A stretch of DNA of 64,000 bases from a bacterium (GTDB taxonomy: Bacteria > Patescibacteriota > Patescibacteriia > SBBB01). Of this stretch, positions 1 to 64,000 are shown one piece after another. The stretch is taken from positions 98,170 to 162,169 of the forward strand of contig SBBB01000025.1 of assembly GCA_005239895.1 (NCBI GenBank), read 5' to 3'. Every line of letters begins with the position of its first letter. Positions within the stretch are counted from its first letter, which is position 1. The notes beneath the pieces were generated by a model. It did no database searches, had not been told where the DNA came from, and saw only the letters and a program-made list of their open reading frames with translations. A program made the position numbers and the translations under genes.

Positions 1-2204
1 TATTGATAAGGACAAGTTTCAAAACTTTTTAATTGCGTATAGCTAAAATAATTTGGTAAAATTGCGCTGGTTTTTAAATCCGTCTCTGATATTTTAAATT
101 TTATTTTAGGGGTTGAAAAAATATCCGGCAGGTTTAACATTTCTTGCTTCCCTTCTAATCCCAATTCGTACAAAAATATAGACGGCTTTTTAACTCTGGA
201 CCCGCCATAGTTTTTTGCCATTAAAAAAAATACACTTTCTTTGGCGCGCGTAACTGCCACGTACAATAATCGCCGCTCTTCTTCTAAGTGCCAGTTAGCA
301 TTCTCTAAAATTTTTTCGCGAATAAATATATCGAGTATAGGAATAGGATTTTCGCGCTCCATAGATGGAAAACGCCTTTCCACCATATTAACTATAAACA
401 CATGCTTGAATTCTAAACCCTTAGCAGCGTGAATAGTCATAATATTAACCATGTCCGGACCAGATTCAATATCAAAATCTAATGAACCCTCGTCTCCGGA
501 TTCTAATTCTAAATTCATAATATTAATAAAATCCGCTAAACCAAAAGTGTCTGGGCCTAATTCCTCTAAATGTTTAATATGTTTAAAAAATTGATGCAAA
601 TAATTAAATTGTAAATTTTGATCAGCGGCGGGCAAACTACTTAAGTATTTTAAATAACCAGTGTCTTGTAAAATAGTTAAAAATAGTTGGCTTACTTTGG
701 CGTCGCGACTCTGACCAGTATGCTTAATAATATTATCAATAATAGTTAAAAATTTTGTAGCGACACTGGGAATGATTTGCGGAAGCATATAAATTTTCTG
801 GCAAACTTCATATAACGATAAGTTTTTTTTATGAGCATAATGGGAAACATTTATTAAATCTTGATCCGAAATTTCCCATAATTTCCAATTTAAAACCCTC
901 CACATCGCGGTTGACTCGTGATAATTGTCCAGAACTCTCAAATAAGCTAAAATATCTAAAATTAGAGGTTTATTATACAAGCCCTTACACGCTAAAAACC
1001 TATAAGGAATATTAGCGCTATCCAAATGAGGTATAAATTGCTTAGCATAATCATTGGCTCTTATTAAAATCGCAAAATTACTCCAAGTCGTATCAGGCTG
1101 ATTATTTTTTAATTCTACAATTTTTTGGATGACTAAACTGGCTTCGTCTTGGGCTGAATCGCAAACAAAATATTTAATGGTTCCGTCTCCACCACTGTTA
1201 GCTAAAAGTCTTTTATTGTTTTTAGCTGGATTTTGAAATTCGAAACGATTAGGATTATTGTGTTGAATAAAATTATAAGCTAAGTCTAAAATATTTTGTT
1301 TAGAACGATAATTTTGGGTTAAAAATATTTCCTGGCGATTGGGAAAATCTATACTAAATTGTAAAATATTGCTTAACGAAGCTCCTCTAAATTTATAAAT
1401 ACTTTGATCATCATCCCCCACTACAGTAATGTTATTACGCGGTATTGCCAATAATTTTAATAATTCATACTGGCACCAATTAGTGTCTTGAAATTCATCC
1501 ACTAAAATATATTTAAACTGCTGACGATATTTATTTAAAATTATCGGCCGAGTTTTAAAAAGTTTTAAAGTATAAATAATTAAATCCCCAAAATCTAAAA
1601 AATTGTTTTCTAATAATAAATTTTGATAAGTTTCATACGCTTGCGCTATCTCTTGAATACGTAACGATTCCTCATCTAGGTTTAGATCTAAGCCTTGATT
1701 TAATTTATAAGTTTCAGCGTAGCGCAAATAATCTTCCACACTCACGCCTTCATCTTTTATTCTACTAAAATGTTGGATTAAACTATGGATAAATTTAGTT
1801 GGATTACCTAGAGGTTTATAATAATTTAATTTAAACCTGGATAAATTTTGATAAACTATTTGCCAGGTTTGGGTTGTATTTAATACTTTAAAATTATTGG
1901 ATAATCCAATGTCTAGTGCGTGGGTTTGTAAAATTTTTTGACACATCCCATGAAAAGTATTTACCCACAAATCAACATAACCGTAGGGTAATAAAGAATT
2001 TATGCGCTCTTCCATTTCAGTCGTTGCGGCATCCGTAAAGGTAATCGCTAGGATTTCTTCATTTTTAGCTTTGTTGTTAGCAACCAGCCACGCGAAACGA
2101 TTGGCAATAACAGTTGTTTTACCAGTTCCGGCTCCAGCAATGATTAACAAAGGACCATTGTCGTGTTCTATGGCCTGTCGCTGTTCTGGGTTTAAAATAT
2201 TCAT
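1..2204 (-). CDS. uvrD: ATP-dependent DNA helicase UvrD/PcrA (partial; C-terminus lies beyond window start)
   Basis: Reverse-strand translation from about 2204 gives MNILNPEQRQAIEHDNGPLLIIAGAGTGKTTVIANRF...VDEFQDTNWCQYELL...VVGDDDQSIYKFRGAS, i.e. UvrD Walker A and motifs II/III. It is absent from the ORF track because it runs off the window. An alternative start at 2249 would overlap MITE sequence. Confidence 0.85.
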   Translation of the reverse strand, partial: MNILNPEQRQAIEHDNGPLLIIAGAGTGKTTVIANRFAWLVANNKAKNEEILAITFTDAATTEMEERINSLLPYGYVDLWVNTFHGMCQKILQTHALDIGLSNNFKVLNTTQTWQIVYQNLSRFKLNYYKPLGNPTKFIHSLIQHFSRIKDEGVSVEDYLRYAETYKLNQGLDLNLDEESLRIQEIAQAYETYQNLLLENNFLDFGDLIIYTLKLFKTRPIILNKYRQQFKYILVDEFQDTNWCQYELLKLLAIPRNNITVVGDDDQSIYKFRGASLSNILQFSIDFPNRQEIFLTQNYRSKQNILDLAYNFIQHNNPNRFEFQNPAKNNKRLLANSGGDGTIKYFVCDSAQDEASLVIQKIVELKNNQPDTTWSNFAILIRANDYAKQFIPHLDSANIPYRFLACKGLYNKPLILDILAYLRVLDNYHESTAMWRVLNWKLWEISDQDLINVSHYAHKKNLSLYEVCQKIYMLPQIIPSVATKFLTIIDNIIKHTGQSRDAKVSQLFLTILQDTGYLKYLSSLPAADQNLQFNYLHQFFKHIKHLEELGPDTFGLADFINIMNLELESGDEGSLDFDIESGPDMVNIMTIHAAKGLEFKHVFIVNMVERRFPSMERENPIPILDIFIREKILENANWHLEEERRLLYVAVTRAKESVFFLMAKNYGGSRVKKPSIFLYELGLEGKQEMLNLPDIFSTPKIKFKISETDLKTSAILPNYFSYTQLKSFETCPYQ

Positions 2205-2260
2205 ACGAATAAAGTTACCATTAACAAAATTATAACCTATTACTATCATTCCAGCCATTC

Positions 2261-2470
2261 TTGTCATTCCCGCGCTCCACCTGTCATTCCCGCGAAGGCG
2301 GGAATCCAGGAGCGTATACGTTTATAACTATTGTTTCAACTAATGTTAATATTAAACTACAATGTCAATGTTTAGGAGTTCAACTTCTAAACATTGTGTC
2401 ATACAGGTATTCTTTGAATAAACCTGGATTCCAGCCTTCGCGGGAATGACAAAAAGAGAAATAGGAATAA
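2261..2470. mobile_element. MITE-like element copy 1 (TIR CTGTCATTCCCGCGAAGGCGGGAATCCAGG; internal hairpin of the AATGTTTAG type)
   Basis: Left TIR at 2281-2310 and right TIR at 2423-2452 are reverse complements with one mismatch. The internal sequence resembles copies at 28141 and 40101. A partial tandem duplication of TGTCATTCCCGCG sits at 2261-2275. The + ORF 2261..2449 is only a translation of the repeat. Confidence 0.6.
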
Positions 2471-2513
2471 CAAAAAAATAAATTCTAATTTATTCTTAAT
2501 TCTGTTTTACTCT

Positions 2514-3803
2514 TTATAAACCATGCCTAGAAGCGCCACTACCACTTCCTCCGTGCGGAGAATGTTTGGACTGATTAGTTTTATCCGTAGCTAATAAATA
2601 ATCTTCTAGTACGCCCTTGGGATACCAAATACCAGTCCAACGATAAGCTTCACCCATTAACTGTTCATTGCTGTATTTATCTTTATAGTTTGTAAGCATA
2701 TATTTAAAGAATCCTCTCCAAGCTTTGGCATGTTTGCATCCACAATTTACAATAGCAGTTACAGTATTCGGACCACCGCAACAATAATTACACGTAAAGT
2801 TTGAAATTATGTCATCGTAGCGCTGCTGCAAATCACTGGTTAATTGAATTTGATTTTCAAAAACCATCCATTTATTTTGAGCTTCAATGGGATTATTAAA
2901 TGAAATATCATCCGGCGCATAAAACGGCTTTCCAGTTGGAATCATAACAACCCTAGCATCAGCTAGTAAATCTCCGGTATTGGGATTTGCTGGTACTTCA
3001 GTTATGGTGGGCTGAATGGTCAAAGATGTTGTCCTTCCATCTGAATTTAATTTAGGGGCAATAACAGAATAGGTAGCCTTATTAGATATGGAAAACAATC
3101 CTCTAAATTTTTCTTTAAAGCTTGAGTTCTGAAAAATATTATCAAAACCAATATTTATTCCAACCTTATTTGCTACGCGATTGATTAAGAAATAATTTAC
3201 AACAAACAACACGATTAATACGTACACAACTCTATTGTCAACTTTCTTTGCAATTTCCAGGTGTGTTTTCGCGCTGGAATCATAGGTTGTAATTTCACAT
3301 TCTCCGCAAGATTTTAATTGCTCAACTTTGCGACTTGCAAAAAACACCGACACCATAATTAAAACTAAACCAATTACTTGAAACTCTAGTCCTTTTAAGG
3401 GAAACAAAGCCACACCCGTTGTCACACCAAATAAAGATAATAAAAACGCCCCACAAATTGGGCACGCCACACCCAGGGCTGCCACTACAGCTCCTAACCA
3501 AGACGAAGCATCCGTACTAGGGCTAAATTTAGAACGGTTCCATAACCAAGACATCAAACCAATTGAAATTCCAAAAAATATAATCGTCAGGGTTGCGATA
3601 ATTAAATAAGCCACACTATAAGCTACACTATATTGACCAAAGTCTCCACCTTTAGTCATGGCTATAAAATTGGATACACTCGTAACCTGCGTAAATAAAA
3701 AATAGTAAACAACTAATAATATTAATCCGCCTATAATTGAGTTGCGGTAATAACGCTTATTTTCAAATGCTATTTTTAAACCCTGAATAGTTTGATGCAT
3801 CAT
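2514..3803 (-). CDS. Polytopic membrane protein with paired cysteines (CPIC within a TM region, CGEC loop, C-terminal CNYCCGG...CGC); putative thiol-disulfide oxidoreductase partner (DsbB/VKOR-like function inferred only)
   Basis: 429-aa ORF with several predicted hydrophobic helices and Cys pairs. Directly downstream of a multi-thioredoxin-fold protein on the same strand. Confidence 0.45.
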   Translation of the reverse strand: MMHQTIQGLKIAFENKRYYRNSIIGGLILLVVYYFLFTQVTSVSNFIAMTKGGDFGQYSVAYSVAYLIIATLTIIFFGISIGLMSWLWNRSKFSPSTDASSWLGAVVAALGVACPICGAFLLSLFGVTTGVALFPLKGLEFQVIGLVLIMVSVFFASRKVEQLKSCGECEITTYDSSAKTHLEIAKKVDNRVVYVLIVLFVVNYFLINRVANKVGINIGFDNIFQNSSFKEKFRGLFSISNKATYSVIAPKLNSDGRTTSLTIQPTITEVPANPNTGDLLADARVVMIPTGKPFYAPDDISFNNPIEAQNKWMVFENQIQLTSDLQQRYDDIISNFTCNYCCGGPNTVTAIVNCGCKHAKAWRGFFKYMLTNYKDKYSNEQLMGEAYRWTGIWYPKGVLEDYLLATDKTNQSKHSPHGGSGSGASRHGL

Positions 3804-3806
3804 ATA

Positions 3807-4922
3807 TTATTTTAAATCTTTATAAATAAGATCTTTAACATTTTCTTTAAGTTTGGCTATGTCCCTAAATACATACCAGCCATCTTTTTCAGTGGTGCCA
3901 ATACTGGGCCAAGCTTCTTGTAAAGATTTATATTCATTAGCGCTGGGAGATAACAATACCGTTGGAACAGATTTAATTTTATATTTACTAACTAAACTTT
4001 TACCATACTGACTATGAATATCTATGACCTCTTCTTTGGAAAACATTACCCTAAAGGCTGTGGTTAAAGCATTGCCATGAACATTTTTAGGATCGTAACA
4101 ATCTTTACACGCAGAATCTATAAGATATATGGCGTGAACTAACCCAATTAGTTTATTTTTTGCTAAATCCCTCCAAGGAGGATAAAGCTTGCGCGCTACA
4201 TAAGCATCTTCTTTTTCGGGTGTTTTTTCAACTGTCCCCAATTCATATATATGCCAAAATTTTATAAGTTCTTCATAAGCATCCATATCTCCCGTTAAGA
4301 TAAAGGTAGGAATTTTTGTAATTTTATATTGTTTGATCAGAACTTGCCCTTCCCTAGAGTTCCACAATACCCCTTTTTCATCACTTACAACCAAGTTCAT
4401 TTTTTGACGATAAGATCCAATTGTTCTCCGTAAATCTAAACACTGGGTACATTCATCATCATTAATATAAGTTACATTTATACGACCACGATATTTCTGA
4501 GTTTCAAGATCTAAAAAAACAGTACCAACCTTAGTATAAACAAAAGTTTTGTTAACCTTAACACCATTCGCGCTTAACGTATTTGTCAAATTAGAACTAT
4601 TTATGTCGCCTGTCAAAATATAAGTTGGGACCCTTTTAATGTTTAAATCTTGAATTAATTTTTTACCTTCTTCAGAATTATAAGCTACGCTTTGATCTTC
4701 TTTAATCTTAACATTATACTTACTTAGGTCTTCTACGGCGCGGTCTAAACTAAAACAATCCGCGCATTCGGGTATCATTATTCTGGTTACTGAAATTTTA
4801 GCTGGTCGAGTTTTTTTATCTAAATCTAAAATAGATTTACTCACACTCAAAAAACCAAAAATACCAAATATTAAAGCGCTAAAAATTAAAATATAACGCC
4901 CTTGATTACGAAGCCCAAACAT
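3807..4922 (-). CDS. Membrane-anchored protein with three thioredoxin/DsbA-like modules (CADC, CTQC, CKDC CxxC motifs)
   Basis: N-terminal TM helix followed by three repeats, each containing a CxxC motif in a thioredoxin-like context (IPECADCFSL, DDECTQCLDL, DSACKDCYDP). Confidence 0.6.
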   Translation of the reverse strand: MFGLRNQGRYILIFSALIFGIFGFLSVSKSILDLDKKTRPAKISVTRIMIPECADCFSLDRAVEDLSKYNVKIKEDQSVAYNSEEGKKLIQDLNIKRVPTYILTGDINSSNLTNTLSANGVKVNKTFVYTKVGTVFLDLETQKYRGRINVTYINDDECTQCLDLRRTIGSYRQKMNLVVSDEKGVLWNSREGQVLIKQYKITKIPTFILTGDMDAYEELIKFWHIYELGTVEKTPEKEDAYVARKLYPPWRDLAKNKLIGLVHAIYLIDSACKDCYDPKNVHGNALTTAFRVMFSKEEVIDIHSQYGKSLVSKYKIKSVPTVLLSPSANEYKSLQEAWPSIGTTEKDGWYVFRDIAKLKENVKDLIYKDLK

Positions 4923-5080
4923 ATTTAGAAATTTTTGAATTTTAATTATATACTTAAATCTTACTTGTCCTCCACCTTGTCCTCCGTAGCTCTTGCCGTC
5001 GCGTAGCCGCTATGGCGAAGCACGGTTAGCGTAGGAGGAAGCCTTCACTAAGGAGCGAAGGAGGAAGCCTTTAATCTGAT

Positions 5081-5356
5081 CTAACAACCCCCAACCATGC
5101 CCGGAGCTCCGGAATCGTTAGAAGTTGGAGTAGATACACTAGACGAACCATTGGTATTAACTCCACTGGTGCTTATTTTACCAGATAGTCGATATAGTTG
5201 AATGGTTTGAAAAAAAGTTACTAAAACAATTAAACCCAAAACAATGGTTTGGACATTAGGTTTCGCAATACGCAAAGTCATGGTATCATTATTTGAAGAT
5301 TCGGTATCCGTGGTTTCGGTATTTATTTGATCTTCGGATTCAGTATGATGTTTCAT
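5081..5356 (-). CDS. Small membrane protein (acidic N-terminus, one TM helix, Ser/Thr-rich tail)
   Basis: A strong SD (AAAGGAGGTG) lies 6 nt upstream of the ATG on the minus strand, with a TM segment IVLGLIVLVTFF. Confidence 0.5.
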   Translation of the reverse strand: MKHHTESEDQINTETTDTESSNNDTMTLRIAKPNVQTIVLGLIVLVTFFQTIQLYRLSGKISTSGVNTNGSSSVSTPTSNDSGAPGMVGGC

Positions 5357-5432
5357 ATTACACCTCCTTTAAAATATTAATATTTTAATAAAAATTAAAA
5401 CTAATAAATAATTATATTAACACCAGGTATAT

Positions 5433-5927
5433 ATGTCAATAGGAAAAATTTTTACTACCCACAAAAGAATTTACTACGATTATAATATTTTAGAAACTTT
5501 AAACGCCGGGATAGTATTAACAGGCCCGGAAGTTAAATCCGTCAAAAACGGACAGTGTAAACTTGACGGCTCTTATGCTATTTTAAAAATGACAAACTTA
5601 AAAAATAAATATAACACGGAACTTTTTCTTCTCAATGCTTATATTTCTCTTTATAAACCAGCTGGAGAATCAAAAAATTATGACCCCCAAAGAAGCCGCA
5701 AGTTATTATTAAATAAAAAGGAAATTAAAAATTTAAGCAATAAATTAATAAATAAACGCTTGACATTAATACCAATTAAGATGTATAATATGCATAATCG
5801 TGTCAAGGTTGAAATCGCCGTGTGTCAAATGAAAAAAAAGATTGACAAACGGCAATTAATCAAAAAACGAGAAATAAACCGAAAAATTCAAACTAATCTC
5901 CTGCAATCTCACAAGATTCGGGGATGA
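5433..5927 (+). CDS. smpB: SsrA-binding protein SmpB
   Basis: YYDYNILETLNAGIVLTGPEVKSVKNG matches the SmpB consensus, and tmRNA sits immediately downstream. Confidence 0.9.
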   Translation: MSIGKIFTTHKRIYYDYNILETLNAGIVLTGPEVKSVKNGQCKLDGSYAILKMTNLKNKYNTELFLLNAYISLYKPAGESKNYDPQRSRKLLLNKKEIKNLSNKLINKRLTLIPIKMYNMHNRVKVEIAVCQMKKKIDKRQLIKKREINRKIQTNLLQSHKIRG

Positions 5928-6335
5928 TCGGTATTGATAGTAAGTTTAATAGTAAGATTTGCAAGTTATGCTAAGCTCTTTAATGCATATAAAAATTTTA
6001 GGAGCAATCAATAAATGCAAAATCATTTATTAGCAAGGTTAGGTTGGCTTTAGATAACATCTTTAGCTCTCCCAGTTTTGCGCCTGTGGTAGCCTAACAA
6101 GACCACCACCGTCTATCTTTTTTTTCCTAAAAGAAAGAATAGATGTTATATCTTAGGATTATTCTATGATCATTGATTATTAGATCATAAAATAATGTTA
6201 CAATAATCAATAATTCTGGACGTTTCTTGTTCGAGTTCAGAATTTATTAAGGGTTCACCCAAAAAAATAAGATAAACTTGTAGACAGTCTAACTATTACT
6301 TATTAGACGCGGGTTCAATTCCCGCCATCTCCACC
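5920..6335 (+). ncRNA. ssrA: tmRNA (ssrA)
   Basis: The 5' end GGGGATGATCGGTATTGA resembles the tmRNA acceptor/D-like start. The 3' end GACGCGGGTTCAATTCCCGCCATCTCCACC is a tRNA-like T-arm plus acceptor that pairs with the 5' GGGGATG. Adjacent to smpB. A possible tag ORF (gca aaa tca...gta gcc taa) is uncertain. Confidence 0.75.
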
Positions 6336-6365
6336 TAATTAATTTGTTTAAATTTATTAAAATCC

Positions 6366-6908
6366 ATGCGTAAATCATATAAAAGAAAAGTAGTTCAACC
6401 CGTTAAACAAACCTGGATATTAAACAGATTGATTACTGCTCCGGAACTTTTTATTATAGGTGAAGATGGAAAAGGATTAGGCGTAATGAGCACAGCTAAG
6501 GCGCTAGAACTGGCTGATAGTCAGGGCTTAGATGTAGTAATGGTAAATCCAACCAATGTACCTCCGGCGGCTAAAATGGTAAACTTTAAACAGTTTAAAT
6601 ACCAACAAAATAAACTGCTACAAAAACAAAAATCTAAACAAAAAATAATTGACACCAAATGTCTGAGATTGTCCATGCGTATTGGAATTAAAGATTTAGA
6701 GGTTCGCAGCAAACAAGTTGCTAAATTTATAGAAAGCGGACATAAGGTACGGATTGAACTTTTATTAAAGGGTCGAGAGAGACAGCACGCAGATATTGCC
6801 AAAGAAGTAATAAGTAAATTTATAACGGGTATAGAAAATATTGACACGGAGCAGCCTTTAAAGTTAGAATCTAATAAGTTTAGTGTAATTATAAAGAAAA
6901 AAAGTTAA
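6366..6908 (+). CDS. infC: Translation initiation factor IF-3
   Basis: IIGEDGKGLGVMSTAKALELADSQGLDVVMVNP...KFKYQQ...KVRIELLLKGRE match IF3 N- and C-domain motifs. Sits in the conserved infC-rpmI-rplT order. Confidence 0.85.
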   Translation: MRKSYKRKVVQPVKQTWILNRLITAPELFIIGEDGKGLGVMSTAKALELADSQGLDVVMVNPTNVPPAAKMVNFKQFKYQQNKLLQKQKSKQKIIDTKCLRLSMRIGIKDLEVRSKQVAKFIESGHKVRIELLLKGRERQHADIAKEVISKFITGIENIDTEQPLKLESNKFSVIIKKKS

Positions 6909-6918
6909 ATATTCTAAA

Positions 6919-7122
6919 ATGAAAGCTAGAACAAAATTAAAAACTCAAAAAAGCGTTGTAAAACGTTTTAAAATTACAAAATCTAGTCATAAAATTTTAA
7001 ATAAAAAATCCGGACAAGATCATTTTAACGCTCGCGAATCTGGAAAAACAACGCGTAACAAAAGAAGATTGGTTGATACGAATAAAGCTTATAAAATAGT
7101 TATAAAAAGATACATGCAATAA
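6919..7122 (+). CDS. rpmI: 50S ribosomal protein L35
   Basis: 67-aa basic protein, MKARTKLKTQKSVVKRFKITKSSHKILNKKSG. Confidence 0.85.
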   Translation: MKARTKLKTQKSVVKRFKITKSSHKILNKKSGQDHFNARESGKTTRNKRRLVDTNKAYKIVIKRYMQ

Positions 7123-7134
7123 TAATTTTTTAAT

Positions 7135-7518
7135 ATGCCTAGAGTTAAACGTGGACAAATTCACATTAAAAAAAGAGAGAAATTATTAAAAAGCGTAAAA
7201 GGCTTCAAGTGGGGACGCAAATCCAAAATTAAATTAGCCAAAGTTGCCGCTCTTAAAGCGGGTGTGTACGCTTACCGAGATCGTAGACGCAAAAAACGAG
7301 ATATGCGCAGTCAGTGGCAAGTTGTAATTAACGCCGCCATAAGAGAGCACGGAATTAATTATTCTAAATTTATAGCTGGGTTAAAAAGCAAACAAATTGA
7401 AATTGATCGTAAAATATTAAGTGAATTAGCTAAAAAATATCCAGCAATTTTTAACAAAATTGCCGAAGATGTTGTTACTACTATAAAAGCAACAGTAAAA
7501 GCAACTGCTAAGGCCTAG
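7135..7518 (+). CDS. rplT: 50S ribosomal protein L20
   Basis: MPRVKRGQIHIKKREKLLKSVKGFKWGRKS...AYRDRRRKKRDMRSQWQVVINAA is the classic L20 sequence. Confidence 0.9.
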   Translation: MPRVKRGQIHIKKREKLLKSVKGFKWGRKSKIKLAKVAALKAGVYAYRDRRRKKRDMRSQWQVVINAAIREHGINYSKFIAGLKSKQIEIDRKILSELAKKYPAIFNKIAEDVVTTIKATVKATAKA

Positions 7519-7552
7519 GCTTTCTTCAAATACTAGATTTTCTAGATATTAA

Positions 7553-7594
7553 AATAACCGGACACTCGCTCAAGGCGTAGTCCGGTTATTTTTT
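7553..7594 (+). terminator. Rho-independent terminator after rplT
   Basis: Hairpin AACCGGAC...GTCCGGTT followed by ATTTTTT. Confidence 0.6.
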
Positions 7595-7666
7595 ACTCAA
7601 CAGATATTCTAAAATAGAATTTTTAAACCATCTTTTAAATATTTTTAAAACCGCTCCTGTCATTCC

Positions 7667-7717
7667 AGCGACTTAACCAATGTTTGGTGGTTCGACCGCC
7701 AAACATTAATTCTATAA
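7667..7717. repeat. Half MITE-TIR (CTGTCATTCCAGCGA) fused to hairpin-B copy AATGTTTGGTGGTTCGACCGCCAAACATT
   Basis: Direct sequence match to the TIR family and to the palindromes at 8641 and 21769. Confidence 0.5.
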
Positions 7718-7771
7718 AAAATACAGGAAAATACTGCTTAAATTTAAACTAACAAGTTTTTAAATATGAAT

Positions 7772-7809
7772 GGGGTAGTGTTTGTGAAGATTAATATTAA
7801 ACACTACCC
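7772..7809 (-). terminator. Hairpin GGGTAGTGTTT...AAACACTACCC downstream of tmk (candidate terminator)
   Basis: 11-bp perfect stem immediately 3' of the tmk stop on the minus strand, followed by an A/T-rich tract. Confidence 0.4.
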
Positions 7810-7840
7810 ATAATTATCTACACTCTTTTAAAAAATCGCA

Positions 7841-8509
7841 CTACTTGAGTCCTACACTAGGAATAATAATATCAAGAATAGTGCTTACAATTTGGCCTGT
7901 TATTTGCTCTTTTGGGAGCATTCCATCAATTTTTCCAACATGCAACGGATCTTTTTCCCATTGAGCAGTATAACCGCTTCGTATTCTTTCATGAAACGAC
8001 GAGGGTTTTTTATCATAACCATCAAGCTCCGTTCTGCCAGACTGTACTTTGCGCTTTTCAATTTCCGACACAGGAATATCAAACACAAAATAATAATCAA
8101 CCATTGAGGAACCTTCAATCATATTATTTATAATGCTTATGTGTTTCATATCAAGCCCCTCAGCATAACCCTGATATACAATAGTGCTCATGGTAAATCT
8201 ATCACACAACACAATATGTTTTTTATCCATGGCTGGATATATAACATCGCATATCACATTGCGTCTACCAGCAGAGAACAGGAGCAATTTAGTCAAATCA
8301 TCCATACTGTCTTGATACTCAGGATGTTTAACTATTTTCCTTATTGCCATTCCCAGGGAAGTTCCTCCGGGTGTAAATGTTCTAGTAACTAAATACCCAA
8401 GATTTACCAAGGCATCTTCTACTAACTTGAGCTGAGTGCTTTTACCAGAAAACTCTGGCCCTTCAAAAACAAACAAAAACCCCTTATCGACCTGAGTACT
8501 CATTAACAC
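7841..8509 (-). CDS. tmk: Thymidylate kinase
   Basis: FLFVFEGPEFSGKSTQ P-loop and the overall dTMP kinase pattern. Confidence 0.85.
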   Translation of the reverse strand: MLMSTQVDKGFLFVFEGPEFSGKSTQLKLVEDALVNLGYLVTRTFTPGGTSLGMAIRKIVKHPEYQDSMDDLTKLLLFSAGRRNVICDVIYPAMDKKHIVLCDRFTMSTIVYQGYAEGLDMKHISIINNMIEGSSMVDYYFVFDIPVSEIEKRKVQSGRTELDGYDKKPSSFHERIRSGYTAQWEKDPLHVGKIDGMLPKEQITGQIVSTILDIIIPSVGLK

Positions 8510-8640
8510 CTCCTTATTGACTGGTTTTTATACCAGTGGTTGACTAAACGCTTCTTACAAACTAAGCACTTTTAAGTATAAGCCTATTTACATCTTATTG
8601 TCAATATGTGTTTTTCATTAGAAAATATAACACCGTTAAT

Positions 8641-8669
8641 AATGTTTGGTGGTTCGACCGCCAAACATT
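8641..8669. repeat. Hairpin-B palindrome AATGTTTGGTGGTTCGACCGCCAAACATT
   Basis: Identical to the copies at 7689 and 21769. Confidence 0.5.
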
Positions 8670-8693
8670 GGTTTTATAGTAAACTATAAAAAC

Positions 8694-9926
8694 CTACGAT
8701 TTTAATTTGTTAAATAATTTTTTAAAAGATTCGCCAATATTGATGTCAAAAATACTAGTAGTGTCGGATTTATTTAGTTTTAATAAATAATCAGCCCAAG
8801 ACATCAATCCAATAGCTGTCGTGGTTGAAATATCCAAAGAAGAATTAGCAAGAATGCCTGGATTTAAATAATTAACATTAATACTAGAAGATAACTTTAG
8901 TTTACTTTTAGCAAATTCAGTCAATCCACTCAATTTTGAACCGCCGCCCATAAAAATAATACCAGACGGAAGAGCCCCGGATTTATTTATTTTCCTTAAC
9001 TCTTTATCAATGTTGGCTAAAATTTCTTCAACTCTCGCCTCAATAATTTCTATCACATAACGTTTAGAAATTTTTTCCGTATCCAGCCCAAATAAACTTA
9101 AATTAATTTCTTCTTTTTTGTGTATATCTTTGCTTACGCAAGAGCCGTATTCTATTTTAATGCGTTCTGCAATATCAACTGAAACCCTTAAACCAATCGC
9201 AATATCACAAGTAATATGCTCAGAACCAATGGGTATAACAACTGTATGAATCACATTCCCCTCTTCTAAAACAATCAAACTGGTTGTAACACTTCCAATA
9301 TTTACTAAAGCCACTCCCAATTCTTTTTGTCTGGCCGTAAGAATATTTTCAGATACAGCCAAGGGTGAAAAAACTAAATCTAATATAGTTAAACCAGCTC
9401 TCTGTAAACATTTATTAACATTTTTAACGTGTATGGATGGTATTTGAATAACCTCGGCCTCAACTTCTAGTCTTAACCCAGTCATTCCCAAAGGATCTTT
9501 AATATTGGTTTGTTCGTCTACGGTAAAAACATGCGGCAAAATATGTAAAATTTCATAATTAGCCGGAGTGGCAATCATACGCGCTGCTTCTAAGGCTCGC
9601 GCTACATCGTCTTCTTGAATCTCACCATTGGTTTTAGCTACAGCTACAATACCCTTGCTAATTTGAGATCTAATATAAAACCCCGACACCCCAACTACAA
9701 CCTCTTTAATTGTCATTCCCGTAAGTCGTCTAGCCTGATCTAAACATTCGAGGAGACTCTTAACCACATCGTCAATACTAGTGATGTTTCCCTTATAAAT
9801 TCCAGATGACATTCGCTCAATAACCCCGATTAATTGAGTATTTTTATTTTTAAACGCCTTGCCTAAAGCCAAACGAACATTGTTTGATCCAATATCTAAC
9901 CCTGCGATAATATTTCCTTCAGCCAT
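8694..9926 (-). CDS. ftsA: Actin-like ATPase of the FtsA/PilM family (most likely cell division protein FtsA)
   Basis: IAGLDIGSNNVRLALGK phosphate-1 motif, 410 aa, sugar-kinase/actin fold pattern. No ftsZ is adjacent, so PilM cannot be excluded. Confidence 0.65.
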   Translation of the reverse strand: MAEGNIIAGLDIGSNNVRLALGKAFKNKNTQLIGVIERMSSGIYKGNITSIDDVVKSLLECLDQARRLTGMTIKEVVVGVSGFYIRSQISKGIVAVAKTNGEIQEDDVARALEAARMIATPANYEILHILPHVFTVDEQTNIKDPLGMTGLRLEVEAEVIQIPSIHVKNVNKCLQRAGLTILDLVFSPLAVSENILTARQKELGVALVNIGSVTTSLIVLEEGNVIHTVVIPIGSEHITCDIAIGLRVSVDIAERIKIEYGSCVSKDIHKKEEINLSLFGLDTEKISKRYVIEIIEARVEEILANIDKELRKINKSGALPSGIIFMGGGSKLSGLTEFAKSKLKLSSSINVNYLNPGILANSSLDISTTTAIGLMSWADYLLKLNKSDTTSIFDINIGESFKKLFNKLKS

Positions 9927-9960
9927 ATAAATATTGTTTTATATAAATTTTTTAGATTAA

Positions 9961-10362
9961 CTATTTAATTAACAATTGATTAGCTTGTTTATCCATTTCT
10001 TCCCGATCTTTATTGGTTTTATGATCATAGCCCAGAATATGCAACATGCCATGCACGAATAAAAATTCAATTTCAGCTTGAGTTGAATGATGATATAAAA
10101 TGGCTTGTCTCTTAGATTGTTGATAGTCTATAAAAATTTCTCCTAAATTATATTCCGGATATCCAAAACTTAAAACATCGGTAACCTTATCTTTTTTATT
10201 ATACAACATATTTAATTTTTTAATCAATCTATCGTTTGTTATTACGAGTACTAATTCTGAAAAACAAGAATCAAACTTAGCATCTATTTTTTTAACCAAT
10301 GTTTTTAGTCGCGCTAATTTTACTATATATTTAGTATCATTATGATACTCAAATTTTATCAT
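9961..10362 (-). CDS. ybeY: Endoribonuclease YbeY (rRNA maturation factor)
   Basis: HGMLHILGYDH zinc-binding H3xH5xH motif, 133 aa. Confidence 0.85.
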   Translation of the reverse strand: MIKFEYHNDTKYIVKLARLKTLVKKIDAKFDSCFSELVLVITNDRLIKKLNMLYNKKDKVTDVLSFGYPEYNLGEIFIDYQQSKRQAILYHHSTQAEIEFLFVHGMLHILGYDHKTNKDREEMDKQANQLLIK

Positions 10363-11384
10363 TGTATAAACTTAATACTATTTAACATCATTAAATAGGT
10401 TGAATAAAAATTAAACTCTTTTTTAGGATCAAAATTATATGTAAATTCATAAACTTTTAATAGGTCTGGGGATGAAAAATATACTTGAAAACCATCCTCA
10501 GAAACAAGACCACTCAAAACCTTATTATTCCAGGGGCGCATAACCGCAGATTTGTCGGACTGCGAATTATACCAATCTTGAAGTGGCAATTTTTTAGAAT
10601 TTTCTTGTGTAGATATTTTTACATTTTCTCCTTGTTCGGATGTAAATTGCGTAATAGTGCCATTTAAATCTTCTTGGTTAGTAGTCCAATTAGCTGGATA
10701 ATACAAAGTATAATTATGAGCTAGATTCTTATAAACCTTAATTGTAGTAGTATCCTTTAAAAGAGCGCTGGGACCCTGAGTAATGCTATATAAGTTTTGT
10801 ATTTCTAATCCGTCTAAATAACCGTCATTATCAGTATCAGTAAGATTAATGTTACCACCGTATAATTGTTCTTCAATATTTGTTAAATTATCTTTATCTG
10901 AATCTTGTCCGGGTATATTTTTTGGAACAGGTGTTTCAGTGGTGCTAGTAGGCGCAGTTGAGGTTGGGGTGGGGCTTGCCACGTCGGATGACGTGGTGGA
11001 TGTAGGTGTAGGTGTAGGTACCGGAGTTGGGGTGGGGCGTACCACGTCGGATGACGGAGTTGGTGTAATAACTGGTTGAGATAACGTTGGGATTATGTCA
11101 GATTGCGTAGAAGTTGGTGTGCTGGTAGCATTTATATTTATATTTGTAGTTGTAGTTGTAGTTTTAGAAACTGGATTTATTTGAATAATATAATAAACAA
11201 CTGCGGCTATAATTAAAAAACCAATAATCAAAAAAAACTTTTTAGATGAACCACTTGATGATTGCGAAGTTGGTTTTAAATGATCTTTGGGCATGGTGTA
11301 GATCGTCAACGGCATTTCATCCGATAACGATGCGTCACTAGAAGCGCTTGAACTTATAATTAAAGGTTTAGTTTCCTCCTCCAT
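10359..11384 (-). CDS. Membrane-anchored surface protein with a Pro/Thr-rich linker and a thrombospondin type-3-like Ca-binding repeat (DTDNDGYLDGLE)
   Basis: N-terminal TM (FFLIIGFLIIAAVVYYII), PTPTPVPTPTPTST low-complexity region, DxDxDGxxDxxE repeat. Paralogous to the next gene. Confidence 0.6.
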   Translation of the reverse strand: MEEETKPLIISSSASSDASLSDEMPLTIYTMPKDHLKPTSQSSSGSSKKFFLIIGFLIIAAVVYYIIQINPVSKTTTTTTNININATSTPTSTQSDIIPTLSQPVITPTPSSDVVRPTPTPVPTPTPTSTTSSDVASPTPTSTAPTSTTETPVPKNIPGQDSDKDNLTNIEEQLYGGNINLTDTDNDGYLDGLEIQNLYSITQGPSALLKDTTTIKVYKNLAHNYTLYYPANWTTNQEDLNGTITQFTSEQGENVKISTQENSKKLPLQDWYNSQSDKSAVMRPWNNKVLSGLVSEDGFQVYFSSPDLLKVYEFTYNFDPKKEFNFYSTYLMMLNSIKFIQ

Positions 11385-11393
11385 ATTATTATA

Positions 11394-12140
11394 TTATTGC
11401 TGACCACCACCTGGTAAAATAAGTAACTTTCCAGGTCCATTTGGATTATATCCACTCTTGACTTCCGCCCCATCTAAATATCCATCATTATCTGTGTCTG
11501 ATAATAAGGGATTAGTGCGATATACTTTAATTTCAGCCTGATCAAATAATCCATCATTGTCAGTGTCAACTGATAAGGGATTAGTATCTAAGGCTTTTTC
11601 TTCAATGTCAGTCAAACCATCTTGATCACTATCAATAACAACTGGAATAATTGGCTCTATGTTAACTTGAATATTAGGGGCTGAAGAAGTCTCAGCTCCG
11701 GGGATTGGGATAGGGGTTGTAACCGGGGTTGTTGTGTTTACTAAATTATTACTGTCAGTTGTGTTGATTGGCTCGACAGGATTAGAATCCGTGGGCGGAG
11801 TTAAGACTGGTGCTGGTATTGCTGGTGTAGGTGTCGTAGATATTGTAGATGTAGATGTTGTGCCTGGTTTTGAAACTTCTGAGGTGGTAGGCGCTTTTTG
11901 TTTATATATATAAATACCACCCAATAACAAAACAATCAATATTATCACAAAAATACTCCAAATTATCCTGTGTATATTGGATGTTATGACGGGTTGAGGT
12001 GTTGGAATGCTGCTAGGGGGAATTGCCCCAGTAACATCCACCTGGTTATTTACCTTGTCAACTTCCTGAAAAATATCCTCAACTTTATTTAAATTATTTT
12101 GATTCGGCGTATTTGAAGTAATAGAAGTTAAATCGGGCAT
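11394..12140 (-). CDS. Membrane-anchored surface protein with a Pro/Thr-rich linker and three TSP type-3-like repeats
   Basis: DSDQDGLTDIEE, DTDNDGLFDQAE and DTDNDGYLDGAE repeats; one TM; PT-rich spacer. Confidence 0.6.
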   Translation of the reverse strand: MPDLTSITSNTPNQNNLNKVEDIFQEVDKVNNQVDVTGAIPPSSIPTPQPVITSNIHRIIWSIFVIILIVLLLGGIYIYKQKAPTTSEVSKPGTTSTSTISTTPTPAIPAPVLTPPTDSNPVEPINTTDSNNLVNTTTPVTTPIPIPGAETSSAPNIQVNIEPIIPVVIDSDQDGLTDIEEKALDTNPLSVDTDNDGLFDQAEIKVYRTNPLLSDTDNDGYLDGAEVKSGYNPNGPGKLLILPGGGQQ

Positions 12141-12185
12141 AAATAATATTTTAATAAATCAAATTACTAATAAATGATAATGGTT

Positions 12186-13643
12186 TTATTTACTATCATG
12201 CTGTGTTTCATAATGCGATCCGATTTCAAATAAAATAGTCTCACCAAACTGAGGGCCTATAAGTTGCAAACCAACGGGTAATTTTTTATTATCAACATCT
12301 ATAAAACCACACGGCATAGACATAGCTGGCAAACCAACAATATTTACAGCAACTGTAAAAATATCAGACAAATACATTGTCAAAGGATCATTTATTTTTT
12401 CTCCAATTTTAAAAGCTACGGTTGGACAAGTTGGAGTTAAAATACAATCCACAGTTTCAAATGCTTTATCAAAATCTTGCTTTAACAAGCTTCTAACTTT
12501 CTGAGCTTTTAAATAAAACGCGTCGTAATAACCAGCTGATAATATATAAGTTCCTAACATTATTCTGCGTTTTACTTCTGACCCCAAACCAATTTCACGC
12601 GACTGACAATATATATCATTAAAGCCTAAAGATTTACCATTAGCATCTGATCGTTTGGAATAACCATATCTTATTCCATCATACCTCGACATATTCGCGC
12701 TAACTTCAGCAGCTACAATAATATAATAAACTGCTAACGCATATTCAGTGTGCGGTAAATTAATTTTTTTTATATTATAACCTAATTTTTCAAATTCTTG
12801 AATAGCGTTACGAATTGTTTTATCCACAGTTGGATCCATACCATCTATAAAATACTCTTTAGGAATTCCAATTGTTAATTTGTTTTTTTTATTAACCGCA
12901 TTTAATCTTTCCGGAAAATCTAAACTGGTAGAATCGTGAGAATCTTTCCCCTTAATCGCTTGAAATATAATTTTAGAATCAGATACGGTTTTTGAAAATG
13001 GTCCAATTTGATCCAAAGAAGAACCCATGGCTATTAAACCATGTCGTGACACTGTTCCGTAAGTTGGTTTTAATCCAACTACTCCGCAAAATGCAGCGGG
13101 TTGCCTAATAGAGCCGCCTGTGTCTGACCCTAGAGCATATAAACACATATTACTACTCAAAGCCGCAGCTGACCCGCCCGAAGAACCACCCGGCACTCTT
13201 TCTAAGTCATGAGGATTATAAGTTTTTTGAAAAGAGGAATTTTCAGTTGAACCGCCCATAGCGAATTCATCCATGTTAGTTTTTCCCATCATTACATACC
13301 CTTCTTGTTTTAATTTAGTAATAACTGTAGCATCATAACTAGCAATATAATTTTCTAAAATTTGCGAGGCTGCGGTTGTTACGATTCCCTGCACCAAAAT
13401 ATTATCCTTAATTACAACTGGTATACCAGCTAATAAACCTATATTTTCATTAGCTTTAATTTTTTTATCAATCTCTTTGGCAGCAGCTTCGCCACTTTCG
13501 TAGGTTTTTAATAAAAAAGCATTAATTTTACTATTTGCATCTTCAATTTTTTTACGACAAGCTTCAAACAATTCTAGAGCTGAAAATTTCTTTTCTATTA
13601 AACCCTGATGAGCTTGCTTAATATTTAATTCATTTAATAACAT
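12186..13643 (-). CDS. gatA: Glutamyl-tRNA(Gln) amidotransferase subunit A
   Basis: Amidase signature GGSSGGSAAAL, 485 aa, GatA-like throughout. Confidence 0.9.
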   Translation of the reverse strand: MLLNELNIKQAHQGLIEKKFSALELFEACRKKIEDANSKINAFLLKTYESGEAAAKEIDKKIKANENIGLLAGIPVVIKDNILVQGIVTTAASQILENYIASYDATVITKLKQEGYVMMGKTNMDEFAMGGSTENSSFQKTYNPHDLERVPGGSSGGSAAALSSNMCLYALGSDTGGSIRQPAAFCGVVGLKPTYGTVSRHGLIAMGSSLDQIGPFSKTVSDSKIIFQAIKGKDSHDSTSLDFPERLNAVNKKNKLTIGIPKEYFIDGMDPTVDKTIRNAIQEFEKLGYNIKKINLPHTEYALAVYYIIVAAEVSANMSRYDGIRYGYSKRSDANGKSLGFNDIYCQSREIGLGSEVKRRIMLGTYILSAGYYDAFYLKAQKVRSLLKQDFDKAFETVDCILTPTCPTVAFKIGEKINDPLTMYLSDIFTVAVNIVGLPAMSMPCGFIDVDNKKLPVGLQLIGPQFGETILFEIGSHYETQHDSK

Positions 13644-13651
13644 AGTTAATG

Positions 13652-13732
13652 TTAGCTTCTTAGCTTTTTAGCTTCTTAGCTTTTTAGCTTTTTAGCTTTT
13701 TAGCTTGTAGCTTATTAGATTTTTAAATTTTA
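13652..13732. repeat. Tandem array (TAGCTTYTT)n of about 9 units
   Basis: ttagcttct tagcttttt agcttct tagcttttt agcttttt agcttttt... read directly. It is the inverted partner of the array at 14603-14665. Confidence 0.7.
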
Positions 13733-13752
13733 ATTCAATAAACTTTATAATT

Positions 13753-14307
13753 TTATAAACTGTCTACTTTCTTGACGTGTGACTGAATATAAGCGTGCAC
13801 TAGCGCGCTAATTTTATTTGAAATAATTTGGGGATCTGCAACTTGCTCAAAAACAAAACGGTTTTTTTCAGCCGCGGTTTGAATATACACATTACCGTAA
13901 TTAAATATCGTTGGCAAAATGCCGTTTATTTCTATGGTTACATCTTGAACATTACGAAAAGATAGCTCAGATGTCACCCTAGAAAAAACACCGTTTTGTT
14001 CCGTGTTTACTATACGTTCATTAGTAATAATCCAAACATCTAAGTAATAATCTATGAAAGCATGATATGCAAATAAACACACATAAATATAATACAAGCT
14101 AATTAAAAAAGCAACCAAGGCATACACCTCATCCGAAATATTATCTATAAAAATATTAAAATATATAGCTAGGCCATATAGAGCCACTGGTCCGATTGCT
14201 AATAATATCCAAAAGGAAATATATCCCAAAAATATAAGCCAATGGCGACGAACAAGCAATATAATTTCTTCATTGGGATTTTTGTGAGGAATATAATGTT
14301 TTATCAT
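13753..14307 (-). CDS. Membrane protein with a bacterial PH-like (DUF304/YdbS-like) domain
   Basis: EEIILLVRRHWLIFL followed by two TM helices and a beta-rich tail, typical of the bPH_2 family. Confidence 0.5.
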   Translation of the reverse strand: MIKHYIPHKNPNEEIILLVRRHWLIFLGYISFWILLAIGPVALYGLAIYFNIFIDNISDEVYALVAFLISLYYIYVCLFAYHAFIDYYLDVWIITNERIVNTEQNGVFSRVTSELSFRNVQDVTIEINGILPTIFNYGNVYIQTAAEKNRFVFEQVADPQIISNKISALVHAYIQSHVKKVDSL

Positions 14308-14338
14308 ATGCCAAAGTTAAAAATTATAAAGCAGAAAG

Positions 14339-14542
14339 TTATAAAGTTGAAAAATCGCTAAATTTTTGAAATGACTGTTGTAAAATTAGCACAGAAATAA
14401 ATATATAAACTATAGTTACCCATATGGCCACTGCGCTATATTTACTAAATCTCATTAATTGAAATATATTAAACAGACTTAATAAACCCCATATACCCAA
14501 TAATCCCAAATAAATAATATAACCCAATGTTACAATAGTCAT
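14339..14542 (-). CDS. Small two-TM membrane protein
   Basis: 67-aa hydrophobic ORF co-oriented with the PH-like gene inside the repeat-flanked segment. Confidence 0.4.
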   Translation of the reverse strand: MTIVTLGYIIYLGLLGIWGLLSLFNIFQLMRFSKYSAVAIWVTIVYIFISVLILQQSFQKFSDFSTL

Positions 14543-14602
14543 ATAAAGTTAAAAAGTCTAAAGCTTGTAAAGTTGTAGAGTTTATTGAATTAAAATTTAA
14601 AA

Positions 14603-14665
14603 ATCTAAGAAGCTACAAGCTAAAAAGCTAAGAAGCTAAAAAGCTAAGAAGCCAAGAAGCTATTT
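14603..14665. repeat. Tandem array (AAAAAGCTAAGAAGCTA)n, reverse complement of the array at 13652-13732
   Basis: About 90% identical to the reverse complement of 13652-13732, including the shared start AAAAATCTAA.AAGCTACAAGCTAAAAAGCTA. Confidence 0.7.
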
Positions 14666-14823
14666 AACACTATACCAGAAAGATAAAAAATATTAAAGTC
14701 ATTACTATACTCTTGACCCTATAAAAATTTTTATTACACAAAATTTGTGTTCTAAAATTATTCACCCCGCCAAGTCATTAAGTTACAGACTGGCGGGGAC
14801 AATTGTTTTGATTGATAATCGAC

Positions 14824-14852
14824 TTGATTAAATTCTCTTAATCTGCTATAGT
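14824..14852 (+). promoter_or_regulatory. Sigma70-like promoter (TTGATT-17 bp-TATAGT) for the gene at 14927
   Basis: Near-consensus -35 and -10 hexamers with a 17-nt spacer. A GC hairpin CCCCGCCAAG...CTGGCGGGG lies upstream at 14765-14798. Confidence 0.5.
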
Positions 14853-14926
14853 AGGAATACAAAGTAACAACAAAAATTGTTTAACAACAAGCAAGAAATG
14901 CCTAATCAAACGGCAGAAAGGATGTC

Positions 14927-15412
14927 ATGAAAAAAATAGCGCAGCAGTTAGTTTTTGTTTTGTTTTTTGCAATACAAGCAACCGTCTTTGCATCAATACC
15001 AGTAGACACAGAACAACAAATCGCAGAAGAAGCGCCACCTGAAACAATATCTTGCAAGGAACAAGAATGTATTTTTGTAGGCGCTGAAATTGTCGGAAAG
15101 GGAGTTGTAAGTTTTAACTGGCACACCGGAAAACTATACGGTAGTTTTGAATGCAAATGGACAAAATGCTTTGTACCATTACTTCCAGGTACCACTCTAA
15201 CTCTTACAGCTATTCCATCGAATGCCCAATACTTTTTTGACGGGTGGTCACGTGATGGTTGCAAATTAAATGATCTTAATCAGTGTGTCATTACCATCAT
15301 TTTACAGTCTGGAGATAAAGATCAAGAAATCACGGCTCGCTTCATGCTAAGAAATCTTAATGAAGAACCTTCAAATGAGCCACCTCCACCCTACCCTACA
15401 GAAACGCCATAA
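14927..15412 (+). CDS. Secreted Cys-rich protein (signal peptide, Pro-rich C-terminus)
   Basis: N-terminal signal-like segment VFVLFFAIQATVFAS, 7 Cys, C-terminal EPPPPYPTETP. Confidence 0.55.
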   Translation: MKKIAQQLVFVLFFAIQATVFASIPVDTEQQIAEEAPPETISCKEQECIFVGAEIVGKGVVSFNWHTGKLYGSFECKWTKCFVPLLPGTTLTLTAIPSNAQYFFDGWSRDGCKLNDLNQCVITIILQSGDKDQEITARFMLRNLNEEPSNEPPPPYPTETP

Positions 15413-15724
15413 TGCAAACATCCGCGCGTTAATATTAATCTTGGTGGCGGAAGAAACATAATTTCGCCACCCAGATCACAAAACTTTTAAATATTACAAA
15501 ACTTTTTAGACAATAATAATCCTAATGTTTAGACAAAAATAACACGGACAACAATAATCGCAATTTTTAAACAACAATAGTCGCAAAATTATTTTTAAAA
15601 AACAAAATTACCGTGACAACCTATCACGATCGAGATGAAGTGTCACGCTTATAATACTATAACAAAAAATATGATATACCAATATCATATAATATAAATA
15701 CAAGTTAAATATTGATAAGTATTT

Positions 15725-15799
15725 TGGAGCCAATGGCCGGGATTGAACCGGCGACCTACTCCTTACCATGGAGTTGCTCTGCCACTGAGCTACATTGGC
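15725..15799 (-). tRNA. tRNA-Thr (anticodon GGT), CCA encoded
   Basis: Reverse complement GCCAATGTAGCTCAGTGGCAGAGCAACTCCATGGTAAGGAGTAGG..GGTTCAATCCCGGCCATTGGCTCCA. Cloverleaf with anticodon loop ATGGTAA. Confidence 0.85.
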
Positions 15800-15874
15800 G
15801 TATTAATATGCTAATATAATATAACTATTTAAACCTTCATAGTATAACTATTTAAATAACAACTGTCAAAAATC

Positions 15875-15899
15875 TACTTGGAAGTCCGACTTCCAAGTA
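15875..15899. repeat. REP-like hairpin TACTTGGAAGTCCGACTTCCAAGTA
   Basis: Perfect 10-bp arms with a 5-nt loop, the same family as 33065-33099 and 33520-33544. A GTAG motif is present on the minus strand. Confidence 0.55.
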
Positions 15900-16259
15900 A
15901 CTTCCAAAGTTCGTATATAACCATTGACCCAGCTGTAGATTTTACTTGATATTTATAGCTAAACAAACAAGCCGTAACAATCCTATCTAGAACAGATAAA
16001 ATTAATTTTTAAATCTACGGCGGGGTTGACACGCTAATTGACCTTATGGTACAATAAATAAATCATACCATAGATAATAGGCGCAGCAGTATTTAACAAT
16101 ACTGCCTTATAAGTCCTGTTGAGGTACAAATCTTATAATATTGAAGAAATTCACTACTATCTGTGGTATTCATTTATATTTGTTAGTCTAATAACCCTTA
16201 GGTCGATAATAGCTTAAAACAAATATAAATTACTACAGATTTTTTTATTTTCATTATTT

Positions 16260-16796
16260 ATGCCAAAAACTAAAGAACAGAAACAAACAATCATTGATAA
16301 TATTCAAAAAGTATTATCAGATGCCAAAAGCGTGGTATTGGTTTCTTTCGATAAAATCAAACTCCAAGAAATTGATAAAATACGCAAAGAATGTAGAGCG
16401 ATTAATGTAAATTATCAGGTTGTTAAAAAAAATCTTTTAAAGATTGCCATGAAAAACCTGGGTATAGATATGCCCCAAATAGATGATACTGCCACGGGTA
16501 TAGCCATAGCCACATCTTTAACTGATGAAGTTGGTCCAGCTAAAGTAACTCATAATTTTGCAAAAAACAACGCTTTACTAAAATTAATTAGCGGTGTATT
16601 AAAAAATAATGATGCCACCTCTCAAGTTTTAGATTTTAATGGTGTCACAGCCATGGCCAGCCTGCCAGGTAAGCAAGAATTACAGGGTATGGTTTGTGGA
16701 ACCTTAAAATCTTTGCTATACAGATTAACTGGGGCTCTAAATTATAATACACTTAAGTTAATAATGGTACTAAAATTAAAAAGTCAAAAAGAATAA
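16260..16796 (+). CDS. rplJ: 50S ribosomal protein L10
   Basis: L10-like sequence directly upstream of rplL. Confidence 0.9.
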   Translation: MPKTKEQKQTIIDNIQKVLSDAKSVVLVSFDKIKLQEIDKIRKECRAINVNYQVVKKNLLKIAMKNLGIDMPQIDDTATGIAIATSLTDEVGPAKVTHNFAKNNALLKLISGVLKNNDATSQVLDFNGVTAMASLPGKQELQGMVCGTLKSLLYRLTGALNYNTLKLIMVLKLKSQKE

Positions 16797-16826
16797 TAAT
16801 TTAATTTAATTATCTAATAATAAAAT

Positions 16827-17228
16827 ATGTCTACTAAAAATGAATCTAAATTTAAAGGACTGATTGATCAAATTGCAAGTATGTCGGTCTTGGAATTATC
16901 TGAATTCGTAAAGACTTTGGAAGAAATATTTGATATCAAGGGTATGCCCATGATGTCCGCTGGTCCAGCCGCAGCCCCTGCAGCCGGAGCTCCAGCCAAT
17001 GCCGCTGCTGAAGAAAAAAGTATCTTTAATGTAGAATTAGTAAGCGCCGGGGAAAAAAGAATTGATGTTATTAAATTGGTTCGCGATATAACTCAAAAAG
17101 GAATAGCGGATTGCAAGGCCTTAGTTGATTCTCTTCCTCAAATCATAAAATCTAGCGCTGGAAAAGAAGACGCTGAAAATATCAAAAAACAGTTTGAAGC
17201 TGTGGGAGCAAAAGTTAACCTTCAATAG
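16827..17228 (+). CDS. rplL: 50S ribosomal protein L7/L12
   Basis: N-terminal dimerisation helix, Ala/Pro-rich hinge (AAAPAAGAPANAAAEEK), and C-terminal domain KLVRDITQKGIADCKALVDS. Confidence 0.9.
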   Translation: MSTKNESKFKGLIDQIASMSVLELSEFVKTLEEIFDIKGMPMMSAGPAAAPAAGAPANAAAEEKSIFNVELVSAGEKRIDVIKLVRDITQKGIADCKALVDSLPQIIKSSAGKEDAENIKKQFEAVGAKVNLQ

Positions 17229-18192
17229 CTGCTTGACAAATTAATTGCTTATAACCTCTTAAAAATTCACTGGCGGTCATAATATTTCTGCCCTCTAATT
17301 GAACTGTGTGTAAAATTAAATATCCATCGGAACAGTTCACAACCAAACCAGTATTATCTAACAAACTAAAAACTGGTGAAAGTTGCGTAATTTGGTTTGA
17401 TGAAACTTGAGAAGTAGAAATGGCGCTAGCTTTAATAATTTTTAAGCGGCGTTTAAAAATTTGAGAACCATGGCCTGTATTTAGTAGTAATACTGAACCA
17501 GGCCATTTCTCATAAGCTCTAATTTGACGATCTAAAGAAATGACAGACTTTTTTAAATCTAAACTACTATCTGAAGATTTTAATAATTTTGTAAAAGTCG
17601 CCGCAGTGTGATCTTGCTCTTGGGGTTGTATTTGGCCTGTTAAAAATAATGGCAGGGTTTCAATCAATAAATCCGCACTCATATTTGACAAATCTTTTTC
17701 TAAATTTTCAATGGTGGTTGATGGTTTAATATTCATTGACTTTTGCGCCACAATAGCTCCATGATCCATTAAATCATCTACCAACATAATTGTTACTCCG
17801 GTTATAGTATCGCCATTTAAAATAGCAGACTGAATCGGCGAAGGACCTCTTAATTTTGGCAATAAGGATGGGTGTATGTTTAATACACCTTTGGGTATTT
17901 CTAATATAGAATTTGGTATTAAAGCTCCGTAAGCGCACACTACAATTAATTCCGGATCAAAGTTTTTAATAGTTTTAAATGCCAATGAATCTTTCAGAGA
18001 TTCAGGTTGATAAATATTTAAGTTATGTTTTTCTGAAAATATTTTTATAGGAGAACTGTTTGCAACCTGATGTCGACCAGCTGGTTTATCAGGACGCGCG
18101 ATAATTAGTCCAGGAATATAATTGTTCGCAATTAATTTATCTAAAATTGGTACTGCAAAATCAGAAGTAGCAATAAAAATAAATTTAACCAT
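17215..18192 (-). CDS. fmt: Methionyl-tRNA formyltransferase
   Basis: MVKFIFIATSDFAVPIL...NIHPSLLPKLRGPSPIQ formyltransferase motifs. Downstream of def. Confidence 0.9.
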   Translation of the reverse strand: MVKFIFIATSDFAVPILDKLIANNYIPGLIIARPDKPAGRHQVANSSPIKIFSEKHNLNIYQPESLKDSLAFKTIKNFDPELIVVCAYGALIPNSILEIPKGVLNIHPSLLPKLRGPSPIQSAILNGDTITGVTIMLVDDLMDHGAIVAQKSMNIKPSTTIENLEKDLSNMSADLLIETLPLFLTGQIQPQEQDHTAATFTKLLKSSDSSLDLKKSVISLDRQIRAYEKWPGSVLLLNTGHGSQIFKRRLKIIKASAISTSQVSSNQITQLSPVFSLLDNTGLVVNCSDGYLILHTVQLEGRNIMTASEFLRGYKQLICQAAIEG

Positions 18193-18213
18193 AAATATTG
18201 AAGTGTTTAATCA

Positions 18214-18690
18214 TCAAAACATTTTAGCTTTTTCAATATACAAATGACCGTTCAAATGGTCAATTTCGTGTTGTAAAATTTGAGCTTGTAAATCTTTAGC
18301 TTTAATTTGAACGACATTACCATTTCTATCTAGGGCCTTTACCCTAACTTTTTTAGCTCTTTCTATAACCCCCCATTTTTTAGGCACACTCAAACAACCC
18401 TCTTCTAAATTAACTTTTTCTTTAGAAATAAAAGTAATAACGGGATTAATAAGAGCAGTGGCATTTTTGCGAATATCAGCTGTTTCGCGATCCTTAGCTG
18501 TAATAATCAAACGAATGCTTCTACCTATTTGAGGAGCAGCTAAACCAACCCCATGATATTTAATCATGGAATCAATCATATCTTCAATTAATTGTTGAAA
18601 TTTAGAATTTTTAATTTCAGATAAATCAACATCCTGGGCTGAGGTATGCAGCACAGCGTTATAATCAACTACCAATGGTAATATAGACAT
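18214..18690 (-). CDS. def: Peptide deformylase
   Basis: GVGLAAPQIG, EGCLSVP and HEIDHLNG motifs. Confidence 0.9.
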   Translation of the reverse strand: MSILPLVVDYNAVLHTSAQDVDLSEIKNSKFQQLIEDMIDSMIKYHGVGLAAPQIGRSIRLIITAKDRETADIRKNATALINPVITFISKEKVNLEEGCLSVPKKWGVIERAKKVRVKALDRNGNVVQIKAKDLQAQILQHEIDHLNGHLYIEKAKMF

Positions 18691-18701
18691 ATAAGATTAT
18701 A

Positions 18702-20678
18702 TTATACAGGATTAACATCAATTGTCCATTTGTCTGGTATGATTTGCATAATTTTATTTTTAAGGTCTAAATTAATATTCACTGCTAATTTTAATAAAAT
18801 CTCAAACTGATACTGCTTTTTAATTTTAGACCTAAAAGCTAAATGAGGTGGAGAAACTTTCATTAAATCAGATTCAAGTGTAACTAGCTTGGAATACAAA
18901 TCATTGGCTTCTTTTTTAATCACAGATTGATCTTTGTGTTTATACCCTAATTTTACTAAATTAAAAAACGGAAGATAGTTAAAATCCTGACGTTCTTGAA
19001 TCTCATTTTTATAAAATTGATCATAATTGCCTTTTAGGGATAATTGTAAAATCGGTCTTTGGGGTTGATAGGTTTGAACTATAAATTGATCTTGGGCTAA
19101 ATTTTTTAAAATATTAACTAAATAATATATTTTTTCATTACACCTGAAATCCGGAGAACTCCAAATTAAATCCATATTTAACATCGCCACCAAAGATACT
19201 TGAAATTTGGACTGCAAAAAACATAACTTTAAAATGGCTTGAGTAGACACAATAATATCCACTGCTTCATAATCAGCTGTTGTAAAATCAGTTTTTCTAT
19301 CCATGTTTAAAATTTTTACTTTGGGAAAATATGTTTTTAAAATATGGGTAATACGTTTGGTTCCTATACCAAAAAAACGTAAATTTACACCCGAACACTT
19401 AGGGCAAGCCAATGGAATATCAGTATCGTAATTACAATAATTACAAATTAATTTACCGCCTTTTAAAGACATGCCCTGTACCAAGGCCTGATCTTCGGAA
19501 GTGTTTAGTTTAGACGTTTTGTTTTGTAAACGTAAAGATACACTACAATTAGGACAAATAAAAATATAAAAACAGTCTGCGCAGCGAACTAAAGTGTAAA
19601 AACTACTGTTATCTAAATATAAAATGATTTTTTGGTGCTTGTCTAAAGCTTTCGCTATAATAGTTTTTAATTTTTTACTAATCAAAGTATAATTTCCATA
19701 TTCTTGTTCCTTAGCTAAAGATATAATTTCCGTAGAAAGTTTTGTTGGTTTATTTTTATCAAGCTCTAAATAACCATACTTTGCTTGGCTGCAAAAATAA
19801 TAAGATCGCACGGACAATATGTTACTTAATAATAAAATTTTAATGGATTGAGATTCACTCAAATACAAAGCAACATCTTCAGCGTTATATTTAGGATATT
19901 GATCCCAAGATTTATAAGAACTACTCCCCTCTTGATCTATAACAATTAAACCTAATTTATTAAATCTAGTAAAAACAGAGCTACGCGTGCCAATAATTAT
20001 TTTTACAGATCCATTGTAAATATCGTTTAAACGTATTTGTAATTCCGAAGGTTTAATATCTGAATGTAATATAGTCACTAAACTTTCTCCAAAAACTTTA
20101 CGATAATATTGATAATATTGCTGAGATGCAAAGATTTCAGGAACCAAAAATAATATTTGTTCGTTCTTTAAAATATGGGTTTTAAAAATACCAGACAAAT
20201 CACACAATTCAGGTTGATATTGAACTACGACTATGTTTTTCTTTTTAAAAACGGATAAAATTTTATTTTGAATAGGATTTAAATTAATAGTATCAAAATT
20301 AATACTAGAAAACACTAAGTCGTTCTGCTGTTTTTTGTTTGGGGATTTAAAATTTTTAGATACATACCTTGGTAGTATAGTTTGTAAACCATGACTAACA
20401 GAAGATCCAAAATATTGACTAAACCAATATAAAAAATCAATCCATGGTTGATCAAAATAATGCGAGTCTATAATTCGAGATATAAATTTTAATTTTATAG
20501 GGCTAGGATTCTGGGAAGTAGATATTACTAACCCCAATATGTTGCGAGATCTAAAAGGAATAACAACTAAACTGCCAACAAAAATCTGGTCAGTTAAGGT
20601 GTCGGGAATAGAGTAACTAAAAGATTGCCTTTTAGATCGTGGTAGTGTTACAGCTGGTATAATATCAGCGCTAAACAT
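18702..20678 (-). CDS. priA: Primosomal protein N' (PriA) homologue; the P-loop looks degenerate by my visual alignment
   Basis: N-terminal 3' DNA-binding region, helicase motifs LVPEIFASQQY, IIGTRSSVF and IVIDQEGSSSYK, and a Cys-rich insertion CADCFYIFICPNCS...CNYCNYD...CPKC. The position aligned to GxGKT reads YQPELCD. Confidence 0.8.
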   Translation of the reverse strand: MFSADIIPAVTLPRSKRQSFSYSIPDTLTDQIFVGSLVVIPFRSRNILGLVISTSQNPSPIKLKFISRIIDSHYFDQPWIDFLYWFSQYFGSSVSHGLQTILPRYVSKNFKSPNKKQQNDLVFSSINFDTINLNPIQNKILSVFKKKNIVVVQYQPELCDLSGIFKTHILKNEQILFLVPEIFASQQYYQYYRKVFGESLVTILHSDIKPSELQIRLNDIYNGSVKIIIGTRSSVFTRFNKLGLIVIDQEGSSSYKSWDQYPKYNAEDVALYLSESQSIKILLLSNILSVRSYYFCSQAKYGYLELDKNKPTKLSTEIISLAKEQEYGNYTLISKKLKTIIAKALDKHQKIILYLDNSSFYTLVRCADCFYIFICPNCSVSLRLQNKTSKLNTSEDQALVQGMSLKGGKLICNYCNYDTDIPLACPKCSGVNLRFFGIGTKRITHILKTYFPKVKILNMDRKTDFTTADYEAVDIIVSTQAILKLCFLQSKFQVSLVAMLNMDLIWSSPDFRCNEKIYYLVNILKNLAQDQFIVQTYQPQRPILQLSLKGNYDQFYKNEIQERQDFNYLPFFNLVKLGYKHKDQSVIKKEANDLYSKLVTLESDLMKVSPPHLAFRSKIKKQYQFEILLKLAVNINLDLKNKIMQIIPDKWTIDVNPV

Positions 20679-20706
20679 AGAGTGTGCTTATGCATTCTGT
20701 GGAATG

Positions 20707-21705
20707 CTATAAAACCCCTAAATATTTATAAGCTAAATCTGTGGCAATTCTACCCTTGGGCGTACGATGCAGAAAACCAAGTTGCAATAAAAATGGCTCA
20801 TAAATGTCTTCAACAGTTGCCATTTCTTCCGATATAGCAGCTGAAATAGTATTTAAACCAACTGGACCACCCTTAAATTTTTTAATAATAGTTTCTAAAA
20901 TTAGTCTGTCCGTAGCATCTAGCCCATATTGATCAATCTCTAAGAGGGTGAGGGCGTCTCTGGTAATATCGGGTGAAATCTGACCATCAACTTTTACTGT
21001 AACATAATCTCGAACTCGTTTTAATAAACGATTAGCTATACGCGGAGTTTTTCTAGATCTTTTAGCAATTTCCTCAGCTGACTCCGTGTCAATATTTACA
21101 TTTAATATCTTGGCTGAGTGTTTAATAATATCCACCAATTCAAATAATTCATAAAAATTAAAATGATAAGTTACGCCAAATCTGTCACGTAAAGGCGCGC
21201 CCAATAAACTAATTTTAGTGGTCGCGCCAATAATTGTAAAATGAGGTAAATCCAATCTTAAAATTTTCGCGCCCGGACCTTTTCCAATAACTAAATCCAA
21301 AGCAAAATCTTCTAAAGCTGGATACAATATTTCTTCGGTAGTTTTAGGAAGACGGTGTATTTCATCAATAAATAAAATATCCTTATCTTGCAAATTAGTT
21401 AAAATCGCAGCTAAATCACCAGCCCTTTCTAACGCTGGACCAGAAGTAATTTTAATGTTTACACCCAATTCGTGAGCTAAAATATACGCTAGAGTTGTTT
21501 TGCCTAAACCTGGTGGACCATAAAATAAAACATGCTCTAAAGATTCTTTGCGAACCTTGGCAGCTTGCATTAAAATATCCAGCTGATTTTTAATTCTAGT
21601 TTGACCAACATAATCCGCCAAAGTTAAAGGACGCAAGGTTAAATCTAAGACCTGATCATCGCTATTGTTTTTAAGTTTTGACTCAATTAATCTATCAACT
21701 ATCAT
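20707..21705 (-). CDS. ruvB: Holliday junction branch migration helicase RuvB
   Basis: [24 protein letters not shown] and the full-length RuvB pattern. Confidence 0.95.
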
Positions 21706-21768
21706 AAAAAAATAATATTAATTATATTTATGTATTATAAATGATTTTAAGACATAATAGCAACTTAT

Positions 21769-21797
21769 ATGTTTGGTGGTTCGACCGCCAAACATTG
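21769..21797. repeat. Hairpin-B palindrome ATGTTTGGTGGTTCGACCGCCAAACAT
   Basis: Identical to the copies at 7689 and 8641. Confidence 0.5.
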
Positions 21798-21861
21798 AAC
21801 CTTAAAAAGTGCACCCCTTTTCTGTTTTATTAAAAAAGATTATGATATAAATGTTAAATTA

Positions 21862-21948
21862 GCCGAAGTGGTGAAATTGGTATACACGCTAGGTTTAGGG
21901 CCTAGTGCTTTTATCGGCATGGGGGTTCGAGTCCCCCCTTCGGCACCA
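21862..21948 (+). tRNA. tRNA-Leu (anticodon TAG), long variable arm, CCA encoded
   Basis: GCCGAAGTGGTGAAATTGGTA...CTAGGTTTAGGGCCTAG...GGGGGTTCGAGTCCCCCCTTCGGCACCA; 87 nt. Confidence 0.85.
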
Positions 21949-22117
21949 AATTTTGCTTCTTTAATAACTACGCAAAATTAAGATGACGATGAAGATGAAG
22001 AAGCTAGATATTAGATGATATATTGCAAAACAAAATTTTCCCTCATCTTCACCCTCATCCTTTAAAATACTAATTACTTACACTAATTATAAAAAATAAT
22101 AATTCTTAAAAAAAATC

Positions 22118-22167
22118 AATGTTTGGGAGTTGAACTCCCAAACATTGATTACTCCCAAACATTGATT
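22118..22167. repeat. Hairpin-B variant CAATGTTTGGGAGTTGAACTCCCAAACATTG plus a partial duplication ACTCCCAAACATTGATT
   Basis: Outer stem conserved. The inner stem GGGAG/CTCCC co-varies relative to GGTGG/CCGCC in other copies. Confidence 0.5.
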
Positions 22168-22214
22168 AAATTAAAAAGTTTAGTTTTCAATGCATTTTGA
22201 TAGATAAAAAATAA

Positions 22215-22281
22215 AATGTTAGAAGCCTATTTCTAACATTTTAGTAGGCTCTATGTTTAGTACTCCGAATACTAAACAGTA
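22215..22281. repeat. Two further palindromic hairpins (AAAATGTTAGAA-GCCTAT-TTCTAACATTTT; TGTTTAGTA-CTCCGAA-TACTAAACA)
   Basis: Perfect 12-bp and 9-bp arms, related in sequence to the AATGTT(T)AG hairpin family. Confidence 0.45.
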
Positions 22282-22373
22282 GTAGCCTTTTCTCGTAAAA
22301 CTTTATACTGCTCTTCAGTTAAAGACTTTTTCCACTCCTCCTCACTTTTTAAAAATATTTTTTCGCTATCCAT
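22272..22373 (-). pseudogene. msrB: msrB (peptide methionine sulfoxide reductase B) N-terminal remnant, truncated after 33 codons
   Basis: Minus-strand ORF MDSEKIFLKSEEEWKKSLTEEQYKVLREKATTV* matches the conserved MsrB N-terminus (EEWKK.LTPEQY.VLREKGTE). The stop lies inside the hairpin at 22255-22281 and no continuation exists in any frame. Confidence 0.55.
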
Positions 22374-22388
22374 ACGCAGATTATTTTT

Positions 22389-22814
22389 TTACTCGCTCAA
22401 CCCAAGCATTTGATTAAGGGGTTTGATGATATAACGCCACGCAACACCATAAGCTAACGCCGATAATGGCAAAGTTATATACTGGATTGGCCCAGAAAGA
22501 AGAAAAACTTCGGTTGGAATATGCAAGACAAAGTTTCCATATAAGGACAAGATCAATCCTGTAATCAAGCCAGTTACCCATAATCTACTATTTTGGTTTT
22601 TTATTGGAATGCGTTTCTCGTTGAGAATGTATAAAATATTTATCAGACCAAGAATAATTGGAATGATCGTGGCGAGGTATCCAAAAATAAAACCACTTCC
22701 AGTCTTTAAAATCAAAAGAAAGCTATTATAATAAAAGATAAGAAAAACAACAACTGGAAAAGCTGAACCAGCCACAAAAGCTTTTGCATATTTATTTTCT
22801 ACTATTTTATTCAT
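22389..22814 (-). CDS. Small polytopic membrane protein (4 TM)
   Basis: 141-aa hydrophobic ORF overlapping the upstream gene's stop by 8 nt. Confidence 0.45.
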   Translation of the reverse strand: MNKIVENKYAKAFVAGSAFPVVVFLIFYYNSFLLILKTGSGFIFGYLATIIPIILGLINILYILNEKRIPIKNQNSRLWVTGLITGLILSLYGNFVLHIPTEVFLLSGPIQYITLPLSALAYGVAWRYIIKPLNQMLGLSE

Positions 22815-24441
22815 AAATAAAGACTTTTGAATTTATTTTAACACTATCTAGCGTCTTTGTTGTCCCAGAAGACCAAATCACTTTAAGAGATTTGATTTTT
22901 GTATCGCCTCCTAAACCAAAAAATAAATCTGGGCTTTGATCAGTAACTAATCCAGTACTGGTTACAAATTGCTTTGTTAATTCAGAGCCGTCCATTTTTT
23001 GAACAACAACCCTGGCTCCAATTGAACTAGGAATATCTTTTAAAGATACGGTTAAGTAATTGCTAACCCCGCCATTATTTATAAATGCACGCAGAGGACC
23101 GTTAAGATTGACGTAAACCATGTCAGGATAACCATCTTGATTAAAATCTGCGACCAAAGGCGATTGACCTAAGTATCTGTTAGTTAAACCAGATATATCT
23201 TCGGTCGAAACAAATTGGCCATTATTTTTTTGCACAAAAAATTTTCCAGGGGCTCTAAAAAATTTAAACTTATGAGTAGGCCACTGAATATAATTTTCCG
23301 CTACAATTAAATCTTGTCGTCCGTCTAAATTAAAATCTTCCAAAAGAGATCCCCAGGCAAACTGATTTTTCTTTAAGCCACTTTGATTGGTTATGTCGGT
23401 AAAAGTAAAGTTTCCCTCATTTCTTAAAAGAGCCCACTGAACAGTGACCTTTTGATCGTCCCGAAGGTCTCCCTTGAAAAGTATTTCCGAGATTTTATTT
23501 CCCACATTACTAATGGGCAAAGTGTTTCCGACATTAGTAAAAAACAAATCAATATCAGCGTCGTTATCAATATCGCCAATTCCCAACCCCATCCAAGACC
23601 CATAATCAGTAGGAGAAGGCATTTCCTTAAATGTAGAATTACCAAGGTTTTTATATATTTTTACACGATGTGTGTCGGTAGATACCACTAAATCAATCCA
23701 ACTATCATAATCAAGATCAACAAAAACCGATAAAAAAGTGTTTTTCTTAAACTGTAATCCAGAGCTTTGGGTGATATCTTTAAAAGTATTGTCACCGTTA
23801 TTGAGTAGCATTACATTTGATCTTTCATTGCTGGGATCATTGAACTTAAGGGTTTTAAAATTAGCAAGATTAGCAAAAACGCTTATGTAAAGATCCACAA
23901 AGCCATCTTTATTAATATCGCCAGCGGCAATGGCTATGGGGATGGTATTTTCTTCAAAATCTACTGTAATTTTTCTTTCAGAAAAAACACCATTGTTATT
24001 GATGTATAAATAAATACCTGAATCTCGAGCTACGAACAGGTCAATTTGATTGTCATTATTAACATCGATTGAAACCGCCCCGTAAGTTCCTTCTTTTGTT
24101 TTAGAAATCTTGGCGCTTTCAATAATATTTTTAAAATTACCATTTTTATATACAAAAAGTGCATCAGGTTGGCTTGCTCCACCACCAACAAACACCTCTT
24201 GAACCCCATCATTATCTATATCAATAATTGCACCCCCAGCAAAAGCATGCCCAGGTTTATTATATTGATGAGCAAAATCTATAGGAATTTCACGAAAAGT
24301 TGGAATAAACGACTCTTTTTCAGATTTAAACAATTGCTCCCTGTTATATCTATCCAAAAACGGATAGACAAAAAACACAACAATGCCTATAAAAAAAATA
24401 AATAAAAATATTTTTTTCTTATGACTCATCTTGCTCGTCAT
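22807..24441 (-). CDS. FG-GAP/VCBS repeat protein (CRTAC1/ASPIC-UnbV-like), N-terminal membrane anchor
   Basis: Repeated DIDNDGxQE.FVGG, DVNNDNQIDLFVA, DINKDGFVDLYIS and DIDNDADIDLFFTN FG-GAP-type Ca-binding repeats. Confidence 0.7.
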   Translation of the reverse strand: MTSKMSHKKKIFLFIFFIGIVVFFVYPFLDRYNREQLFKSEKESFIPTFREIPIDFAHQYNKPGHAFAGGAIIDIDNDGVQEVFVGGGASQPDALFVYKNGNFKNIIESAKISKTKEGTYGAVSIDVNNDNQIDLFVARDSGIYLYINNNGVFSERKITVDFEENTIPIAIAAGDINKDGFVDLYISVFANLANFKTLKFNDPSNERSNVMLLNNGDNTFKDITQSSGLQFKKNTFLSVFVDLDYDSWIDLVVSTDTHRVKIYKNLGNSTFKEMPSPTDYGSWMGLGIGDIDNDADIDLFFTNVGNTLPISNVGNKISEILFKGDLRDDQKVTVQWALLRNEGNFTFTDITNQSGLKKNQFAWGSLLEDFNLDGRQDLIVAENYIQWPTHKFKFFRAPGKFFVQKNNGQFVSTEDISGLTNRYLGQSPLVADFNQDGYPDMVYVNLNGPLRAFINNGGVSNYLTVSLKDIPSSIGARVVVQKMDGSELTKQFVTSTGLVTDQSPDLFFGLGGDTKIKSLKVIWSSGTTKTLDSVKINSKVFIYE

Positions 24442-24460
24442 ATGTGCTAAAAAATATTAT

Positions 24461-25177
24461 TTAATTTTTTGTTATAGTTCCTTCAAGAACATGGTCAGCA
24501 GGACTGGAATTATTATCATCAGGCTCTAAAGTTAAAACATAAAAACTATGACCAACTAAATTAGTTTTTGAAGAGTATTCATTTGTATAAACACCGTTAA
24601 CTTTTTTTGCTTTTCCAGTACTTATAACACTGAAATACAAACCTTTTCGTACTAACCAACCTTCGTAAAAATCACTTCCCTTGGGATCTGGCAATCCATT
24701 AAATGTTGCCTTGAGATTATAAATATCATCCTTGAAATTAGACTGAACAATGCCAGAACTATTATCTTCAAATTTAACACCAAGAATGGTTTTACCATTA
24801 GCAACATTTTTTAATTGACCAGAGTATTGATAAGTCATTGCTTCGATTTGATTTTTGTGCTCCATCGTCGCTCCAGCTTCCTTGTTGTCTACAGCTTCAA
24901 CTCCAGAAGTTTTTTCCATCATAGTTTCTTCCTTCTTTTCCATGACTGCACCATCTTTGTTCATCACCTCTTCTGGTGTTGCAACTGTCTCTTTCTTTTC
25001 CATCATTGCTTCGTCCTTTTTTATAACACCGTGATCTACTGAGGGCTTTCTCATAACAAAATATAAAGTTACTCCCCCTATCAAGACCAAAACTATAATA
25101 GCGATACTAATGGGCATCGCGAAGCCCTGCATCGTCTGGTTCTGGGCAAAACCTTTTTGTGAATTATTGCTTGTCAT
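24461..25177 (-). CDS. Membrane-anchored protein with Met/Glu/Lys-rich repeats and a C-terminal beta-rich domain
   Basis: TM helix AMPISIAIIVLVLIGGVTLYFV, then repeats VMEKKEETMMEKTSG. Confidence 0.5.
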   Translation of the reverse strand: MTSNNSQKGFAQNQTMQGFAMPISIAIIVLVLIGGVTLYFVMRKPSVDHGVIKKDEAMMEKKETVATPEEVMNKDGAVMEKKEETMMEKTSGVEAVDNKEAGATMEHKNQIEAMTYQYSGQLKNVANGKTILGVKFEDNSSGIVQSNFKDDIYNLKATFNGLPDPKGSDFYEGWLVRKGLYFSVISTGKAKKVNGVYTNEYSSKTNLVGHSFYVLTLEPDDNNSSPADHVLEGTITKN

Positions 25178-25491
25178 AAGTTTTTAATAAACATTAATTT
25201 AATTCAATTAATACTTTAAGTATAACCTAAAACATAAGTCACGTAAACTATACTTTACATCTAATTTGGGGATAACTTCTAACTTTATCCTACGGATGTG
25301 CGATCTAACAAAGGTTTTTGTTTATCGCCTAGATGGCACACTACCAAGTGCAATACATCCGTGGTAGTCTTGATCCCGTTAGAGGTTATTAAGAAGTATT
25401 TTGACTGGTTTAAACTAAATTATGATTAAAACGATATTTTATCATTTAGTGGTGCATTATGATTAGACTTCTGCCCGAAACCCCCACGATC

Positions 25492-25520
25492 TTGACAAAA
25501 GTTCAATAACATGCTATAAT
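25492..25520 (+). promoter_or_regulatory. Consensus sigma70 promoter TTGACA-17 bp-TATAAT
   Basis: Exact TTGACA (25492-25497) and TATAAT (25515-25520) with a 17-nt spacer, then a 5'-UTR hairpin AACCTTA-TAATCAG-TAAGGTT and SD GGAAAGGAG. Confidence 0.6.
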
Positions 25521-25566
25521 GCAACCTTATAATCAGTAAGGTTATAACAATAACGGAAAGGAGCAC

Positions 25567-25725
25567 ATGGACAGCGCAAAAACCAAAAACAAACAATTCA
25601 CCCTCCTCACTATGGAGAATATTTCGATTTTTAATGTTGATGGATGTCAAAAAACCAAACTGACAGGAAAGGAGCGAGAAGAGCTGCTTCTCAGACTTGA
25701 GCAAGGCGGCTGCTTGCCTGTTTAG
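25567..25725 (+). CDS. Unannotated small protein (52 aa): MDSAKTKNKQFTLLTMENISIFNVDGCQKTKLTGKEREELLLRLEQGGCLPV
   Basis: ATG 7 nt after SD GGAAAGGAG, preceded by a perfect promoter and followed by hairpin 25741-25775. Below the 60-aa cutoff of the ORF track. Local GC is higher than the surroundings. Confidence 0.5.
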   Translation: MDSAKTKNKQFTLLTMENISIFNVDGCQKTKLTGKEREELLLRLEQGGCLPV

Positions 25726-25740
25726 TTTCACAAACACACA

Positions 25741-25775
25741 TTAAAGCATTTATATTTACACCCGCCAGGATATTG
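25741..25775 (+). terminator. Hairpin CACCCGCCAGG-N13-CCTGGCGGGAT downstream of the small ORF
   Basis: 9-bp GC stem. The downstream T-tract is weak (ATCACTATGTATTTAAAAAAATTATTTTT). Confidence 0.4.
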
Positions 25776-25860
25776 TTCAACACCTGGCGGGATCACTATG
25801 TATTTAAAAAAATTATTTTTACCACCAATTCTTTGAAATCTAGCGTAATGTTTGAATATC

Positions 25861-25891
25861 TAATGTTTGGAGATCGGATCTCCAAACATTA
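25861..25891. repeat. Hairpin-B variant TAATGTTTGGAGATCGGATCTCCAAACATTA (plus a partial copy TAATGTTTG at 25846)
   Basis: Conserved outer stem; inner stem GGAGATC/GATCTCC co-varies. Confidence 0.5.
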
Positions 25892-25931
25892 AAATTTAAA
25901 ATATTTACTATTTTAACCATTAAAATAAAAA

Positions 25932-27305
25932 TTATTTGCTCATGGATATAACTTTTAATTGGCAAAGTTCTCTGAATCCAACTATACCATGCTCTCTACC
26001 CATACCAGATTTTTTGTATCCCCCAAAAGGATTAACTGGCAACCAACGATTGGCCTGATTAATCTCAACAGTTCCAGCTTCAATTTTTAATGCCACTCGT
26101 TTAGCGCGCTCTATATCCTTAGAAATAATTCTACTCCCAAGACCATAAATTGTATCATTGGCTAATTTAATTGCTTCTTCTTCGGTTTTAAATGTTACTA
26201 CTGGTAAAACTGGCCCAAAAACTTCTTCTTTCCAAACGCGCATATCTTTGGTGATATTTGTCAAAATCGTTGGTTCAAAAAAAGCTCCTTTTAAATTTTG
26301 GGGTGTTTTTCCACCTATAATCAATTTTGCTCCCTTAACTAAAGCATCTTTCAATTGTTGCTGTAATAAAATTAGTTGTCTTTTTGCTACTAAACTACCA
26401 AGGTCTGTATTTTTATTAAGCGGATCACCGATCTTTTTAGTTTTAACTAATTTTGTTAATTCTAAAATTACTCTTTCAAAAACTGATTCATGCACAATTA
26501 ATCTTTTTAACGCATCGCAAGATTGTCCACAATTTTGAAACCTGTCATTATAAATAATTTGTATCGCGCTGGGAATATTTACATCTTCAAAAACTATACA
26601 AGGATTTGATCCTCCCATTTCAAAAATTACTTTTATAAATTTTTTAGCCGCAGTTTGATAAAGTAATTGCCCTACTTTACTGCTTCCTGTAAACCAAATA
26701 AAATTAATATCACTCTGTGCAAGTTTTTCTCCTATGTCTCCACCTCCATAAATTTCTGAAAATACACCATTTGGTAAATCGTGATTTTTTAACATTTTTT
26801 CAATAAATTTTCCAACTAAGGGGCATTCTTCAGAAATCTTAAAAACAACAGTATTACCAACTATTAAGTTGGGTATAATACCCCAGACAGCCATCCCAAA
26901 AGGATAATTCCAAGGAGTAATCACTGCTGTTAATCCAAATGGTTCATAAATAATTTTATGAACTGAATTATCGTCTTCGTGGGTAATCTCGTCCTTTAAG
27001 GCCTGTTCACCATTGTCCATAAACCACTTAAATTTTTTAAGACCAGAATTTACCTCAGCCAAAGATCCCATAATAGGTTTACCTATTTCTAGAGAAATAA
27101 GTTTCGCAATTTCATCAGACCTATTTTGAAATTCAGTATAAATAGGTTTTAATAATTTAATTCTCTTTTTAATACCAAGTTCTTTCCAGGGTGTTTTAGC
27201 TTTGTGAGCTAAATCAACTTTTTCTTTAATTTCTTGATCTGTAGATATTTCCACTTCACCAATAGCCTCATAGTTTCGGGCTGGATTTGTTGAAATTAAT
27301 TTCAT
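25932..27305 (-). CDS. NAD(P)-dependent aldehyde dehydrogenase
   Basis: FTGSSKVGQ, catalytic Cys region NCGQSCDA, and EEVFGPV Glu motif. Confidence 0.9.
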   Translation of the reverse strand: MKLISTNPARNYEAIGEVEISTDQEIKEKVDLAHKAKTPWKELGIKKRIKLLKPIYTEFQNRSDEIAKLISLEIGKPIMGSLAEVNSGLKKFKWFMDNGEQALKDEITHEDDNSVHKIIYEPFGLTAVITPWNYPFGMAVWGIIPNLIVGNTVVFKISEECPLVGKFIEKMLKNHDLPNGVFSEIYGGGDIGEKLAQSDINFIWFTGSSKVGQLLYQTAAKKFIKVIFEMGGSNPCIVFEDVNIPSAIQIIYNDRFQNCGQSCDALKRLIVHESVFERVILELTKLVKTKKIGDPLNKNTDLGSLVAKRQLILLQQQLKDALVKGAKLIIGGKTPQNLKGAFFEPTILTNITKDMRVWKEEVFGPVLPVVTFKTEEEAIKLANDTIYGLGSRIISKDIERAKRVALKIEAGTVEINQANRWLPVNPFGGYKKSGMGREHGIVGFRELCQLKVISMSK

Positions 27306-27367
27306 AATAATATTTAATAATTATATTATTATAATTATATACTATTACTAAAATAAAAAATAGTATC

Positions 27368-28108
27368 TTATAAACTCCCCATAAATACTTTTTCTAAAAT
27401 ATCATTTCCTAATAATTCTTGCGATGTTTTATGCACCACAATTTTTCCTTTGTCTAAAACATAAGCACGATTAGTAATTTCAAGCAAAGATTTAGTATTA
27501 TGTTCAACTACCATAATCGCAGTTTTATGTCTCTCGTTGATTTCTTTAATCTTTGCAAATACTTCTTTAACAATTTTTGGAGCTAGACCTAAAGATGGTT
27601 CATCCAAAAGCAAAACTTTAGGATCAGTCATGAGTCCTCTAGCCAAAGCTACCATTTGTTGTTGCCCACCTGACAATACCCCTGCTTTTTCTTTTCTCTT
27701 GGATTTCAACGCTGGAAAAGTATCCAAAACCTCAGTCATTTGTCTTTTAACTTTTTTAGAGTCTCTAAAAATATAACCGCCAATTTCTAAATTTTCTTCA
27801 ACAGTCATGCTACTAAAAACGCGTCTGCCTTGAGGTACAAAAACAATACCCATTTCAACTATTTCATAAGAAACTGGTTTTAATTCTCTTTCATGCCAAA
27901 ATACTTTACCTCCCTGAATGGGGGTTAAACCAAAAATAGTTTTTAACATTGTTGATTTACCAGCGCCATTAGGTCCCATTAAAGCAATAATTTCACCTTC
28001 ATCAATATCTATATCAACCCCATCTAAGGCCTTAACTCCACCATAATGAACGGAAATATTTTTTAATTGTAATAAAACTTCTTTGTTCATTTTTTTAATG
28101 TTATTCAC
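27368..28108 (-). CDS. livF: Branched-chain amino acid ABC transporter ATP-binding protein LivF
   Basis: GPNGAGKST Walker A, LSGGQQQM signature, LLLDEPSLGL Walker B. Part of the liv cluster. Confidence 0.85.
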   Translation of the reverse strand: MNNIKKMNKEVLLQLKNISVHYGGVKALDGVDIDIDEGEIIALMGPNGAGKSTMLKTIFGLTPIQGGKVFWHERELKPVSYEIVEMGIVFVPQGRRVFSSMTVEENLEIGGYIFRDSKKVKRQMTEVLDTFPALKSKRKEKAGVLSGGQQQMVALARGLMTDPKVLLLDEPSLGLAPKIVKEVFAKIKEINERHKTAIMVVEHNTKSLLEITNRAYVLDKGKIVVHKTSQELLGNDILEKVFMGSL

Positions 28109-28140
28109 TAGTCAAAACTCATTGTGTTTTATACTTAATT

Positions 28141-28330
28141 GTCATTCCCGCGAAGGCGGGAATCCAGGTTTATTCAAATATAAAAAATAAATAAAATTTA
28201 AACTTTTTTCAAAAAGTCCTCTATAAAAAAATAATTATTAGATTACAGTTGTAGTTTAATATTAATATTAATTGGTGCAATAATGATAAGTGTACATGCT
28301 TCTGGATTCCCGCCTTCGCGGGAATGACAA
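28141..28330. mobile_element. MITE-like element copy 2 (inverted orientation relative to copies 1 and 3)
   Basis: TIRs GTCATTCCCGCGAAGGCGGGAATCCAGG (28141-28168) and CTGGATTCCCGCCTTCGCGGGAATGAC (28302-28328). The internal sequence is the reverse complement of copy 1/3 internal sequence. Lies between livK and livF. Confidence 0.65.
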
Positions 28331-28396
28331 GGGTGGATGTAAATTCAAATTTATGTAATAATTCTTAATTCATAATTCATAATTCATAATTCTTTT

Positions 28397-29578
28397 TTAA
28401 TCTTCGTATTTAACAAACTTTCCATCCTTAACTGTTTTTAACATTATGGGTTTGTTAACATCACCATTCTTGTCAAAAGTAGTTAAACCACCCATTCCAG
28501 GATAATCTTTAACTACGTATAAATAATCTCTAATACAATCGGTTTTTTCCCCGCCGCACTTTTGAATAGCATCGCTAATCAACATAACAGCATCATAGGC
28601 ATTGGCCTCAAAAGCATCAGCATCTTTATTATATTTTATTTTATAAGTTTCGTTAAAAGCTTGAACCTTGGGATCATTTAAATCAAAAACCGGACTGCTA
28701 AAAATAACCCCCTCAGCAACTAAACCAATATCTAAAAATTCTTTAGTTCCAATAGCCGCACTGCCAGTGATTAAAGTTTCAGGAGCCAGTTCTTTAATTT
28801 GTTTTACTAAATTGCCAGCGTCTTTACCCAAAGCCACAGCTAGATAAAACGTTTTAGCGCCACTATTTTTGGCTTTTAAAATATCAGTTCTAAAATCAGA
28901 AGTATTTTCATCGTATTGATGATCCATGCTTATTTGACCACCTAATTTTTCAAATTCCTCTTTGAAAAATTTACTATAACTAATGGAGTTAGCTGATTTA
29001 GCAGTAAATAACGCAAGTTTATCAATGTTTTTATTTTTTAGAAATTTAGCCATTCCTTTTCCATGACTAACAGCGCTTTCTCTATTTCGAAAAACATAAT
29101 CACCAGCTTGAGAAATCTCGTCAGCCGCAGCAATAGGGGTAAATAAAATAACTTTACTTTGTTCAGTAATAGGGGCAATAGCTAAAACATCATTAGAACG
29201 AACTGGACCAATAACCACCTTAACTTTATCAATATCAACTAACTTTCTAGCGACTGAAACTGCTGAGTCTACCTCGCTTAAAGTATCTTCATAAACAACT
29301 TCCAATTTTAAGTTTCCCTGTTTATTAATTTTTTCTACAGCTAAATCTATACCATTTTTTAATCTTTCACCTAAAGAAGCGCCCTTGCCTGTAAAAGTTA
29401 AAGCCGCGCCAATTTTAATTGGCTCTTTAATTACCGGTTGATTTGTTTTAAATGTTTCTTTAACACTTGACTCATTTTTATTCATTCCATACCAAAACCC
29501 TAACATAACAATTAAAAATAAAACCACACCAATTATGATTTTTGTCCCATTAGAAGTTTTTGCGTCATTTGTATTCAT
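28397..29578 (-). CDS. livK: Branched-chain amino acid ABC transporter substrate-binding protein LivK/LivJ
   Basis: N-terminal TM/signal anchor, then a periplasmic-binding-protein type I fold pattern (IKIGAALTFTGKGASLG). Confidence 0.8.
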   Translation of the reverse strand: MNTNDAKTSNGTKIIIGVVLFLIVMLGFWYGMNKNESSVKETFKTNQPVIKEPIKIGAALTFTGKGASLGERLKNGIDLAVEKINKQGNLKLEVVYEDTLSEVDSAVSVARKLVDIDKVKVVIGPVRSNDVLAIAPITEQSKVILFTPIAAADEISQAGDYVFRNRESAVSHGKGMAKFLKNKNIDKLALFTAKSANSISYSKFFKEEFEKLGGQISMDHQYDENTSDFRTDILKAKNSGAKTFYLAVALGKDAGNLVKQIKELAPETLITGSAAIGTKEFLDIGLVAEGVIFSSPVFDLNDPKVQAFNETYKIKYNKDADAFEANAYDAVMLISDAIQKCGGEKTDCIRDYLYVVKDYPGMGGLTTFDKNGDVNKPIMLKTVKDGKFVKYED

Positions 29579-29793
29579 ACATTTTATGTTTAAAAATTAT
29601 TCTACTGCATACCACTGCATACCACGTTAGAGTATTAAAGACTTCTAACGGGGATCATATATTTTATAGTTGAAACTTAAATTATTACCATACTATAATC
29701 AGTATCTTATACAACTTTGGAAAATTTGTCTACTTAGTACTTTAAACATTTTCCGTAATTCTTATATCTTAAATCGTAAATCTTAAATCTATT

Positions 29794-30549
29794 TTACTCT
29801 CCTAAATACGCTTCAACTACTTCTCTTTTTGCTAAAACTTTATCAGGGGCACCTTCGGCTAATAACCTGCCTTCGTCCATAACAAAAATATAATCACAAA
29901 GTTCACGCATTAAACCCATATCGTGTTCAATTAAAATTACAGTTTTATTTTCTTTTTTAAATTCTTGAATAATATCCGCAAGCATTTTTTTCATTTCTGG
30001 AAAAAGTCCAGCAAAAGGTTCGTCTAATAAATAAATGTCGGCTTTCATGGCTAATATCCTAGCAATTTCCAAAAGCTTTCTTTGCCCGTAAGATAGATTA
30101 ATAACTAATTGATCTTTTTTGCTCCAAAGATTAATTTTATGCAAAACTTCTTCGGCAATTTTTAAATGATAAGTTGTGTGTTTTTCAAAAAGAGAACCAA
30201 AAATATTTCTTTCAGTTAAAACAACCAAAATATTATCCAACACGGTCATTTGTTCAAAAAGCCTAACATTTTGAAAGGTTCGCGTAATTCCGTAAAAAGA
30301 AATTTGGCGCGATAATATTTTATTAAATTTTTGAGCTTCATTAATTACCACTTCTCCAGCATCTATAGATAACATGCCACTCAATAAATTTATAAATGTA
30401 GTTTTCCCCGATCCATTTGGGCCTACTATACCAGTAATACTCCCCCTTTCTATGTTTATAGAAAGATGATCAACAGCGTGAACACCACCAAATTGTTTTA
30501 TTAAATTTTTAGTTTCAATAGCTAACATAAACAAGTTAAAAGTTCGCAA
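29794..30549 (-). CDS. livG: Branched-chain amino acid ABC transporter ATP-binding protein LivG
   Basis: LIKQFGGVHAV, GPNGSGKTT, LSYGQRKLLEIAR and LLDEPFAG motifs. Confidence 0.85.
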   Translation of the reverse strand: MRTFNLFMLAIETKNLIKQFGGVHAVDHLSINIERGSITGIVGPNGSGKTTFINLLSGMLSIDAGEVVINEAQKFNKILSRQISFYGITRTFQNVRLFEQMTVLDNILVVLTERNIFGSLFEKHTTYHLKIAEEVLHKINLWSKKDQLVINLSYGQRKLLEIARILAMKADIYLLDEPFAGLFPEMKKMLADIIQEFKKENKTVILIEHDMGLMRELCDYIFVMDEGRLLAEGAPDKVLAKREVVEAYLGE

Positions 30550-30582
30550 AGTTATAAAGTTCGTAAAATTTTAAAAAAATAG

Positions 30583-30867
30583 TTATTTTTCTAAAACAAA
30601 CCTTTCCACTAATTTGTCATTGAATTTTACTATAGAGAACCACTCATCAAGTGGCCTTGTAAATAATTCAGCGTCAGCATTTTGATAAAGCGGTTTATAC
30701 ACAACCATCCAAATATCATCATTAGAATGAATTGCAAGACCAACTACTTCATACTTGTCACCTTTATAATGAAGATATTTTTCGCCTTTCTTTGGTGTTC
30801 TTTCTGGCATTTTAGGTATCCATCCTTTTGTCATAATAAATATATTATCACAAACAAAACAATACAA
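30583..30867 (-). CDS. DUF1653-family small protein
   Basis: YLHYKGDKYEVVGLAIHSNDDIWMVVYKPLY...LFTRPLDEW matches the DUF1653 consensus. The true start may be an internal Met. Confidence 0.55.
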   Translation of the reverse strand: MYCFVCDNIFIMTKGWIPKMPERTPKKGEKYLHYKGDKYEVVGLAIHSNDDIWMVVYKPLYQNADAELFTRPLDEWFSIVKFNDKLVERFVLEK

Positions 30868-30873
30868 GAAGCA

Positions 30874-31824
30874 TTAAGAGCAAGACCGAGAAACTCCGTC
30901 TGCTAATCCTAGACATGTATTCATATTTTTATCAGAAAATTTTAAAGTCGAAATTTCTGGACTAGCCCGATGATTTAATACAGTTAAACCAGTATCAATT
31001 CGTATCTGATCTGGATATTTATAAGTTGTACTGTGTAGTTCATGACGCAAAACTTCTAAAGATAAATCGTTGTTATCACTATCAGTAATAGGAACAATAA
31101 GGAAGGGATGATCAAATGTTAAACGATTACCACCAAAACTACGCTCACTAAAAGCAATACCAATCGCAACCCTTATATTCTTCTGGGCAACTTCTTTTGC
31201 AAAATGAGACCTAGATATAATAAAACCCTGCGGTAATTGTTCAGTATTATTAAAACGACCTGTAGCATCATAATAAGCAACAAAGGCTCTATGAAAACCT
31301 TCTGGTCTTTGCATAGATAAATCCACTAAAGAATCTTTTTGCCAATCTATATGACCTAAATATTTAGTATTACAAATCTCGGCTAATTTTTTTGCCCATT
31401 CAATGGCGTAATAATCTGGAGGAAGAGATATATCAATTTTATCTTTATTTTTATTAATATAAACTGTGGCGCAACCACACTCTGCGTGACTATACACGCC
31501 TTTAATGTTTTTTCCTTTTAAAGCTTCTACCACTTGCTCTTGATGCAAAATACCAGATCCACCAATTCTAATACCACCACCAGATATACCTTCGTCAATA
31601 CAACGAACACAATTATCATTTTCTCTAAACATTGAATCTGTATTTATATTAGTATCTTCAATATATTTTTTAAAACCTTTTTCCCACAAAGACTTAAACT
31701 TATTTTTTTGTTCTTTCCAATATTCTTCAATATTAAAATGTTCTTCAGGCTCAGATAATTTATGCATATTTTTTATGTTTACAAATAATAATTTAAAAAC
31801 AATCAAAAAATAATACACCCACAC
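30874..31824 (-). CDS. Hypothetical Cys/His-containing protein (CxxC...HAECGC), function unknown
   Basis: 316-aa ORF with no recognisable family. The first 19 aa are possibly a spurious extension (internal MHKLSEPEE). Confidence 0.5.
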   Translation of the reverse strand: MWVYYFLIVFKLLFVNIKNMHKLSEPEEHFNIEEYWKEQKNKFKSLWEKGFKKYIEDTNINTDSMFRENDNCVRCIDEGISGGGIRIGGSGILHQEQVVEALKGKNIKGVYSHAECGCATVYINKNKDKIDISLPPDYYAIEWAKKLAEICNTKYLGHIDWQKDSLVDLSMQRPEGFHRAFVAYYDATGRFNNTEQLPQGFIISRSHFAKEVAQKNIRVAIGIAFSERSFGGNRLTFDHPFLIVPITDSDNNDLSLEVLRHELHSTTYKYPDQIRIDTGLTVLNHRASPEISTLKFSDKNMNTCLGLADGVSRSCS

Positions 31825-31974
31825 AATATAAGTGTCAAGTAAATTTATCTACCTAATATAACCTGTAAATTAAAAGAGCCCCTATGTTGCGATTGTAGGG
31901 GCTCACTATGTTAATGTTGCTTTTTTATAATGCGCATTTCGGTTAAAAAAACCAAAAAGCAGCAACTCTTCTAT

Positions 31975-32181
31975 TTATTTATCTGTCCTGGATGTTAATT
32001 TTACCTGCCATATATCAGTTAAACATAACATGAGTAAGAAAAAACACACTATCGACACTAAGCCTGCTACCTGAATGTCTGTAAAAAGAAACACTATAAA
32101 ACTTATGGAACAAAGAGCCGAAGAAAGATATACAGATACTACTAAAAAACTGGTTCGTATTTGCGTTATAAGATTTTTCAT
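31975..32181 (-). CDS. Small two-TM membrane protein
   Basis: SD AGGAGAA 5 nt upstream of the ATG; 68 aa, hydrophobic. Confidence 0.45.
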   Translation of the reverse strand: MKNLITQIRTSFLVVSVYLSSALCSISFIVFLFTDIQVAGLVSIVCFFLLMLCLTDIWQVKLTSRTDK

Positions 32182-32532
32182 GATGTTCTCCTAATTATTT
32201 ACAAGGGTTGATTAAATTTCAAAACTTCAAAATTAAACTAGAGATACGCCATAAGCATTTTTAGTTTATATTTAAGTTTACCGTAAATATATTTTTTGTC
32301 AACCTCGTTAGAGATTATAAAAACCTATCTTATCTATATTTTAGACAGAATTATAGCTACCAATTATTTAACCATAAATATAAAATATAAACCTCTAACT
32401 GGGTCAACCAAATATTTTTTAAAAAACAGGTAGGGAGTCATCCAATAAAGACTCCCTACCACCATAATAAACCGCAATAAACCGCGGTAATATTTTACCA
32501 AAAAAATACCATCATCTTCGTGAAAATTGATA

Positions 32533-32928
32533 TCACCCAAACGAACAATCAAGATCACGAAAGTTAATCAATATTCCTTCTGGTAACTTGGTTTTTAGCT
32601 CTTTTATCTTGGTTGCTAATCCATCCGAACACTGATTGTCGCCAATGTTTCGAGAAAGATTATAAACATTGGCTGTGCCCCAATAAACACGCTCCTGATA
32701 AATAGCCTTTTGGCCATAAGTGTTTATAACCACAAACCGAAGCATGTGTCCAAAATATAACTCAGGACCTGTGCTCCCAATTTGATTGCTATTGTTTCTT
32801 ACGACCCAGTATGACTCTGCCTCTACAGATTTGCAGCTTGACTCTTTCGCAATCTCTACAAGTTCTTCCATGGTCTCAACCTCGTACGGAAAAAACTGTA
32901 AAATTAAACGTTTAATAAACTCTAACAT
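32533..32928 (-). CDS. Hypothetical protein (131 aa from the Met with SD)
   Basis: SD AAAGGAGG 6 nt upstream of the internal ATG (MLEFIKR...). The ORF-track start at 32967 has no SD. Local GC is elevated. Confidence 0.5.
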   Translation of the reverse strand: MLEFIKRLILQFFPYEVETMEELVEIAKESSCKSVEAESYWVVRNNSNQIGSTGPELYFGHMLRFVVINTYGQKAIYQERVYWGTANVYNLSRNIGDNQCSDGLATKIKELKTKLPEGILINFRDLDCSFG

Positions 32929-33064
32929 GGTGGCCTCCTTTCGTGCGTCGGTTCTACTTAGAGCCATTGCCTAAGCTCTCTATAAATATAACATATTATT
33001 TAATTTTAACAAATTTTGTTGTTTTTCAAACAATTGCATTTTAAGTATATATAGAATAAACTAT

Positions 33065-33099
33065 GAAGCTACTTGGAAGTTTCGCTTCCAAGTAGCTTC
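33065..33099. repeat. REP-like hairpin GAAGCTACTTGGAAG-TTTCG-CTTCCAAGTAGCTTC overlapping the RayT stop codon
   Basis: Perfect 15-bp arms; contains GTAG; sits immediately 3' of the transposase gene. Confidence 0.6.
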
Positions 33100-33767
33100 T
33101 AATCGACTTCTAAAGCTTTTTTTCTAGACTGTGTGTCCTGCCAAGATTCTATAGCAAAGTCTAGATATATTTTTGGGTTTTTAAATTGATCTAATATAAT
33201 TTTTGTATCACATAAACCTTTCTCGTTTTTAATATATTCTTCTAAGCTAGATTTACTTAAACTAAGAATTTTATTTCCGGATTTATCTCGATTGTTCATA
33301 TTTATATAAGCGCTTAAATGAATCAGGTATCGATTATCAGATATATGTTTTGATTGAAAATTCCCCTGAAATAACACACCATTTCTTTTATATTTTTCAT
33401 TGAAATATTTAGTATAACCACCAATCCGTTGCATAAATTTTTCAATTCCTTTTTCTACAACAGGGGTGATAAGAAAATGAAAATGGTTTGGATTTATACA
33501 AAAAGCTATAATTGAAACCAACTTGGAAGTTTCGCTTCCAAGTTTTTCTTTGTCTTTTTTAAAAGAAAATTCATAAATACTCCCAATGGGTTCTAATCTA
33601 TTAAAATCTTTTATACTTTTTAACAAACGATCTAAATCAAATTTATCAAGAATTATTTTTCTTTTATCAACACCACGATTGTATATGTGATAATATTCTC
33701 CAATAATAAATTCATGTTTTCTAGTACTCATAAATAAATAATAACATATTTGGTTAATTAGTAACAA
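33099..33767 (-). CDS. IS200/IS605-like HUH Y1 transposase of the REP-associated (RayT-like) type
   Basis: YHIYNRGVDKRKIIL, HUH motif NHFHFLITP, and GVLFQGNFQSKHISDNRYLIHLSAYINMN (matching the G.LWQGR.KS...YL..RYIELNP pattern of RayT/TnpA-REP). The real start is probably the second Met (MSTRKHEF). Confidence 0.65.
   Translation of the reverse strand: MLLINQICYYLFMSTRKHEFIIGEYYHIYNRGVDKRKIILDKFDLDRLLKSIKDFNRLEPIGSIYEFSFKKDKEKLGSETSKLVSIIAFCINPNHFHFLITPVVEKGIEKFMQRIGGYTKYFNEKYKRNGVLFQGNFQSKHISDNRYLIHLSAYINMNNRDKSGNKILSLSKSSLEEYIKNEKGLCDTKIILDQFKNPKIYLDFAIESWQDTQSRKKALEVD
33520..33544. repeat. REP-like hairpin AACTTGGAAGTTTCGCTTCCAAGTT located inside the RayT coding sequence
   Basis: Encodes LGSETSKL in frame; same core as the 33065 and 15875 copies. 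Confidence 0.5.
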
Positions 33768-33813
33768 CCACTTAGGAGCAAGGCACCTAAGTTAGTAGGA
33801 AGTAACTCTCAGT

Positions 33814-34698
33814 TTACAATTTATACTCCCCTATTAAGCCTTGCGGCCTATAAAGCATTAATAAAATTAAAATAACTCCATATACTACTTGCCTCATTTG
33901 AGCGGCTATGTCTGGTGGAAAACCAACAAAACGCAAAATTTCAGGCAATAATATTAAAAACAATGCTCCCAAAACTGCGCCACGCAAATTAGCTAGTCCT
34001 CCTAAAATAATAATAGCTAGAATAAATATGGATTCGTGTATAGTAAAACTAGTGGGGTCAATAAATGTAATATAAGAAGCGAAAAGCGAACCAGCGATGG
34101 ATGCCATAACAGCAGCCACAATAAAAATCATTAATTTAAAATATAAAACATTGTAACCAAAGACCTCTATGGCCTTTTCATCTTCTCTAATAGCTTTCAA
34201 AACCCTACCAAACGAAGAATTAATTATAAAATATGACAAATAATAAATTAAAATTAAAAACGCAAAAGTAAGAATTAAAAATGCGAAATTATTCGAAATT
34301 AAAAATTGGAAATTAAAAATTTTTATTTCCGGTCTAGCAATGCCTGGTATACCCAAAGGCCCTCTCGTAACACTTTGCCAATTTAATAAAATCGCAAAAA
34401 TAATAGTATTAAAACCCAAAGTGCCCAAAGCATAATAATCGCCTTTAAATTTTGATAATACTAAACCAATCAACAAACTAATAACAGCGGTTATAATCAT
34501 GCCCAATATAATTGAAACAAAAAATCCCAATTTAAATTGAGTTAATAAAATAGCGGTAGTATAAGCTCCAATACCATAAAAAGCAGCATGAGTTACAGAT
34601 AACAATCCAGTATAACCTACAACTAAATTTAAGCTAACCACAAGCATGGCGTAAATAGCGAACAAAATTGAGAGATGAACTAAGTATTCCATAAACAA
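33814..34698 (-). CDS. livM: Branched-chain amino acid ABC transporter permease LivM
   Basis: Polytopic permease with the LivM-type pattern GYTGLLSVTHAAFYGIGAYT. Confidence 0.8.
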   Translation of the reverse strand: MFMEYLVHLSILFAIYAMLVVSLNLVVGYTGLLSVTHAAFYGIGAYTTAILLTQFKLGFFVSIILGMIITAVISLLIGLVLSKFKGDYYALGTLGFNTIIFAILLNWQSVTRGPLGIPGIARPEIKIFNFQFLISNNFAFLILTFAFLILIYYLSYFIINSSFGRVLKAIREDEKAIEVFGYNVLYFKLMIFIVAAVMASIAGSLFASYITFIDPTSFTIHESIFILAIIILGGLANLRGAVLGALFLILLPEILRFVGFPPDIAAQMRQVVYGVILILLMLYRPQGLIGEYKL

Positions 34699-34700
34699 TA

Positions 34701-34842
34701 AAACCCTAAACTCTAAACACTAAATACTAAACACTAAACAAAATAATTATAACACAAACTTTATACTCTAAATCTACCACAAATTCCACTATAAGCAAAA
34801 GAATAAACCCTAAACTCTAAACAAACTTAAAAACTAAAATAC
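34701..34842. repeat. Two direct copies of AAACCCTAAACTCTAAACA, the first extended into a (ACTAAAY)n array
   Basis: 34701-34744 and 34805-34842 read directly. Inverted partner at 35211-35255. Confidence 0.6.
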
Positions 34843-35205
34843 TTACGATCTACATTTTTCTACTATAGAACCAAAAATCTTCATCAGCTCAGTAACTTCC
34901 TGAATCAACTCATCTTTCTCTCTATGTTGATCTAACTTAGGCTCACTTAAAACCAACCAATACCTACTTTCTTTAGCTTCTTTCCTAGATATTTTTATTC
35001 TCATAATAAAATCTTTTTTACTTAATGATTCTTCGACTTCAATATAATTAGCCCCCACTGATCCAGCCGATCTAACCAATTGCTTACCAATTTCAATATT
35101 AGATATAGTTTTGGATAAATTATTTACATAAACATTAGCTCTCTTAGCAAATTTAAGAGTTCTGTCCCCTAAGTCATATTGTTTTGTATTTTGAATTTTG
35201 ATCAT
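34843..35205 (-). CDS. Four-helix-bundle protein of the 23S rRNA intervening-sequence protein family
   Basis: RSAGSVGANYIEVEES...SRKEAKESRYWL matches the TIGR02436/PF05635 signature (GS..SI..NIAEG...E..YWL). Inserted between livH and livM. Confidence 0.65.
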   Translation of the reverse strand: MIKIQNTKQYDLGDRTLKFAKRANVYVNNLSKTISNIEIGKQLVRSAGSVGANYIEVEESLSKKDFIMRIKISRKEAKESRYWLVLSEPKLDQHREKDELIQEVTELMKIFGSIVEKCRS

Positions 35206-35210
35206 TTGAA

Positions 35211-35255
35211 TTTGTTTAGTGTTTAAAATTTAGTATTTAGTGTTTTATTTTCTAA
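35211..35255. repeat. (GTTTAGT)n array, reverse complement of the 34701-34744 array; overlaps the livH stop
   Basis: TTTGTTTAGTGTTTAAAATTTAGTATTTAGTGTTTT is the reverse complement of AAAACACTAAATACTAAATTTTAAACACTAAACAAA. Confidence 0.6.
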
Positions 35256-36117
35256 TGATTCCGGTCGGTCTGAATATCAAAAATAGTATTAATAATCCAA
35301 AAGCAATGGCATCTTTCCATTCTCCGGATATTTTCCAAATACCAAAATTTTCTACAAAACCTAAAATAAACGCGCCCAGCACACCACCAAAAATACTCCC
35401 AATTCCACCAACAATAGAAGCAATAACACCCTTAAGCAGCAATCCTAATCCCATAGTTGGTTCAATACCAGTATCAAAACCAACTAAAATACCAGTTAAT
35501 CCAGCAATAGCTGAACCTATAAAAAACACCACACTGATTATCTTGTTAGTATTAATGCCAACTATTTTGGCTACTTCTTCATCGTCAGTCACAGCTCTGA
35601 CAGCTTTACCAAATTTAGTTTTATAAAGAAACAAAATCAGTCCGCATGCAACTGCAATAGCAGATATTAAAATAATCAGTTGGGTTTGAGTTATTAAACC
35701 ACCGAAAATATTAAAAATTTTTGAAGTGTCAATGTTAAATGAAAGCGTTTGAAATTGACTTGTAAATAAAATAGCAATTATGGCTTGAATGGCTGTAAAA
35801 GTTCCCAATGAAGCTACTAATAAAACCATACTGGACGCTTTTCTTTTTCTAAGCGGTAAATAAATAATTTTATCTAAAGCATAACCAAATAAACCAGTAA
35901 TTATAATACCTAAAACAACAGCTAGATATAAATTTAAACCCAAGGTTTTAGTAAAATAAAAAACTGAATAGCCAGCTATAGTTGCCATTACTCCGTGCGC
36001 TAGGTTAAAAAATTTAGTAACTCCGTAAATTAAATTAAAACCCAGAGAAATTAAAGCATAAACTGCTCCGGCAATAAGACTATTTAAAACCAATTGAGAA
36101 AAAATAGACATAGACAA
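35245..36117 (-). CDS. livH: Branched-chain amino acid ABC transporter permease LivH
   Basis: LivH-like polytopic permease (LNSLIAGAVYALISLGFNLIYG...). Confidence 0.85.
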   Translation of the reverse strand: MSMSIFSQLVLNSLIAGAVYALISLGFNLIYGVTKFFNLAHGVMATIAGYSVFYFTKTLGLNLYLAVVLGIIITGLFGYALDKIIYLPLRKRKASSMVLLVASLGTFTAIQAIIAILFTSQFQTLSFNIDTSKIFNIFGGLITQTQLIILISAIAVACGLILFLYKTKFGKAVRAVTDDEEVAKIVGINTNKIISVVFFIGSAIAGLTGILVGFDTGIEPTMGLGLLLKGVIASIVGGIGSIFGGVLGAFILGFVENFGIWKISGEWKDAIAFGLLILFLIFRPTGIIRK

Positions 36118-36120
36118 AAG

Positions 36121-36180
36121 TTGAAAGTTAAAAGTTTAAAGTTAAAAAGTTAAAGATTAGAAAGTTAACCCATTTTTTGT
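36121..36180. repeat. (AAAGTTAA)n tandem array
   Basis: ttgaaagttaaaagtttaaagttaaaaagttaaagattagaaagttaacc. Inverted partner at 36275-36320. Confidence 0.55.
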
Positions 36181-36196
36181 CATTATTGTAATTTTC

Positions 36197-36245
36197 TGTC
36201 ATTCCCGCGAAGGCGGGAATCCAGGAGCGTATTCAACGTGTAACC
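36197..36245. mobile_element. Solo MITE end (TIR CTGTCATTCCCGCGAAGGCGGGAATCCAGGAGCGTA plus about 15 nt), no partner TIR
   Basis: Identical to the copy-1 left TIR through AGCGTAT, then diverges; no right TIR within 300 bp. Confidence 0.55.
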
Positions 36246-36274
36246 CAGATTCACATAAAAATTAACAATAAATA

Positions 36275-36320
36275 ACCTTATCAACTTTCAACTTTCTAAC
36301 TCTAAATCTAAATATATAAT
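36275..36320. repeat. (CAACTTT/CTAAAT)n array, inverted relative to 36121-36180
   Basis: atcaactttcaactttctaactctaaatctaaat. Confidence 0.45.
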
Positions 36321-36436
36321 ATAAACAAAAGAAAGTAAACGCAATTAACTATTGTTTTTATTTTAATTTTTGCTAATATAAGTGCAGTTACACAAGACAG
36401 GTTTAGTGTTAGTCAATCTATACTAATAAATGGAGG

Positions 36437-37399
36437 ATGAAAATGGAAACATTTGTTGACAAGTTACAAAAATCAATGCAAGAGAAAAAAAGTGTTTTGT
36501 GTGTAGGACTCGATCCACAATTACGGTTTATGCCCCCGCATCTTATTGAAGCCGCTATAAAAAAACACGGAGAAACATGGGAAGCGGTAGCTGAAGTTTA
36601 TCGCATGTTTAATCACGACATCATACACGCCATTGCTCCGTATGCAGCTGCAGTTAAACTTCAAGCTGCATTTTACGAAGCAAGTTATCATCTCTGGAAG
36701 GTGCTTGAAATAACTATTAGATATGCTAAGAATAATAACCTAATAAAAATCACAGACGCCAAAAGAAACGACGGCGGAGACACAGCTAAAATATACGCCC
36801 AAACTCATATCGGAGAAATTCCGTTTTTTAATGAATTAACAAAACAAGCTCCGATTAGGGTCGATGCCGTAACTATCAACGGTTACATTGCTGACAGTTG
36901 CGTTCCTTATTTTGTAGATGAAATTAAAAAACATGGAACCGGAGCATTCGTGGTTGATAAAACATCATTTATTCCAAACTCGTCTATAGAAGGATTAATG
37001 ACAGAAAACGACCTCACTGTTTGGGAAGAAATGGCTTACAAGGTTGCTAAATGGGGAGAGGGCACTGAGGGTCAAAATGGTTATCGCAATCTAGGCGTTG
37101 TAATGGGTGCTACCTATCCAGAAGATGCTGAAAAAATGCGAGAAATCCTCCCCAAAGCAATTAAATTGGTCCCGGGATATGGAAAACAAGGTGGCGGAGC
37201 AGATGGCGCTGTAATGTCATTCAACGAAGATGGATTTGGCGCTATAGTGAATTCATCTCGAGGAATTATTGCAGCCTGGAAAGAAGGACCCTTTGCATGC
37301 GATCCAAGAGATTATACAAAGGCAGCCGCTCAAGCCGCACAAGCAGCTCGCGATGAACTCAATGAAGCTCTAAAACGAGCCAATAAATATCCGTTCTAA
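36437..37399 (+). CDS. pyrF: Orotidine 5'-phosphate decarboxylase (long, type 2 form)
   Basis: SVLCVGLDPQ motif near the N-terminus and KITDAKRNDGGDT, characteristic of family-2 OMP decarboxylases. Confidence 0.55.
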   Translation: MKMETFVDKLQKSMQEKKSVLCVGLDPQLRFMPPHLIEAAIKKHGETWEAVAEVYRMFNHDIIHAIAPYAAAVKLQAAFYEASYHLWKVLEITIRYAKNNNLIKITDAKRNDGGDTAKIYAQTHIGEIPFFNELTKQAPIRVDAVTINGYIADSCVPYFVDEIKKHGTGAFVVDKTSFIPNSSIEGLMTENDLTVWEEMAYKVAKWGEGTEGQNGYRNLGVVMGATYPEDAEKMREILPKAIKLVPGYGKQGGGADGAVMSFNEDGFGAIVNSSRGIIAAWKEGPFACDPRDYTKAAAQAAQAARDELNEALKRANKYPF

Positions 37400-37426
37400 A
37401 AAACGGACAATAAACCTACTAGAATC

Positions 37427-37462
37427 GGCGGCGCTAAAGTATCACAGCGCCGCTTTCATATT
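37427..37462. terminator. Bidirectional terminator hairpin GGCGGCGCT-AAAGTATCAC-AGCGCCGC followed by a T-tract
   Basis: Between the convergent pyrF and thyX-like genes; TTTCATATTTT follows. Confidence 0.5.
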
Positions 37463-37482
37463 TTAAAAAACTAAAAACTTAT

Positions 37483-39261
37483 TTACAACGAAGAAAGTTG
37501 TTCAATTTTCTTTTGAATTTTTTCTTCTTGACCGCGGCGAGCAAAATCATAATTACCTAAATTTGCCAACATGTATTCAGTGACCAAAGGATAAACTTTT
37601 TGTAATAATTTAAATTTTTCTTGTTCAATATATCTATAATCCGTATGACCTTCGGGAATAGTTCGAAGCTCAATTTCCCAAAAACATTCCCGTAAATTTT
37701 GGAATTGCATAAAACGAATACGATGTGCTAAACACGTCGCATATTGCGCCAACTCTAAATCGTGTTGCGCTATTTTATAATACAAATCCTCTACTTTATT
37801 TATAGCTGAAGAAAACTCGCTATCTAATTTAGATTTTATTAATTCTGGAGCTACGTCATAACTATGATCACAAGTAAAATTTTGCTTTTGTTGCGTAAGC
37901 ATACGATGACGGTGCAAATCGCGCCAAGCGCCCAAATTCATAACGATTTCAAATCTAACATAAATATTTTCAAAAGCTCGACTTACTTTTTGCCACCTAA
38001 ATTTCCTATCTTGTAAATGCACCTTTAAAATTTCTTTTTTCTCTTCAACTGTTAAAGCTTTAACGGTTTGCAAAATTTTATTCCACGAAAGATGATTATT
38101 TACAGCTGAATAAAGAATTCCCGTAATAATTTTATCTTCTCCGTCAGTGTCAAATTCAACTAACTGCACGCGCGGACCAGTTTCTACTTCTTTCAAACTA
38201 TCTTTAAATAACCCTTTTACTACTGGCACGGTTTGTTTATTTTTATGACTTAAATATTTTTGATACTCTTCAATCATGTCTTTTCTAGTTTCATCTTTAA
38301 TACGCCTTAAAAATGAAGGTGTAATTTTATTCAACTCTTGATAAGCCATTTCTCCTGCCCAACGAACTTCTCCTAAAGAATGCCCCAAAGAGCGATTGAT
38401 CATGTGCTCAAAAGATTGCCCGTTGCCAAAAAATGTTACTTGCGAAAGTGTGGCCATGGGCAAAAGCCCCCTTAAAATATCAAACGCCTTCTTTTCTACC
38501 ACGGATTTTTTTTCTTCAGGAAAACGATCTTGCAACCACGCGGAAAGTTTAGGTAAAAGATCAATATAAGTTTCAAATAAATTATCCATAACAGTTTTAT
38601 ACTCTGCATCTAATCCTATATCTTTGAGGGTTGGATCAATATAATACTGATATTGATTATTAATTTTTTGAGCATAATTAACATAGCGCGTGGATTTTTC
38701 AATCGGAGCCAAACCAATTCTCTGATCTTCAAAATGTTTAATCACAATTTGCGAAACCCCTGAAAAAGCAAGATGAGTACCTGCCATTTGCGCAATAGAA
38801 TCATCTCCGTACTGAGCCAACCATTTAATATAAAAAGAACGAGCGCGCGGATTAGCAAAAAACTCCAACAAAGAATGATCCTTAAAAAAATTTAAAAAAT
38901 CATAAAGTTCCTCGCCATATTTAATAGTAGCTTGCCAAGCTTCGCTGGTTTCATTCTCTTGTCGAACAGGATTTAAAAAAGGATCTATAAATTCACGCAA
39001 AAAAATATGTCGCAAATCCGTCGTGGCTCGACTGGATCGCGAACAAAGAGCGCCAATTAATTCGGGTGATAAAATTAGAGGCACATACACAGATTTGTCT
39101 AAATTAGTAAAAAACGGCTGTAAACGAAGCTTTTCTTTATCTGTATACTCGTCTTTTTGAAAAAGTGGTGCAAATTCTTCTAAAGAATGTTTATTAATCA
39201 TATAATTATTAGTACTATAGAATTTTTTAAACAAATTATCAAGATCTGGTGTTTTTGTCAC
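37483..39261 (-). CDS. thyX: FAD-dependent thymidylate synthase ThyX-like protein (long form)
   Basis: AWRDLHRHRMLTQQKQNFT contains the ThyX RHR-x7-S signature. At 592 aa it is about twice the canonical length. tmk and xth are nearby. Confidence 0.5.
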   Translation of the reverse strand: MTKTPDLDNLFKKFYSTNNYMINKHSLEEFAPLFQKDEYTDKEKLRLQPFFTNLDKSVYVPLILSPELIGALCSRSSRATTDLRHIFLREFIDPFLNPVRQENETSEAWQATIKYGEELYDFLNFFKDHSLLEFFANPRARSFYIKWLAQYGDDSIAQMAGTHLAFSGVSQIVIKHFEDQRIGLAPIEKSTRYVNYAQKINNQYQYYIDPTLKDIGLDAEYKTVMDNLFETYIDLLPKLSAWLQDRFPEEKKSVVEKKAFDILRGLLPMATLSQVTFFGNGQSFEHMINRSLGHSLGEVRWAGEMAYQELNKITPSFLRRIKDETRKDMIEEYQKYLSHKNKQTVPVVKGLFKDSLKEVETGPRVQLVEFDTDGEDKIITGILYSAVNNHLSWNKILQTVKALTVEEKKEILKVHLQDRKFRWQKVSRAFENIYVRFEIVMNLGAWRDLHRHRMLTQQKQNFTCDHSYDVAPELIKSKLDSEFSSAINKVEDLYYKIAQHDLELAQYATCLAHRIRFMQFQNLRECFWEIELRTIPEGHTDYRYIEQEKFKLLQKVYPLVTEYMLANLGNYDFARRGQEEKIQKKIEQLSSL

Positions 39262-39268
39262 CCTAGTT

Positions 39269-40042
39269 CTATTTGATTAATAACCAAACTGGACAATGGT
39301 CGGATCCAAAATAATGATTCATAATACCAATATCATTAATTTTAGAAATAATGTTAGCGTCCGCGAAAAAATAATCTATACGCCAACCAATGTTTCTATC
39401 TCTCGCAAATGTTTTCATATCCCAATAAGTATAAGCATCTTTTTGATGGGGATAAAATTTTCTAAATACATCTATAAATTCATTCGCAACTACTTTATCA
39501 ATCCACGCGCGCTCTACGGGTAAAAAACCAGTGTTGTGTTCATTATCTTTAGGCCGAGCTAAATCCATTGGCGTGTGCGCGGTATTAATATCTCCACAAA
39601 AAATCACCCGCTCCCCTTTTTCTCTTAATTTCAAAATAAAATTTAAAAAAGCATCATAAAATTCTAATTTATATCGTAAACGCTCTGGACCTTGCCCGCC
39701 ATTAGGACAATAAATATTTATTAAAGTAAAATTTTTATATTTAGCAATAATCACCCGCCCCTCTTCGTCAAACTTTTTAATACCAATTCCGTACAAAACC
39801 TCTTGGGGTTTTTCTTTAGTATAAATTGCCACACCACTATAGCCTTTTTTAATCTCCGAAGAAGAAAAATATGAAGTATATCCTACTACATCTTTTATAA
39901 ACACATCTAATTGCTCAGGGCTAGCCTTGGTTTCTTGTAAACAAACAATATCGGGTTTAAAATCTTTAAATAACGGATCAAAAAAACCTTGCTTAACAGT
40001 CGCTCTTAAACCATTAGTGTTCCAAGAAATAATTTTTAACAT
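39269..40042 (-). CDS. xth: Exodeoxyribonuclease III (Xth/ExoA family)
   Basis: MLKIISWNTNGLRA...CLQETK...GDINTAHTPMDL...SDHCPV are Exo III motifs. The ORF-track N-terminus (MCTLLDSRLRGNDREK...) is read-through into the MITE TIR, so the start is set at the internal Met. Confidence 0.85.
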   Translation of the reverse strand: MLKIISWNTNGLRATVKQGFFDPLFKDFKPDIVCLQETKASPEQLDVFIKDVVGYTSYFSSSEIKKGYSGVAIYTKEKPQEVLYGIGIKKFDEEGRVIIAKYKNFTLINIYCPNGGQGPERLRYKLEFYDAFLNFILKLREKGERVIFCGDINTAHTPMDLARPKDNEHNTGFLPVERAWIDKVVANEFIDVFRKFYPHQKDAYTYWDMKTFARDRNIGWRIDYFFADANIISKINDIGIMNHYFGSDHCPVWLLIK

Positions 40043-40100
40043 AGTGTTATTTAAAATTTTTAATATATAATTTATACATTGTTGTGTTTCTACCTTCTCC

Positions 40101-40334
40101 CTGTCATTCCCGCGCAGGCGGGAATCCAGGAGCGTGCACATTTATCACCCTTGATCAAATTAATGTTAACATTAAACTACAACTACAATCCAGTAATTAA
40201 TTTTTTACAATATATTTTTTCAAATAAATCTAAAATCTATATTATTTTTATTGGTTAAAAATATATAATCGGTATTATTTGAACAAACCTGGATTCCCGC
40301 CTGCGCGGGAATGACAAAAAAATAGGAATGACGG
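40101..40334. mobile_element. MITE-like element copy 3 (TIR variant CGCGCAGGCGGG with matching compensatory change in the right TIR)
   Basis: Left TIR 40101-40130, right TIR 40289-40318 followed by AAAAAATAGGAATGAC as in copy 1. Internal TAATGTTAACATTAAACTACAA is shared with copies 1 and 2. Confidence 0.65.
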
Positions 40335-40360
40335 AAAAACCTTAATTCATAAATCTTATC

Positions 40361-41047
40361 CTACTCCTTGCTCACCACCATAATAGCATTTTTAGATGAC
40401 AGGTTTTTAATTTTAGGGTTAGGCACGCTGGTTGGATAATTATACAAAGCATTCATAAAAACATTATATTTATAACGATAACCCTGGCCGCGTTTTGTGC
40501 CAACATCGTTAGTTATAAATTCTTGTTTTTTATTATCATATCCAATAATAACTAACATGTGTTTTTCAGGGCCAGCTCCGCTATAATATTTGTTTTTTAG
40601 CTTTTGACCGTTCACAGGTGCAATAATTAAACTGCCATTTTTTAAAATATTCTTAATATCACTTACACTGACATTTTCTTTTGTAGTGACAGCATTGTAC
40701 TTAAAAAATTCTTTCATTAAAATCGCTGTGTCAACCACAGATGTATCTTTAGAAGTGCCAAATCTTTTTTGAGAATATTTAGATAAATCTGACATGGTCT
40801 TCTCTGCATACTTTAAATTTATCAAACCTATACCCTGAACCCAACTCATAGCAATTAAAATAGAAGCCTCTTCACACCCATTTTGCTGATCTGGGTTTTT
40901 CCAATCACCAAATGGTGCTTGGGACACAAATGGCGCAGAAATAATAACCTTACTACTATCAATAGTGCCAGAAACAACACCGGTCGCAAACAAACCGGTC
41001 AATAAAATTAAACCTAATCCTATTATTTTGTTCATCATATACCGCAA
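40361..41047 (-). CDS. Secreted papain-like cysteine peptidase, C39-like (Peptidase_C39_2) domain
   Basis: Signal peptide; QQNGCEEASILIAMSWV catalytic Cys context; downstream His. Confidence 0.55.
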   Translation of the reverse strand: MRYMMNKIIGLGLILLTGLFATGVVSGTIDSSKVIISAPFVSQAPFGDWKNPDQQNGCEEASILIAMSWVQGIGLINLKYAEKTMSDLSKYSQKRFGTSKDTSVVDTAILMKEFFKYNAVTTKENVSVSDIKNILKNGSLIIAPVNGQKLKNKYYSGAGPEKHMLVIIGYDNKKQEFITNDVGTKRGQGYRYKYNVFMNALYNYPTSVPNPKIKNLSSKNAIMVVSKE

Positions 41048-41054
41048 TTATATC

Positions 41055-41101
41055 ATTTTATTACTAAAAAGAGATGCCCGCAACTAATGAACGTTGCGGG
41101 C
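41055..41101 (-). terminator. Rho-independent terminator (GCCCGCAAC...GTTGCGGGC plus T-run on the minus strand)
   Basis: Minus-strand reading gives GCCCGCAACGTTCATTAGTTGCGGGCATCTCTTTTTAG. Confidence 0.5.
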
Positions 41102-41127
41102 AATATTATGAATTGAACATATTCTAA

Positions 41128-41328
41128 TCAAATGCCTTGCCGCCAACCTGGATTGTAAAATTGGTCACGGAGCACATCTTGCGTACTGTGAGTATCATTA
41201 AGTAAAATATCCACGCGCAATACTTCTTCACTTATTACTGTAAAATAAGTCTTGAACCCCACGCCTTCTTCACAAATAACGCAATCAATTTTAGTCTGCA
41301 ATCTTGTTAATGCGGTTTCTGTAATCAT
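41128..41328 (-). CDS. Small hypothetical protein (66 aa, CVICEEG)
   Basis: ORF followed by a terminator; no family recognised. Confidence 0.35.
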   Translation of the reverse strand: MITETALTRLQTKIDCVICEEGVGFKTYFTVISEEVLRVDILLNDTHSTQDVLRDQFYNPGWRQGI

Positions 41329-41600
41329 GCTTCTCCTCCTTTTGTGGCTTGATGTTTATTCTGCTAATATGCAAAACGCTATTTGTTTTAGCTTTTGCTA
41401 ACAACAAAAACCAGCCCTAGCAGTGAAGGACTGGCTTTTGTTCTTAAATGAAGTTATTTTAAAAACACGAAGTCAAACCTCCACTTTTAGCGAGGCTGAT
41501 ACATAAACTAATAATACTGCTAAACTGTTTTGTATTCTTCGTATTTTTACACATAATTCTAATTATATAATAAAACCGTTGATATTGTCAAGAGCAACAA

Positions 41601-42515
41601 TTAAACCTGTGTTAACCAATCTGAATGTTCAGCTTGTTCGCCACGAACAATTTCAAAAAACGCTTGTTGTAGGGTTTTGGTAACTGGACCAGGTTTTCCA
41701 TTACCTATAACTCTTCCGTCAACTTCGCTAATCGGAGTTACCTCAGCCGCCGTACCTGTAAAAAATGCTTCATCAGCTAAATAAAGTTCATCTCTAGTAA
41801 ACCGTTCTTCTTTAACTGTAAAGTTATACTTTTTAGCTAAACACAATATTGTATCCCGCGTAATACCTTCTAAAACAGATGTTAAGGGTGTAGTTTTTAA
41901 TACTCCCTTGCGTACAATAAAAAGGTTTTCTCCCGGACCTTCGGCCACAAAACCATCTGTATCTAACATAATAGCTTCGGTATAACCAGCATTAATAGCT
42001 TCTTTTTTAGCTAATTGAGAATTAACATAACTACCTGTAACCTTGGCATGCGACATACTAGAGTTAACATGATGACGAACAAATGATGAAATACCAACCC
42101 TAATACCATTTTGCAAACCATCTTCACCCAAATAAGTCCCCCATGGCCATGCAGCTATAGTTAAATTAACAGGACTATTTTTTACATAGAGACCCATTTC
42201 ACCATAACCAATAAAAGCAATTGGTCTAATATAACCTTCTTCTAATTTATTCACGCGAACGGTTTCAATAATAGCATTTTCAATCTCTGTCACTGTAAAT
42301 GGAATTTTTATTTGAACAATATGGGCCGAACCTAAAAGACGGCTAACATGTTCTTTGAGTCTAAATATGGCTGTTCCGGTTTTTCCTTTATAACAGCGAA
42401 TACCTTCAAATACCCCCAGTCCATAATGAAGCGTGTGAGTTAAAACATGAACTGTTGCCTCTTTCCAAGGAACAAATTTTCCATCCATCCAAATATAATC
42501 AGTTTCTTTTAACAT
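41601..42515 (-). CDS. ilvE: Branched-chain amino acid aminotransferase
   Basis: Full-length class IV aminotransferase pattern ([25 protein letters not shown]). Confidence 0.9.
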
Positions 42516-42604
42516 AAATGCAAATAAATTTTTAAAGACTTAAATAAGTTTTGTCTAATTAAATTAATTTATCACTCAATATGTGTACTGTCAATTTTAA
42601 TACC

Positions 42605-42679
42605 AATCATTTAGTACCGCTACCGGGATTTGAACCCGGGTTCTTAGGCTGAGAACCTAATGTCCTAGACCAGGCTAGA
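42605..42679 (-). tRNA. tRNA-Glu (anticodon CTC)
   Basis: Reverse complement GCCGCTATCGTCTAGCCTGGTCTAGGACATTAGGTTCTCAGCCTAAGAACCCGGGTTCAAATCCCGGTAGCGGTA. Anticodon stem TTAGG/CCTAA with loop TTCTCAG. Confidence 0.75.
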
Positions 42680-42698
42680 CGATAGCGGCAAATATTTT

Positions 42699-43484
42699 TT
42701 AACTAACTACAGAATCACTGTCGTTCTTTTTAAACACTTCAATAATATCAATTAAGTTTAAATTCAAATGTAAACCACACGCTATACTCATAATAGCATT
42801 ATTCACACTTAAATTACCCGATCTAGATTGTAGCACAACAGGCACAACGCTACCATGATAATGCATCTTAAAAGTAGTATAATCAACTTCTCCAGTCTCT
42901 TCTTTGGTGTGAGTATTTATATTACTAGCCATTATAAATGCTTCGCTATTTAGAGAACACGGCAACTGCTGAATGTTAATTTTATTTACAATTTTTATAA
43001 TCTGCTCATCGTCTTTGTTGTAAACAAGGATTGAATCTTTAGAAACCGAATGTAAAAGTTTTTGAATCTCAATTTTCATCGGATTTAAATCTAAACACTG
43101 ATTATCATTTAACATAGAAGACAATATCACAATGCATTTTGCATCTTTTGTAATTTTAGAAATTAAATCTAATTGCTCGTTCTTAATTTCTAAAATTAAA
43201 ATATCGGGATAAACTACCTTACGAAATATTTTTAAAAATACAAGCCTTAGTAAAACTAAACCTATCCAAAACTTATTTTTATAATGTTGACTCAGATTGG
43301 AGAGAGCGGAAAAAATTTCGGTTTCAGAACGACCATCCTCGTAAACATTAGATTGCGTGGTTAAGTTATTCCTGCGAAATATATCTGTGAGCATAGACGC
43401 AATGGAATTTATTCCCTCCGACCCTAACACTAAAATTATTTGGGGTTGATATTTACGAATAATTATTTTAGATAAAAAAATCAT
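42699..43484 (-). CDS. Mur-ligase-like protein, short, with a degenerate P-loop (GSEG in place of GxNGKT); possible inactive or pseudogenised MurE/MurF homologue
   Basis: ILVLGSEGINSIASML, ILEIKNEQLD and a HYHGSVVPVVLQSRSGNLSVNNAIMSIA pattern resemble Mur ligase core regions. It sits where murE usually follows ftsI. Confidence 0.4.
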   Translation of the reverse strand: MIFLSKIIIRKYQPQIILVLGSEGINSIASMLTDIFRRNNLTTQSNVYEDGRSETEIFSALSNLSQHYKNKFWIGLVLLRLVFLKIFRKVVYPDILILEIKNEQLDLISKITKDAKCIVILSSMLNDNQCLDLNPMKIEIQKLLHSVSKDSILVYNKDDEQIIKIVNKINIQQLPCSLNSEAFIMASNINTHTKEETGEVDYTTFKMHYHGSVVPVVLQSRSGNLSVNNAIMSIACGLHLNLNLIDIIEVFKKNDSDSVVS

Positions 43485-43569
43485 ATCAAAAAATGATAAA
43501 TATTAATCTAATACCATCTTTTCATTCACTTTTCATCCACGCACCAGAGGACCACAGACCCATAGTGCT

Positions 43570-45381
43570 TCACTTTCGATCGGGTGGAATCTCGTAATAC
43601 TCTAACATAAACTTCATTAATTGACCAAATAATGGCGCCGCAGAACTTTCCGCAAATTTTACCTTTTGTGGATTGTCAATTTTAACCAACATAACAATTT
43701 TAGGATTACTCAGTGGCCCAAAACCAACAAAAGACCCAATAACATTATCTTCATCATAGCCAGCAGCATTTTTCTTGGGTACTTGGGCTGTACCGGTCTT
43801 ACCTGCAATATAATACCCTGGCACACCCGCAGCTTTACCATGACCATTATCCACAACTGATACCATCATAGCAGATAAAATATTAGCGGTTGACTTAGAA
43901 ATAGGTGTCCGAACCTTTAAGGGATTGTTCCTTATTATTGAACCATTACTTTTACGAATTTCTTTAACTAGATAGGGTTTCATTAATTGACCATCATTAG
44001 CAATGGCTCCATAAGCCATTAACATTTGCAAAGGGGTGACAGTTACACCCTGTCCAAAAGAAGCTGTGGCATGATAAATTTCTGGGGTTTCATCCAGGGC
44101 TTTTATATTTCCTTTGGTTTCACCATACAAACTAATATCAGTTACAGCACCAAATCCAAAATCTTGAGTATATTTTTTTAAAATATCAACCCCGACCAAA
44201 CGCATAATAAAAATCACACCCGTATTAAGCGATTTTTCCAAAACTTGCGTCATAGTTTGAACACCGTGCGCTTTCTTATCTGAATTTTGAACAACATGCC
44301 CACTAATCTTAAGCTTTCCCCTGTCTTCGTAAGTTGTGTTGGCAGTAATTTTACTAACATCTAAACCAGCCGCCAAGGTTATAGGTTTAAAAATTGAACC
44401 TGGTTCATATTGATCAAATATCGCCGGATTGTTAAATAGGTTTAAATTTTTTACATATCTATATTCATTGGGGTCATAATTGGGAACACTGCACATAGCC
44501 AAAATAGCTCCAGTTTGAGGATCTCCAACCAAAACCGTACCAGACCTTGCCTCATGTTTTTTAACCCATAATTCTAAATCTTGGCAAACCTTAACTTGCA
44601 AATTATAATCAATAGTTAAAATTAAATCATCTCCATCTACAGGTGGCATAATTTCTTTATTCTCAAAAGCTATCCAAGTCCCTGAAGGATCTTTTTCAGC
44701 GCGGGAAAAACCGTCTTTACCTTTTAGGGTGTCTTCAAAATAATATTCAATACCATATCTTCCAACTTTTCCGTTTTCACTATCTCCCACAAATCCTAAA
44801 ACCTGCCCAGCTTTATTATGTAAAGGATAATAACGCCAAACTTCCGAACTCAAATATATGCCTTGCAAATTTAATTTGCTAATTTTTTGCGTTTCTTCTA
44901 AAGATAATTTATTTTTAATAACAATATATTCTTTATCTTTAGATTGTAAATTCGCCAACACCTCCTCAGTTTTTAAATCTAATACTTGATTTAGAGTTTT
45001 AGCAGCACTAATAGGATTTTTAATTACTTGAGGGTTGGCCCACACCAACCCATAATCACGATTGATAGCAGTTGGATATAAATTCTTTCCATAACGAAAT
45101 ATAGATAGTTTTAAGTCTGTAGTCACAATCTCTTTCGGATTTTGAAAAAAAATTTCACCGCGCTTAGGTTTTAAAATTTTGTATAAATCATGTTGACTCG
45201 CGGCTTTATTGCGATATATTTCATAATTTAAAACTTGTAATCTAAATAAATGAATAATAATAATAACTCCCACCACCATCCAAATACATATAAAAAAATA
45301 TAATCGTCGGTCAGACTTCCTATTAGTCATAAATATGCAATATAATACCGTTAGATTGAAGATGTTGAAATAATTCAACAA
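43570..45381 (-). CDS. ftsI: Penicillin-binding protein 2/3 (FtsI-type transpeptidase)
   Basis: N-terminal TM, PBP dimerisation region, SxxK (GSIFKP), SxN and KTG(T) motifs. Confidence 0.85.
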   Translation of the reverse strand: MLNYFNIFNLTVLYCIFMTNRKSDRRLYFFICIWMVVGVIIIIHLFRLQVLNYEIYRNKAASQHDLYKILKPKRGEIFFQNPKEIVTTDLKLSIFRYGKNLYPTAINRDYGLVWANPQVIKNPISAAKTLNQVLDLKTEEVLANLQSKDKEYIVIKNKLSLEETQKISKLNLQGIYLSSEVWRYYPLHNKAGQVLGFVGDSENGKVGRYGIEYYFEDTLKGKDGFSRAEKDPSGTWIAFENKEIMPPVDGDDLILTIDYNLQVKVCQDLELWVKKHEARSGTVLVGDPQTGAILAMCSVPNYDPNEYRYVKNLNLFNNPAIFDQYEPGSIFKPITLAAGLDVSKITANTTYEDRGKLKISGHVVQNSDKKAHGVQTMTQVLEKSLNTGVIFIMRLVGVDILKKYTQDFGFGAVTDISLYGETKGNIKALDETPEIYHATASFGQGVTVTPLQMLMAYGAIANDGQLMKPYLVKEIRKSNGSIIRNNPLKVRTPISKSTANILSAMMVSVVDNGHGKAAGVPGYYIAGKTGTAQVPKKNAAGYDEDNVIGSFVGFGPLSNPKIVMLVKIDNPQKVKFAESSAAPLFGQLMKFMLEYYEIPPDRK

Positions 45382-45744
45382 TTATTTACGAGCTATTTCT
45401 TCAGCGACATGCGCAGTAATATATTTAAAAGTTGATTTTTCAGTTAATTGTACAGATGACATGACCGCTTGATTTAAAGTAACAGCTTGAAGTTGAATTA
45501 TTTTTAATTCTAAATTTTTATTCTCTTGCAATAAATTAACTTTATCTTTCTCTAAAGACCTAAGACGATATCCATTTATCGCTAAGTTATTAACCATTAA
45601 AATATATAATATACTAATGGCTACGATACTCAATAAAATAGCAACCTTGCTTCGCAAATTCAGGGGTTGTTTGCGAGCTAGAGGCAGAGCTTTAATAAAC
45701 AATGCGCGATTAACAAATTGTTGATTCAAAGCATAGTTAGACAT
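45382..45744 (-). CDS. ftsL: Cell division protein FtsL-like
   Basis: 120-aa bitopic protein with TM plus coiled coil (LQENKNLELKIIQLQ), positioned between rsmH and ftsI. Confidence 0.6.
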   Translation of the reverse strand: MSNYALNQQFVNRALFIKALPLARKQPLNLRSKVAILLSIVAISILYILMVNNLAINGYRLRSLEKDKVNLLQENKNLELKIIQLQAVTLNQAVMSSVQLTEKSTFKYITAHVAEEIARK

Positions 45745-45745
45745 A

Positions 45746-46681
45746 TTATATTTTTTCAGCTACTCTTAATTTGGCGCTTCTACTTCTGGGATTCGCTTGA
45801 ATTTCTTCTAAAGTGGCTGTAACTGGTTTTTTAGTAATAATTTTTAAACTAGATTTATGATTACAAACGCAAACCATAAACATGCTAGGACAAATACAAT
45901 CCATACTTTCGGTTTTAAAAAACTTTTTCACAATTCGATCTTCTAAAGAATGAAAAGATATAACCGCTACCCTACCACCGACAACTAATAAATTTAATAT
46001 TTGCGATAAAACTGAAGTTAAGTTATCTAGCTCCTGATTAACAGCAATTCTTAAAGCTTGGAACACTCTCGTGGCTGGATGTATTTTTTGATGTAAATAA
46101 CGGGCGGGAACCGATGAAGTAATCACTCGAACCAAATCTTGGGTGGTTAAAATTTTATTAACCTGTCTTTCCTTAACAATATTTCTAGCAATAGATCGGG
46201 AATATCTTTCTTCGCCATACTTCCAAAAAATATCCGCTAAATCAACTTCACGAAACGTATTAATAATTTCACTAGCTGTTAATATATTTGAATTTGATAA
46301 ATTGTTAGTTAAGTAACGCATATCTAAATAACTATTACTTTGAAAACTAAATCCTCGCTCACTATCCGCCAACTGTTCAGATGATAATCCTAAATCTAGC
46401 AATACGCCGTTTAGGCTTCTAAAATTTAATCGCTCCGCAATGCAGCTTAGGTTTTTATAATTATCACAGACTAAATATAAATTATCTGGTTTACCTTGCT
46501 GCGTGGCACGATCTATATTTTTAGAATCCCAGTCTATACTTAATAACTTACCCGACTTACCTACTCTCTTTAAAATTTCTTTACTATGTCCGCCCGAACC
46601 ATAAGTACAATCTACAAATTCATTACCTTCAGCTGGAGCTAAATATTGCAATACTTCTTTCAATAAAACCGGAGTGTGCAT
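45746..46681 (-). CDS. rsmH: 16S rRNA (cytosine1402-N4)-methyltransferase RsmH (MraW)
   Basis: MHTPVLLKEVL, DCTYGSGGHS and GGRVAVISFHSLEDRIVK motifs. Confidence 0.9.
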   Translation of the reverse strand: MHTPVLLKEVLQYLAPAEGNEFVDCTYGSGGHSKEILKRVGKSGKLLSIDWDSKNIDRATQQGKPDNLYLVCDNYKNLSCIAERLNFRSLNGVLLDLGLSSEQLADSERGFSFQSNSYLDMRYLTNNLSNSNILTASEIINTFREVDLADIFWKYGEERYSRSIARNIVKERQVNKILTTQDLVRVITSSVPARYLHQKIHPATRVFQALRIAVNQELDNLTSVLSQILNLLVVGGRVAVISFHSLEDRIVKKFFKTESMDCICPSMFMVCVCNHKSSLKIITKKPVTATLEEIQANPRSRSAKLRVAEKI

Positions 46682-46691
46682 TTCTGAATAA

Positions 46692-47126
46692 TTACAGGAT
46701 ACCTATTTCTCCTAATTTTTCAGCTGTTCTGTCCGTACTTTTTTCAGCTGAATTCCTGTAAGCAATCCATTTATCAGTGTCCCAAATCTCTAATCTATTA
46801 TAAACACCTGTGATGGTTACATCTTTTTGTAAACCAGCATAGGTCTTTAAATAATCAGGGACTAAAACTCTACCCAAGCCATCGGTCTCTACTTCTACGG
46901 CTCCGCTTAATATTAGTCTAACCAAACTACGTACTTCAGCCGTGCCTTGAGATAACTTGCTAAGTTTATCAGCCACTAAAGACCACTCTTGCTGAGAGTA
47001 TAAAAATAAACAGCTATCAAAACCTCTGGTCAAAACAACCTTGTCCCCAAGTTCTTTCCTTAATTTGGCTGGAACAGCTAAACGCTTTTTATTATCTAAA
47101 TTGTATTGATACTCGCCTATTAACAT
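46692..47126 (-). CDS. mraZ: Transcriptional regulator MraZ
   Basis: MLIGEYQYNLDNKKRLAVPAKLR and a second SpoVT/AbrB-like repeat. Confidence 0.9.
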   Translation of the reverse strand: MLIGEYQYNLDNKKRLAVPAKLRKELGDKVVLTRGFDSCLFLYSQQEWSLVADKLSKLSQGTAEVRSLVRLILSGAVEVETDGLGRVLVPDYLKTYAGLQKDVTITGVYNRLEIWDTDKWIAYRNSAEKSTDRTAEKLGEIGIL

Positions 47127-47137
47127 ATTTTTCTTGG

Positions 47138-47253
47138 TTATCCACAGTTTTTAGTGGTTATTAACACTTTTATCCACTTTTATACACTGTAGATACACTA
47201 TACACCACCTATAAATATAAATTCAAGTAATATTTACTAAAAACTGTGGATAA
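47138..47253 (-). promoter_or_regulatory. Candidate MraZ operator: five or more AGTG[GT][AT]T boxes at about 10-11 bp spacing upstream of mraZ (two read as perfect DnaA boxes TTATCCACA on the opposite strand)
   Basis: Minus strand reads GGTGTAT AGTGTAT CTAC AGTGTAT AAA AGTGGAT AAA AGTGTTA ... CTGTGGATAA. DnaA-box-like 9-mers sit at 47138-47146, 47170-47178 and 47245-47253. Confidence 0.5.
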
Positions 47254-47413
47254 CACTTAATAACTACAAAGTAGAATGTAGAAAATAATTATTTTGCCAT
47301 TAAAGGCTTAGAACCAGGTGAATTGACGAAGAGCTTAAAAATACATTAAAATACTTACCGTAGTTTATCAATTTTTGACCCATAAACCGACATAAACCGC
47401 AAAGGAGAATATT

Positions 47414-47626
47414 ATGAGTAAGGATACCGCGGCACCAAATTTAAAATCTTCAATATCTTTAGAGTGTCCCTGTTGCACCAATTTAATGAAACCAGACGAA
47501 ATAACATGTGTGCGTTGTCATGTAGTCTCTACGGTCCACCAGCGGAACGAGCTATATCGAGAACATAGCACGCATATCAAGGAAAGTGCGGAACATAAAT
47601 TCCGCTCCTACTTAGCCAATTTGTAG
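47414..47626 (+). CDS. Small zinc-ribbon protein (ECPCC...CVRCH), paralogue A
   Basis: SD AAAGGAG upstream of the ATG. CxxC-x13-CxxC. Shares ECPxCxNLMxPxE..C..CH..ST..QR..L..EH..HI with the ORF at 47914. Confidence 0.55.
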   Translation: MSKDTAAPNLKSSISLECPCCTNLMKPDEITCVRCHVVSTVHQRNELYREHSTHIKESAEHKFRSYLANL

Positions 47627-47913
47627 CTCTGATCTAATTGAAAATTAGGGTATTGACTTTTAAAGCAGTTTTTAAAAACTGCCAAAAACTTATACCGCAT
47701 TATCGAACAATGATAATGCGGTTGTCTATTTTAAAAATTTTGATAGGTTGTATTTTAAATCATAAATCATAAATCTTATATCTTAAATTACTTTCAACTT
47801 TCAACTTTATAAACCTTCTAACTCTTCTAATTGACTCTGGTCTTAAAATTTATTAAAGTAATTAGTATGGTTTTGAGTTTTTGGTGTATAAATTATTAAG
47901 GAAGGAGGATTAC

Positions 47914-48156
47914 GTGGATAAAAAAGTTAGAAAAAAACCTTCAAATTCTTTTGAGTGTCCAGGTTGTCCTAACTTAATGGAACCAACAGAAAAAGAATGT
48001 CAAAAATGCCATTTATGTTCTACATATCAACAGCGTCGTGCGCTCCAACACGAACATGGTGTGCATATTTATGTAAGCACGGGATATAAACATACAGCCG
48101 AGGAAGACCTACCTTTTATGGAAAACGCCCGAAGAGTGCACGAAGGAGATTCCTAA
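47914..48156 (+). CDS. Small zinc-ribbon protein (ECPGC...CQKCH), paralogue B; GTG start inferred
   Basis: Strong SD AAGGAAGGAGGA 6 nt before the GTG at 47914. The ORF-track ATG at 47881 would place the SD inside the coding sequence. Confidence 0.5.
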   Translation: MDKKVRKKPSNSFECPGCPNLMEPTEKECQKCHLCSTYQQRRALQHEHGVHIYVSTGYKHTAEEDLPFMENARRVHEGDS

Positions 48157-48196
48157 ACCATGCTGTTAAAATCAATTGTTGTAAACAACTCATCAA

Positions 48197-48237
48197 AGTC
48201 TCCGAATACTTGCTGTTATTCGGAGACTTATCTTTTT
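48197..48237 (+). terminator. Strong rho-independent terminator (AAGTCTCCGAATA...TATTCGGAGACTT plus ATCTTTTT)
   Basis: 13-bp perfect stem and T-run directly after zinc-ribbon paralogue B. Confidence 0.7.
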
Positions 48238-48419
48238 AAAAAAGGAAGCTTTTGATTTAAACAAAAGACTTCCCAATATTTTTTGGAACCAATCATATAA
48301 TGATGTATTGAGTTTTTAAAAAATTCTTAAACCCGTCAATTTGCCAATACAAACAAACTTCAAGGGGTTGATCGTAAATAATATGATCAACCCTCCATGC
48401 AAACTATTTCATCTTTTAA

Positions 48420-48608
48420 TTAATTATGCGAGTGTGCATATGCATTTCTGCAGGCCTTTTTGTCAAAGTATGTAATTTTGTTGTTGAGGTTAATACCCCA
48501 GCGCCTACGAAATATGAATGACCTACATACAATACACACCAACCCACGGTCAATTAAATAAGATTGTAATTTCATAAACCAGTTTAATCTGATAATCCAG
48601 TTTGGCAT
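48420..48608 (-). CDS. Small hypothetical protein (62 aa, CIVC)
   Basis: SD AAGGAGG 7 nt upstream of the ATG on the minus strand. A hairpin GGGTTGATC...GATCAACCC lies downstream. Confidence 0.4.
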   Translation of the reverse strand: MPNWIIRLNWFMKLQSYLIDRGLVCIVCRSFIFRRRWGINLNNKITYFDKKACRNAYAHSHN

Positions 48609-48840
48609 TGCACGTTCCTCCTTATATTTTGCCTTTTTATGGCATTTTTACTGATATTATAACAATGATAGAAAAAAGCAATTTTGTCAATTCCTATCGG
48701 TAATGGCAGAAATCCAACCATAATCTCCTCTTGCTTTTTATCTAAAAACGTGCTATAATATAGTATTGATTTGTACCTTTATAAAAACACAAACAAATTT
48801 CGCAAATCTATTTATATAAGCAATTCAGTGGATAAAAAGT

Positions 48841-50172
48841 ATGGATTTTAATTTGGGAGATATATTAACAAACCTGGATATTTTTTTTTCGGGATCACCT
48901 TTAGATATATTTTTAAACTTATTTAGAAACGGTGGATGGTTTTTTATCTTAATAGCATTTCTAGTGGCTCTTTATAAAAGTTGGATTTTTTTGCGTCAAT
49001 GCAGATATGACGAATCTGTCAAACGTATTGTTTTGTCACTAACATTACCCAGGGTAAACACTAATAAAACTTTAAAATCTGTAGAAAATATTTTTGCGCA
49101 ACTAGCTGGAGCACACACAACTTTTAACTTATGGGAAACCTATGTTTTGGGAATATTCCAGTTAAGTTTTAGTTTTGAAATTGTTAGTATGAACGGCCGT
49201 CTGCATTTATTTGTGCGTACGCCGGTTAGATTTAAACCTCTAATTGAAAGTATTTTTTACGCGCAATACCCAGATATAGAAATTACCGAAGTAAATGACT
49301 ATGTAAACAGTGTTCCCAATACATATCCTGATCCCAATTATGATATCTGGGGCACGGAATTTATTTTAGTCAAAGATCAGTCCTATCCCTTACGTAGTTA
49401 TATAGAATTTGAAGAGCAACTGAGCCAAGAATTAAAAGACCCTATGGCTGGAATGTTAGAATGCTTAGGTAAACTCGGACCAGATGAACAGGGTTGGTTT
49501 CAAATTATAGTTAAACCCATAGCCGACACAGATTGGAAAGAGGGTAGCAAAAAAATGATTGATAAAATTTTAAAACAAGAGATTAAACACAGTGGACTGG
49601 GAGCGTCAATATCTAATGCCGCATCTAATGCCGCGTATAGTGGAGTTGAAATGTTTAATCAAACGTTATGGGGAACTGAACCAGCAGCTGCAGCTAAAGT
49701 TCAGGCCGGAGCTGATCAAAGCAGATTAAACCTCATGTTAAACCCAACTATTCGCCAAGAATTAGATGCCATTCAAAGAAAAGCTAGTAAAATTGGTTTT
49801 CATGTTAAAATACGGTATATTTACATAGGCAAACACCAATCTTTTGATAAAGCTAGGGGTGTGTATGGGGTAATAGGGGCTATCAAGCAATTAAATAGTG
49901 TTAATTTAAACTCCTTAAAACCAGATATGAAAAAAACAGCCACGCGCGCGTACTATTTTTTTGTTAAATTAAGAGTAAAATGGAAAAAAGAAAAAATAAT
50001 GCGAGGCTATAAAGCCCGCAGCACTGTGCGCGGTCGCAATATGTTCGTCTTAAATACGGAAGAATTAGCCACTCTCTTTCATTTGCCTGTGGATCAAGTT
50101 AAATCACCCTACTTGCAAAGAACCGGGGCTAAAAAGGCTGAACCACCCCTTACCTTACCTTTGGCTAATTAA
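48841..50172 (+). CDS. Single-pass membrane protein of unknown function, co-transcribed with the downstream T4CP-like ATPase
   Basis: N-terminal TM GGWFFILIAFLVALYKSWIFL, 443 aa, no recognised family; 24-nt gap to the next gene. Confidence 0.55.
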   Translation: MDFNLGDILTNLDIFFSGSPLDIFLNLFRNGGWFFILIAFLVALYKSWIFLRQCRYDESVKRIVLSLTLPRVNTNKTLKSVENIFAQLAGAHTTFNLWETYVLGIFQLSFSFEIVSMNGRLHLFVRTPVRFKPLIESIFYAQYPDIEITEVNDYVNSVPNTYPDPNYDIWGTEFILVKDQSYPLRSYIEFEEQLSQELKDPMAGMLECLGKLGPDEQGWFQIIVKPIADTDWKEGSKKMIDKILKQEIKHSGLGASISNAASNAAYSGVEMFNQTLWGTEPAAAAKVQAGADQSRLNLMLNPTIRQELDAIQRKASKIGFHVKIRYIYIGKHQSFDKARGVYGVIGAIKQLNSVNLNSLKPDMKKTATRAYYFFVKLRVKWKKEKIMRGYKARSTVRGRNMFVLNTEELATLFHLPVDQVKSPYLQRTGAKKAEPPLTLPLAN

Positions 50173-50195
50173 TTTTACTAAAAACAATTATAGAT

Positions 50196-52094
50196 ATGAA
50201 TGAAAGCAATGAAGTTAATACTAATCTTAATAACAATGGGGTCACGCCATTTGCTGCGACTACTTTTCGAAATCAACACAGAGTATTTGGAATTAAAAAA
50301 GATGACCGCCGAAGACATGTATATTTAGTTGGTAAAACCGGTATGGGAAAATCTGTAACTCTAGAGCATATGATTTACTCTGACATTCACGCTGGCAATG
50401 GTCTGGCTGTGGTTGACCCTCATGGAGATTTGGCTGAAAAAGTTTTAACATTTATTCCTAATAATAGAATTAATGATGTTGTTTATTTTAATCCCGGCGA
50501 CATTGAATACCCTGTCGCGTTTAATATATTAGAAAGCGTAGCGCAAGATAAAAAACATTTAATTGCTTCGGGATTAATTGGGGTTTTTAAAAAAATTTGG
50601 GCTGATAGTTGGGGACCGCGCTTAGAATATGTTTTAAGAAACACTATCTTGGCTTTATTAGATTATGATGGTTCAACTTTATTGGGTGTAATGAGAATCT
50701 TGGTTGATAAATCTTACCGCTCTATGGTTATACAACATGTCACTGACCCGGTTGTAAAATCTTTTTGGCTGGATGAATACAGTAAATATCCTGATAAATT
50801 TCAAATTGAAGCTATTGCGCCCATTCAAAACAAGGTCGGACGTTTTCTATCTAATTCCCTAGTTCGTAATATAATCGGACAAGTAAAGTCTAGTATTAAT
50901 ATTAGACAAATCATGGATACTAAAAAAATCTTAATTATGAATTTGTCTAAGGGTCATATCGGCGAAGACACGGCCGAACTTCTGGGATCTATGATGATTA
51001 CTAAAATCCAATTAGCGGCCATGGAAAGAGTGGATGTGCCTGAAACATCCAGACCAGATTTTTATTTATACGTTGACGAGTTTCAAAATTTTGCCACGGA
51101 TTCTTTTGCTAATATTTTATCTGAAGCGCGCAAATACCATCTTAATCTTATAATGGCTCACCAATATATTGAGCAACTGGGAGAAATAGTAAAACCAGCT
51201 GTATTTGGAAATGTGGGTAGTATGATTTGTTTTAGAGTGGGCGCTACGGACGCCATAGAATTAGAACCGGAATTTATGCCTCGTTTTACTCAAGAAGATT
51301 TAGTAAATTTAGCAAAATACGAAATGTGTCTTAAGCTTATGATTGATGGTGTTTCGTCCGAACCATTTTCAGCTTGCACCATTCCACCCATAACCAAAGA
51401 TTATAACACTAAAAATACTATTATTCAAGTCTCTCGCGAGAGATACACAAAACCTCGAGCCACGGTGGAAGAAAAAATAGTCAGATGGTCTGAGGGCCAA
51501 AGAACATTACCATCTACCACCAATCCATCTCCAACCTCTAAAGGTTCATCTATGCCGAGCATGAACGATCAACCAGAGGAAGAAAGTAATCAACCGCTCC
51601 AAGAAATAAAATGGTATCCTATCAATTGTAGTCACTGTGGAATTAGCACTGAAGTTCCTTTTAAACCCCTAGAAGGAAAACCAGCTTATTGTAAGGCTTG
51701 TTTAAAAATAGTTAAAGCCAACAAAACACAAACTCCAAAACAAAAAATAGTTTCTGCTCCGGATCAACTCCCCCAACGCGCTCCTGAACAAAAACCATTC
51801 AAACCAGTATTACCTAAAATTAATAATATCAACAATGAAACTATTCAAAATAGAACTTTTCGTCCGGTTACATCCCGTCAAATTTCACCCTCACAAAATG
51901 CGACTCAAGTAAATATAAACAAACCAGTGGATATACGTAGCACACAAAACAATTTTAAACTAACTAAAATTACACCTCCTCAAAATATCATAGAAGAAAA
52001 TACAATCCAACCAACCGAGCAAAATACCCCAACCAGTCGTAAACTACCAATATCTGGTAATCTTAAACCAGGTGATGTAGTAAAAATAGAATAA
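50196..52094 (+). CDS. TraD/TrwB/VirD4-like (type IV coupling protein family) AAA ATPase lacking N-terminal TMs, with a C-terminal CxxC...CxxC zinc ribbon
   Basis: RHVYLVGKTGMGKSVTLEHMI...AVVDPHGDL resembles the TrwB Walker A region (GATGTGKS...IVDPNGD). Walker B FYLYVDEFQNF. C-terminal NCSHCG...CKAC. Low-complexity linker. No TM helices. Confidence 0.65.
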   Translation: MNESNEVNTNLNNNGVTPFAATTFRNQHRVFGIKKDDRRRHVYLVGKTGMGKSVTLEHMIYSDIHAGNGLAVVDPHGDLAEKVLTFIPNNRINDVVYFNPGDIEYPVAFNILESVAQDKKHLIASGLIGVFKKIWADSWGPRLEYVLRNTILALLDYDGSTLLGVMRILVDKSYRSMVIQHVTDPVVKSFWLDEYSKYPDKFQIEAIAPIQNKVGRFLSNSLVRNIIGQVKSSINIRQIMDTKKILIMNLSKGHIGEDTAELLGSMMITKIQLAAMERVDVPETSRPDFYLYVDEFQNFATDSFANILSEARKYHLNLIMAHQYIEQLGEIVKPAVFGNVGSMICFRVGATDAIELEPEFMPRFTQEDLVNLAKYEMCLKLMIDGVSSEPFSACTIPPITKDYNTKNTIIQVSRERYTKPRATVEEKIVRWSEGQRTLPSTTNPSPTSKGSSMPSMNDQPEEESNQPLQEIKWYPINCSHCGISTEVPFKPLEGKPAYCKACLKIVKANKTQTPKQKIVSAPDQLPQRAPEQKPFKPVLPKINNINNETIQNRTFRPVTSRQISPSQNATQVNINKPVDIRSTQNNFKLTKITPPQNIIEENTIQPTEQNTPTSRKLPISGNLKPGDVVKIE

Positions 52095-52104
52095 AAAAAT
52101 ACTT

Positions 52105-52704
52105 TTAAAATTTTGAATTTGATTTTGTTTTTTTGGTTTTAACTTTATCCGTCTTAGTTTTGTCTGTGTTCACTGTAGCTTTATCTCTCCAATCCGTAAC
52201 ACCGTAAGTTAAAAATGTTTTAATTTCTGGTCCCAATATTAAATAAACATTAATATCTTTAGCTGGTCGCATATAAAACGAACCTGGCAACAGTCCCTCC
52301 TTACCAATATAAAACTTTAAGGTTTTACCTTTTACATCTACAGACAAAGTTAAACTATTTTTTTCGTCTACTCCTAATCTAGGATAGTTGTTAATATTTT
52401 TAGATGTTATTTCACTAATTTTTATCTCAGCTATCTGTTTTTTAAATTTTGAAACCAAAACATCTGAGGCTTTAAATTCATTAACCTGCCACTGATTACT
52501 AGATTTATTTAACACTATAGTATTGTTTAATGAACCTAAACTAATTTTATCTACGGAATTAATAGAAGAAATTAAAGTGTCAATATCTATGTTGATAATT
52601 TTACTATGTTTATTTAACCAATGCTCGGTTAACCACAAAATAGCGGTTAAAATAATTAAGCCTACAAAAACACTCAAAAAAATATGAAGATATTTTTTAG
52701 ACAT
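52105..52704 (-). CDS. DUF4340-like membrane-anchored protein (partner of a GldG-type ABC auxiliary component)
   Basis: N-terminal TM, beta-rich body, Lys-rich tail; located immediately after the ABC-2/GldG fusion gene. Confidence 0.45.
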   Translation of the reverse strand: MSKKYLHIFLSVFVGLIILTAILWLTEHWLNKHSKIINIDIDTLISSINSVDKISLGSLNNTIVLNKSSNQWQVNEFKASDVLVSKFKKQIAEIKISEITSKNINNYPRLGVDEKNSLTLSVDVKGKTLKFYIGKEGLLPGSFYMRPAKDINVYLILGPEIKTFLTYGVTDWRDKATVNTDKTKTDKVKTKKTKSNSKF

Positions 52705-54901
52705 AAATTTTTTTCGATAATTTCCTTCTACGCATTAAACGCCAAACTCCAACTAGTAGAGGTAAAAAAACAACCAGCGCTAAATTACCATATTTTATTA
52801 ATAAAACCTGCTTAAAATCCGTGGGTTGCAAGGACCTTAGATTGGACTGCTTTAAACTTAAACTAATAAGTGAATCTTCTTGGGTTAAATCAGATAATAA
52901 TCCCATTCCTAAAACTAAATTTTGAGATGTGGATTGTAAAAACGAATCTGTTAAAAAATCTGAATCTCCGATAATTACGACTCGACCAGCTCCAGCTTTA
53001 ATGTTTACACCTAAATATTGTTGACCCAAAATGGGATGACTAAATTGCTCTTCAGGTTCCACGGAAGTAATTTTTAAAACCTCTCTATTACCTCCAAATT
53101 TAGATGTAGTAATTAATGGTTGTATTTCTTTGGAAGCTAACTTAGTATTATCTTTAATGGATATGGAACTTGCCCAGGGCAATACTAAATAATCAAGTTT
53201 AAAACGTTTTTGTATATCATCTGTTAATTTAGCTTTCATCCAGTAAGGATAAGGTAATAAATAAACAATATTACCCTTGTTAAAACGCAACACTTCATTA
53301 AATTTTACATCATAGACAATGTCTGAATTTACTACCACGCCATAATCCAGCGCCAAATCAGCTAAACTAAATGGATTAACAGCTGCTTGCAAACTACCTG
53401 GAATTATTAAAGTAGGATCAATTAAAAATAGAACTCTTCCACCACTGGCAATAAATTTCTTAATCGCCACCCTAGCTTCACTATCCATTTCTTGAGTTGG
53501 ACCAGCTACGACCAACACTGACAAATCCTTAGGCATAGTAAAATTTTTATCATCCATTTTTAATTCTATAACCTCAAACTGATTTTTTAATTCTTGACCC
53601 CATATTCTATAATCCTCTTCTAACTTTTTTTCACCGTGCCCACTTACAAAAGCAATTTTATTTTTTTTAGTAACGGTGAGTTTTTTAATAATACTTGTTA
53701 ATTGATACTCTAGTTGATTAGTATTTTCTATAAATGGAATTACCTCTTTAACTCCCGCAAAATCTATGGACAAACCCAAATAACCCGACTGTATTTTAAA
53801 TTCTTCAGATTCAATGATATTAAACTGCACTTCGGTAATACCAACCTGACTTGCCTCTTTAGCTATTTCGGAGTTACCGGATATATTTTTATATTTTACA
53901 ACCACATTACCCTTACTCAACGCTTGATAATCCCGTAATAAATCTTTAGTATCTCTTAAAATTAATTGAAATTTAGGAGGCAATTTATCCGAAGTATAAA
54001 GAACTATATTAACAACGTCTGGCAAACTTAATAACTGTTTCTCAGTAATCTTGCTGAGGCTATAAATTTTATCACTGGTCAAATCGTATCTTAACGGAAC
54101 ATAACGAACAATAGTATTTATCAAAATCACAATACCCAATAATAAAATAATTCCAATCTTAGAATTACGATAAAAACTATGTTGTTTGTCAAACTTCCTA
54201 CCCAATAATAATAAATAAGCCCAACTTAAAAATATAGTTATAATTGATAAAAAATATAAAACATCTTTGGCGTCTAACACCCCTCTGGTTAAAACATTGA
54301 AATGTGACAAGATGGTTAATTGCTCCCAATACTCAGCGATAGCTAATGGCAAACGCATGGTCACCATGTCCATTCCAAATAAAACTAAAAACAAATTAAC
54401 AATTATACTTACCAATACAACTGAAATCTGGCTTGTAAATATAGCTGAAATAAATATACCCAAAGCTAAAAATGCAGCGGCCAATAAAATACTAGATGCG
54501 TACTGACCCGCAATCACACCCCAATCCAAAACACCTATAGTATTAATAGCTATTCCAATTGGCACAGTTAAAACTAAAATAATAATAATAAAACCCAAGC
54601 CACCTAAAAATTTTCCTAAAATTACTTCTATTTCTTGTAAGGGATGGGTTAATAATAACTCTAAAGTTCCAGAGTTTTTTTCTTGACAAATACTTTGCAT
54701 GGTCAAAATGGGAATCAAAAATATAAAAACCCATGGCAACAACGCGAATAGAATTCTTAAAGAGGCCTCACCAGCCAAAAAAACACTTTGAAAAAATAGA
54801 AATTCCCAAACCGCTAAAAAAACAATCAAAACAATATAACCAACAGGGTTATTAAAATAATGATTTATTTCTTTTTTGGCGATAATTAAAATATTACTCA
54901 T
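52697..54901 (-). CDS. Fusion of an ABC-2 type permease (GldF-like) and a GldG-like ABC transporter auxiliary domain
   Basis: Six N-terminal TM helices with the ABC-2 pattern, then a large extracytoplasmic domain ending in a C-terminal TM, as in GldG. Confidence 0.6.
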   Translation of the reverse strand: MSNILIIAKKEINHYFNNPVGYIVLIVFLAVWEFLFFQSVFLAGEASLRILFALLPWVFIFLIPILTMQSICQEKNSGTLELLLTHPLQEIEVILGKFLGGLGFIIIILVLTVPIGIAINTIGVLDWGVIAGQYASSILLAAAFLALGIFISAIFTSQISVVLVSIIVNLFLVLFGMDMVTMRLPLAIAEYWEQLTILSHFNVLTRGVLDAKDVLYFLSIITIFLSWAYLLLLGRKFDKQHSFYRNSKIGIILLLGIVILINTIVRYVPLRYDLTSDKIYSLSKITEKQLLSLPDVVNIVLYTSDKLPPKFQLILRDTKDLLRDYQALSKGNVVVKYKNISGNSEIAKEASQVGITEVQFNIIESEEFKIQSGYLGLSIDFAGVKEVIPFIENTNQLEYQLTSIIKKLTVTKKNKIAFVSGHGEKKLEEDYRIWGQELKNQFEVIELKMDDKNFTMPKDLSVLVVAGPTQEMDSEARVAIKKFIASGGRVLFLIDPTLIIPGSLQAAVNPFSLADLALDYGVVVNSDIVYDVKFNEVLRFNKGNIVYLLPYPYWMKAKLTDDIQKRFKLDYLVLPWASSISIKDNTKLASKEIQPLITTSKFGGNREVLKITSVEPEEQFSHPILGQQYLGVNIKAGAGRVVIIGDSDFLTDSFLQSTSQNLVLGMGLLSDLTQEDSLISLSLKQSNLRSLQPTDFKQVLLIKYGNLALVVFLPLLVGVWRLMRRRKLSKKIYV

Positions 54902-56456
54902 AATGAAGCCCTTTTTTAAATCTTATAATACCCAAATATACCACACTGCTAATTAATCCAGCAAGTATGGTTTGTACTAAAATCATTATATAGGCTTGAT
55001 ACCTAGATATGGAAGATGCGAATAATTGTAAAATAAAACCACTAATAATCGTGACCAATCCAATTTGCACCAAAGACCTAAACAAATTTTTATCTAAAAT
55101 AATCAAACCATAGCGCAATCTTAACATTATCCATAATAATGACAAACTCATAATACCACTTAAACTAAAACTTAGGGCTAAACCAGCCACGCCCAAAGTT
55201 TTACTTAAATATAATCCTGAAATGATCGTGATAATTGTAACGACAATATTAATTACTAAGGGTATGAGTGTGTTTTTTAAAGCGTAAAAAACTCTCAAAA
55301 AAAGTGGAATTAAACTCTGAGCAAATACGCCTATACAAAAAAACATTAACACTTCACTTATCCGATTAATAGTAATGAAATCCACTTTGGATCCACTAAA
55401 AAGTATCGTAACAACTTGTTCGCGCAAAATATACAACATCACGCTTAAAGGAATAACAATATGCGTAATGTTCAAAAACGACATTCTTAAGGTTTTTATA
55501 AATGCCAAGCTATCGTCTTTAGCAATTTCAAGTGATAATTTTGGAAACGCAGATATAGCTAACGAAATACCAACTACCCCTGTTAAAACACCTTGTAAAT
55601 TATTAGCTAAATTAAAAATACTAAGACCACCATCGTACGCAACATTTAAAGCTAAAATAGATAAAATAAATAAATTTAATTGATTTAACCCCAAAGTTAA
55701 AGCCCGAGGCGGCATAATTCTAAATACATCTCGTAAATTTTTATCCTTAAAATTCACAAGAAATTGATATTTATAACCCAACCCTCTTAAAGCTGGAATA
55801 TGAATGAAAAAATGCAAAAACGCCCCTAATACAACACCTAAAGCTAAACCTGATAAACCAAAAAATGGTGTAAAAAATATAGCCCCTAGAATAATACCAA
55901 CATTGTACATGGCAGCTGCTAAGCTATATGCTAAAAATCTTTTATAAACTTGCAATATGCCACTTAAAACTCCACTTAACATAAAGAACACTGTGGACAT
56001 CAACATAATTCGACTTAATAAAACAGTTTCATTTAATTGCGCTGGTGTAAATTGAGGCGCAATCAAAGCTATAATATAAGGCATGAATATCCATAAAATT
56101 ATATTCACACCTACAATAACTTGCAATAATAAAGTGATCAATAAATTAACAAAAGATCGCGCGTTTTCATTAAGCTGACCATCTTGATTTTTGGTTTTGT
56201 CTCCAATTAAGCACCTACTAAAAATAGGAATAAAACTAGCGGATAAAACTCCAGATACAATTAATATATATACTAAATCTGGAATTAAAATGGCAGTATA
56301 ATATTGATCTAAAGTAGTTGTAGCTCCAAAAATACTAGTTAATATTTTATCCCGAACTAGTCCCAACACGCGAGATAAAATACTAGCGCAACCAATTATA
56401 ATACCACCCATTATTACGGTTTTAGATTCTCGACAAAAAAAACCCGAAAACAACAT
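54894..56456 (-). CDS. murJ: Lipid II flippase MurJ (MviN)
   Basis: 14-TM MOP-family pattern, conserved N-terminal SRVLGLVRDKIL. Confidence 0.85.
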   Translation of the reverse strand: MLFSGFFCRESKTVIMGGIIIGCASILSRVLGLVRDKILTSIFGATTTLDQYYTAILIPDLVYILIVSGVLSASFIPIFSRCLIGDKTKNQDGQLNENARSFVNLLITLLLQVIVGVNIILWIFMPYIIALIAPQFTPAQLNETVLLSRIMLMSTVFFMLSGVLSGILQVYKRFLAYSLAAAMYNVGIILGAIFFTPFFGLSGLALGVVLGAFLHFFIHIPALRGLGYKYQFLVNFKDKNLRDVFRIMPPRALTLGLNQLNLFILSILALNVAYDGGLSIFNLANNLQGVLTGVVGISLAISAFPKLSLEIAKDDSLAFIKTLRMSFLNITHIVIPLSVMLYILREQVVTILFSGSKVDFITINRISEVLMFFCIGVFAQSLIPLFLRVFYALKNTLIPLVINIVVTIITIISGLYLSKTLGVAGLALSFSLSGIMSLSLLWIMLRLRYGLIILDKNLFRSLVQIGLVTIISGFILQLFASSISRYQAYIMILVQTILAGLISSVVYLGIIRFKKGLHYE

Positions 56457-56509
56457 AAATTATTATTTTAAATTCAAATCAAAAATAAATACTATAGAAA
56501 CAATTAAAT

Positions 56510-56803
56510 CTACTGTATCTTAAAAAAAACAGATTGCTTTGTAAATCTATCTATAAATATCTTTACGATGGTCAATTTCAAAAAATATTGCCCTGTTTTT
56601 ATTTTGAAAATAAAACAAGACCATATACTTTCGAGTAACACGAAAAGAAAAACTTGCTCTAAATCTTTTATTTTTTTAAGATGTAATCTTGTATCTCGCC
56701 AGTTATTGACAAAAATTCGTTCTTGACTTAAACACAATAATTTAATATTCGTTGGAAGTTTAGTGATTAATTTTTCAAAATCACCAGTATGAATTATTTC
56801 CAT
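56510..56803 (-). CDS. Possible RelE/ParE-like toxin (weak)
   Basis: N-terminus TGDFEKLITKLPTNIK resembles RelE/ParE FEKDLKKLPK.IQ. Overlaps the upstream small ORF by 10 nt (TA-like arrangement). Confidence 0.3.
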   Translation of the reverse strand: MEIIHTGDFEKLITKLPTNIKLLCLSQERIFVNNWRDTRLHLKKIKDLEQVFLFVLLESIWSCFIFKIKTGQYFLKLTIVKIFIDRFTKQSVFFKIQ

Positions 56804-57003
56804 ACCGCATCTATTGGGTATTTTTTAATGGCTTTTTTATAGGCAGTTTTAATTCTTTCGGGATTAGAATATCCTTCTAAATTTTCAGATCGTAAAAACA
56901 GGTCAATTGCATTTCTTAACGAACGAATTTCTTTAAGAATAGAATGTAATAATATATCTTTTACGCGAGCATGGCTTGTTTTTGTCTTAGTTTTGGTTAT
57001 CAT
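56794..57003 (-). CDS. Small basic protein, possible antitoxin partner
   Basis: 69-aa ORF overlapping the downstream RelE-like ORF. Confidence 0.3.
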   Translation of the reverse strand: MITKTKTKTSHARVKDILLHSILKEIRSLRNAIDLFLRSENLEGYSNPERIKTAYKKAIKKYPIDAVWK

Positions 57004-57107
57004 ATTTTATATTCTATGAAATATAGAACTGCTTGTCAATTTTATTTGAACTGCCGTGAGTCCATTTAGTAGTTTCGCTACTAAGTAACTATAATTAATC
57101 TCGAAAT

Positions 57108-58277
57108 TTAAAATTTAAAAGTTGAAATTTCGTAAATAATTCCCACTACCACAACCGTAAATATAATCGTTCCTCCCACATAAACATACCAAGGAATAGT
57201 ATGGGTATATTTACGCTTTACACTATAATAACAAATAATAATTAAAGCCACATCAATACCTACAATAATTACACCCATAAAACGAATAATCGCCGAAAAA
57301 TTTTGAAAACCAACCAAATATAAAAAAAGTGGAACACCTGAAACTAAAACCCACGCTAAAATGTTGGGTATTTTCATATCTAAGCGCATAAGCTCTTGAA
57401 AACTTTTACCCAAAGAAATATACGATGTTAATATAGCTAAAAACCCAATCAAGCTTCCGAGTAGCATCGTGTTTCTACCAATAACCACACCCAAAGAACT
57501 AATAGCTTCACTTCCAACATTAGATCCTACAACTCCAACCATAACTAACGCAAAACCAAAATATAACACCGCGGGTATTAAGGTGCCTATGGTAATGGCT
57601 GAACGTACGGCAGTCTTGTTTTTACCCAATACCGTAATCATGTCGGGAATAACCACACTACCAGACAAAGCAAATAAAAGCACTCCGTAAGGCTCTATAT
57701 AATACGACCAATTTATTCCGCTCAAATTCTTCACTTGAATATAAGAAGCTAAAAACACGACTAAACCAATTATTAACAACACTAACGCAGCTGTTAAAAC
57801 ACTGTCCACAATTGTCTCTTTCTTGGAAGGAAACAATAATATAATCGCAACCAATGCAATTAAGAATATTTCCCAGGGAAAATTAGTTAATCCTAGATTT
57901 GCGTCAGGTTTTACAAAAAACGCCACAATATTATATAAAAACTTTGATCCCATTAAAACATAGACCAATAAAGCGCAGGAAATACTAAAAAAAGATAAAA
58001 ACCTGGCAAACAAACCAGCCTTAGTTCCTAAGTACAAATTAATATAACCTGGCATGCGATGCTTTTCGTCAGTATATAAAACAATTTCACCATAAATTAA
58101 ATGAAAAAATATCATCACAATCGTTAATAAGAATAATTCTAACGCGCCCAGCCAAAAACCAGACTTCGCAAAAGCCTGAGGAATAGCAAACATTCCAACT
58201 CCAATAATCATACCAGATAAAACCAAAACACCCTTGGTAAATTTTAAAAACTTGGCACTAAACATGGAATTTAACAT
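57108..58277 (-). CDS. Amino acid permease (HAAAP/TyrP-Mtr-like family)
   Basis: 11 TM; LSGMIIGVGMFAIPQ resembles the HAAAP N-terminal signature. Confidence 0.55.
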   Translation of the reverse strand: MLNSMFSAKFLKFTKGVLVLSGMIIGVGMFAIPQAFAKSGFWLGALELFLLTIVMIFFHLIYGEIVLYTDEKHRMPGYINLYLGTKAGLFARFLSFFSISCALLVYVLMGSKFLYNIVAFFVKPDANLGLTNFPWEIFLIALVAIILLFPSKKETIVDSVLTAALVLLIIGLVVFLASYIQVKNLSGINWSYYIEPYGVLLFALSGSVVIPDMITVLGKNKTAVRSAITIGTLIPAVLYFGFALVMVGVVGSNVGSEAISSLGVVIGRNTMLLGSLIGFLAILTSYISLGKSFQELMRLDMKIPNILAWVLVSGVPLFLYLVGFQNFSAIIRFMGVIIVGIDVALIIICYYSVKRKYTHTIPWYVYVGGTIIFTVVVVGIIYEISTFKF

Positions 58278-58297
58278 ATTTTAATATAATAACATAT

Positions 58298-58330
58298 AAA
58301 TTAGCTTTTAGCTTGCAGCTTGTAGCCGAT
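58298..58330. repeat. (TAGCTTTT/AGCTTG)n array
   Basis: ttagcttttagcttgcagcttgtagcc. Inverted partner at 60441-60471; same unit as the arrays at 13652 and 14603. Confidence 0.5.
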
Positions 58331-58334
58331 ACCA

Positions 58335-59165
58335 TTACAACCGTAACAATTTGCGAGCATTAATAGTTGTAGCTTCAATTACATCGTTTACATCCCTACC
58401 GCGTATATCCGCAACGCACTGGCTAATATATTTTAAATACAGTGGACTATTTTGTTGCCCGCGAAATGGCACTGGAGCTAAGTAGGGCGCATCGGTTTCT
58501 AAAACTAGTTTATCCAATGGTATTTTAGCCACAACATCTATAAGATCTTGAAGCGCGTTCTTTTTAAGAAATAAAAATGTCAAAATACCATTAACACCTA
58601 TTACAAATCCTAAATCTATGTACTGTTGCGCTAGACTTAAATTACCGGTAAACGAATGAATCACACCCTTAAGACCAAGCCAGTGGTTGGTTTTAGTTTT
58701 TAAAATTTCTAACATATCGTCGTGGGCGTCTCGGCAATGAACCAACACGGGCAAATTTAATTCCTGAGCTAAGCCTAACTGTTGAATAAAAATCTTTTGC
58801 TGCGCTTGACGTCCAGCCTCCTTATTTTCTAAATTCGGCAACCTATAATAATCTAAACCTATTTCACCTATTGCCCGTACATATTTATCTTTACCAATCA
58901 CTAAAGTCTTATATTTATTTACATCATACTCTTCGTATTCATAAGACGTGTCTGGAGTCTGAGACTGATAAGTATGATTAGGATGCAAACCAATCGCGGC
59001 GTACACGAATTTATATTGACCTGCTAATTCAACCGCTTGAATTGAACTATCAAAATTAATTCCAGGCACTAACAAAGATATGCCCTCTTTAGCGCACTGG
59101 GTAAGAATATCTTTTTGGTTTTTATTGTAATCTTCGAGCTGTAAATGGCAATGTGTATCAAACAT
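58335..59165 (-). CDS. tatD: TatD-family metal-dependent DNase/hydrolase
   Basis: MFDTHCHL start, conserved His/Glu/Asp pattern. Confidence 0.85.
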   Translation of the reverse strand: MFDTHCHLQLEDYNKNQKDILTQCAKEGISLLVPGINFDSSIQAVELAGQYKFVYAAIGLHPNHTYQSQTPDTSYEYEEYDVNKYKTLVIGKDKYVRAIGEIGLDYYRLPNLENKEAGRQAQQKIFIQQLGLAQELNLPVLVHCRDAHDDMLEILKTKTNHWLGLKGVIHSFTGNLSLAQQYIDLGFVIGVNGILTFLFLKKNALQDLIDVVAKIPLDKLVLETDAPYLAPVPFRGQQNSPLYLKYISQCVADIRGRDVNDVIEATTINARKLLRL

Positions 59166-59232
59166 CTTGCTAAAAAATTTAACCTATGTTATAATTAAAT
59201 ATCGTATTATTTTAACTTGATAACTTAATTCT

Positions 59233-59508
59233 ATGGCACATACTAAATCGGGTACAACTACAGGACTAGGCCGCAATTCCGCTGGACAACGACTAGGTAT
59301 TAAACTCTCTGGTGGTTCCAAGGCTAAAATTGGTAGTATCATTGTTCGTCAAAATGGTTTTAAATACCGACCAGGGTTAAATGTTAAAACTGGTAAAGAT
59401 TATACCATTTTTTCTATGGTTAATGGAATAGTTCGTTTTTCTAAAAAAAGATTTCAATACACCCTGCGCACAGTTGTAAATATAGACCCGTATCAAACTC
59501 AAAATTAA
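59233..59508 (+). CDS. rpmA: 50S ribosomal protein L27
   Basis: MAHTKSGTTTGLGRNSAGQRLGIKLSGG...GSIIVRQNGFKYRPG. No rplU precedes it. Confidence 0.9.
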   Translation: MAHTKSGTTTGLGRNSAGQRLGIKLSGGSKAKIGSIIVRQNGFKYRPGLNVKTGKDYTIFSMVNGIVRFSKKRFQYTLRTVVNIDPYQTQN

Positions 59509-59539
59509 TAATCTTTTAATTGTTCGTAATTAAATAATT

Positions 59540-60133
59540 ATGAACCTTGCTAAGCATACTCAACCTGTATTAAACTTGTTGCGTTTAGTGATATGGTTAC
59601 TGCCTCTGATTATATTATATATATTGTTTTACAACCAACAAAAACCGTCGGGTTATTTAGAAGCAATTTATAACTTTCAAAAAAATCCACTAGGACTCCA
59701 AGAAGAATCACCCATCATATCTCATCTGGTTCCTAAATCCAGATTATACCCACCCAAGATTGAAAATAATTATCAATATCAAGAGTGGCACAGCGACCCC
59801 ATATATTTAGATTTAAAAATGCCACGCGTTTTTGAAACTATTGAAATTGAAATAACACATCGCAATAAATATAATATCCCTTTTAGTTTTGCTTATCAAA
59901 AATTAGCTACTACAACCTTAGAATGGGAATGGGAAGACCTGCCAAATGCCAACCCTGTCCAATCACCTACAATCGTATGGCAAAAATCAACTTTTTCCAC
60001 CAAACTACAAAACGTAAATATATCCAATCGTAAATTACGTTTTAGACTATCAGCGCCCACCTTAAAAAATAGCCATAAAACCATTGATATCAAAGAAATT
60101 AAGGTTATTTTTAAAGATAAATATGCTAAATAA
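59540..60133 (+). CDS. Hypothetical membrane-anchored protein
   Basis: N-terminal TM VIWLLPLIILYILF; no family recognised. Confidence 0.45.
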   Translation: MNLAKHTQPVLNLLRLVIWLLPLIILYILFYNQQKPSGYLEAIYNFQKNPLGLQEESPIISHLVPKSRLYPPKIENNYQYQEWHSDPIYLDLKMPRVFETIEIEITHRNKYNIPFSFAYQKLATTTLEWEWEDLPNANPVQSPTIVWQKSTFSTKLQNVNISNRKLRFRLSAPTLKNSHKTIDIKEIKVIFKDKYAK

Positions 60134-60305
60134 AAAAATAACTACTATTCTAACCCGAGATATATTCCAAATTTCGTTTATTACATTTATAATTTTATTT
60201 TGGGCAGAATTACTCTATCAAGGATTCGTCAGTTCTTATATTAATTTGAGTCTGATGTTGTTTATAGTTTTAATAAGCGCTATTATGTATTTATACACAG
60301 AATAA
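60084..60305 (+). CDS. Small two-TM protein (overlaps the previous ORF)
   Basis: 73-aa hydrophobic ORF. Confidence 0.3.
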   Translation: MISKKLRLFLKINMLNKKITTILTRDIFQISFITFIILFWAELLYQGFVSSYINLSLMLFIVLISAIMYLYTE

Positions 60306-60440
60306 GATTTAAGATTTAAGGTTTTTTTGTCATCCTTGGTGGTAAAAAGTTAAAAGCCTTTAGATCACTAGACTCAGAGAGTCATTGAACCGCTAGATCC
60401 CGAGAGACCCTCTGAACTCTAAAGTCTGAAAGCCTGAAGG

Positions 60441-60471
60441 GCTAAAAGCTAAAAGCTACAAGCTAATTCTT
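60441..60471. repeat. (AAAAGCTA)n array, inverted relative to 58298-58330
   Basis: gggctaaaagctaaaagctacaagcta. Confidence 0.5.
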
Positions 60472-60478
60472 ATATAAT

Positions 60479-60931
60479 ATGGAATGTATTTTTTGTGAAA
60501 TTATTAAAGGATCAATACCTAGTCATAAAATTTGGGAAGATGACAAGCATTTAGCGTTTCTTTCTATTTTTCCCAATACCGAGGGTTTTTCAGTGGTGGC
60601 AACCAAGCCACATTATACGTCTTATGTGTTTGATTTACCTCAACAAACTTTAATTGATTTAATTCTAGCAGCTAAACAAGTAGGTAAATTATTAGACGTA
60701 AAATTAGAAGATGTGGGACGCACAGGACTAATCGCAGAGGGTTTTGGAGTTGACCATGCTCATATCAAACTATTCCCAATGCACGGCACCAAAGTGAACG
60801 AATGGAAAAAACATACATCCCCTACTAATAAATATTTTGAAAAATATGAAGGCTATATTTCATCGCATGATTCTAAAAGAGCTGACGACCAAAAACTAGC
60901 TCAATTAGCTCAAAAAATTAGAACGAAATAA
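60479..60931 (+). CDS. HIT-family nucleotide hydrolase
   Basis: CIFCEI N-terminus and HAHIKLFPMHG histidine triad. Confidence 0.8.
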   Translation: MECIFCEIIKGSIPSHKIWEDDKHLAFLSIFPNTEGFSVVATKPHYTSYVFDLPQQTLIDLILAAKQVGKLLDVKLEDVGRTGLIAEGFGVDHAHIKLFPMHGTKVNEWKKHTSPTNKYFEKYEGYISSHDSKRADDQKLAQLAQKIRTK

Positions 60932-61039
60932 AAAACTTCTAGACAATTCACAGATATAGATGTATTATATGGGTAATATAATTTTAATTTTACAAATAAA
61001 AATTAAAACTATAAACAATTAACTTTTAATTTTACAAAT

Positions 61040-61960
61040 ATGAAAATAATGACTCTTGAAAAAAATTTAACTTGGGTTGACATTGAAAACCCAGCAGAAG
61101 CTGACATTGAGTATCTAAAAACTAACTTTAATTTTCATCAATTTGTATTGGGTGAATTAACGGTTGATTTGCCTTCGTCTAAAATTGAAAAATTTAATGA
61201 TTATGTATATATAGTTTTACATATTCCAACCTTTGACAACGTGGCTAATACAACTATCCCCCATGAATTAGACGTCTTAATAACTAAAGAAGCTTTAATT
61301 ACCGTGCATCATCGCCCTATCCAAACTTTACAAGAATTTGCCGAACAACATGCCACGCCTTCAGCTGTACAAAAATGCACCTTAGACAACAGTGGAAAAC
61401 TACTTTACGATATATTAAAACATACAATGGTATTTTACTCTCGACAAATATTGCACATCAATGACAAAATCGCGGATCTTGAAAATAAAATATTTAATAG
61501 CAAAAACGGATACGCAACTCCCATAACTATATCTGTTATTAAAAGAGATGTTTTAGATTTTCGCAGAAACTTAAAACCCAAAGAACACATTTTTACAACT
61601 TTAGTAAATGATATGTCTGAATTCTTTGGTAATGACGCTAAATTATATTTCCGTGAAATCTTGCATGATTATAAAAATGTTTGGGATGTATTAGAAAATT
61701 ATAAAGCTACGATTGAATCTTTAGAAAATACTAATGACAGTATTTTATCAGCTAAAACTAATGAAGTTATTAGAACCTTAACCGTAGTCTCAACTATACT
61801 TTTTACAATTGGAACCACGCTCGCCATGTTTCATACTGGAATATTTATAGGTATACCCATATTTACGAGCGGGTGGCATAGTTTTGCCGCTTCTCTTTTT
61901 ATAATTACTACGGTAGGCGCTGTACTGGGAATTTTTTGTAAAAAGAAACAGTTATTTTAA
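61040..61960 (+). CDS. corA: CorA-family divalent cation transporter with a non-canonical motif (MFHTG) where GMN is expected
   Basis: N-terminal LTWVDIENPAEADIEYL...VLHIPTF and two C-terminal TMs are CorA-like. The loop reads LAMFHTGIF instead of YGMNF. Confidence 0.6.
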   Translation: MKIMTLEKNLTWVDIENPAEADIEYLKTNFNFHQFVLGELTVDLPSSKIEKFNDYVYIVLHIPTFDNVANTTIPHELDVLITKEALITVHHRPIQTLQEFAEQHATPSAVQKCTLDNSGKLLYDILKHTMVFYSRQILHINDKIADLENKIFNSKNGYATPITISVIKRDVLDFRRNLKPKEHIFTTLVNDMSEFFGNDAKLYFREILHDYKNVWDVLENYKATIESLENTNDSILSAKTNEVIRTLTVVSTILFTIGTTLAMFHTGIFIGIPIFTSGWHSFAASLFIITTVGAVLGIFCKKKQLF

Positions 61961-62796
61961 CCCTTAATAAAATTTTGGTTTTTAATTTTGAATGTAATTA
62001 CTAAAATTATAAACACTATAGTGGCGTTAAAAATTCTTTTTAAACGACGAGGTTGCCTAATTAATCTAAACAACCATTCTAATCCGATTTTTCTTAGTAT
62101 AATAGGCGCACGTTGAATATTTCCCGAAATAAAATCTAAAGAACCACCTACTCCAATCGCTAGTTTAACAGTTGGTAAATTTTTTAAATTTCTAGCAATC
62201 CATTTATTTTGTTCAATGTGATCAAAAGCCACAACTAAAACATCGGGTTGTTTTTGATTTATCATTTGCGTTAATTCTAAATCACACCCTTTCTTAGATG
62301 AACCTTCATAAATACCAACTATTTTTAATTCTGGATATAAATTAGACAGTTTGGTTGCTGTAAGTTCTCCGGACTTATTATAACTACCAAGTAAAAACAT
62401 TGAACTCCCTTTAGAAGCACAAAGTTTAGCCATATCTAATAATAAGTCAACCCCTGGTAAACGCTCCACAACTGACGCGCAATATTTGGGAAAAAATATT
62501 AAGCTAAAAAGAGTATATATGGCTTGAAAAATTATTTGGGGGTAACGAACAACCTTACAGTTAGATAACTTTAAGCTTAAATATTTTGTAGCCCATAAAA
62601 CACCAACTGTATCAGCCAAAACCAAAGAAGCCGTGTTAATTACAGACTTAAATTCTTGATCTTTTTGAGCCGCAACTATAAACTCTGAATTTAAGGTTAT
62701 AATTTGATGACTAGTTTTGTCATCCAACCATTTTTCAATAATACCAAGCGCTTCAGCTAAAATGTAAACATCTAGTTTAACACCCAACAAATACAT
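61957..62796 (-). CDS. WecB/TagA/CpsF-family glycosyltransferase
   Basis: GVGGSLDFISGNIQRAPIILRKIGLEWLFRL is the PF03808 signature region. Confidence 0.8.
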   Translation of the reverse strand: MYLLGVKLDVYILAEALGIIEKWLDDKTSHQIITLNSEFIVAAQKDQEFKSVINTASLVLADTVGVLWATKYLSLKLSNCKVVRYPQIIFQAIYTLFSLIFFPKYCASVVERLPGVDLLLDMAKLCASKGSSMFLLGSYNKSGELTATKLSNLYPELKIVGIYEGSSKKGCDLELTQMINQKQPDVLVVAFDHIEQNKWIARNLKNLPTVKLAIGVGGSLDFISGNIQRAPIILRKIGLEWLFRLIRQPRRLKRIFNATIVFIILVITFKIKNQNFIKG

Positions 62797-62797
62797 A

Positions 62798-64000
62798 TTA
62801 TTTTAAGAGTTCCAAAGCCTTGTCCATTTGAGGATCGATTTCTTTCTCAACATCTTGAGGTGTAATTTCAATTTCAATATCTGGTTTGATTCCATCTTTA
62901 TCAATAGAACGACCCAAAGGTGTAAGCCATTTAGCAATAGTTAATTTAACTGCTGATATATTATCGGACAAAGTTTTTAATTCCTGTACAGAACCTTTTC
63001 CAAAAGTACGATTGCCAACAATAGTAGCTTTTTTATAATCTTGTAAGGCTCCGGACACAATTTCTGAAGCGCTCGCGCTACCACGATTTACCAAAACTAT
63101 TGTTTTTACATCTTTTAATAAAGCTTTATTTTTACTACGATAATCTTTTTTATTCTGCTTATCATTATTGCGAACTTCGCTAACTATAATATTTTTATCA
63201 ATCCAGTATCCAGCTATATCCACTGAACCCTCTAAATAACCACCAGGATTATTTCTTAAATCTAAAATCATCTTTTGTTTATTATTTGCTAACAACTTAA
63301 CAACTTCCGACTGAAAATTTTTCACCGTATCATCTCCAAATTGATTTATTTTAATATAAGCTATCTTGCGTTTTTCAACCAAATTAGCGTAGGTTTTATT
63401 TTTAATCAGAGTTGAAACACTCAAAACATTTATCACATCTCGCACTATAGTTACGTCTTTAGGATAAATATCTACTTTGGATGGAGTGGTTTTTTTTATT
63501 ACTTTTTTCTGTGTATCGGTTTTAGGGTTCACAACCTTACTAGTAACAACCATCTCTCGAAAAATACTTAAAGTAACTGGAGTTTTTTGCTTTCCGCGTA
63601 TTAAACTAACTGCTGTGTGTAAGGGCATATCCAGAGTCTCTTTTTTGTCAATAGCCAAAATTCTATCCCCAGCTTGCAAGCCAGCTTTTTCAGCGGGAGT
63701 ACCTTCTAAGGGAGCTATAACAGTTAAAAAACCATCCTTTATTCCAATTTCAATACCTATGCCACTAAACGTACCACTCAACTCTTCTTGAAAACGTCGC
63801 ATAACTTCTGGACTTAAATAAACTGAATGAGGATCTTCTAAGCTACTAACCAAACCGCCCAAGCTTCCATAAAATAATTTTTGATCAATAGATCCATCTT
63901 TTGCAAATTGATTAGCATGCTCTTTCTTTAATAAAGACCATAGTTCCCAAAATAGATTAAAATCTATTTCTGAATCTAATCCTTCGGGCACTACGTCCAC
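62798..64000 (-). CDS. ctpA: Carboxyl-terminal processing peptidase (S41, CtpA/Prc) (partial; N-terminus beyond window end)
   Basis: PDZ region GIGIEIG...AEKAGLQAGDRIL; catalytic NRGSASASEIVSGALQD and TFGKGSVQ. Confidence 0.9.
   Translation of the reverse strand: MDVVPEGLDSEIDFNLFWELWSLLKKEHANQFAKDGSIDQKLFYGSLGGLVSSLEDPHSVYLSPEVMRRFQEELSGTFSGIGIEIGIKDGFLTVIAPLEGTPAEKAGLQAGDRILAIDKKETLDMPLHTAVSLIRGKQKTPVTLSIFREMVVTSKVVNPKTDTQKKVIKKTTPSKVDIYPKDVTIVRDVINVLSVSTLIKNKTYANLVEKRKIAYIKINQFGDDTVKNFQSEVVKLLANNKQKMILDLRNNPGGYLEGSVDIAGYWIDKNIIVSEVRNNDKQNKKDYRSKNKALLKDVKTIVLVNRGSASASEIVSGALQDYKKATIVGNRTFGKGSVQELKTLSDNISAVKLTIAKWLTPLGRSIDKDGIKPDIEIEITPQDVEKEIDPQMDKALELLK

Follow-up and report, generated by a model that had tools for sequence, protein, structure and literature searches.

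The REP/RAYT systems are the best-studied case of a domesticated transposase living beside its own short repeats. In their group 3, for example in Stenotrophomonas maltophilia, the REP is 23 nt long and has a perfect stem of 8 bp with a loop of 3 nt (Nunvar, 2010, PMC2817692; Bertels, 2017, PMC5581495; Corneloup, 2021, PMC8266576). Palindromic repeats may also lie within genes, uvrA and uvrB being among their hosts (Di Nocera, 2013, PMC3733652). In the literature covered, from which most subscription journals were absent, neither RayT/REP systems from Patescibacteria nor palindromes within the ORF of a RAYT were found to have been described. The locus described here, from a stretch of patescibacterial DNA of 64 kb (the window, i.e., the whole stretch that was analysed), appears to have both.

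The gene is encoded on the minus strand (Table 1; residue numbers are those of the 210-aa protein unless the 222-aa ORF is stated). The mechanical ORF (33099..33767, minus strand) reaches a TTG at 33767 and gives the 222 residues of the initial annotation; however, its true start is almost certainly the ATG at 33731, as homologues begin with MRKH. The protein possesses the motifs YYHIYNRG, HFH (residues 83-85, at 33477-33485) and SAYINMNN, the last of these containing the putative catalytic tyrosine, Tyr142 (33306-33308). H83, H85, and Y142 are invariant among 106 homologues, and in the AF2 model (pLDDT 85.9) Y142 is borne together with Y135 on a helix of residues 133-145, Y142 being the likely catalytic residue. 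A C-terminal helical extension of ~60 residues is also present.

The protein is a Y1/HUH enzyme, as had been proposed initially, with a Pfam PF01797 (Y1_Tnp) score of 35.2 bits against a cut-off of 23. Its best match among solved structures with Foldseek is 4ER8, the E. coli RayT-REP complex (E = 1.8e-5), with IS608 TnpA and ISDra2 TnpA being the next PDB matches. However, the NCBIfam equivalog REP_Tyr_transpos (NF047646) gave 26.6 bits against a cut-off of 80, with an alignment restricted to residues 80-158 (222-aa ORF numbering). Under that curated model the protein does not qualify as a RayT. No match was obtained with the NCBIfam IS200 models at E ≤ 1. Sequence searches of the PDB gave nothing useful with the single protein (one spurious 0.35 match) and nothing at E ≤ 1 with the family profile, so the link to RayT is founded on the fold and on Pfam. 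Such a gene had been expected to be unusual in a reduced, AT-rich genome, an expectation contradicted by its more than 6000 homologues, the named ones being almost all from Patescibacteria. Some of these are already called RayT by COG-based annotation.

Table 1. Coordinates of the Y1/HUH gene and of palindromic features in the 64-kb window
Feature	Position	Strand	Description
Dispersed intergenic copy	15875..15910		Hairpin 15875-15899, TACTTGGAAGT-CCG-ACTTCCAAGTA
Tentative member of a related sub-family	22114..22166		Intergenic; 17-bp perfect palindrome, inner arm GTTTGGGAGT
Tentative member of the sub-family of 22114-22166	25861..25891		Intergenic; 14-bp perfect palindrome, inner arm GTTTGGAGAT, loop CGG
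Stop-codon hairpin	33065..33099		GAAGCTACTTGGAAG-TTTCG-CTTCCAAGTAGCTTC, 15-bp perfect arms
RayT-like Y1/HUH gene	33099..33731	minus	210 aa, from ATG 33731
Site-2 equivalent	33258..33293	minus	Residues 147-158, NRDKSGNKILSL; palindrome lost
Site-1 hairpin, in ORF	33520..33544		AACTTGGAAG-N5-CTTCCAAGTT
Upstream unit, diverged	33770..33792		ACTTAGGTGC-CTT-GCTCCTAAGT on minus strand

The stop-codon hairpin is as perfect as first reported. Its 23-nt core (33071-33093) is lengthened at either end by 6 bp of locus-specific stem; the hairpin overlaps the TAG stop (33099-33101) by one base and has a DNA fold of -16.8 kcal/mol (z = -9). A GTAG pointed out in this hairpin is indeed present, but it occurs in this copy only, within the locus-specific extension, and is not a feature of the family. 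The site-1 copy (fold -10.9 kcal/mol, z = -5.6) is translated in frame as KLGSETSKLV (residues 63-72), in the loop preceding the beta-strand that runs into the HUH motif. Residues 64-66 form the sole segment of the AF2 model with pLDDT < 50, in keeping with the earlier suggestion of a tolerated loop. The core recurs in frame at site 1 and in the dispersed copy, as annotated, although the part common to the gene copies measures 9+5+9, or 10+3+10 if a closing pair is counted, and not 10+5+10. The dispersed copy has the arms of the gene copies with a different loop (CCG), lies 76 nt from tRNA-Thr (15725-15799) and is trailed by part of its right arm repeated in direct orientation (AACTTCCAAAGT). 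The diverged upstream unit, 39 nt ahead of the ATG, still folds weakly (-7.4 kcal/mol, z = -2.3), as two arm positions have changed on both sides. Site 2 is occupied by a second in-frame palindrome (LGSPTTKLSKSS) in many closer homologues (~57-75% identity), a palindrome lost in the window gene and its closest relatives (P0002-P0005).

A search for ACTTGGAAG-N5-CTTCCAAGT within 3 mismatches found 3 matches in the window against 0.03 expected, a number reached in no shuffle, and 9 perfect stems of at least 10 bp were present against ~0.7 in shuffles. In all, the 64-kb window has 1 to 3 copies. In the first of the two tentative sub-family members (22114-22166), 16 nt of the palindrome's right arm are also directly repeated, and the arm resembles ACTTGGGAGT, the arm of Y1 loci L022 and L138; no cognate Y1 gene for this palindrome was found in the window.

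Related loci have up to four copies at fixed positions, these being ~30-55 nt ahead of the start, site 1, site 2 and the stop codon. The upstream copy (-24 to -61 from the start) is the commonest, and the downstream position (+632 to +740) is filled in most. Site 1 precedes the HUH strand and site 2 comes after the helix of the catalytic tyrosine; both are translated in frame and fall in surface loops. Examples are L002, with four copies of identical arms at -32, +182, +443, and +633, and L004, with copies at -48, +182, and +443. The four-position layout was seen in ~20 GTDB loci, picked by one arm pattern, while among 80 metagenome loci selected by protein, 48 possess at least two gene-associated hairpins with common arms. 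The layout recurs in over 60 assemblies that were made independently in different projects. The initial annotation had regarded the internal copy as a sign that the transposase may be targeting its own gene; site 1 is instead one of two positionally conserved translated sites across the homologues examined. In L002 the loop orientation hinted at a mark of inverted flanking copies, an idea that was rejected, as all combinations occur among the other loci.

The peptides at site 1 are unrelated from lineage to lineage while their position and palindromic symmetry are kept, which argues that the constraint acts on the nucleic acid and not on the peptide. Peptides of sites 1 and 2 have at least 6 residues in common in 30 of 106 proteins, against 2% of mismatched pairs. 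The fixed positions could also mean repeated insertion into the sole tolerated loops, without function. Some close homologues (L124, L135; 70% identity) have no detectable perfect hairpins, and the hairpins are thus not needed for persistence of the gene.

The arms are entirely different between distant homologues and match within each locus. AGATAGAGGT is an example of an unrelated arm type. In L144 and L159 the paralogues each have their own arm type, and units at different positions of one gene may possess the identical mismatch (L094, L155, L176, L150). Arm divergence follows protein divergence with a Mantel r of 0.58 (Spearman; reached in 0 of 2000 permutations), a correlation partly expected for linked sequences of common ancestry. 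That arms match within a locus, differ between loci, track the protein and are specific to paralogues supports the view that the hairpins are cognate elements of the Y1 protein, as the initial annotation had it. Its description of them as REPs does not hold in the classical sense, as they are symmetric, without a GT(A/G)G head and spaced at ~1 per 38 kb. None of 45 upstream copies and 2 of 36 downstream ones have a GTAG or GTGG within 12 nt, and the flanks of 151 dispersed copies revealed no conserved asymmetry. The search for a head, guide or target motif beside the hairpins gave only a weak C/T...G/A preference, which merely lengthens the stem.

Away from the gene, 10 copies were found in 380 kb of flanks, or 0.26 per 10 kb, against 2-4 copies per ~1.1 kb at the gene. 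Genome-wide counts of copies, taken from the matches listed, are lower bounds. Away from Y1 genes, 117 copies were located, 47% of them outside ORFs against 13.6% expected (p = 3e-18). On the question raised earlier of whether copies are extragenic, 53% of these copies lie inside ORFs, although non-coding DNA is enriched 3.5-fold. The intragenic copies favour two of the three frames (25:5:32, p = 7.5e-5), and in related genomes in-frame copies are present in housekeeping genes such as those for UvrB, GyrA, DnaE, and ArgRS. Clean in-frame insertions are apparent in UvrB, as a 13-residue gap against 2FDC, and in MnmA, with ~15 extra residues relative to the solved structure. In 58 of 106 close relatives nothing is inserted in the UvrB loop, and other relatives have different palindrome families there. 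Single units are ~21-27 nt long, dimers and tandem copies are common, and close relatives differ in the presence or absence of dispersed copies. These copies behave as intragenic palindromic repeats, being translated in otherwise conserved proteins. Within the window itself, the in-frame palindromic insertion is that of the Y1 gene.

We propose, with a probability of roughly 0.7, that the locus is a REPtron-like unit, consisting of a Y1/HUH single-stranded DNA enzyme of the RayT/IS200-TnpA fold and its own cognate hairpin, a perfect palindrome of ~10 bp with a loop of 3-5 nt. Association and the RayT analogy would link the enzyme to the hairpin, which it would bind in single-stranded DNA, cleaving and rejoining beside it as in RayT/REP. 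Whole units would occasionally be copied, both to new locations and from one existing site to another, amounting to concerted evolution. A preference of the enzyme for acting in cis would let copies build up at its own gene, and only insertions in tolerated loops or non-coding DNA would survive. The internal copies may be bound uncut, since cleavable internal sites would endanger the gene. The unit of the window would be partly decayed, with site 2 gone and the upstream copy diverged.

A further reading, put forward tentatively and considered rather doubtful, is that the hairpins are not tolerated passengers but working parts of a self-contained replicator, with the copies in the ORF and its flanks serving as protected master templates. 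Transfer or inheritance of the gene would then bring "seed" hairpins along, the enzyme would rewrite all copies in situ upon drift of its specificity, and its activity would write cassettes of 7-9 residues into loops of essential proteins across Patescibacteria. If true, enzyme and repeat would be physically interleaved in this RayT-type system, which would also be a natural means of inserting peptides in frame.

The strongest competitor of the REPtron-like unit, though an unlikely one, is an autonomous IS200-like insertion sequence, where the flanking hairpins are LE and RE, the gene of ~700 nt is mobilised in the form of a single-strand circle, and internal and solo copies arise as by-products. 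Hairpins lie close to the gene both upstream and downstream in 29 of 48 informative loci, the gene has unrelated neighbourhoods in different genomes, with no synteny, and the fold match to IS608/ISDra2 TnpA is nearly equal to that of RayT. L159 has two copies, 93% identical, within 9 kb. However, a single Y1 copy is present in 104 of 106 Y1-containing loci (0.96 Mb), identical copies were not seen there, and protein clusters occur on few contigs. Solo hairpins are scattered without the gene, both ends are one symmetric palindrome instead of distinct imperfect LE and RE with guide tetranucleotides, and the lack of a match to the NCBIfam IS200 models also speaks against it. In addition, the viral collection contains no relative, leaving a phage vector unsupported.

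Less probable still is that the hairpins are expression signals and not substrates, the upstream copy being a read-through terminator or insulator, the downstream one a terminator or mRNA stabiliser and the internal ones structured mRNA, with their resemblance due solely to local duplication. Such roles are known for REPs and IS200 hairpins. The stop-codon hairpin matches a terminator-like pattern on the minus strand with a T-rich tail, the site-1 copy scores on both strands, and in many loci the upstream copy sits directly ahead of the ribosome-binding region. Expression signals would not explain the paralogue-specific arm types within one genome or identical arms tens of kb away in unrelated ORFs. 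The palindromes are perfect Watson-Crick ones on both strands, many of their stems far exceed what a terminator needs, and the mismatched units show no sense-strand G.U bias (14 vs 23) as would be expected of RNA, which suggests a constraint on DNA rather than RNA. The hairpins of a REPtron-like unit may have a regulatory role in second place.

We think it improbable that the hairpins are double-stranded operators through which a dimeric DNA-binding protein, the Y1 protein or another, achieves autoregulation, their hairpin potential being incidental. Perfect two-fold symmetry around a variable 3-nt centre is typical of dimeric operators, several sites are clustered at one gene, and the half-sites change together on both arms. 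Against this, the loops flip independently of the arms, proteins of this fold family bind hairpins folded from single strands (4ER8, 2VJV), and the in-frame copies in housekeeping genes have no obvious operator role there. Stems also extend into locus-specific flanks in 30% of copies compared with 3.3% of controls, a sign of fold-back or template switching. Chance or artefact, in the form of low-complexity palindromes in a window of 32.7% GC where AT-rich inverted repeats are numerous, or of misassembly, is refuted by the excess of core matches and of perfect stems, by the recurrence of the layout in independent assemblies and by reading frames that remain open, and has next to no probability.

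With the REPtron-like family, the range of RayT-like systems would come to include Patescibacteria, a group whose genomes are commonly called streamlined. Essential genes there, including those for UvrB, GyrA, DnaE, and aminoacyl-tRNA synthetases, bear translated palindromic insertions, which bear on annotation, on phylogenomic alignments and on the reading of "lineage-specific insertions" in Patescibacteria proteins. The problem of repeat copying and uniformity in REP/RAYT systems is offered here in a compact version, with up to four copies within ~800 bp, two of them under the added and readable constraint of an ORF, and with many natural variants in which the arm sequence is replaced at all positions jointly. 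The paired variation of arm and protein provides a comparative data set for recognition rules.

Of the known systems with which the family may be compared, the IS200/IS605 TnpA enzymes (IS608, ISDra2) are similar in fold, catalytic motifs and hairpins at both gene ends, and single-strand DNA chemistry would be expected for the Y1 family. Unlike IS200/IS605 elements, where LE and RE hairpins are distinct, imperfect and accompanied by guide sequences, the ends here are identical and symmetric, the Y1 gene is not multicopy, solo hairpins are dispersed and no NCBIfam IS200 match exists. Quasipalindrome correction, or template-switch mutagenesis, acts at hairpins. It would explain the perfect stems, paired arm changes and independent loop flips, as well as growth of stems into flanks and adjacent "third arm" repeats, but alone it fails on the arms common to separate copies and on paralogue-specific arm types.

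Like intragenic REPs and the Rickettsia palindromic elements (RPEs), the units are translated as extra loop residues in conserved proteins, dimers and tandem copies are common, and replication and repair genes are prominent hosts, here UvrB, GyrA, and DnaE. The units are, however, shorter than RPE-1 (~21-27 nt), their frame use is strongly skewed to two of three frames, and they are tied to an identifiable cognate Y1 gene which itself carries them.

The comparison with REP/RAYT is the closest. Unlike REP/RAYT systems, the family lacks the GT(A/G)G head needed by RayT for cleavage, its palindromes being perfectly symmetric, and has tens of copies per genome instead of hundreds (usually >100). 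About half of its dispersed copies are intragenic where REPs are extragenic, and two extra in-frame copies are found at conserved positions in the enzyme's own ORF. The enzyme falls short of the NCBIfam equivalog and has the C-terminal helical extension of ~60 residues, and the hosts are Patescibacteria, not Proteobacteria. Like REP/RAYT systems, it has a Y1/HUH enzyme, mostly one copy per locus, whose own short palindromes closely flank the gene, the downstream one at or beside the stop codon. The REPtron flanking arrangement is present in the window as the perfect stop-codon copy and the diverged upstream unit, bearing in mind that the definition includes an inverted orientation and that these units are symmetric, with inconsistent loop orientation. 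Palindrome and protein co-evolve, one genome can contain several paralogue/palindrome pairs, the dispersed copies are solo or paired, and the geometry of the hairpin is near-identical to that of group-3 REPs. With the GTAG head, high copy number and NCBIfam RayT score missing, the REPtron-like family of Patescibacteria is a variant of the REP/RAYT kind.

The ORF initially annotated as encoding a RayT-like Y1/HUH transposase (the Y1 gene) is present on the minus strand, and its true start is almost certainly an internal ATG, as homologues begin MRKH or MSTRKH, giving a 210-aa protein whose residue numbers are used throughout. A protein 100% identical to its product is on record (NCBI contig; homologue search), and it is the only Y1 gene in the window, which has a GC content of 32.7%. 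A profile search agrees with the Y1/HUH assignment, Pfam Y1_Tnp matching at 35.2 bits (cut-off 23) over the HUH-to-Tyr core, and the score against the curated NCBIfam equivalog for RayT falls far short (26.6 bits, cut-off 80). No solved structure was found for the protein by HMMER, with either the single sequence or a 106-sequence profile. An AlphaFold model on a 106-homologue alignment is confident (pLDDT 85.9, pTM 0.84), its top PDB match being 4ER8 (E = 1.8e-5, 151 columns), the E. coli REP-associated tyrosine transposase with bound REP hairpin, followed by IS608 TnpA and ISDra2 TnpA. Residues H83, H85 and Y142 are unchanged across all 106 homologues.

The family is very large, with 6053 matches at E<=0.001 (57-100% identity to the window protein in the best 120 of these), and the named matches are almost all from Patescibacteria/CPR. 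The gene is therefore common in this lineage, and not unusual in such a genome as had been supposed. Some homologues are already annotated by JGI as 'REP element-mobilizing transposase RayT'. The distant relatives L170 and L192 bear the classical COG1943-type motif YIHLNP...YPWSSY, by which the family can be regarded as a branch of the COG1943-type superfamily. In the hairpin-pattern scan of species-representative genomes, a few matches (L013, L060 and L082) come from records labelled Verrucomicrobiia or Bdellovibrionales, L060 additionally having a Y1 gene (44% identity); these may be mis-binned CPR contigs or may reflect a broader host range.

Upstream of the Y1 gene, a pair of BPD_transp_2 permease genes encloses a lone gene of the 23S_rRNA_IVP family, which looks like an insertion into that operon; no Y1-family hairpins flank it.

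Features of the window, in forward-strand coordinates
Feature	Position	Strand	Remarks
tmRNA gene (ARAGORN)	5920-6335		long tag peptide, 26 residues: AKSFISKVRLALDNIFSSPSFAPVVA
Hairpin copy in spacer adjoining tRNA-Thr	15875-15899		loop CCG
Third-arm repeat	15900-15910		
Perfect intergenic palindrome	22114-22166		17-bp stem
Third-arm repeat	22151-22166		entire right arm, 16 nt, repeated
Perfect intergenic palindrome	25861-25891		14-bp stem
Downstream ORF	30874-31824	-	316 aa; no Pfam match at E<=0.01
Downstream ORF	32533-32967	-	144 aa; no Pfam match at E<=0.01
Stop-codon hairpin copy	33065-33099		perfect 15-bp arms
Y1 ORF as first read	33099-33767	-	TAG stop 33099-33101; probable ATG start 33731
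YYHIYNRG motif		-	near N-terminus of Y1 protein
SAYINMNN motif with Tyr142	33306-33308 (Tyr142 codon)	-	
HFH motif	33477-33485	-	residues 83-85
Site-1 hairpin copy	33520-33544 (10-bp stem); 33521-33543 (core)		encodes KLGSETSKLV, residues 63-72
Diverged fourth unit, ACTTAGGTGC-CTT-GCTCCTAAGT	33770-33792		39 nt 5' of ATG
BPD_transp_2 permease genes	33814-34698; 35245-36117		
23S_rRNA_IVP / four-helix-bundle gene	34843-35205	-	120 aa; Pfam 48.5 bits

The three hairpin copies first described were all found. The stop-codon copy has arms as perfect as claimed, has one base in common with the TAG stop and folds as ssDNA at -16.8 kcal/mol (z = -9); its 23-nt core recurs in frame inside the ORF, and the arms of the copy near tRNA-Thr are identical to those at the Y1 gene, the pattern having 3 matches in the window as against 0.03 expected. 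The fourth unit has two changes compensated on the opposite arm and keeps a weak fold (z = -2.3). Two further intergenic palindromes have the sequence AATGTTTGG(G)AG in common, and their inner arms (GTTTGGGAGT, GTTTGGAGAT) are similar to Y1-locus arm types elsewhere (ACTTGGGAGT, ACTTGGAGGT); these may be a second, related family with its cognate gene, if any, outside the window.

Many closer homologues have the palindrome-coded peptide LG-x-x-T-x-KL twice, namely at site 1 (residues ~63-72) and at site 2 (~150-158), after the catalytic-Tyr helix. In the protein alignment the two peptides co-vary within each protein, examples being GGPTSKL in P0087, GSKASKL in P0053 and GSRSTKL in P0074, with at least 6 consecutive residues common to both sites in 30 of 106 proteins as against 2% of mismatched pairs. 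Locus L002 has ACTTGGAGGT-N3-ACCTCCAAGT four times, at -32, +182, +443 and +633 from the start, and in L004 copies lie at -48, +182 and +443, the spacing of sites 1 and 2 being 261 nt in both; the same four positions are used in approximately 20 Y1 genes from species-representative genomes. In a sample of 80 loci picked on protein similarity alone, 48 have two or more gene-associated hairpins with common arms, with upstream and downstream copies both present in 29 of the 48 and a site-1 copy in 31. The arms are wholly different in homologues of 37-55% identity (AGATAGAGGT, TTTCGGACGT, TGACGAAGGT, TTCCTAAAGT and CTAAGTCCCT, among others), where the positions are unchanged and copies within a locus still match one another.

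The site-1 unit always lies in the variable linker directly before the conserved LVxIVAYCLNPNHFH strand and the site-1 peptides of different lineages have nothing in common, which points to position and palindromic symmetry, not amino-acid sequence, as what is conserved. On a question raised by the initial annotation, the internal hairpin does fall in a tolerated loop, residues 64-66 being the sole segment of the model with pLDDT < 50. Its suggestion that the transposase may be targeting its own gene does not hold, as the internal copy is a family-wide trait, ancestral and not a self-hit. In the sub-clade of the window protein (with P0002-P0005) the site-2 palindrome (NRDKSGNKILSL) is gone, and site 1 and the stop-codon copy are retained. 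Palindromes can also vanish entirely while the Y1 ORF stays intact, since the surroundings of the gene in L124 and L135, whose proteins are 70% identical to that of the window, are devoid of perfect hairpins of 8 bp or more.

A head-to-head pair of units forms a 52-nt palindrome at site 1 of the L159 Y1 gene (10170-10221), in-frame doublets are likewise present at site 1 of L186 and L148, and tandem units occur in two different reading frames in a GyrA-like ORF (L084, 3992-4039) and an MnmA ORF (L065, 996-1059). The doublets of L159, L084 and L065 are like REPIN/BIME in arrangement but lie within coding sequence. Both orientations of the 3-nt loop occur at the four positions of the gene and follow no consistent rule (L002, L004, L006, L020, L028, L042, L094); L094 shows loop and arms flipping independently of each other, and L006 has a GGGTGC arm variant upstream and at site 2, with GGAAGC at site 1 and downstream.

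That hairpins and enzyme form cognate pairs, as first suggested, is supported by paralogue-specific arm types and by co-divergence of arms and protein. Locus L144 has two paralogues (51% identical) with their own arm types, ACTTGGAAAC and ATTCCAGACAT, while 65%-identical paralogues in L159 use TTCCGAAGGT and CCAAAGGC, two 93%-identical copies there having one type in common. Over 53 loci, arm distance grows with protein distance (Spearman 0.58, 0/2000 permutations as high) and mean arm mismatches climb from 1.2 to 6 of 8, which is partly expected from linked common descent. Perfect palindromes account for 138 of 179 gene-associated units. An identical internal mismatch recurs at different positions of one gene in L094, L155, L176 and L150, and on sequence grounds this shows whole units to have been copied between positions, instead of each palindrome being perfected separately. 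Among mismatched units there is no sense-strand excess of G.T over A.C (14 vs 23), which argues against selection on a hairpin in the transcript RNA.

In 30% of copies the stem runs on into locus-specific flanks by 3 bp or more (3.3% in controls), and in 13% vs about 0.5% by 5 bp or more beyond the 23-nt core (L006-L123), the stop-codon copy being an example with 6 extra bp per side and suggesting, with the others, that flanks were duplicated in inverted orientation at the hairpin. Of 589 hairpins, 23 have one arm recurring as a direct repeat (a third arm) on their right side and 19 on their left (control means 4.6 and 3.8), L125, L131, L133, L146, L161 and others being examples. Such a third arm may be a scar of replication slippage or template switching, or a half-site in recognition.

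An exact-pattern scan of species-representative genomes gave matches in at least 118 stretches, those listed being nearly all from Patescibacteria MAGs, with several genomes having matches on three or four contigs. Among the matches listed, 117 of 153 are away from any Y1 gene; 47% of these 117 lie outside ORFs vs 13.6% expected (p = 3e-18) and 53% inside (median host ORF 405 aa). The listed intragenic copies use almost only two frames (25:5:32, p = 7.5e-5), giving LGSxxSK or LEAxLPS and rarely TWKxxFQV. Host contexts among the matches listed resemble UvrB, GyrA, DnaE, ArgRS, Asp/AsnRS, MnmA, TsaD, TsaE and GlmS, with UvrB and MnmA confirmed against solved structures and the others assigned by sequence motifs. 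Set against these structures, UvrB, which scores 818 bits, has 13 residues cleanly inserted by its copy, and MnmA has ~15 extra residues at its two units. The UvrB loop is empty in 58 of 106 close relatives with the motif matched, one of them 82% identical, and other relatives have different palindrome families there, e.g. EVRLRGTLKSNF = GAAGTTCGACTT...AAGTCGAACTTC, which indicates gain and loss of units on a species-divergence timescale. In the unbiased protein-selected sample, flanks totalling 380 kb contain 10 copies with the arms of their own genome, a density of 0.26 per 10 kb; with 2-4 copies, the 1.1-kb surroundings of the Y1 gene are enriched roughly hundred-fold over this.

Orthologues of different species have units in the same loop in several pairs, namely ArgRS-like L014 (3404) and L052 (6097), where the unit is read in different frames, TsaE-like L016/L045, TsaD-like L026/L107 and Asp/AsnRS-like L062/L066. 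These are either old inherited insertions or a few loops acting as recurrent landing sites, and the UvrB data favour recurrent insertion at tolerated loops.

We infer a mechanism in which the enzyme would recognise the folded hairpin in ssDNA and cut and rejoin alongside it, by analogy with RayT and IS200-family TnpA (4ER8; PMC8266576). Units would occasionally be copied to new places and between existing ones, which would give the dispersed population, the shared mismatches and, on a change of specificity, the exchange of arms at every position together. Preferential action in cis would account for the build-up of copies at the gene of the enzyme itself, insertions would be weeded out by purifying selection so that they survive only in loop positions and two reading frames, and fold-back or template switching at palindromes would produce perfect stems, independent loop flips, stem extension into flanks and third-arm repeats. 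Flanking copies plausibly have a secondary role in blocking read-through and in termination, like those of IS200 and many REPs, and the stop-codon copy matches a terminator pattern. Such a role would leave the paralogue pairing and intragenic copies unaccounted for.

REPs lying in frame within genes have precedents, among which those in genes for replication and repair stand out in Opitutus terrae and Rickettsia conorii (Di Nocera 2013; PMC3733652), and such repeats are thus not new in kind. Neither a RayT-like family with its cognate palindromes across Patescibacteria nor in-frame palindromes at conserved positions within the enzyme's own ORF were found in the literature, coverage of which was incomplete, so that novelty is not proven. 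The system should be of fairly high interest to researchers of REP/RAYT, HUH enzymes and CPR genome evolution, as it offers, in compact form and with rich sampling, a natural experiment in how enzyme and repeat co-evolve.

Published RAYT genes are single-copy, always have two inverted REPs as flanks and co-evolve with them, the REPs bearing a GT(A/G)G head and usually exceeding 100 copies per genome (PMC2817692, PMC5581495, PMC8266576); cleavage is at CT, guided by GTAG (PMC8266576). The Y1 family has the flanking hairpins, the co-evolution and, largely, the single copy, but its hairpins lack the head and are few, and the equivalog score is not reached; for these three reasons the Y1 protein is not classed as RayT proper. 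The initial picture of a RayT-like enzyme with cognate hairpins, an internal one in a tolerated loop, stands, while that of classical REPs does not, the hairpins being headless and low-copy. In geometry (~10 bp + 3 nt) they are close to the group-3 REP of S. maltophilia (8 bp + 3 nt), and by analogy the Y1 protein very probably works like RayT.

What the first reader, a model, noticed from the sequence alone, without database searches (positions are those of the whole stretch)
34701..35255. 23S rRNA intervening-sequence-family four-helix-bundle gene as a self-contained cassette
Proteins of this family (GSxxSIxxNIAEG...YWL) typically reside in rRNA intervening sequences or other mobile contexts. 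Here one lies between livH and livM, tightly flanked on both sides by inverted (ACTAAAY)n arrays, and the right array overlaps the livH stop codon. No SD precedes either this gene or livM. This is the cleanest example of the cassette architecture.
Basis: partly seen in the sequence, partly recalled or inferred. Interest (0 to 1): 0.55.

Follow-up and report, generated by a model that had tools for sequence, protein, structure and literature searches.

The report
IVS-type gene cassette splitting liv operon

Summary
Window 34843-35205 (-) encodes an intact TIGR02436/PF05635 four-helix-bundle protein between livH and livM, flanked by inverted (CTAAAYN)n arrays. The upstream array contains the livH stop codon.

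Comparison shows a ~550-nt insertion. About 50 related metagenome loci have livH and livM one base apart. Others carry seven different IVP genes at that junction, each with its own array unit, or ORF-less array remnants.

Among 81 close homologues from many phyla, the 5' flank is four in-phase heptamers ending AAACAAATTCAA|ATG. The 3' flank is the inverse. Neighbouring genes are co-oriented (70/73 upstream, 67/76 downstream). The protein is under purifying selection (dN/dS about 0.1).

The layout matches the Coxiella 23S rRNA IVS: tandem heptamers before the S23p start codon, in a stem cut by RNase III. No rRNA is involved here.

Best reading: a promoter-less, IVS-type selfish cassette co-transcribed with the operon, whose arms pair. 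RNase III processing and the way it moves are inferred, not shown.

The missing Shine-Dalgarno sequence is uninformative, because only 3 of 55 genes in the window have one. I found no paper describing this architecture outside rRNA. Novelty: a new variant of a known kind.

The parts
35245..36117 (-). livH-type ABC permease gene, upstream neighbour, intact. Its stop codon (35245-35247) lies in the first repeat unit of the cassette's 5' arm.
   Evidence: PF02653 154.5 bits; NCBIfam LivH/UrtB. Full-length alignment to relatives at 62-78% identity.
35206..35247 (-). 5' arm. On the coding strand it reads TAAAACACTAAATACTAAATTTTAAACACTAAACAAATTCAA and abuts the IVP start codon. It is made of heptamer units (AAAnnCn) in the register conserved across the family.
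   Evidence: Family consensus AAATcCgAAAttCgAAAttCgAAAtaCgAAACAAATTCAA|ATG, with lag-7 autocorrelation 0.49.
34843..35205 (-). IVP / S23p / TIGR02436 four-helix-bundle protein gene: 120 aa, basic (pI 9.5), intact.
   Evidence: PDB 2RLD at E = 4e-12, and 9e-32 with a profile; 2GSC at 1.7e-9. AlphaFold2 pLDDT 92 with four helices. Foldseek TM 0.70-0.79 to 2RLD/2GSC. dN/dS about 0.1.
34805..34830 (-). Proximal partial 3' array (GTTTGTTTAGAGTTTAGGGTTTA on the coding strand). It shares a 17-nt exact direct repeat with the end of the distal arm (34701-34717).
   Evidence: (D2, I3). Also present in sister genome L169.
34743..34804 (-). Spacer between the proximal array and the distal arm. It has no match elsewhere, and the sister genome has a different sequence at this position.
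34699..34747 (-). Distal 3' arm, (RTTTAGN)n, the pairing partner of the 5' arm. It ends 6 nt before the livM ATG.
   Evidence: I1, I5; 33-bp stem in both MFE and centroid; 33 of 42 Watson-Crick pairs, window starting 95 nt after the stop.
33814..34692 (-). livM-type ABC permease gene, downstream neighbour, intact. The start is taken as ATG 34692; the mechanical ORF list starts at TTG 34698.
   Evidence: PF02653 159.7 bits; NCBIfam LivM 176 bits. Relatives start with MEYL at the corresponding ATG.

Best explanation
This is a selfish gene cassette of the same build as ORF-bearing rRNA intervening sequences (IVSs), but it sits in a protein-coding operon. The unit is about 550 nt: a 5' arm of tandem heptamers, an IVP (S23p, Avd-like four-helix-bundle) gene, and an inverse 3' arm. 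It was inserted into the one-base gap between the livH stop and the livM start, leaving both genes intact. SHOWN: it is an insertion; gene and arms travel together between genomes and phyla; the orientation follows the host genes; the protein is under purifying selection; the same junction has been occupied repeatedly by different family members, some of which decay to ORF-less arrays. INFERRED: the cassette has no promoter of its own and is transcribed from the liv promoter. In that transcript the two arms pair into a stem of about 35-45 bp with the IVP ORF in the loop. By analogy with the Coxiella IVS, RNase III cuts this stem, releasing an IVP message with a short A/C-rich leader and separating the livH and livM messages. 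The basic pentameric protein probably binds the arm duplex or hairpin, as Avd binds RNA stem-loops, and so serves the element's maintenance or movement. The step by which the DNA moves is unknown. Spread between related genomes by homologous recombination in the conserved flanking genes is likely.
For: Family membership. Insertion: in about 50 of the 65 or so related loci where both genes are visible, livH and livM are separated by stop + 1 nt, e.g. 'AAA tagt ATGGAG'. The window has about 550 nt there. Unit travels together: a 79%-identical gene in a Wzy_C context has the same arms. 81 cassettes from Omnitrophota, Patescibacteria, Desulfobacterota, Nitrospirota, Planctomycetota, Gammaproteobacteria and others share in-phase heptamer arms. 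Cassettes 83-93% identical in nucleotides, in apparently different flanks, align only from about -57 nt before the ATG to +25..+81 nt after the stop. Arms pair: mean duplex energy -30.3 against -18.5 kcal/mol for shuffled arms. The variable base of the unit (CTAAA / CGAAA / CCAAA) matches between the two arms in 54 of 79 cassettes, against a permutation mean of 27.5 and maximum of 41. The window's long-range stem appears in both MFE and centroid folds. Co-orientation: the upstream neighbour is on the same strand in 70 of 73 cases and the downstream one in 67 of 76; the median distance from upstream stop to IVP ATG is 59.5 nt. No promoter-like or terminator-like site lies inside the cassette on the coding strand. 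Hot-spot turnover: seven different TIGR02436 genes with seven array units, plus four kinds of ORF-less remnant, occupy the same livH|livM junction, scattered over the livM tree. Purifying selection: dN 0.129 and dS 1.29 against L001. In the sister genome the orthologous cassette shows 0.74 identity at third codon positions and 0.92 at first and second positions, like livH and livM. IVS precedent: the Coxiella 23S IVS has 2-3 tandem heptamers (GACAGAT) directly before the S23p ATG, their number varies between strains, RNase III cuts at the first repeat, and the ORF is sense to the rRNA (PMC4990558). Avd is a positively charged pentamer 'similar to S23 ribosomal proteins' and binds RNA stem-loops (bioRxiv 10.1101/2023.10.23.563531).
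Against: Nothing here shows transcription, RNase III cleavage or protein binding. Arm mismatches show no RNA-specific bias: 206 are G.U-type on the sense strand and 210 on the antisense strand, and sense and antisense duplex energies are equal. A purely DNA-level inverted repeat therefore explains the arms equally well. Cassette-specific complementarity beyond the shared family pattern is small in ungapped alignment: 27.3 against 26.1 of 42 pairs. The whole-cassette fold is only marginally more stable than shuffles (z = -1.75). Some family members have lost an arm and are tightly coupled to the next gene (L170), so the arms are not needed to keep the gene. No RNase III gene was seen among the window ORFs that were scanned. 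Neither a target-site duplication nor a recombinase was found.
Confidence: 0.6

Rival explanations
1. A DNA-level foldback or TIR element. The heptamer arrays are terminal inverted repeats, or ssDNA hairpins, recognised by a transposase supplied in trans (for example the IS200-like Y1/RAYT-type gene 1 kb away). The IVP gene is a passenger, and RNA pairing is irrelevant.
For: There is no G.U versus A.C asymmetry in arm mismatches, and both strands fold equally well. ORF-less array pairs resemble MITEs (L123, L150, L158, L149; window 36116-36325). A Y1_Tnp / REP-associated-transposase-like gene lies at 33099-33767. A second foldback-like element in the window, with 110-nt arms, carries non-IVP cargo.
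Against: The RAYT-like gene gave no hit at E <= 1e-4 in any of the 80 related liv loci, including those with cassettes. No transposase was seen in the few cassette neighbourhoods that were annotated. The cargo is an IVP-family gene in every ORF-bearing cassette examined, it is under purifying selection, and it is almost always co-oriented with host transcription; none of this is expected of a passive passenger. No target-site duplication was recognised.
Confidence: 0.22
2. A retro-mobile cassette. The sense transcript, folded by its arms, is copied by a reverse transcriptase supplied in trans, with IVP acting as an Avd-like cofactor, and the cDNA is integrated at operon junctions.
For: IVP is a homologue or structural relative of DGR Avd, an obligatory RT cofactor that binds RNA stem-loops. 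The strict sense orientation relative to host transcription is what an RNA intermediate would need.
Against: No Pfam reverse-transcriptase family was hit by any ORF scanned between roughly 25.9 and 43.5 kb of the window; two of those ORFs had no Pfam hit at all. Avd is not detected at sequence-profile level, and the fold match is weak (E 0.4-1.3). There are no cDNA hallmarks such as an A-tail or 5' truncations.
Confidence: 0.08
3. A resident host gene that was always part of the liv operon (for example a regulator or RNA-processing module) and was lost in most relatives. The arrays are ordinary low-complexity intergenic DNA of this AT-rich genome.
For: The cassette is vertically inherited and conserved in the sister genome. 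Heptamer and octamer arrays are common in the window's intergenic DNA.
Against: About 50 relatives have an exact stop + 1 nt + ATG junction, which repeated loss would not recreate. The occupied junctions hold seven different family members at 18-57% identity to one another, while livM is 68-80% identical to the window's. The arms accompany the gene into unrelated contexts and phyla. The CTAAAY pattern occurs nowhere else in the window.
Confidence: 0.04
4. The accessory gene (avd) of a diversity-generating retroelement, or a remnant of one.
For: PF05635 is the commonest Pfam next to DGR RTs, and Avd resembles this family (PMC10053308).
Against: No reverse-transcriptase family was hit among the flanking ORFs scanned, and the neighbours are liv permeases. 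Template/variable repeat pairs were not searched for specifically. The 80 homologous loci sit between co-oriented genes which, wherever annotated, were housekeeping genes.
Confidence: 0.02

Closest known systems
ORF-bearing 23S rRNA intervening sequences (Coxiella burnetii IVS with S23p; also Leptospira and Brucella IVSs)
   Same: The same protein family sits in the loop, sense to the host transcript, with no good ribosome-binding site. Tandem heptamer repeats lie directly before the start codon, with variable copy number. Flanking inverted repeats form a long stem. Distribution is sporadic and horizontal, and there is no recombinase gene (PMC4990558; window).
   Different: The element is not in an rRNA gene. 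It lies between two protein-coding genes of an ABC-transporter operon, and the window contains no rRNA. The ORF is intact and under purifying selection, whereas the Coxiella ORF is decaying. The arms are longer (4-6 units on both sides). RNase III processing is untested here.
DGR accessory protein Avd (Bordetella phage BPP-1 bAvd, PDB 4DWL / 8UB7)
   Same: A small, basic four-helix bundle. Its relatives 2RLD and 2GSC were each deposited with five chains. The predicted fold superposes on Avd at TM 0.6-0.75. The literature treats Avd as similar to S23 proteins and shows that it binds RNA stem-loops.
   Different: No reverse-transcriptase family was hit among the neighbouring ORFs scanned. There is no sequence-level match to Avd even with a profile. 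Avd genes are not described as flanked by inverted heptamer arrays.
Cyanobacterial STRR sequences (short tandemly repeated repetitive heptamers)
   Same: These are 7-bp tandem repeats at junctions between co-transcribed genes (for example hupS-hupL). They can form hairpins, and their function is unknown (PMC2670836). In Nostoc, Aulosira and Planktothrix plasmids, TIGR02436 genes are flanked by inverted heptamer arrays such as (AAATTCA)5 ... (TTTTGAA)5.
   Different: STRRs are described without any associated gene.
Foldback transposons (eukaryotic FB elements) and bacterial MITEs / REPINs
   Same: Long inverted termini built from short tandem sub-repeats surround a variable centre, and non-autonomous ORF-less derivatives exist (own knowledge for FB elements; window remnants).
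   Different: No transposase is linked to the element and no target-site duplication is seen. The cargo is always one small non-enzymatic-looking protein, and the orientation is tied to host transcription.

Membership tests
TIGR02436 / PF05635 (four-helix-bundle protein; '23S rRNA intervening sequence protein'; S23p) | HMM score above the curated cut-off | tested here: met
   PF05635 48.5 bits against 33.8; TIGR02436 67.2 bits against 24.
TIGR02436 / PF05635 | Four-helix-bundle fold like the solved members 2RLD and 2GSC | tested here: met
   phmmer to 2RLD at 4e-12; profile 9e-32 to 2RLD and 1.7e-9 to 2GSC. AF2 model pLDDT 92 with helices 13-28, 34-58, 63-86 and 91-119. Foldseek TM 0.70-0.79.
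TIGR02436 / PF05635 | Homopentameric ring assembly | not tested
   Only a monomer was modelled. 2RLD and 2GSC each hold five chains, and the pentamer is reported in the literature.
rRNA intervening sequence (IVS) | Located inside a 23S (helix 25 or 45) or 16S rRNA gene | tested here: not met
   The cassette lies between livH and livM. Rfam finds no rRNA in the window. No rRNA motif was found in the 80 homologous loci.
rRNA intervening sequence (IVS) | Flanking inverted repeats that form an extended stem enclosing the insert | tested here: met
rRNA intervening sequence (IVS) | [quoted passage not shown] | tested here: met
   compared with PMC4990558. The unit sequence differs: CTAAAYN here, GACAGAT in Coxiella.
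rRNA intervening sequence (IVS) | Excision from the transcript by RNase III without re-ligation | not testable with these tools
   This needs RNA end mapping or an in-vitro cleavage assay.
DGR Avd | Adjacent DGR-type reverse transcriptase and a TR/VR repeat pair | tested here: not met
   No reverse-transcriptase family was hit among ORFs scanned from about 25.9 to 43.5 kb; two of them had no Pfam hit. TR/VR repeats were not specifically searched for.
TIR transposon / MITE | Terminal inverted repeats | tested here: met
TIR transposon / MITE | Target-site duplication and a cognate transposase | tested here: inconclusive
   No duplication is recognisable at filled versus empty junctions. The only nearby transposase-like gene (Y1/RAYT-like, 33099-33767) gave no hit at cassette loci elsewhere.
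Integron gene cassette | A single attC at the 3' end and an integron integrase with attI nearby | tested here: not met
   The arms lie on both sides and are tandem arrays. No integrase was found among the scanned ORFs.
Known anti-phage defence systems (PADLOC) | Match to a defence-system protein model | tested here: not met
   No hit for the IVP or for four neighbouring ORFs.

The most novel reading that the evidence does not exclude
IVP cassettes may be a widespread, undescribed class of autonomous bacterial mobile elements. Their only protein would be an Avd-like pentameric four-helix bundle that recognises the element's own heptamer-array arms and drives or guides insertion at the stop/start junction of co-transcribed genes; rRNA hairpin loops would be just one tolerated target. 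Their ORF-less derivatives would then account for much of the heptamer-repeat DNA at gene junctions in CPR genomes, and possibly for the cyanobacterial STRR sequences.
Probability: 0.25. Interest if true: 0.9.

Novelty: new variant of a known kind. Interest (0 to 1): 0.66.

Why it matters
rRNA intervening sequences and their S23p/IVP ORFs have been known since about 1990, but neither their function nor their means of movement has been explained. The family was later renamed "four helix bundle protein" because most members are not in rRNA.

This locus and its relatives show three things. First, the real unit is the gene plus two in-phase inverted heptamer arrays. Second, it colonises the tightest operon junctions across many phyla, in the sense orientation. 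Third, one junction can be hit or replaced again and again.

That turns a vague "selfish element" label into testable material. There are filled and empty sites, defined ends, a conserved inner-stem sequence (AAACAAATTCAA / TTGAATTTGTTT), and a single candidate protein related to a known nucleic-acid-binding cofactor.

It also offers an origin for the unexplained short-repeat arrays that fill intergenic DNA in CPR bacteria, and perhaps for STRR repeats in cyanobacteria. Annotators should note that "four helix bundle protein" genes inside operons are insertions.

Tried and rejected
- **Source contig:** an exact-sequence look-up of the window IVP and of its identical database entry P0001 found nothing on record. 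The rest of the source genome could therefore not be searched for paralogues.
- **Paralogues or remnants in the window:** none were found by tblastn or by a family HMM on the six-frame translation.
- **Phages as vectors:** one weak hit in the phage collection and none in IMG/VR. Plasmid hits were only distant cyanobacterial and Bacteroidota members.
- **Strand test for an RNA stem** (G.U against A.C mismatches; sense against antisense duplex energy): no asymmetry. The RNA-stem and DNA-repeat readings could not be separated.
- **Ungapped complementarity test with permuted partners:** only a small excess, 27.3 against 26.1 of 42 pairs, because all arms share one pattern. The variable-base test was more informative.
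- **Target-site duplication:** not recognisable at filled versus empty junctions, or at the ends of near-identical cassettes.
- **rRNA location of homologues:** none.
- **Rfam** (gathering threshold on the window; E <= 1 on the cassette): no RNA family. **PADLOC:** no defence model.
- **Sequence-profile link to Avd:** not detected.
- **RNase III gene in the window:** not found among the roughly 40 ORFs scanned.
- **Literature:** The library lacks most subscription-journal papers, including the original Leptospira IVS papers.
Full report
**1. What is in the sequence**

The window is AT-rich (32.7% G+C) and looks like a Patescibacteria (CPR) genome. The closest relatives of its genes come from groundwater and sediment metagenomes and CPR MAGs.

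On the minus strand lie three genes:
- livH, 35245-36117
- a 120-aa ORF, 34843-35205
- livM, 33814-34692

Both permeases match PF02653. Their best NCBIfam hits are LivH/UrtB and LivM.

The small ORF passes the curated cut-offs of PF05635 (48.5 against 33.8 bits) and TIGR02436 (67.2 against 24 bits). It matches the solved S23-family protein 2RLD at E = 4e-12, or 9e-32 with a profile, which also finds 2GSC at 1.7e-9. It is predicted with pLDDT 92 to be a four-helix bundle. That model superposes on 2RLD and 2GSC at TM 0.70-0.79. The protein is basic, with pI 9.5.

**2. The flanks**

On the coding strand, the 42 nt from the livH stop codon to the IVP start read TAAAACACTAAATACTAAATTTTAAACACTAAACAAATTCAA.

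The last 45 nt or so before livM read ...TTTGTTTAGTGTTTAGTATTTAGTGTTTAGAGTTTAGGG..., which is the inverse array.

- The repeat finder reports 50-nt arms at 78% complementarity, with a 26-nt core at 88%.
- The three-unit pattern CTAAAYNCTAAAYNCTAAA (up to 2 mismatches) occurs eight times in the window, all at these flanks. Shuffles give 0.33.
- Folding the 573-nt transcript pairs the 5' arm with the distal 3' array over about 33 bp, in both the minimum-energy and the centroid structure.
- The 3' side is bipartite: a partial array just after the stop codon (34805-34830), a 62-nt spacer, then the real partner arm (34699-34747).
- A sister genome (L169, GCA_964395945.1) has the orthologous cassette with the same bipartite layout but a different spacer.

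The absence of a Shine-Dalgarno sequence is real but says nothing. Only about 3 of 55 genes in the window have one.

**3. It is an insertion**

A metagenome scan with livM returned 80 loci with livM 68-80% identical.

In about 50 of the 65 or so loci where both genes are visible, the livH stop codon and the livM ATG are separated by a single base, for example 'AAA tagt ATGGAG'. The window has about 550 nt there.

Both flanking genes are full length, so the unit sits exactly between stop and start.

**4. Gene and arms form one unit that moves**

The protein search found more than 8000 homologues, many of them 60-79% identical and spread across distant phyla.

A 79%-identical copy (P0003, loci L001-L005) lies between a Wzy_C gene and an unrelated gene. 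It has the same arms: AAACACTAAATCCTAAACACTAAATCCTAAACAAACTCAA|ATG upstream and GGATTTGTTTAGAGTTTAGTATTTAGAGTTTAG downstream.

The genome-collection scan gave 80 loci from Omnitrophota, Patescibacteria, Desulfobacterota, Nitrospirota, Planctomycetota (Scalindua, Pirellulales), Gammaproteobacteria, Bacteroidales and others. Nearly all show the same layout:
- The 5' consensus, anchored at the start codon, is AAATcCgAAAttCgAAAttCgAAAtaCgAAACAAATTCAA|ATG.
- Lag-7 autocorrelation is 0.49, against roughly 0.25-0.38 at non-multiple lags.
- The 3' flank carries the inverse. Its best-pairing 42-nt window starts a median of 26 nt after the stop codon.

Evidence that the arms pair:
- Mean duplex energy is -30.3 kcal/mol, against -18.5 for shuffled arms.
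- The variable base of the unit (CTAAA, CGAAA, or CCAAA/ACAAA) agrees between the two arms of a cassette in 54 of 79 cases. Permutation gives a mean of 27.5 and a maximum of 41.
- Two cassettes 2 kb apart in one contig (L076) have different units, each matched within its own pair.

Evidence for the ends of the unit:
- Cassettes that are 83-93% identical in nucleotide sequence, in apparently different flanks, align only from about 57 nt before the ATG to 25-81 nt after the stop.

None of these loci is in an rRNA gene.

**5. Orientation and position**

With a simple ORF-based neighbour call, the upstream gene is on the same strand in 70 of 73 cases and the downstream gene in 67 of 76. The median distance from the upstream stop codon to the IVP ATG is 59.5 nt, roughly the length of the arm.

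Junctions that were examined:
- livH|livM
- proB|proA (L058)
- fpg|shikimate-kinase-like gene (L170)
- RND adaptor|RND permease (L182)
- helicase|N6-methylase (L180 and L181)
- cas2|cas1 (L167)

In genomes that use Shine-Dalgarno sequences, the 3' arm often ends just before the downstream gene's SD.

No promoter-like or terminator-like site lies inside the window's cassette on the coding strand. This is consistent with expression by read-through from the operon promoter.

**6. The junction is a hot spot with turnover**

Among the livM relatives, the same junction carries seven distinct TIGR02436 genes, each with its own array unit (membership confirmed for the six of these that were scanned; L119 was not scanned separately, and the window gene):

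| Locus | Array unit |
|---|---|
| window | CTAAAYN |
| L103, L104, L119, L122 | ACAAATTA |
| L116, L117, L152 | TTCTAAT |
| L164 | CAAAATN |
| L106 | ATAAAGTT |
| L134 | CTTATCT / GATAAAG |
| L159, L160 | TAAGATK |

The same junction also carries decayed or ORF-less forms:
- L103 has a truncated gene.
- L123 has 184 bp of arrays.
- L150/L151, L158/L161 and L149 have 40-47 bp of arrays.

On a neighbour-joining tree of livM, the occupied junctions fall in at least five places. One tight clade holds three different cassette types and two remnant types. This indicates repeated gain or replacement rather than one old insertion.

The same cassette with the same left junction appears in two separate clades (L103/L104 and L119/L122). 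That suggests transfer by homologous recombination in the conserved flanking genes. This is inference.

Array units that flank IVP genes in relatives also occur as orphan arrays at gene boundaries in the window:
- AAAGTT-type at 36116-36168 and 36281-36301
- TAAGATT-type at 60303-60324 and 29756-29790

These are probably remnants of the same class. That too is inference.

**7. The protein is kept by selection**

Against L001, dN = 0.129 and dS = 1.29. Other pairs give dN/dS of 0.05-0.24, with synonymous sites saturated.

In the sister genome, the orthologous gene is 0.92 identical at first and second codon positions and 0.74 at third positions. The flanking permease genes show the same pattern. 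The 5' arm is 78% identical and the 3' region 67%.

**8. Comparison with what is known**

*The Coxiella burnetii 23S rRNA IVS* is the closest documented structure (PMC4990558).
- An S23p ORF sits in the loop of a stem made by inverted repeats, sense to the rRNA.
- Two or three tandem heptamers (GACAGAT) lie directly before the start codon, and their number varies between strains.
- RNase III cuts at the first repeat.
- The authors review the old idea that IVSs are mobile elements whose ORF aids mobility.

The window element meets the structural criteria (protein family, stem, heptamers before the ATG, sense orientation). It fails the defining one, location in an rRNA gene. It therefore works like an IVS but is not one in the strict sense.

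*Avd, the DGR reverse-transcriptase cofactor,* is described as a positively charged pentamer similar to S23 proteins that binds RNA stem-loops. The predicted fold here resembles Avd only weakly (TM 0.6-0.75, E 0.4-1.3). A sequence profile does not find it. No reverse-transcriptase family was hit among the neighbouring ORFs scanned.

*Cyanobacterial STRR sequences* are 7-bp tandem repeats that form hairpins between co-transcribed genes and have no known function (PMC2670836). In Nostoc, Aulosira and Planktothrix plasmids, TIGR02436 genes are flanked by inverted heptamer arrays, for example (AAATTCA)5 ... (TTTTGAA)5. This is a lead, not a result.

Six of ten allowed full-text searches found no description of array-flanked IVP cassettes outside rRNA. 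A survey of rRNA insertions in CPR only notes that some encode 23S_rRNA_IVP.

**9. Mechanism: what is shown and what is inferred**

Shown:
- The element is an insertion.
- Gene and arms are one transferable unit.
- It is oriented with the host genes.
- The arms are complementary.
- The protein is under purifying selection.
- The junction is recurrently occupied, and cassettes decay.

Inferred:
- The cassette is co-transcribed with the operon.
- The arms pair in the RNA.
- RNase III cuts that stem.
- IVP binds the arm duplex.

The data do not separate an RNA stem from a DNA-level inverted repeat. Arm mismatches are 206 G.U-type on the sense strand against 210 on the antisense strand, and both strands fold equally well.

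How the DNA moves is unknown. No recombinase and no target-site duplication were found. The Y1/RAYT-like gene 1 kb away gave no hit in any of the 80 related liv loci, including those with cassettes. Some members have lost an arm and are simply coupled to the next gene (L170).

**10. Verdict**

The element is a new variant of a known kind: an IVS-type cassette in a protein-coding operon. The comparative picture goes beyond what the accessible literature describes:
- in-phase heptamer arms conserved across phyla
- sense insertion at stop/start junctions
- repeated occupation of one junction
- ORF-less remnants

Interest is moderately high. The case makes the old questions of what IVS elements and S23p/IVP proteins do, and how they spread, directly testable.

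Noticed in passing
window 13661-14662: A second foldback-like element. Its 110-nt inverted repeats (13661-13770 / 14553-14662) are 89% complementary, and their outer parts are octamer arrays, (TTAGCTTY)n / (RAAGCTAA)n. They enclose a bPH_2 membrane-protein gene (13753-14307, -) and a small membrane ORF of about 60 aa, not an IVP gene.
   Followed up: partly
window 28139-28167 / 28302-28330; 36196-36224: TTGTCATTCCCGCGAAGGCGGGAATCCAG occurs as a perfect 29-nt inverted pair 134 nt apart (REPIN-like). A third copy lies inside the array-flanked ORF-less element upstream of livH. A similar hairpin motif sits inside the array remnant at the livH|livM junction of L123.
   Followed up: partly
window 33099-33767 (-): An IS200-like Y1 / REP-associated tyrosine-transposase-like gene (PF01797 35 bits; NF047646 26.6 bits, below its cut-off) lies directly after livM. 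It gave no hit in any of the 80 related liv loci. The sister contig L169 has an unannotated 231-aa gene at the same place, whose identity was not checked.
   Followed up: partly
window 27368-36117: The liv operon is broken up. 3.26 kb (the RAYT-like gene, two ORFs without Pfam hits, and DUF1653) lie between livM and livG, where 30 relatives have overlapping genes. The substrate-binding-protein gene sits between livG and livF, with array-bearing spacers on both sides (28109-28396, 29579-29793). About 14 relatives also carry inserts of 0.3-2 kb at livM|livG.
   Followed up: partly
window 36116-36325: An ORF-less element between livH and the divergent pyrF gene. AAAGTT-type arrays (36116-36168) face AACTTT-type arrays (36281-36301), followed by a different array (TCTAAA, 36295-36325). 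The unit type matches the arms of the IVP cassette in L106.
   Followed up: partly
whole window: Only about 3 of 55 ORFs have an SD-like motif within 20 nt of the start, so this organism is largely SD-independent. Many starts are directly preceded by short-repeat arrays.
   Followed up: yes
L167 (Anabaena cylindrica pANACY.01), L179 (Pseudanabaena pPg_04): IVP-family genes lie between cas2 and cas1, or just upstream of cas1. This may explain why two CRISPR surveys list 23S_rRNA_IVP among CRISPR-linked domains (PMC10910872, PMC3936711).
   Followed up: no
L170-L177 (Staskawiczbacteria-type contigs): A 72%-identical IVP gene lies between fpg and a shikimate-kinase-like gene. It keeps only a short 5' arm, which contains the fpg stop codon, and has no 3' arm: the next gene starts 1 nt after its stop. 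The identical protein was read on 19 contigs, and all eight places displayed have this context.
   Followed up: partly
L103 vs L104: The same cassette at the same junction, but L103 has an internal deletion of about 107 nt that truncates the IVP gene. It is a snapshot of decay towards an ORF-less array pair.
   Followed up: no
window 37483-39261 (-): An unusually long ThyX-like protein (592 aa) with two Thy1 stretches.
   Followed up: no

Follow-up and report, generated by a model that had tools for sequence, protein, structure and literature searches.

A conserved two-gene pair of Patescibacteria likely to encode the two halves of a membrane-docked ATPase of the VirB4/VirD4 branch

What can an ATPase of the VirD4 type accomplish that has no membrane anchor of its own and is encoded on a chromosome of the Patescibacteria, with no relaxase or mating-pair-formation genes near it? 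The question is raised by a 64,000-nucleotide stretch of DNA, here called the window, in which a sequence-only reading had described a coupling protein split over two genes within a four-gene locus, possibly a remnant of a conjugative or DNA-translocation system or an ATPase-based module, perhaps for DNA uptake or defence. The five open reading frames of that reading are present, bar small errors in their description (Table 1). On the evidence assembled here, each of the two large genes probably encodes one half of a hexameric, membrane-docked ATPase that belongs to the VirB4/VirD4 branch of the FtsK-HerA superfamily, and the pair is conserved across Patescibacteria.

Table 1. Features of the locus, with the grounds for their assignment
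Feature	Position	Strand	Basis or remark
Miniprotein 1 (70 aa, CxxC-x10-CxxC)	47414..47626	+	ORF list; lineage-specific orphan
Miniprotein 1 terminator, bidirectional	47694-47722		
Miniprotein 2 (80 aa, GTG 47914, CxxC-x10-CxxC)	47914..48156	+	lineage-specific orphan
Miniprotein 2 terminator, 13-bp stem	48196-48229		3' of miniprotein 2
62-aa ORF, Cys/His-containing, candidate gene	48420..48608	-	ORF list and sequence
Gene 1, DUF8128 (PF26449) membrane protein, 443 aa	48841..50172	+	
Gene 1 single TM helix, residues 33-51, WFFILIAFLVALYKSWIFL	48937..48993	+	hydropathy and flanking charges
Gene 2, TM-less VirD4/TrwB-type (T4CP-like) ATPase, 632 aa	50196..52094	+	
Walker A GKTGMGKS, residues 46-53	50331..50354	+	invariant, 20 homologs
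Walker B region VDEFQNF, residues 293-299	51072..51092	+	alignment of homologs and TrwB
Treble-clef zinc ribbon CxxC-x17-CxxC, residues 473-503	51612..51704	+	PF23477, TIGR04272
Extreme C-terminal motif LKPGDVVKIE, conserved	52062..52091	+	homolog alignment

In the product of gene 2 the nucleotide-binding domain is joined by a disordered linker to a zinc ribbon, after which come a long disordered tail and a C-terminal motif. The motifs from which a VirD4/TrwB-type ATPase had been recognised are all found (YLVGKTGMGKS at residues 43-53, VVDPHGD at 72-78 and DEFQNF at 294-299), the VDEFQNF region aligns with the Walker B region of TrwB, and D294, E295, Q297, N298 and F299 are invariant in an alignment of 20 homologs. 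The assignment is borne out by a match to PF10412 above its cut-off and by an hhalign probability of 95.6 to TrwB against 1.7 to TrwK, while the CD1115-type VirD4 model NF045973 is also matched (E 5e-11); the housekeeping ATPase FtsK is not a candidate identity, as FtsK_SpoIIIE scores 14 bits vs a cut-off of 24. As in type IV coupling proteins (VirD4/TrwB/TraD/DotL), Walker A and Walker B are separated by an all-alpha insertion, at about residues 117-241, and as in TraD there is a long C-terminal extension. Unlike coupling proteins, and as originally described, gene 2 is devoid of an N-terminal transmembrane domain: no TM segment is found, Walker A begins as early as residue 46, and hydrophobicity over 19 residues peaks at 1.29. 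A second departure from coupling proteins is the C-terminal zinc ribbon, likewise noticed in the first reading, with its four cysteines (C478/C481/C499/C502) invariant among the 20 aligned homologs and scores above the curated cut-offs of PF23477 (45.7 bits, E 5e-12, cut-off 27) and TIGR04272 (44.8 bits, E 7e-12, cut-off 36); small proteins of Methanosarcina mazei with this domain bind zinc experimentally (PMC12704099). The tail that follows is of low complexity and disordered (pLDDT <50 for residues 512-621) and ends in the terminal motif, with a family consensus of LxPGExIKF and a nearly invariant G626. If the C-terminal extensions of TraD-type coupling proteins are a guide, the tail would most likely recruit cargo or a partner.

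Gene 1 lies upstream of the ATPase gene as had been described, separated from it by 23 rather than 24 nt, and no Shine-Dalgarno sequence was found upstream of the ATPase gene. That its product supplies the single TM helix of the pair holds true, since exactly one is present and a second TM segment was not seen by hydropathy in 20 homologs of the family, while the statement that it has no recognisable domain does not, as it belongs to DUF8128. A short external N-terminus precedes the helix and a cytoplasmic domain follows, with a disordered tail at the end bearing a conserved KKAEPPxxLP motif. In the 20 homologs the summed net charge changes from -22 ahead of the helix to +23 behind it, from which an N-out/C-in topology is predicted by the positive-inside rule; since in gp156 of phage G the homologous part is fused to a cytoplasmic ATPase, the large DUF8128 domain must also be cytoplasmic. 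When the model of gene 1 was compared with structures using Foldseek, the top 12 matches were all TrwK chains (probability 0.97-1.0), and the cytoplasmic part of approximately 360 residues is thus predicted to have the fold of the VirB4 N-terminal domain, with AF2 models of moderate confidence (pLDDT 71 and 63). This likeness is structural only and not at the level of sequence, as hhalign comparisons of DUF8128 with TrwK, pSK41 TrsD and pSK41 TrsJ are insignificant (probability 0.3-0.5; 0.5 for each of the two pSK41 proteins). EccE of mycobacterial type VII secretion scores much weaker against DUF8128, with no sequence similarity, and has two TM helices and a place in a different secretion system, in contrast to the one helix of DUF8128.

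That the two proteins belong together is suggested by homologs in which both are found on one chain. On the profile of PHROG 5156 the partner aligns to positions 61-366 (E 1e-12), the ATPase to 402-806 (E 2e-57). In gp156 of Bacillus phage G both window genes find collinear matches by tblastn (E 1.5e-7 and 2e-39), and the partner profile aligns with its residues 5-315 at an hhalign probability of 97.3. An 800-aa protein of the Clostridium botulinum plasmid pCLK is matched by the ATPase profile at a probability of 98.8 and, collinearly, by that of the partner at 55 (E 1e-4). By these alignments all three are true homologs of the two window proteins, joined in unchanged order within one polypeptide. 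The proposed coupling protein split over two genes gains from such single-polypeptide fusions, but falls short in that the upstream protein is more than a detached TM domain: because gene 1 contributes a VirB4 N-terminal-domain fold, and because both proteins map collinearly onto the fused chains, the pair reproduces the layout of VirB4 around a motor of the coupling-protein type. The fused proteins, which are uncharacterised, are not identical in design to the two-gene window pair, as gp156 is without the N-terminal TM helix of gene 1 and Pfam detects in none of them the zinc-ribbon family PF23477 present in the window ATPase; also, they reside on phages or megaplasmids beside plasmid-like, VirB2-like or VirB4-like genes, whereas the window pair is chromosomal.

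In overall layout the pair matches VirB4 together with VirB3 (for instance TrwK/TrwM of R388), with a small anchor, an N-terminal domain of ~350 residues and a RecA-type motor, and the fused homologs are, like VirB4, single chains of 800-825 aa. Unlike in VirB4, the layout is divided between two genes in the window, the pair is without sequence similarity to the VirB4 N-terminal domain or PF03135, the motor sequence is nearer to coupling proteins, and the genes lie outside any type IV secretion system (T4SS) cluster. Conversely, a VirB4-N-terminal-domain-like partner sets the window ATPase apart from coupling proteins. Gene 1 would insert one N-out/C-in helix into the membrane and present its VirB4-like domain to the cytoplasm, thus taking the role that VirB3 plus the VirB4 N-terminal domain have in type IV secretion, while gene 2, with its coupling-protein-type nucleotide-binding domain and all-alpha insertion, would be the motor without its own anchor. 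Six such anchors may keep the ATPase ring against the membrane, and ATP hydrolysis would then deliver a macromolecule to a membrane channel made by other proteins or push it through, a pore formed by the six single helices alone being unlikely.

The cargo would most likely be DNA, and less likely pilin or another protein. The fused gene of pCLK nevertheless provides a counterpoint to DNA pumping, as it lies behind a TrbC/VirB2-like pilin gene and overlaps its end, the canonical virB2-virB4 position, and the fused homolog of phage G adjoins a second, TraG-P-loop/VirB4-like ATPase. Together with the VirB3-VirB4-like layout of anchor, N-terminal domain and motor, these neighbours point to a pair that acts like VirB4 and extracts or assembles membrane pilins or small membrane proteins instead of pumping DNA. 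This alternative is rather unlikely, as the motor sequence is closer to TrwB than to TrwK, PF03135 is unmatched, and a conserved pilin-like neighbour is missing among ORFs of >=60 aa at 80 Patescibacteria loci.

Two-gene arrangements with a membrane protein upstream of a soluble VirD4-like ATPase have been described on conjugative plasmids, namely TraI-TraJ of pIP501 and TrsJ-TrsK of pSK41, where TraI has been proposed as the anchor of the TM-less coupling protein TraJ (PMC13037476, PMC12857230). TraI and TrsJ, at about 150 aa with two TM helices, are without a large cytoplasmic domain, in contrast to DUF8128 with about 450 aa, one TM helix and the VirB4-like domain, and unlike the window pair they are accompanied by relaxases. 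A separately encoded protein remotely related to the VirB4 N-terminus, TrsD/TraD of pGO1, pSK41 and pIP501, likewise lies directly upstream of an ATPase of this clade, and TrsD-like proteins are abundant in Patescibacteria (PMC12102498). However, TrsD has 227 aa, is located upstream of a full VirB4 (TrsE) and in Patescibacteria mostly adjoins virB4, whereas DUF8128 precedes a coupling-protein-type ATPase away from virB4.

The pair is widely retained. A DUF8128 profile search recovered 3303 representative clusters at 50% identity; homologs number 1446 for DUF8128 and >8000 for the ATPase, and among the matches listed all organism names given by the source are of Patescibacteria/CPR groups. As far as the database matches are concerned, the best 120 of the >8000 ATPase homologs are 53-75% identical, the best partner matches 39-54%, and >150 columns are invariant across 20 diverse ATPase sequences. 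Among 80 species loci examined, 78 were informative (65 adjacent and 13 with enough downstream sequence to show absence), and in those 65 the next gene downstream, in the same orientation, is the ATPase. The closest relative has the same pair. The other 13 loci imply a partner able to stand alone or an ATPase gene located elsewhere. Housekeeping genes surround the pair in the 80 species, in the window dcw genes, MurJ, an ABC transporter and TatD.

Such conservation bears on the two origins suggested at the outset. A leftover from a decayed conjugative or integrative element would agree with a coupling-protein homolog without relaxase or VirB4 nearby and with the slightly raised GC at 50-52 kb (0.368 vs about 0.32), but is very improbable for two intact, strongly conserved chromosomal genes in housekeeping synteny, with integrase, repeats and tRNA boundary all absent and a single Patescibacteria-type partner in 2.9 million viral contigs. 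Hardly more probable is an anti-phage defence module built on the VirD4-like ATPase and related to MADS mad8 or Dnd/Dpt DptH; PADLOC returns a mad8 match (E 7e-16), but all other MADS and Dpt components are missing, DUF8128 matches nothing in PADLOC, a nearly universal occurrence in the phylum and such strong conservation are atypical of defence genes, and the housekeeping neighbours lend no support.

A more serious alternative, possible although clearly behind the preferred reading, shares the architecture of the latter and differs solely in dependence on a T4SS: the ATPase would be the dispersed coupling protein of an MPF-FATA-like T4SS encoded elsewhere, anchored by DUF8128, and the pair would feed substrates to that system. 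Sequence and fold of the ATPase are of the required type, a coupling protein without TM helix but with a separate anchor has a precedent in pIP501 TraI/TraJ, coupling protein genes are often far from virB4 with VirB4 in 80% of Patescibacteria genomes (PMC12102498), and the T4SS cluster of S. epibionticum is without a recognisable coupling protein (PMC10633639). On the other hand, of 3035 Patescibacteria genomes, 2918 carry VirD4-like genes vs 2417 with VirB4, only 148 of 5713 VirD4-like copies lie near virB4, the phylum has hardly any relaxases (109 in 3035 genomes), and the S. epibionticum t4cp, which may be of another subfamily than the window ATPase, is non-essential while the T4SS genes are essential (PMC12102498). 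VirB4-like genes were found neither in the window nor within 10 kb at the 80 loci. The membrane-docked motor may thus work independently of the Patescibacteria T4SS. Unlike those of coupling proteins, its ATPase gene is chromosomal and found almost throughout the phylum.

Linkage elsewhere is confined to the two large genes, and the four-gene locus is not conserved as a unit. Neither the miniproteins nor the 62-aa ORF belong to the module; they are unrelated, lineage-specific small ORFs that fill the variable spacer from mraZ to the pair and are absent from all relatives: no miniprotein occurs in about 80-82 related loci or has a homolog among 5.8 billion proteins, the miniprotein 2 profile retrieving only itself, and the 62-aa ORF has no match across 80 loci and no gene called in the public contig annotation. 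The miniproteins are true paralogs, as proposed (pairwise 50% identity over 52 aa, E 4e-16), with a cysteine spacing of x10 instead of the x13 given before. Miniprotein 2, which most likely starts at the GTG also used in the public gene call, is followed by the strong terminator that had been noticed, but miniprotein 1 ends in one of its own too, and the small genes are thus separate transcription units. The minus-strand 62-aa ORF possesses, as had been read, its own Shine-Dalgarno sequence, AAGGAGG, 8 nt before the ATG.

The DUF8128 protein of 443 aa and the 632-aa ATPase encoded behind it constitute a real, intact system. In 65 of 80 related loci, each from a different GTDB species, the ATPase gene lies directly downstream of the partner gene on the same strand, so that the retention of the two as neighbours, on which the sequence-only reading had made its interpretation depend, is borne out; of the other 15 loci, two are cut off before this position, and in 13 it is occupied by another gene, usually one for a glycosyltransferase. 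The titles of the 80 loci are mostly those of Patescibacteria/CPR, with a generic or evidently mis-assigned minority, and the source-given organism names among the protein matches listed for both proteins belong to Patescibacteria/CPR groups throughout. For the DUF8128 protein 1446 homologs were detected, the best ones being 39–54% identical, and its profile retrieved 3303 matches, 1120 of them at E<=1e-30, from 1.84 billion cluster representatives. Homologs of the ATPase number more than 8000; the best 120 are 53–75% identical, and an alignment of 20 contains very many invariant columns. A partner of the Patescibacteria type occurs on one viral contig in 2.9 million; a phage origin of the Patescibacteria pair was rejected.

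The surroundings of the pair are of a housekeeping kind, with SecDF upstream in 40 of the 80 loci and MnmA and AlaRS downstream, and in the window with mraZ, rsmH, ftsL and a penicillin-binding protein gene upstream on the opposite strand and genes for a DUF4340 protein, a GldG-like ABC-2 protein, MurJ, a permease and TatD downstream. A decayed mobile element, as in the earlier suggestion of a conjugation remnant, is unlikely, as both genes are intact and strongly conserved and lie in housekeeping synteny. The same holds for the suggested role in defence: the ATPase does match mad8 of the MADS defence system in PADLOC (E 7e-16), but neither the DUF8128 protein nor the miniproteins have a PADLOC match, and the neighbouring genes include none that would complete a MADS, Dpt or other defence system.

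Two observations concern the related loci. In 52–53 of the 80 loci the gene that directly precedes the DUF8128 gene, in the same orientation, encodes a protein of approximately 350–380 aa with sigma-70 region 4 and a C-terminal HARE-HTH domain, while no such gene is found in the window; this may reflect a functional link to the pair or merely conserved synteny. One of the two closest relatives, GCA_964395945.1, has its ATPase gene distributed over three ORFs in frames 3, 1 and 3, either a pseudogene or an assembly error; an alternative genetic code was rejected, as the breaks are frameshifts.

Features of the window and of related loci discussed in the text
Feature	Position	Strand	Remark
Miniprotein 1	47414-47626	+	ORF
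Miniprotein 2	47881-48156	+	ORF; likely start GTG 47914, preceded by AAGGAAGGAGGA; the contig's public gene call agrees
62-aa ORF	48420-48608	-	ORF; no public gene call at this position
443-aa protein (DUF8128)	48841-50172	+	ORF
632-aa protein (ATPase)	50196-52094	+	ORF
Hairpin 3' of miniprotein 1	47694-47722		terminator-like
Hairpin 3' of miniprotein 2	48196-48229		terminator-like
Tail motif of the partner	50134-50160		KKAEPPxxLP
Tail motif of the ATPase	52062-52091		LxPGExIKF
DnaA-box cluster	47138-47253		sites of the consensus type, a short way upstream of mraZ
Perfect DnaA box	47138	+	TTATCCACA
One-mismatch DnaA box	47170	+
Perfect DnaA box	47245	-	TTATCCACA
Further DnaA-box sites	47913-47921; 48827-48835
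592-aa ORF	37483-39261	-	two separate Thy1 (ThyX) matches
tmRNA gene	5920-6335	+	predicted; 26-residue tag AKSFISKVRLALDNIFSSPSFAPVVA
Sigma-70 region 4/HARE-HTH protein	L068:8748-9878; L010:8832-9872		examples; plus 51 further loci
Split ATPase gene, GCA_964395945.1	L083:3807-5723		three ORFs
Phage G gp155-gp156	L087:1196-5338
Phage CP-51 gp96-gp90	L086:829-6314		contains gp91

The nucleotide-binding domain of the ATPase belongs to the VirD4 clade and carries both Walker motifs, A and B; the motifs quoted in the sequence-only reading are present in the 632-aa protein, and both PF10412 and PF02534, which had been proposed for a profile check, score above their cut-offs. Among PDB sequences it matches only TrwB and DotL, and in hhalign comparisons its profile aligned with the R388 coupling protein TrwB with a probability of 95.6 over 263 columns, with pSK41 TrsE with a probability of 80 over 99 columns, and with the R388 VirB4 protein TrwK with a probability of 1.7, over the P-loop only. 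Comparison of the ATPase with related motors gave values of 23.3 for DotL, 22.5 for the C-terminal domain of DptH, 21.3 for TrwB, 21.1 for the VirB4 C-terminal domain, 18.8 for Cagbeta, 16.4 for HerA and 13.1 for FtsK; neither profile cut-offs nor the closest fold place the protein with the FtsK/SpoIIIE or HerA housekeeping translocases, the assignment that would have refuted the sequence-only reading. Judged by its sequence, the ATPase is a coupling-protein-type enzyme; databases name its family 'type IV secretion system DNA-binding domain-containing protein'. In the AlphaFold2 model, with a core pLDDT of 70–90 and disordered tails, eight helices (residues 117–241, confidence 70–88) are inserted between the Walker A and Walker B strands, and the hhalign path spans TrwB residues 116–393, the part corresponding to this insertion, which in the model resembles the all-alpha domain of TrwB, a characteristic of type IV coupling proteins (T4CPs).

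While VirD4, TrwB and TraD anchor their hexamer with an N-terminal transmembrane domain, the ATPase is devoid of one, as had been noticed before: neither the window protein nor 20 homologs have a transmembrane segment, since their maximum 19-residue hydrophobicity is 1.13–1.64, and Walker A begins close to the N-terminus, at residue 46 of the window protein and between residues 35 and 52 of the homologs. The motor is followed by a disordered linker, a zinc ribbon, a low-complexity tail and the conserved terminal motif LxPGExIKF. The C-terminal CxxC ribbon, rightly recognized earlier, is a CxxC-x17-CxxC treble-clef (PF23477, 45.7 bits versus a cut-off of 27; TIGR04272, 44.8 versus 36) with four cysteines invariant in 20 homologs, and is predicted to bind zinc; for small proteins with this domain, zinc binding has been experimentally demonstrated in Methanosarcina mazei (PMC12704099). 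Many ATPase homologs add ISLAEAL in the disordered tail, which is missing from the window protein.

The partner, in which no domain had been recognized, is in fact a member of Pfam DUF8128; according to precomputed annotation, PF26449 matches the window protein and nearly all homologs listed. Its single transmembrane helix, as previously read, spans residues 33–51, and the flanking charge, summed over 20 homologs, amounts to -22 on the N-terminal and +23 on the C-terminal side of the helix, which places the large domain in the cytoplasm. The AlphaFold2 model (pLDDT 71, pTM 0.68), when searched against the PDB with Foldseek, retrieved twelve TrwK chains at the first ranks. P-loop NTPases are absent from its significant fold matches, while the ATPase model matches hundreds; the match lists thus suggest that the partner resembles the VirB4 N-terminal domain and not the motor. 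The TrwK structures were released in 2022, later than the AlphaFold2 weights used, so that the fold has not been memorized. At the level of profiles, hhalign found no significant similarity of the partner to TrwK, pSK41 TrsD or pSK41 TrsJ, PDB sequences gave nothing at E<=10, and all 20 DUF8128 alignment members yielded only noise against a Pfam copy that lacks PF26449. Like the ATPase, the partner has a conserved motif in its disordered tail, and in most homologs a second one, KGxPPxNLP, is found at the extreme C-terminus, but is missing from the window protein; these short tail motifs of both proteins look like putative short linear binding motifs for some further protein.

Homologs in which both halves are fused have been identified in phages and plasmids. 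The PHROG family phrog_5156, of 824 positions and without assigned function, is matched by the partner at 61–366 (E 1e-12) and by the ATPase at 402–806 (E 2e-57), and both window genes match Bacillus phage G gp156 (825 aa) collinearly in plain tblastn, with gp156 aligning to the partner profile with a probability of 97.3 (E 2e-11, 305 columns). An 800-aa homolog covering both halves is encoded on 18 megaplasmids of Clostridium botulinum/sporogenes; the pCLK protein aligns with the ATPase profile with a probability of 98.8, while its match to the partner profile is weaker, with a probability of 55 and an E of 1e-4, and runs collinearly over 291 columns, the EELAxxxHxP region among them. Fusion of this kind is a classical argument for joint action of the two Patescibacteria proteins, and it requires both in the same compartment. 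The gene gp155, for a VirB4-like ATPase (TraG-P-loop/AAA_10), directly precedes gp156. Phage CP-51 encodes an ATPase homolog of 911 aa, gp91, between genes for an Alp7A-like actin and a Replic_Relax protein; clear homology is confined to the ATPase half of gp91, as a comparison of the N-terminal half with DUF8128 established no link (hhalign probability 1.1). The surroundings of gp155–gp156 and of gp91 look like plasmid-type DNA-handling modules in phage genomes.

The architecture of the pair is therewith well supported: gene 1 provides a VirB3-like anchor and a VirB4-like N-terminal domain, gene 2 a coupling-protein-type motor with a cargo-adaptor-like tail. We propose that together they probably form a membrane-docked hexameric motor, which would pass a macromolecule on to a channel that other proteins provide; DNA is the default cargo for this clade. 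In VirB4 proteins the N- and C-terminal domains reside in one polypeptide encoded near virB3/virB2, while here, as in 65 related loci, they are divided over two genes; the one-chain layout is restricted to the fused homologs, gp156 of phage G and the protein of pCLK, whose gene follows a VirB2-like one. By sequence neither protein belongs to VirB4, as PF03135 (CagE_TrbE_VirB) matches neither the ATPase nor the partner and the motor is not of the VirB4 clade (16 bits for the ATPase against NF045975 VirB4_plasma, with a cut-off of 590). TrsD is known as a stand-alone VirB4-N-terminal-like protein, and pIP501 TraI/TraJ is a precedent for a coupling protein devoid of a transmembrane segment with a separate small anchor. 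A VirB4-like role of the pair in pilin handling is a less likely alternative, for which the overlap of the pCLK fused gene with the end of a TrbC/VirB2-type pilin gene speaks.

Association with relaxase and/or VirB4 genes, by which coupling proteins are classed, does not extend to the pair. In agreement with the earlier reading, tblastn with VirB4 queries from outside the Patescibacteria, of limited sensitivity, found no VirB4-like gene in the 64-kb window or within 10 kb in the 80 loci. It is possible that the ATPase is the dispersed coupling protein of a Patescibacteria type IV secretion system (T4SS). Against this, a 2025 survey found VirD4-like ATPases in 2918 of 3035 Patescibacteria genomes (96%), but VirB4 in 2417, with only 148 of 5713 VirD4-like copies near virB4, and, leaving their role open, flagged these ATPases as orphan T4CPs that may have been exapted for another function (PMC12102498). 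Furthermore, in S. epibionticum t4cp is dispensable where the T4SS genes are essential, which bears on the matter if this copy belongs to the ATPase subfamily treated here (PMC12102498; PMC10633639).

Alternatively, and this we put forward as a tentative and rather doubtful proposal, the pair would be a T4SS-independent translocation motor present almost throughout the Patescibacteria, which, with a VirB4-type anchoring domain and a coupling-protein-type motor, might represent an intermediate or ancestral VirB4/VirD4 state and serve a core role in these episymbionts, such as the transport of DNA or another macromolecule through the one membrane that they have, with the zinc-ribbon tail as cargo adaptor.

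In the searchable literature (DUF8128, PF26449, TrwB_AAD_bind with CPR) we found no description of the conserved DUF8128–ATPase pairing, of a VirB4-like fold of DUF8128, or of the fused phage and plasmid homologs, and the partner is known only as a domain of unknown function. Patescibacteria represent a large share of uncultivated bacterial diversity, with most of their conserved genes devoid of a known role. The ATPase subfamily now gains a defined partner and a concrete architecture consisting of a VirB4-like-domain anchor, a soluble coupling-protein-type motor and a zinc-ribbon tail, whereby the role of VirD4-like ATPases becomes testable, and the pair is connected with fused homologs from C. 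botulinum toxin plasmids and from a jumbo phage of Bacillus. As the family combines hallmarks of both, the finding bears on the divergence of VirB4 and coupling proteins. Saccharibacteria, now genetically manipulable (PMC10633639), can be used to test the pair, provided that they carry this ATPase subfamily.

The ORFs of the locus were all recovered by ORF calling where they had been placed, but a conserved unit of four genes did not hold, as tblastn in the 80 related loci gave no match for the miniproteins or the 62-aa ORF. As parts of the system the miniproteins were rejected, being absent from these loci, and from beside the two closest relatives of the pair, where a PfkB kinase gene takes their place upstream, and having no database homologs: Pfam, NCBIfam, PADLOC and PHROGs gave nothing above noise, and the joint miniprotein profile retrieved from 5.8 billion proteins solely miniprotein 2 itself. 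All three small ORFs are orphans specific to the lineage and lie in a spacer of 1.7 kb that is variable. The two miniproteins are genuine paralogs (50% identity across 52 aa, E 4e-16), while their cysteine spacing is CxxC-x10-CxxC and not, as read before, CxxC-x13-CxxC. The terminator described after the miniproteins corresponds to the hairpin behind miniprotein 2, but miniprotein 1 has one of its own; the sole Rfam match in the spacer, over the terminator, is sub-threshold (24.7 bits versus 100). The 62-aa ORF, with the expected, strong Shine–Dalgarno sequence AAGGAGG at 8-nt spacing, contains a CxxC plus C/H-x-H residues and is the third small Cys-rich ORF of the spacer.

The window is rich in AT, with a GC content of about 0.32. 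Perfect DnaA boxes occur only four times in its 64 kb; if one mismatch is allowed there are 27 sites, 5 of them within the spacer. The cumulative GC skew does not turn at the cluster upstream of mraZ, which is thus probably regulatory rather than a replication origin.

Elsewhere in the window, the 592-aa ORF with two Thy1 matches has about twice the usual ThyX length and may thus have arisen by tandem duplication or fusion. A 164-aa ORF ends at 5927, immediately upstream of the predicted tmRNA gene, whose tag of 26 residues is long for a tmRNA tag.
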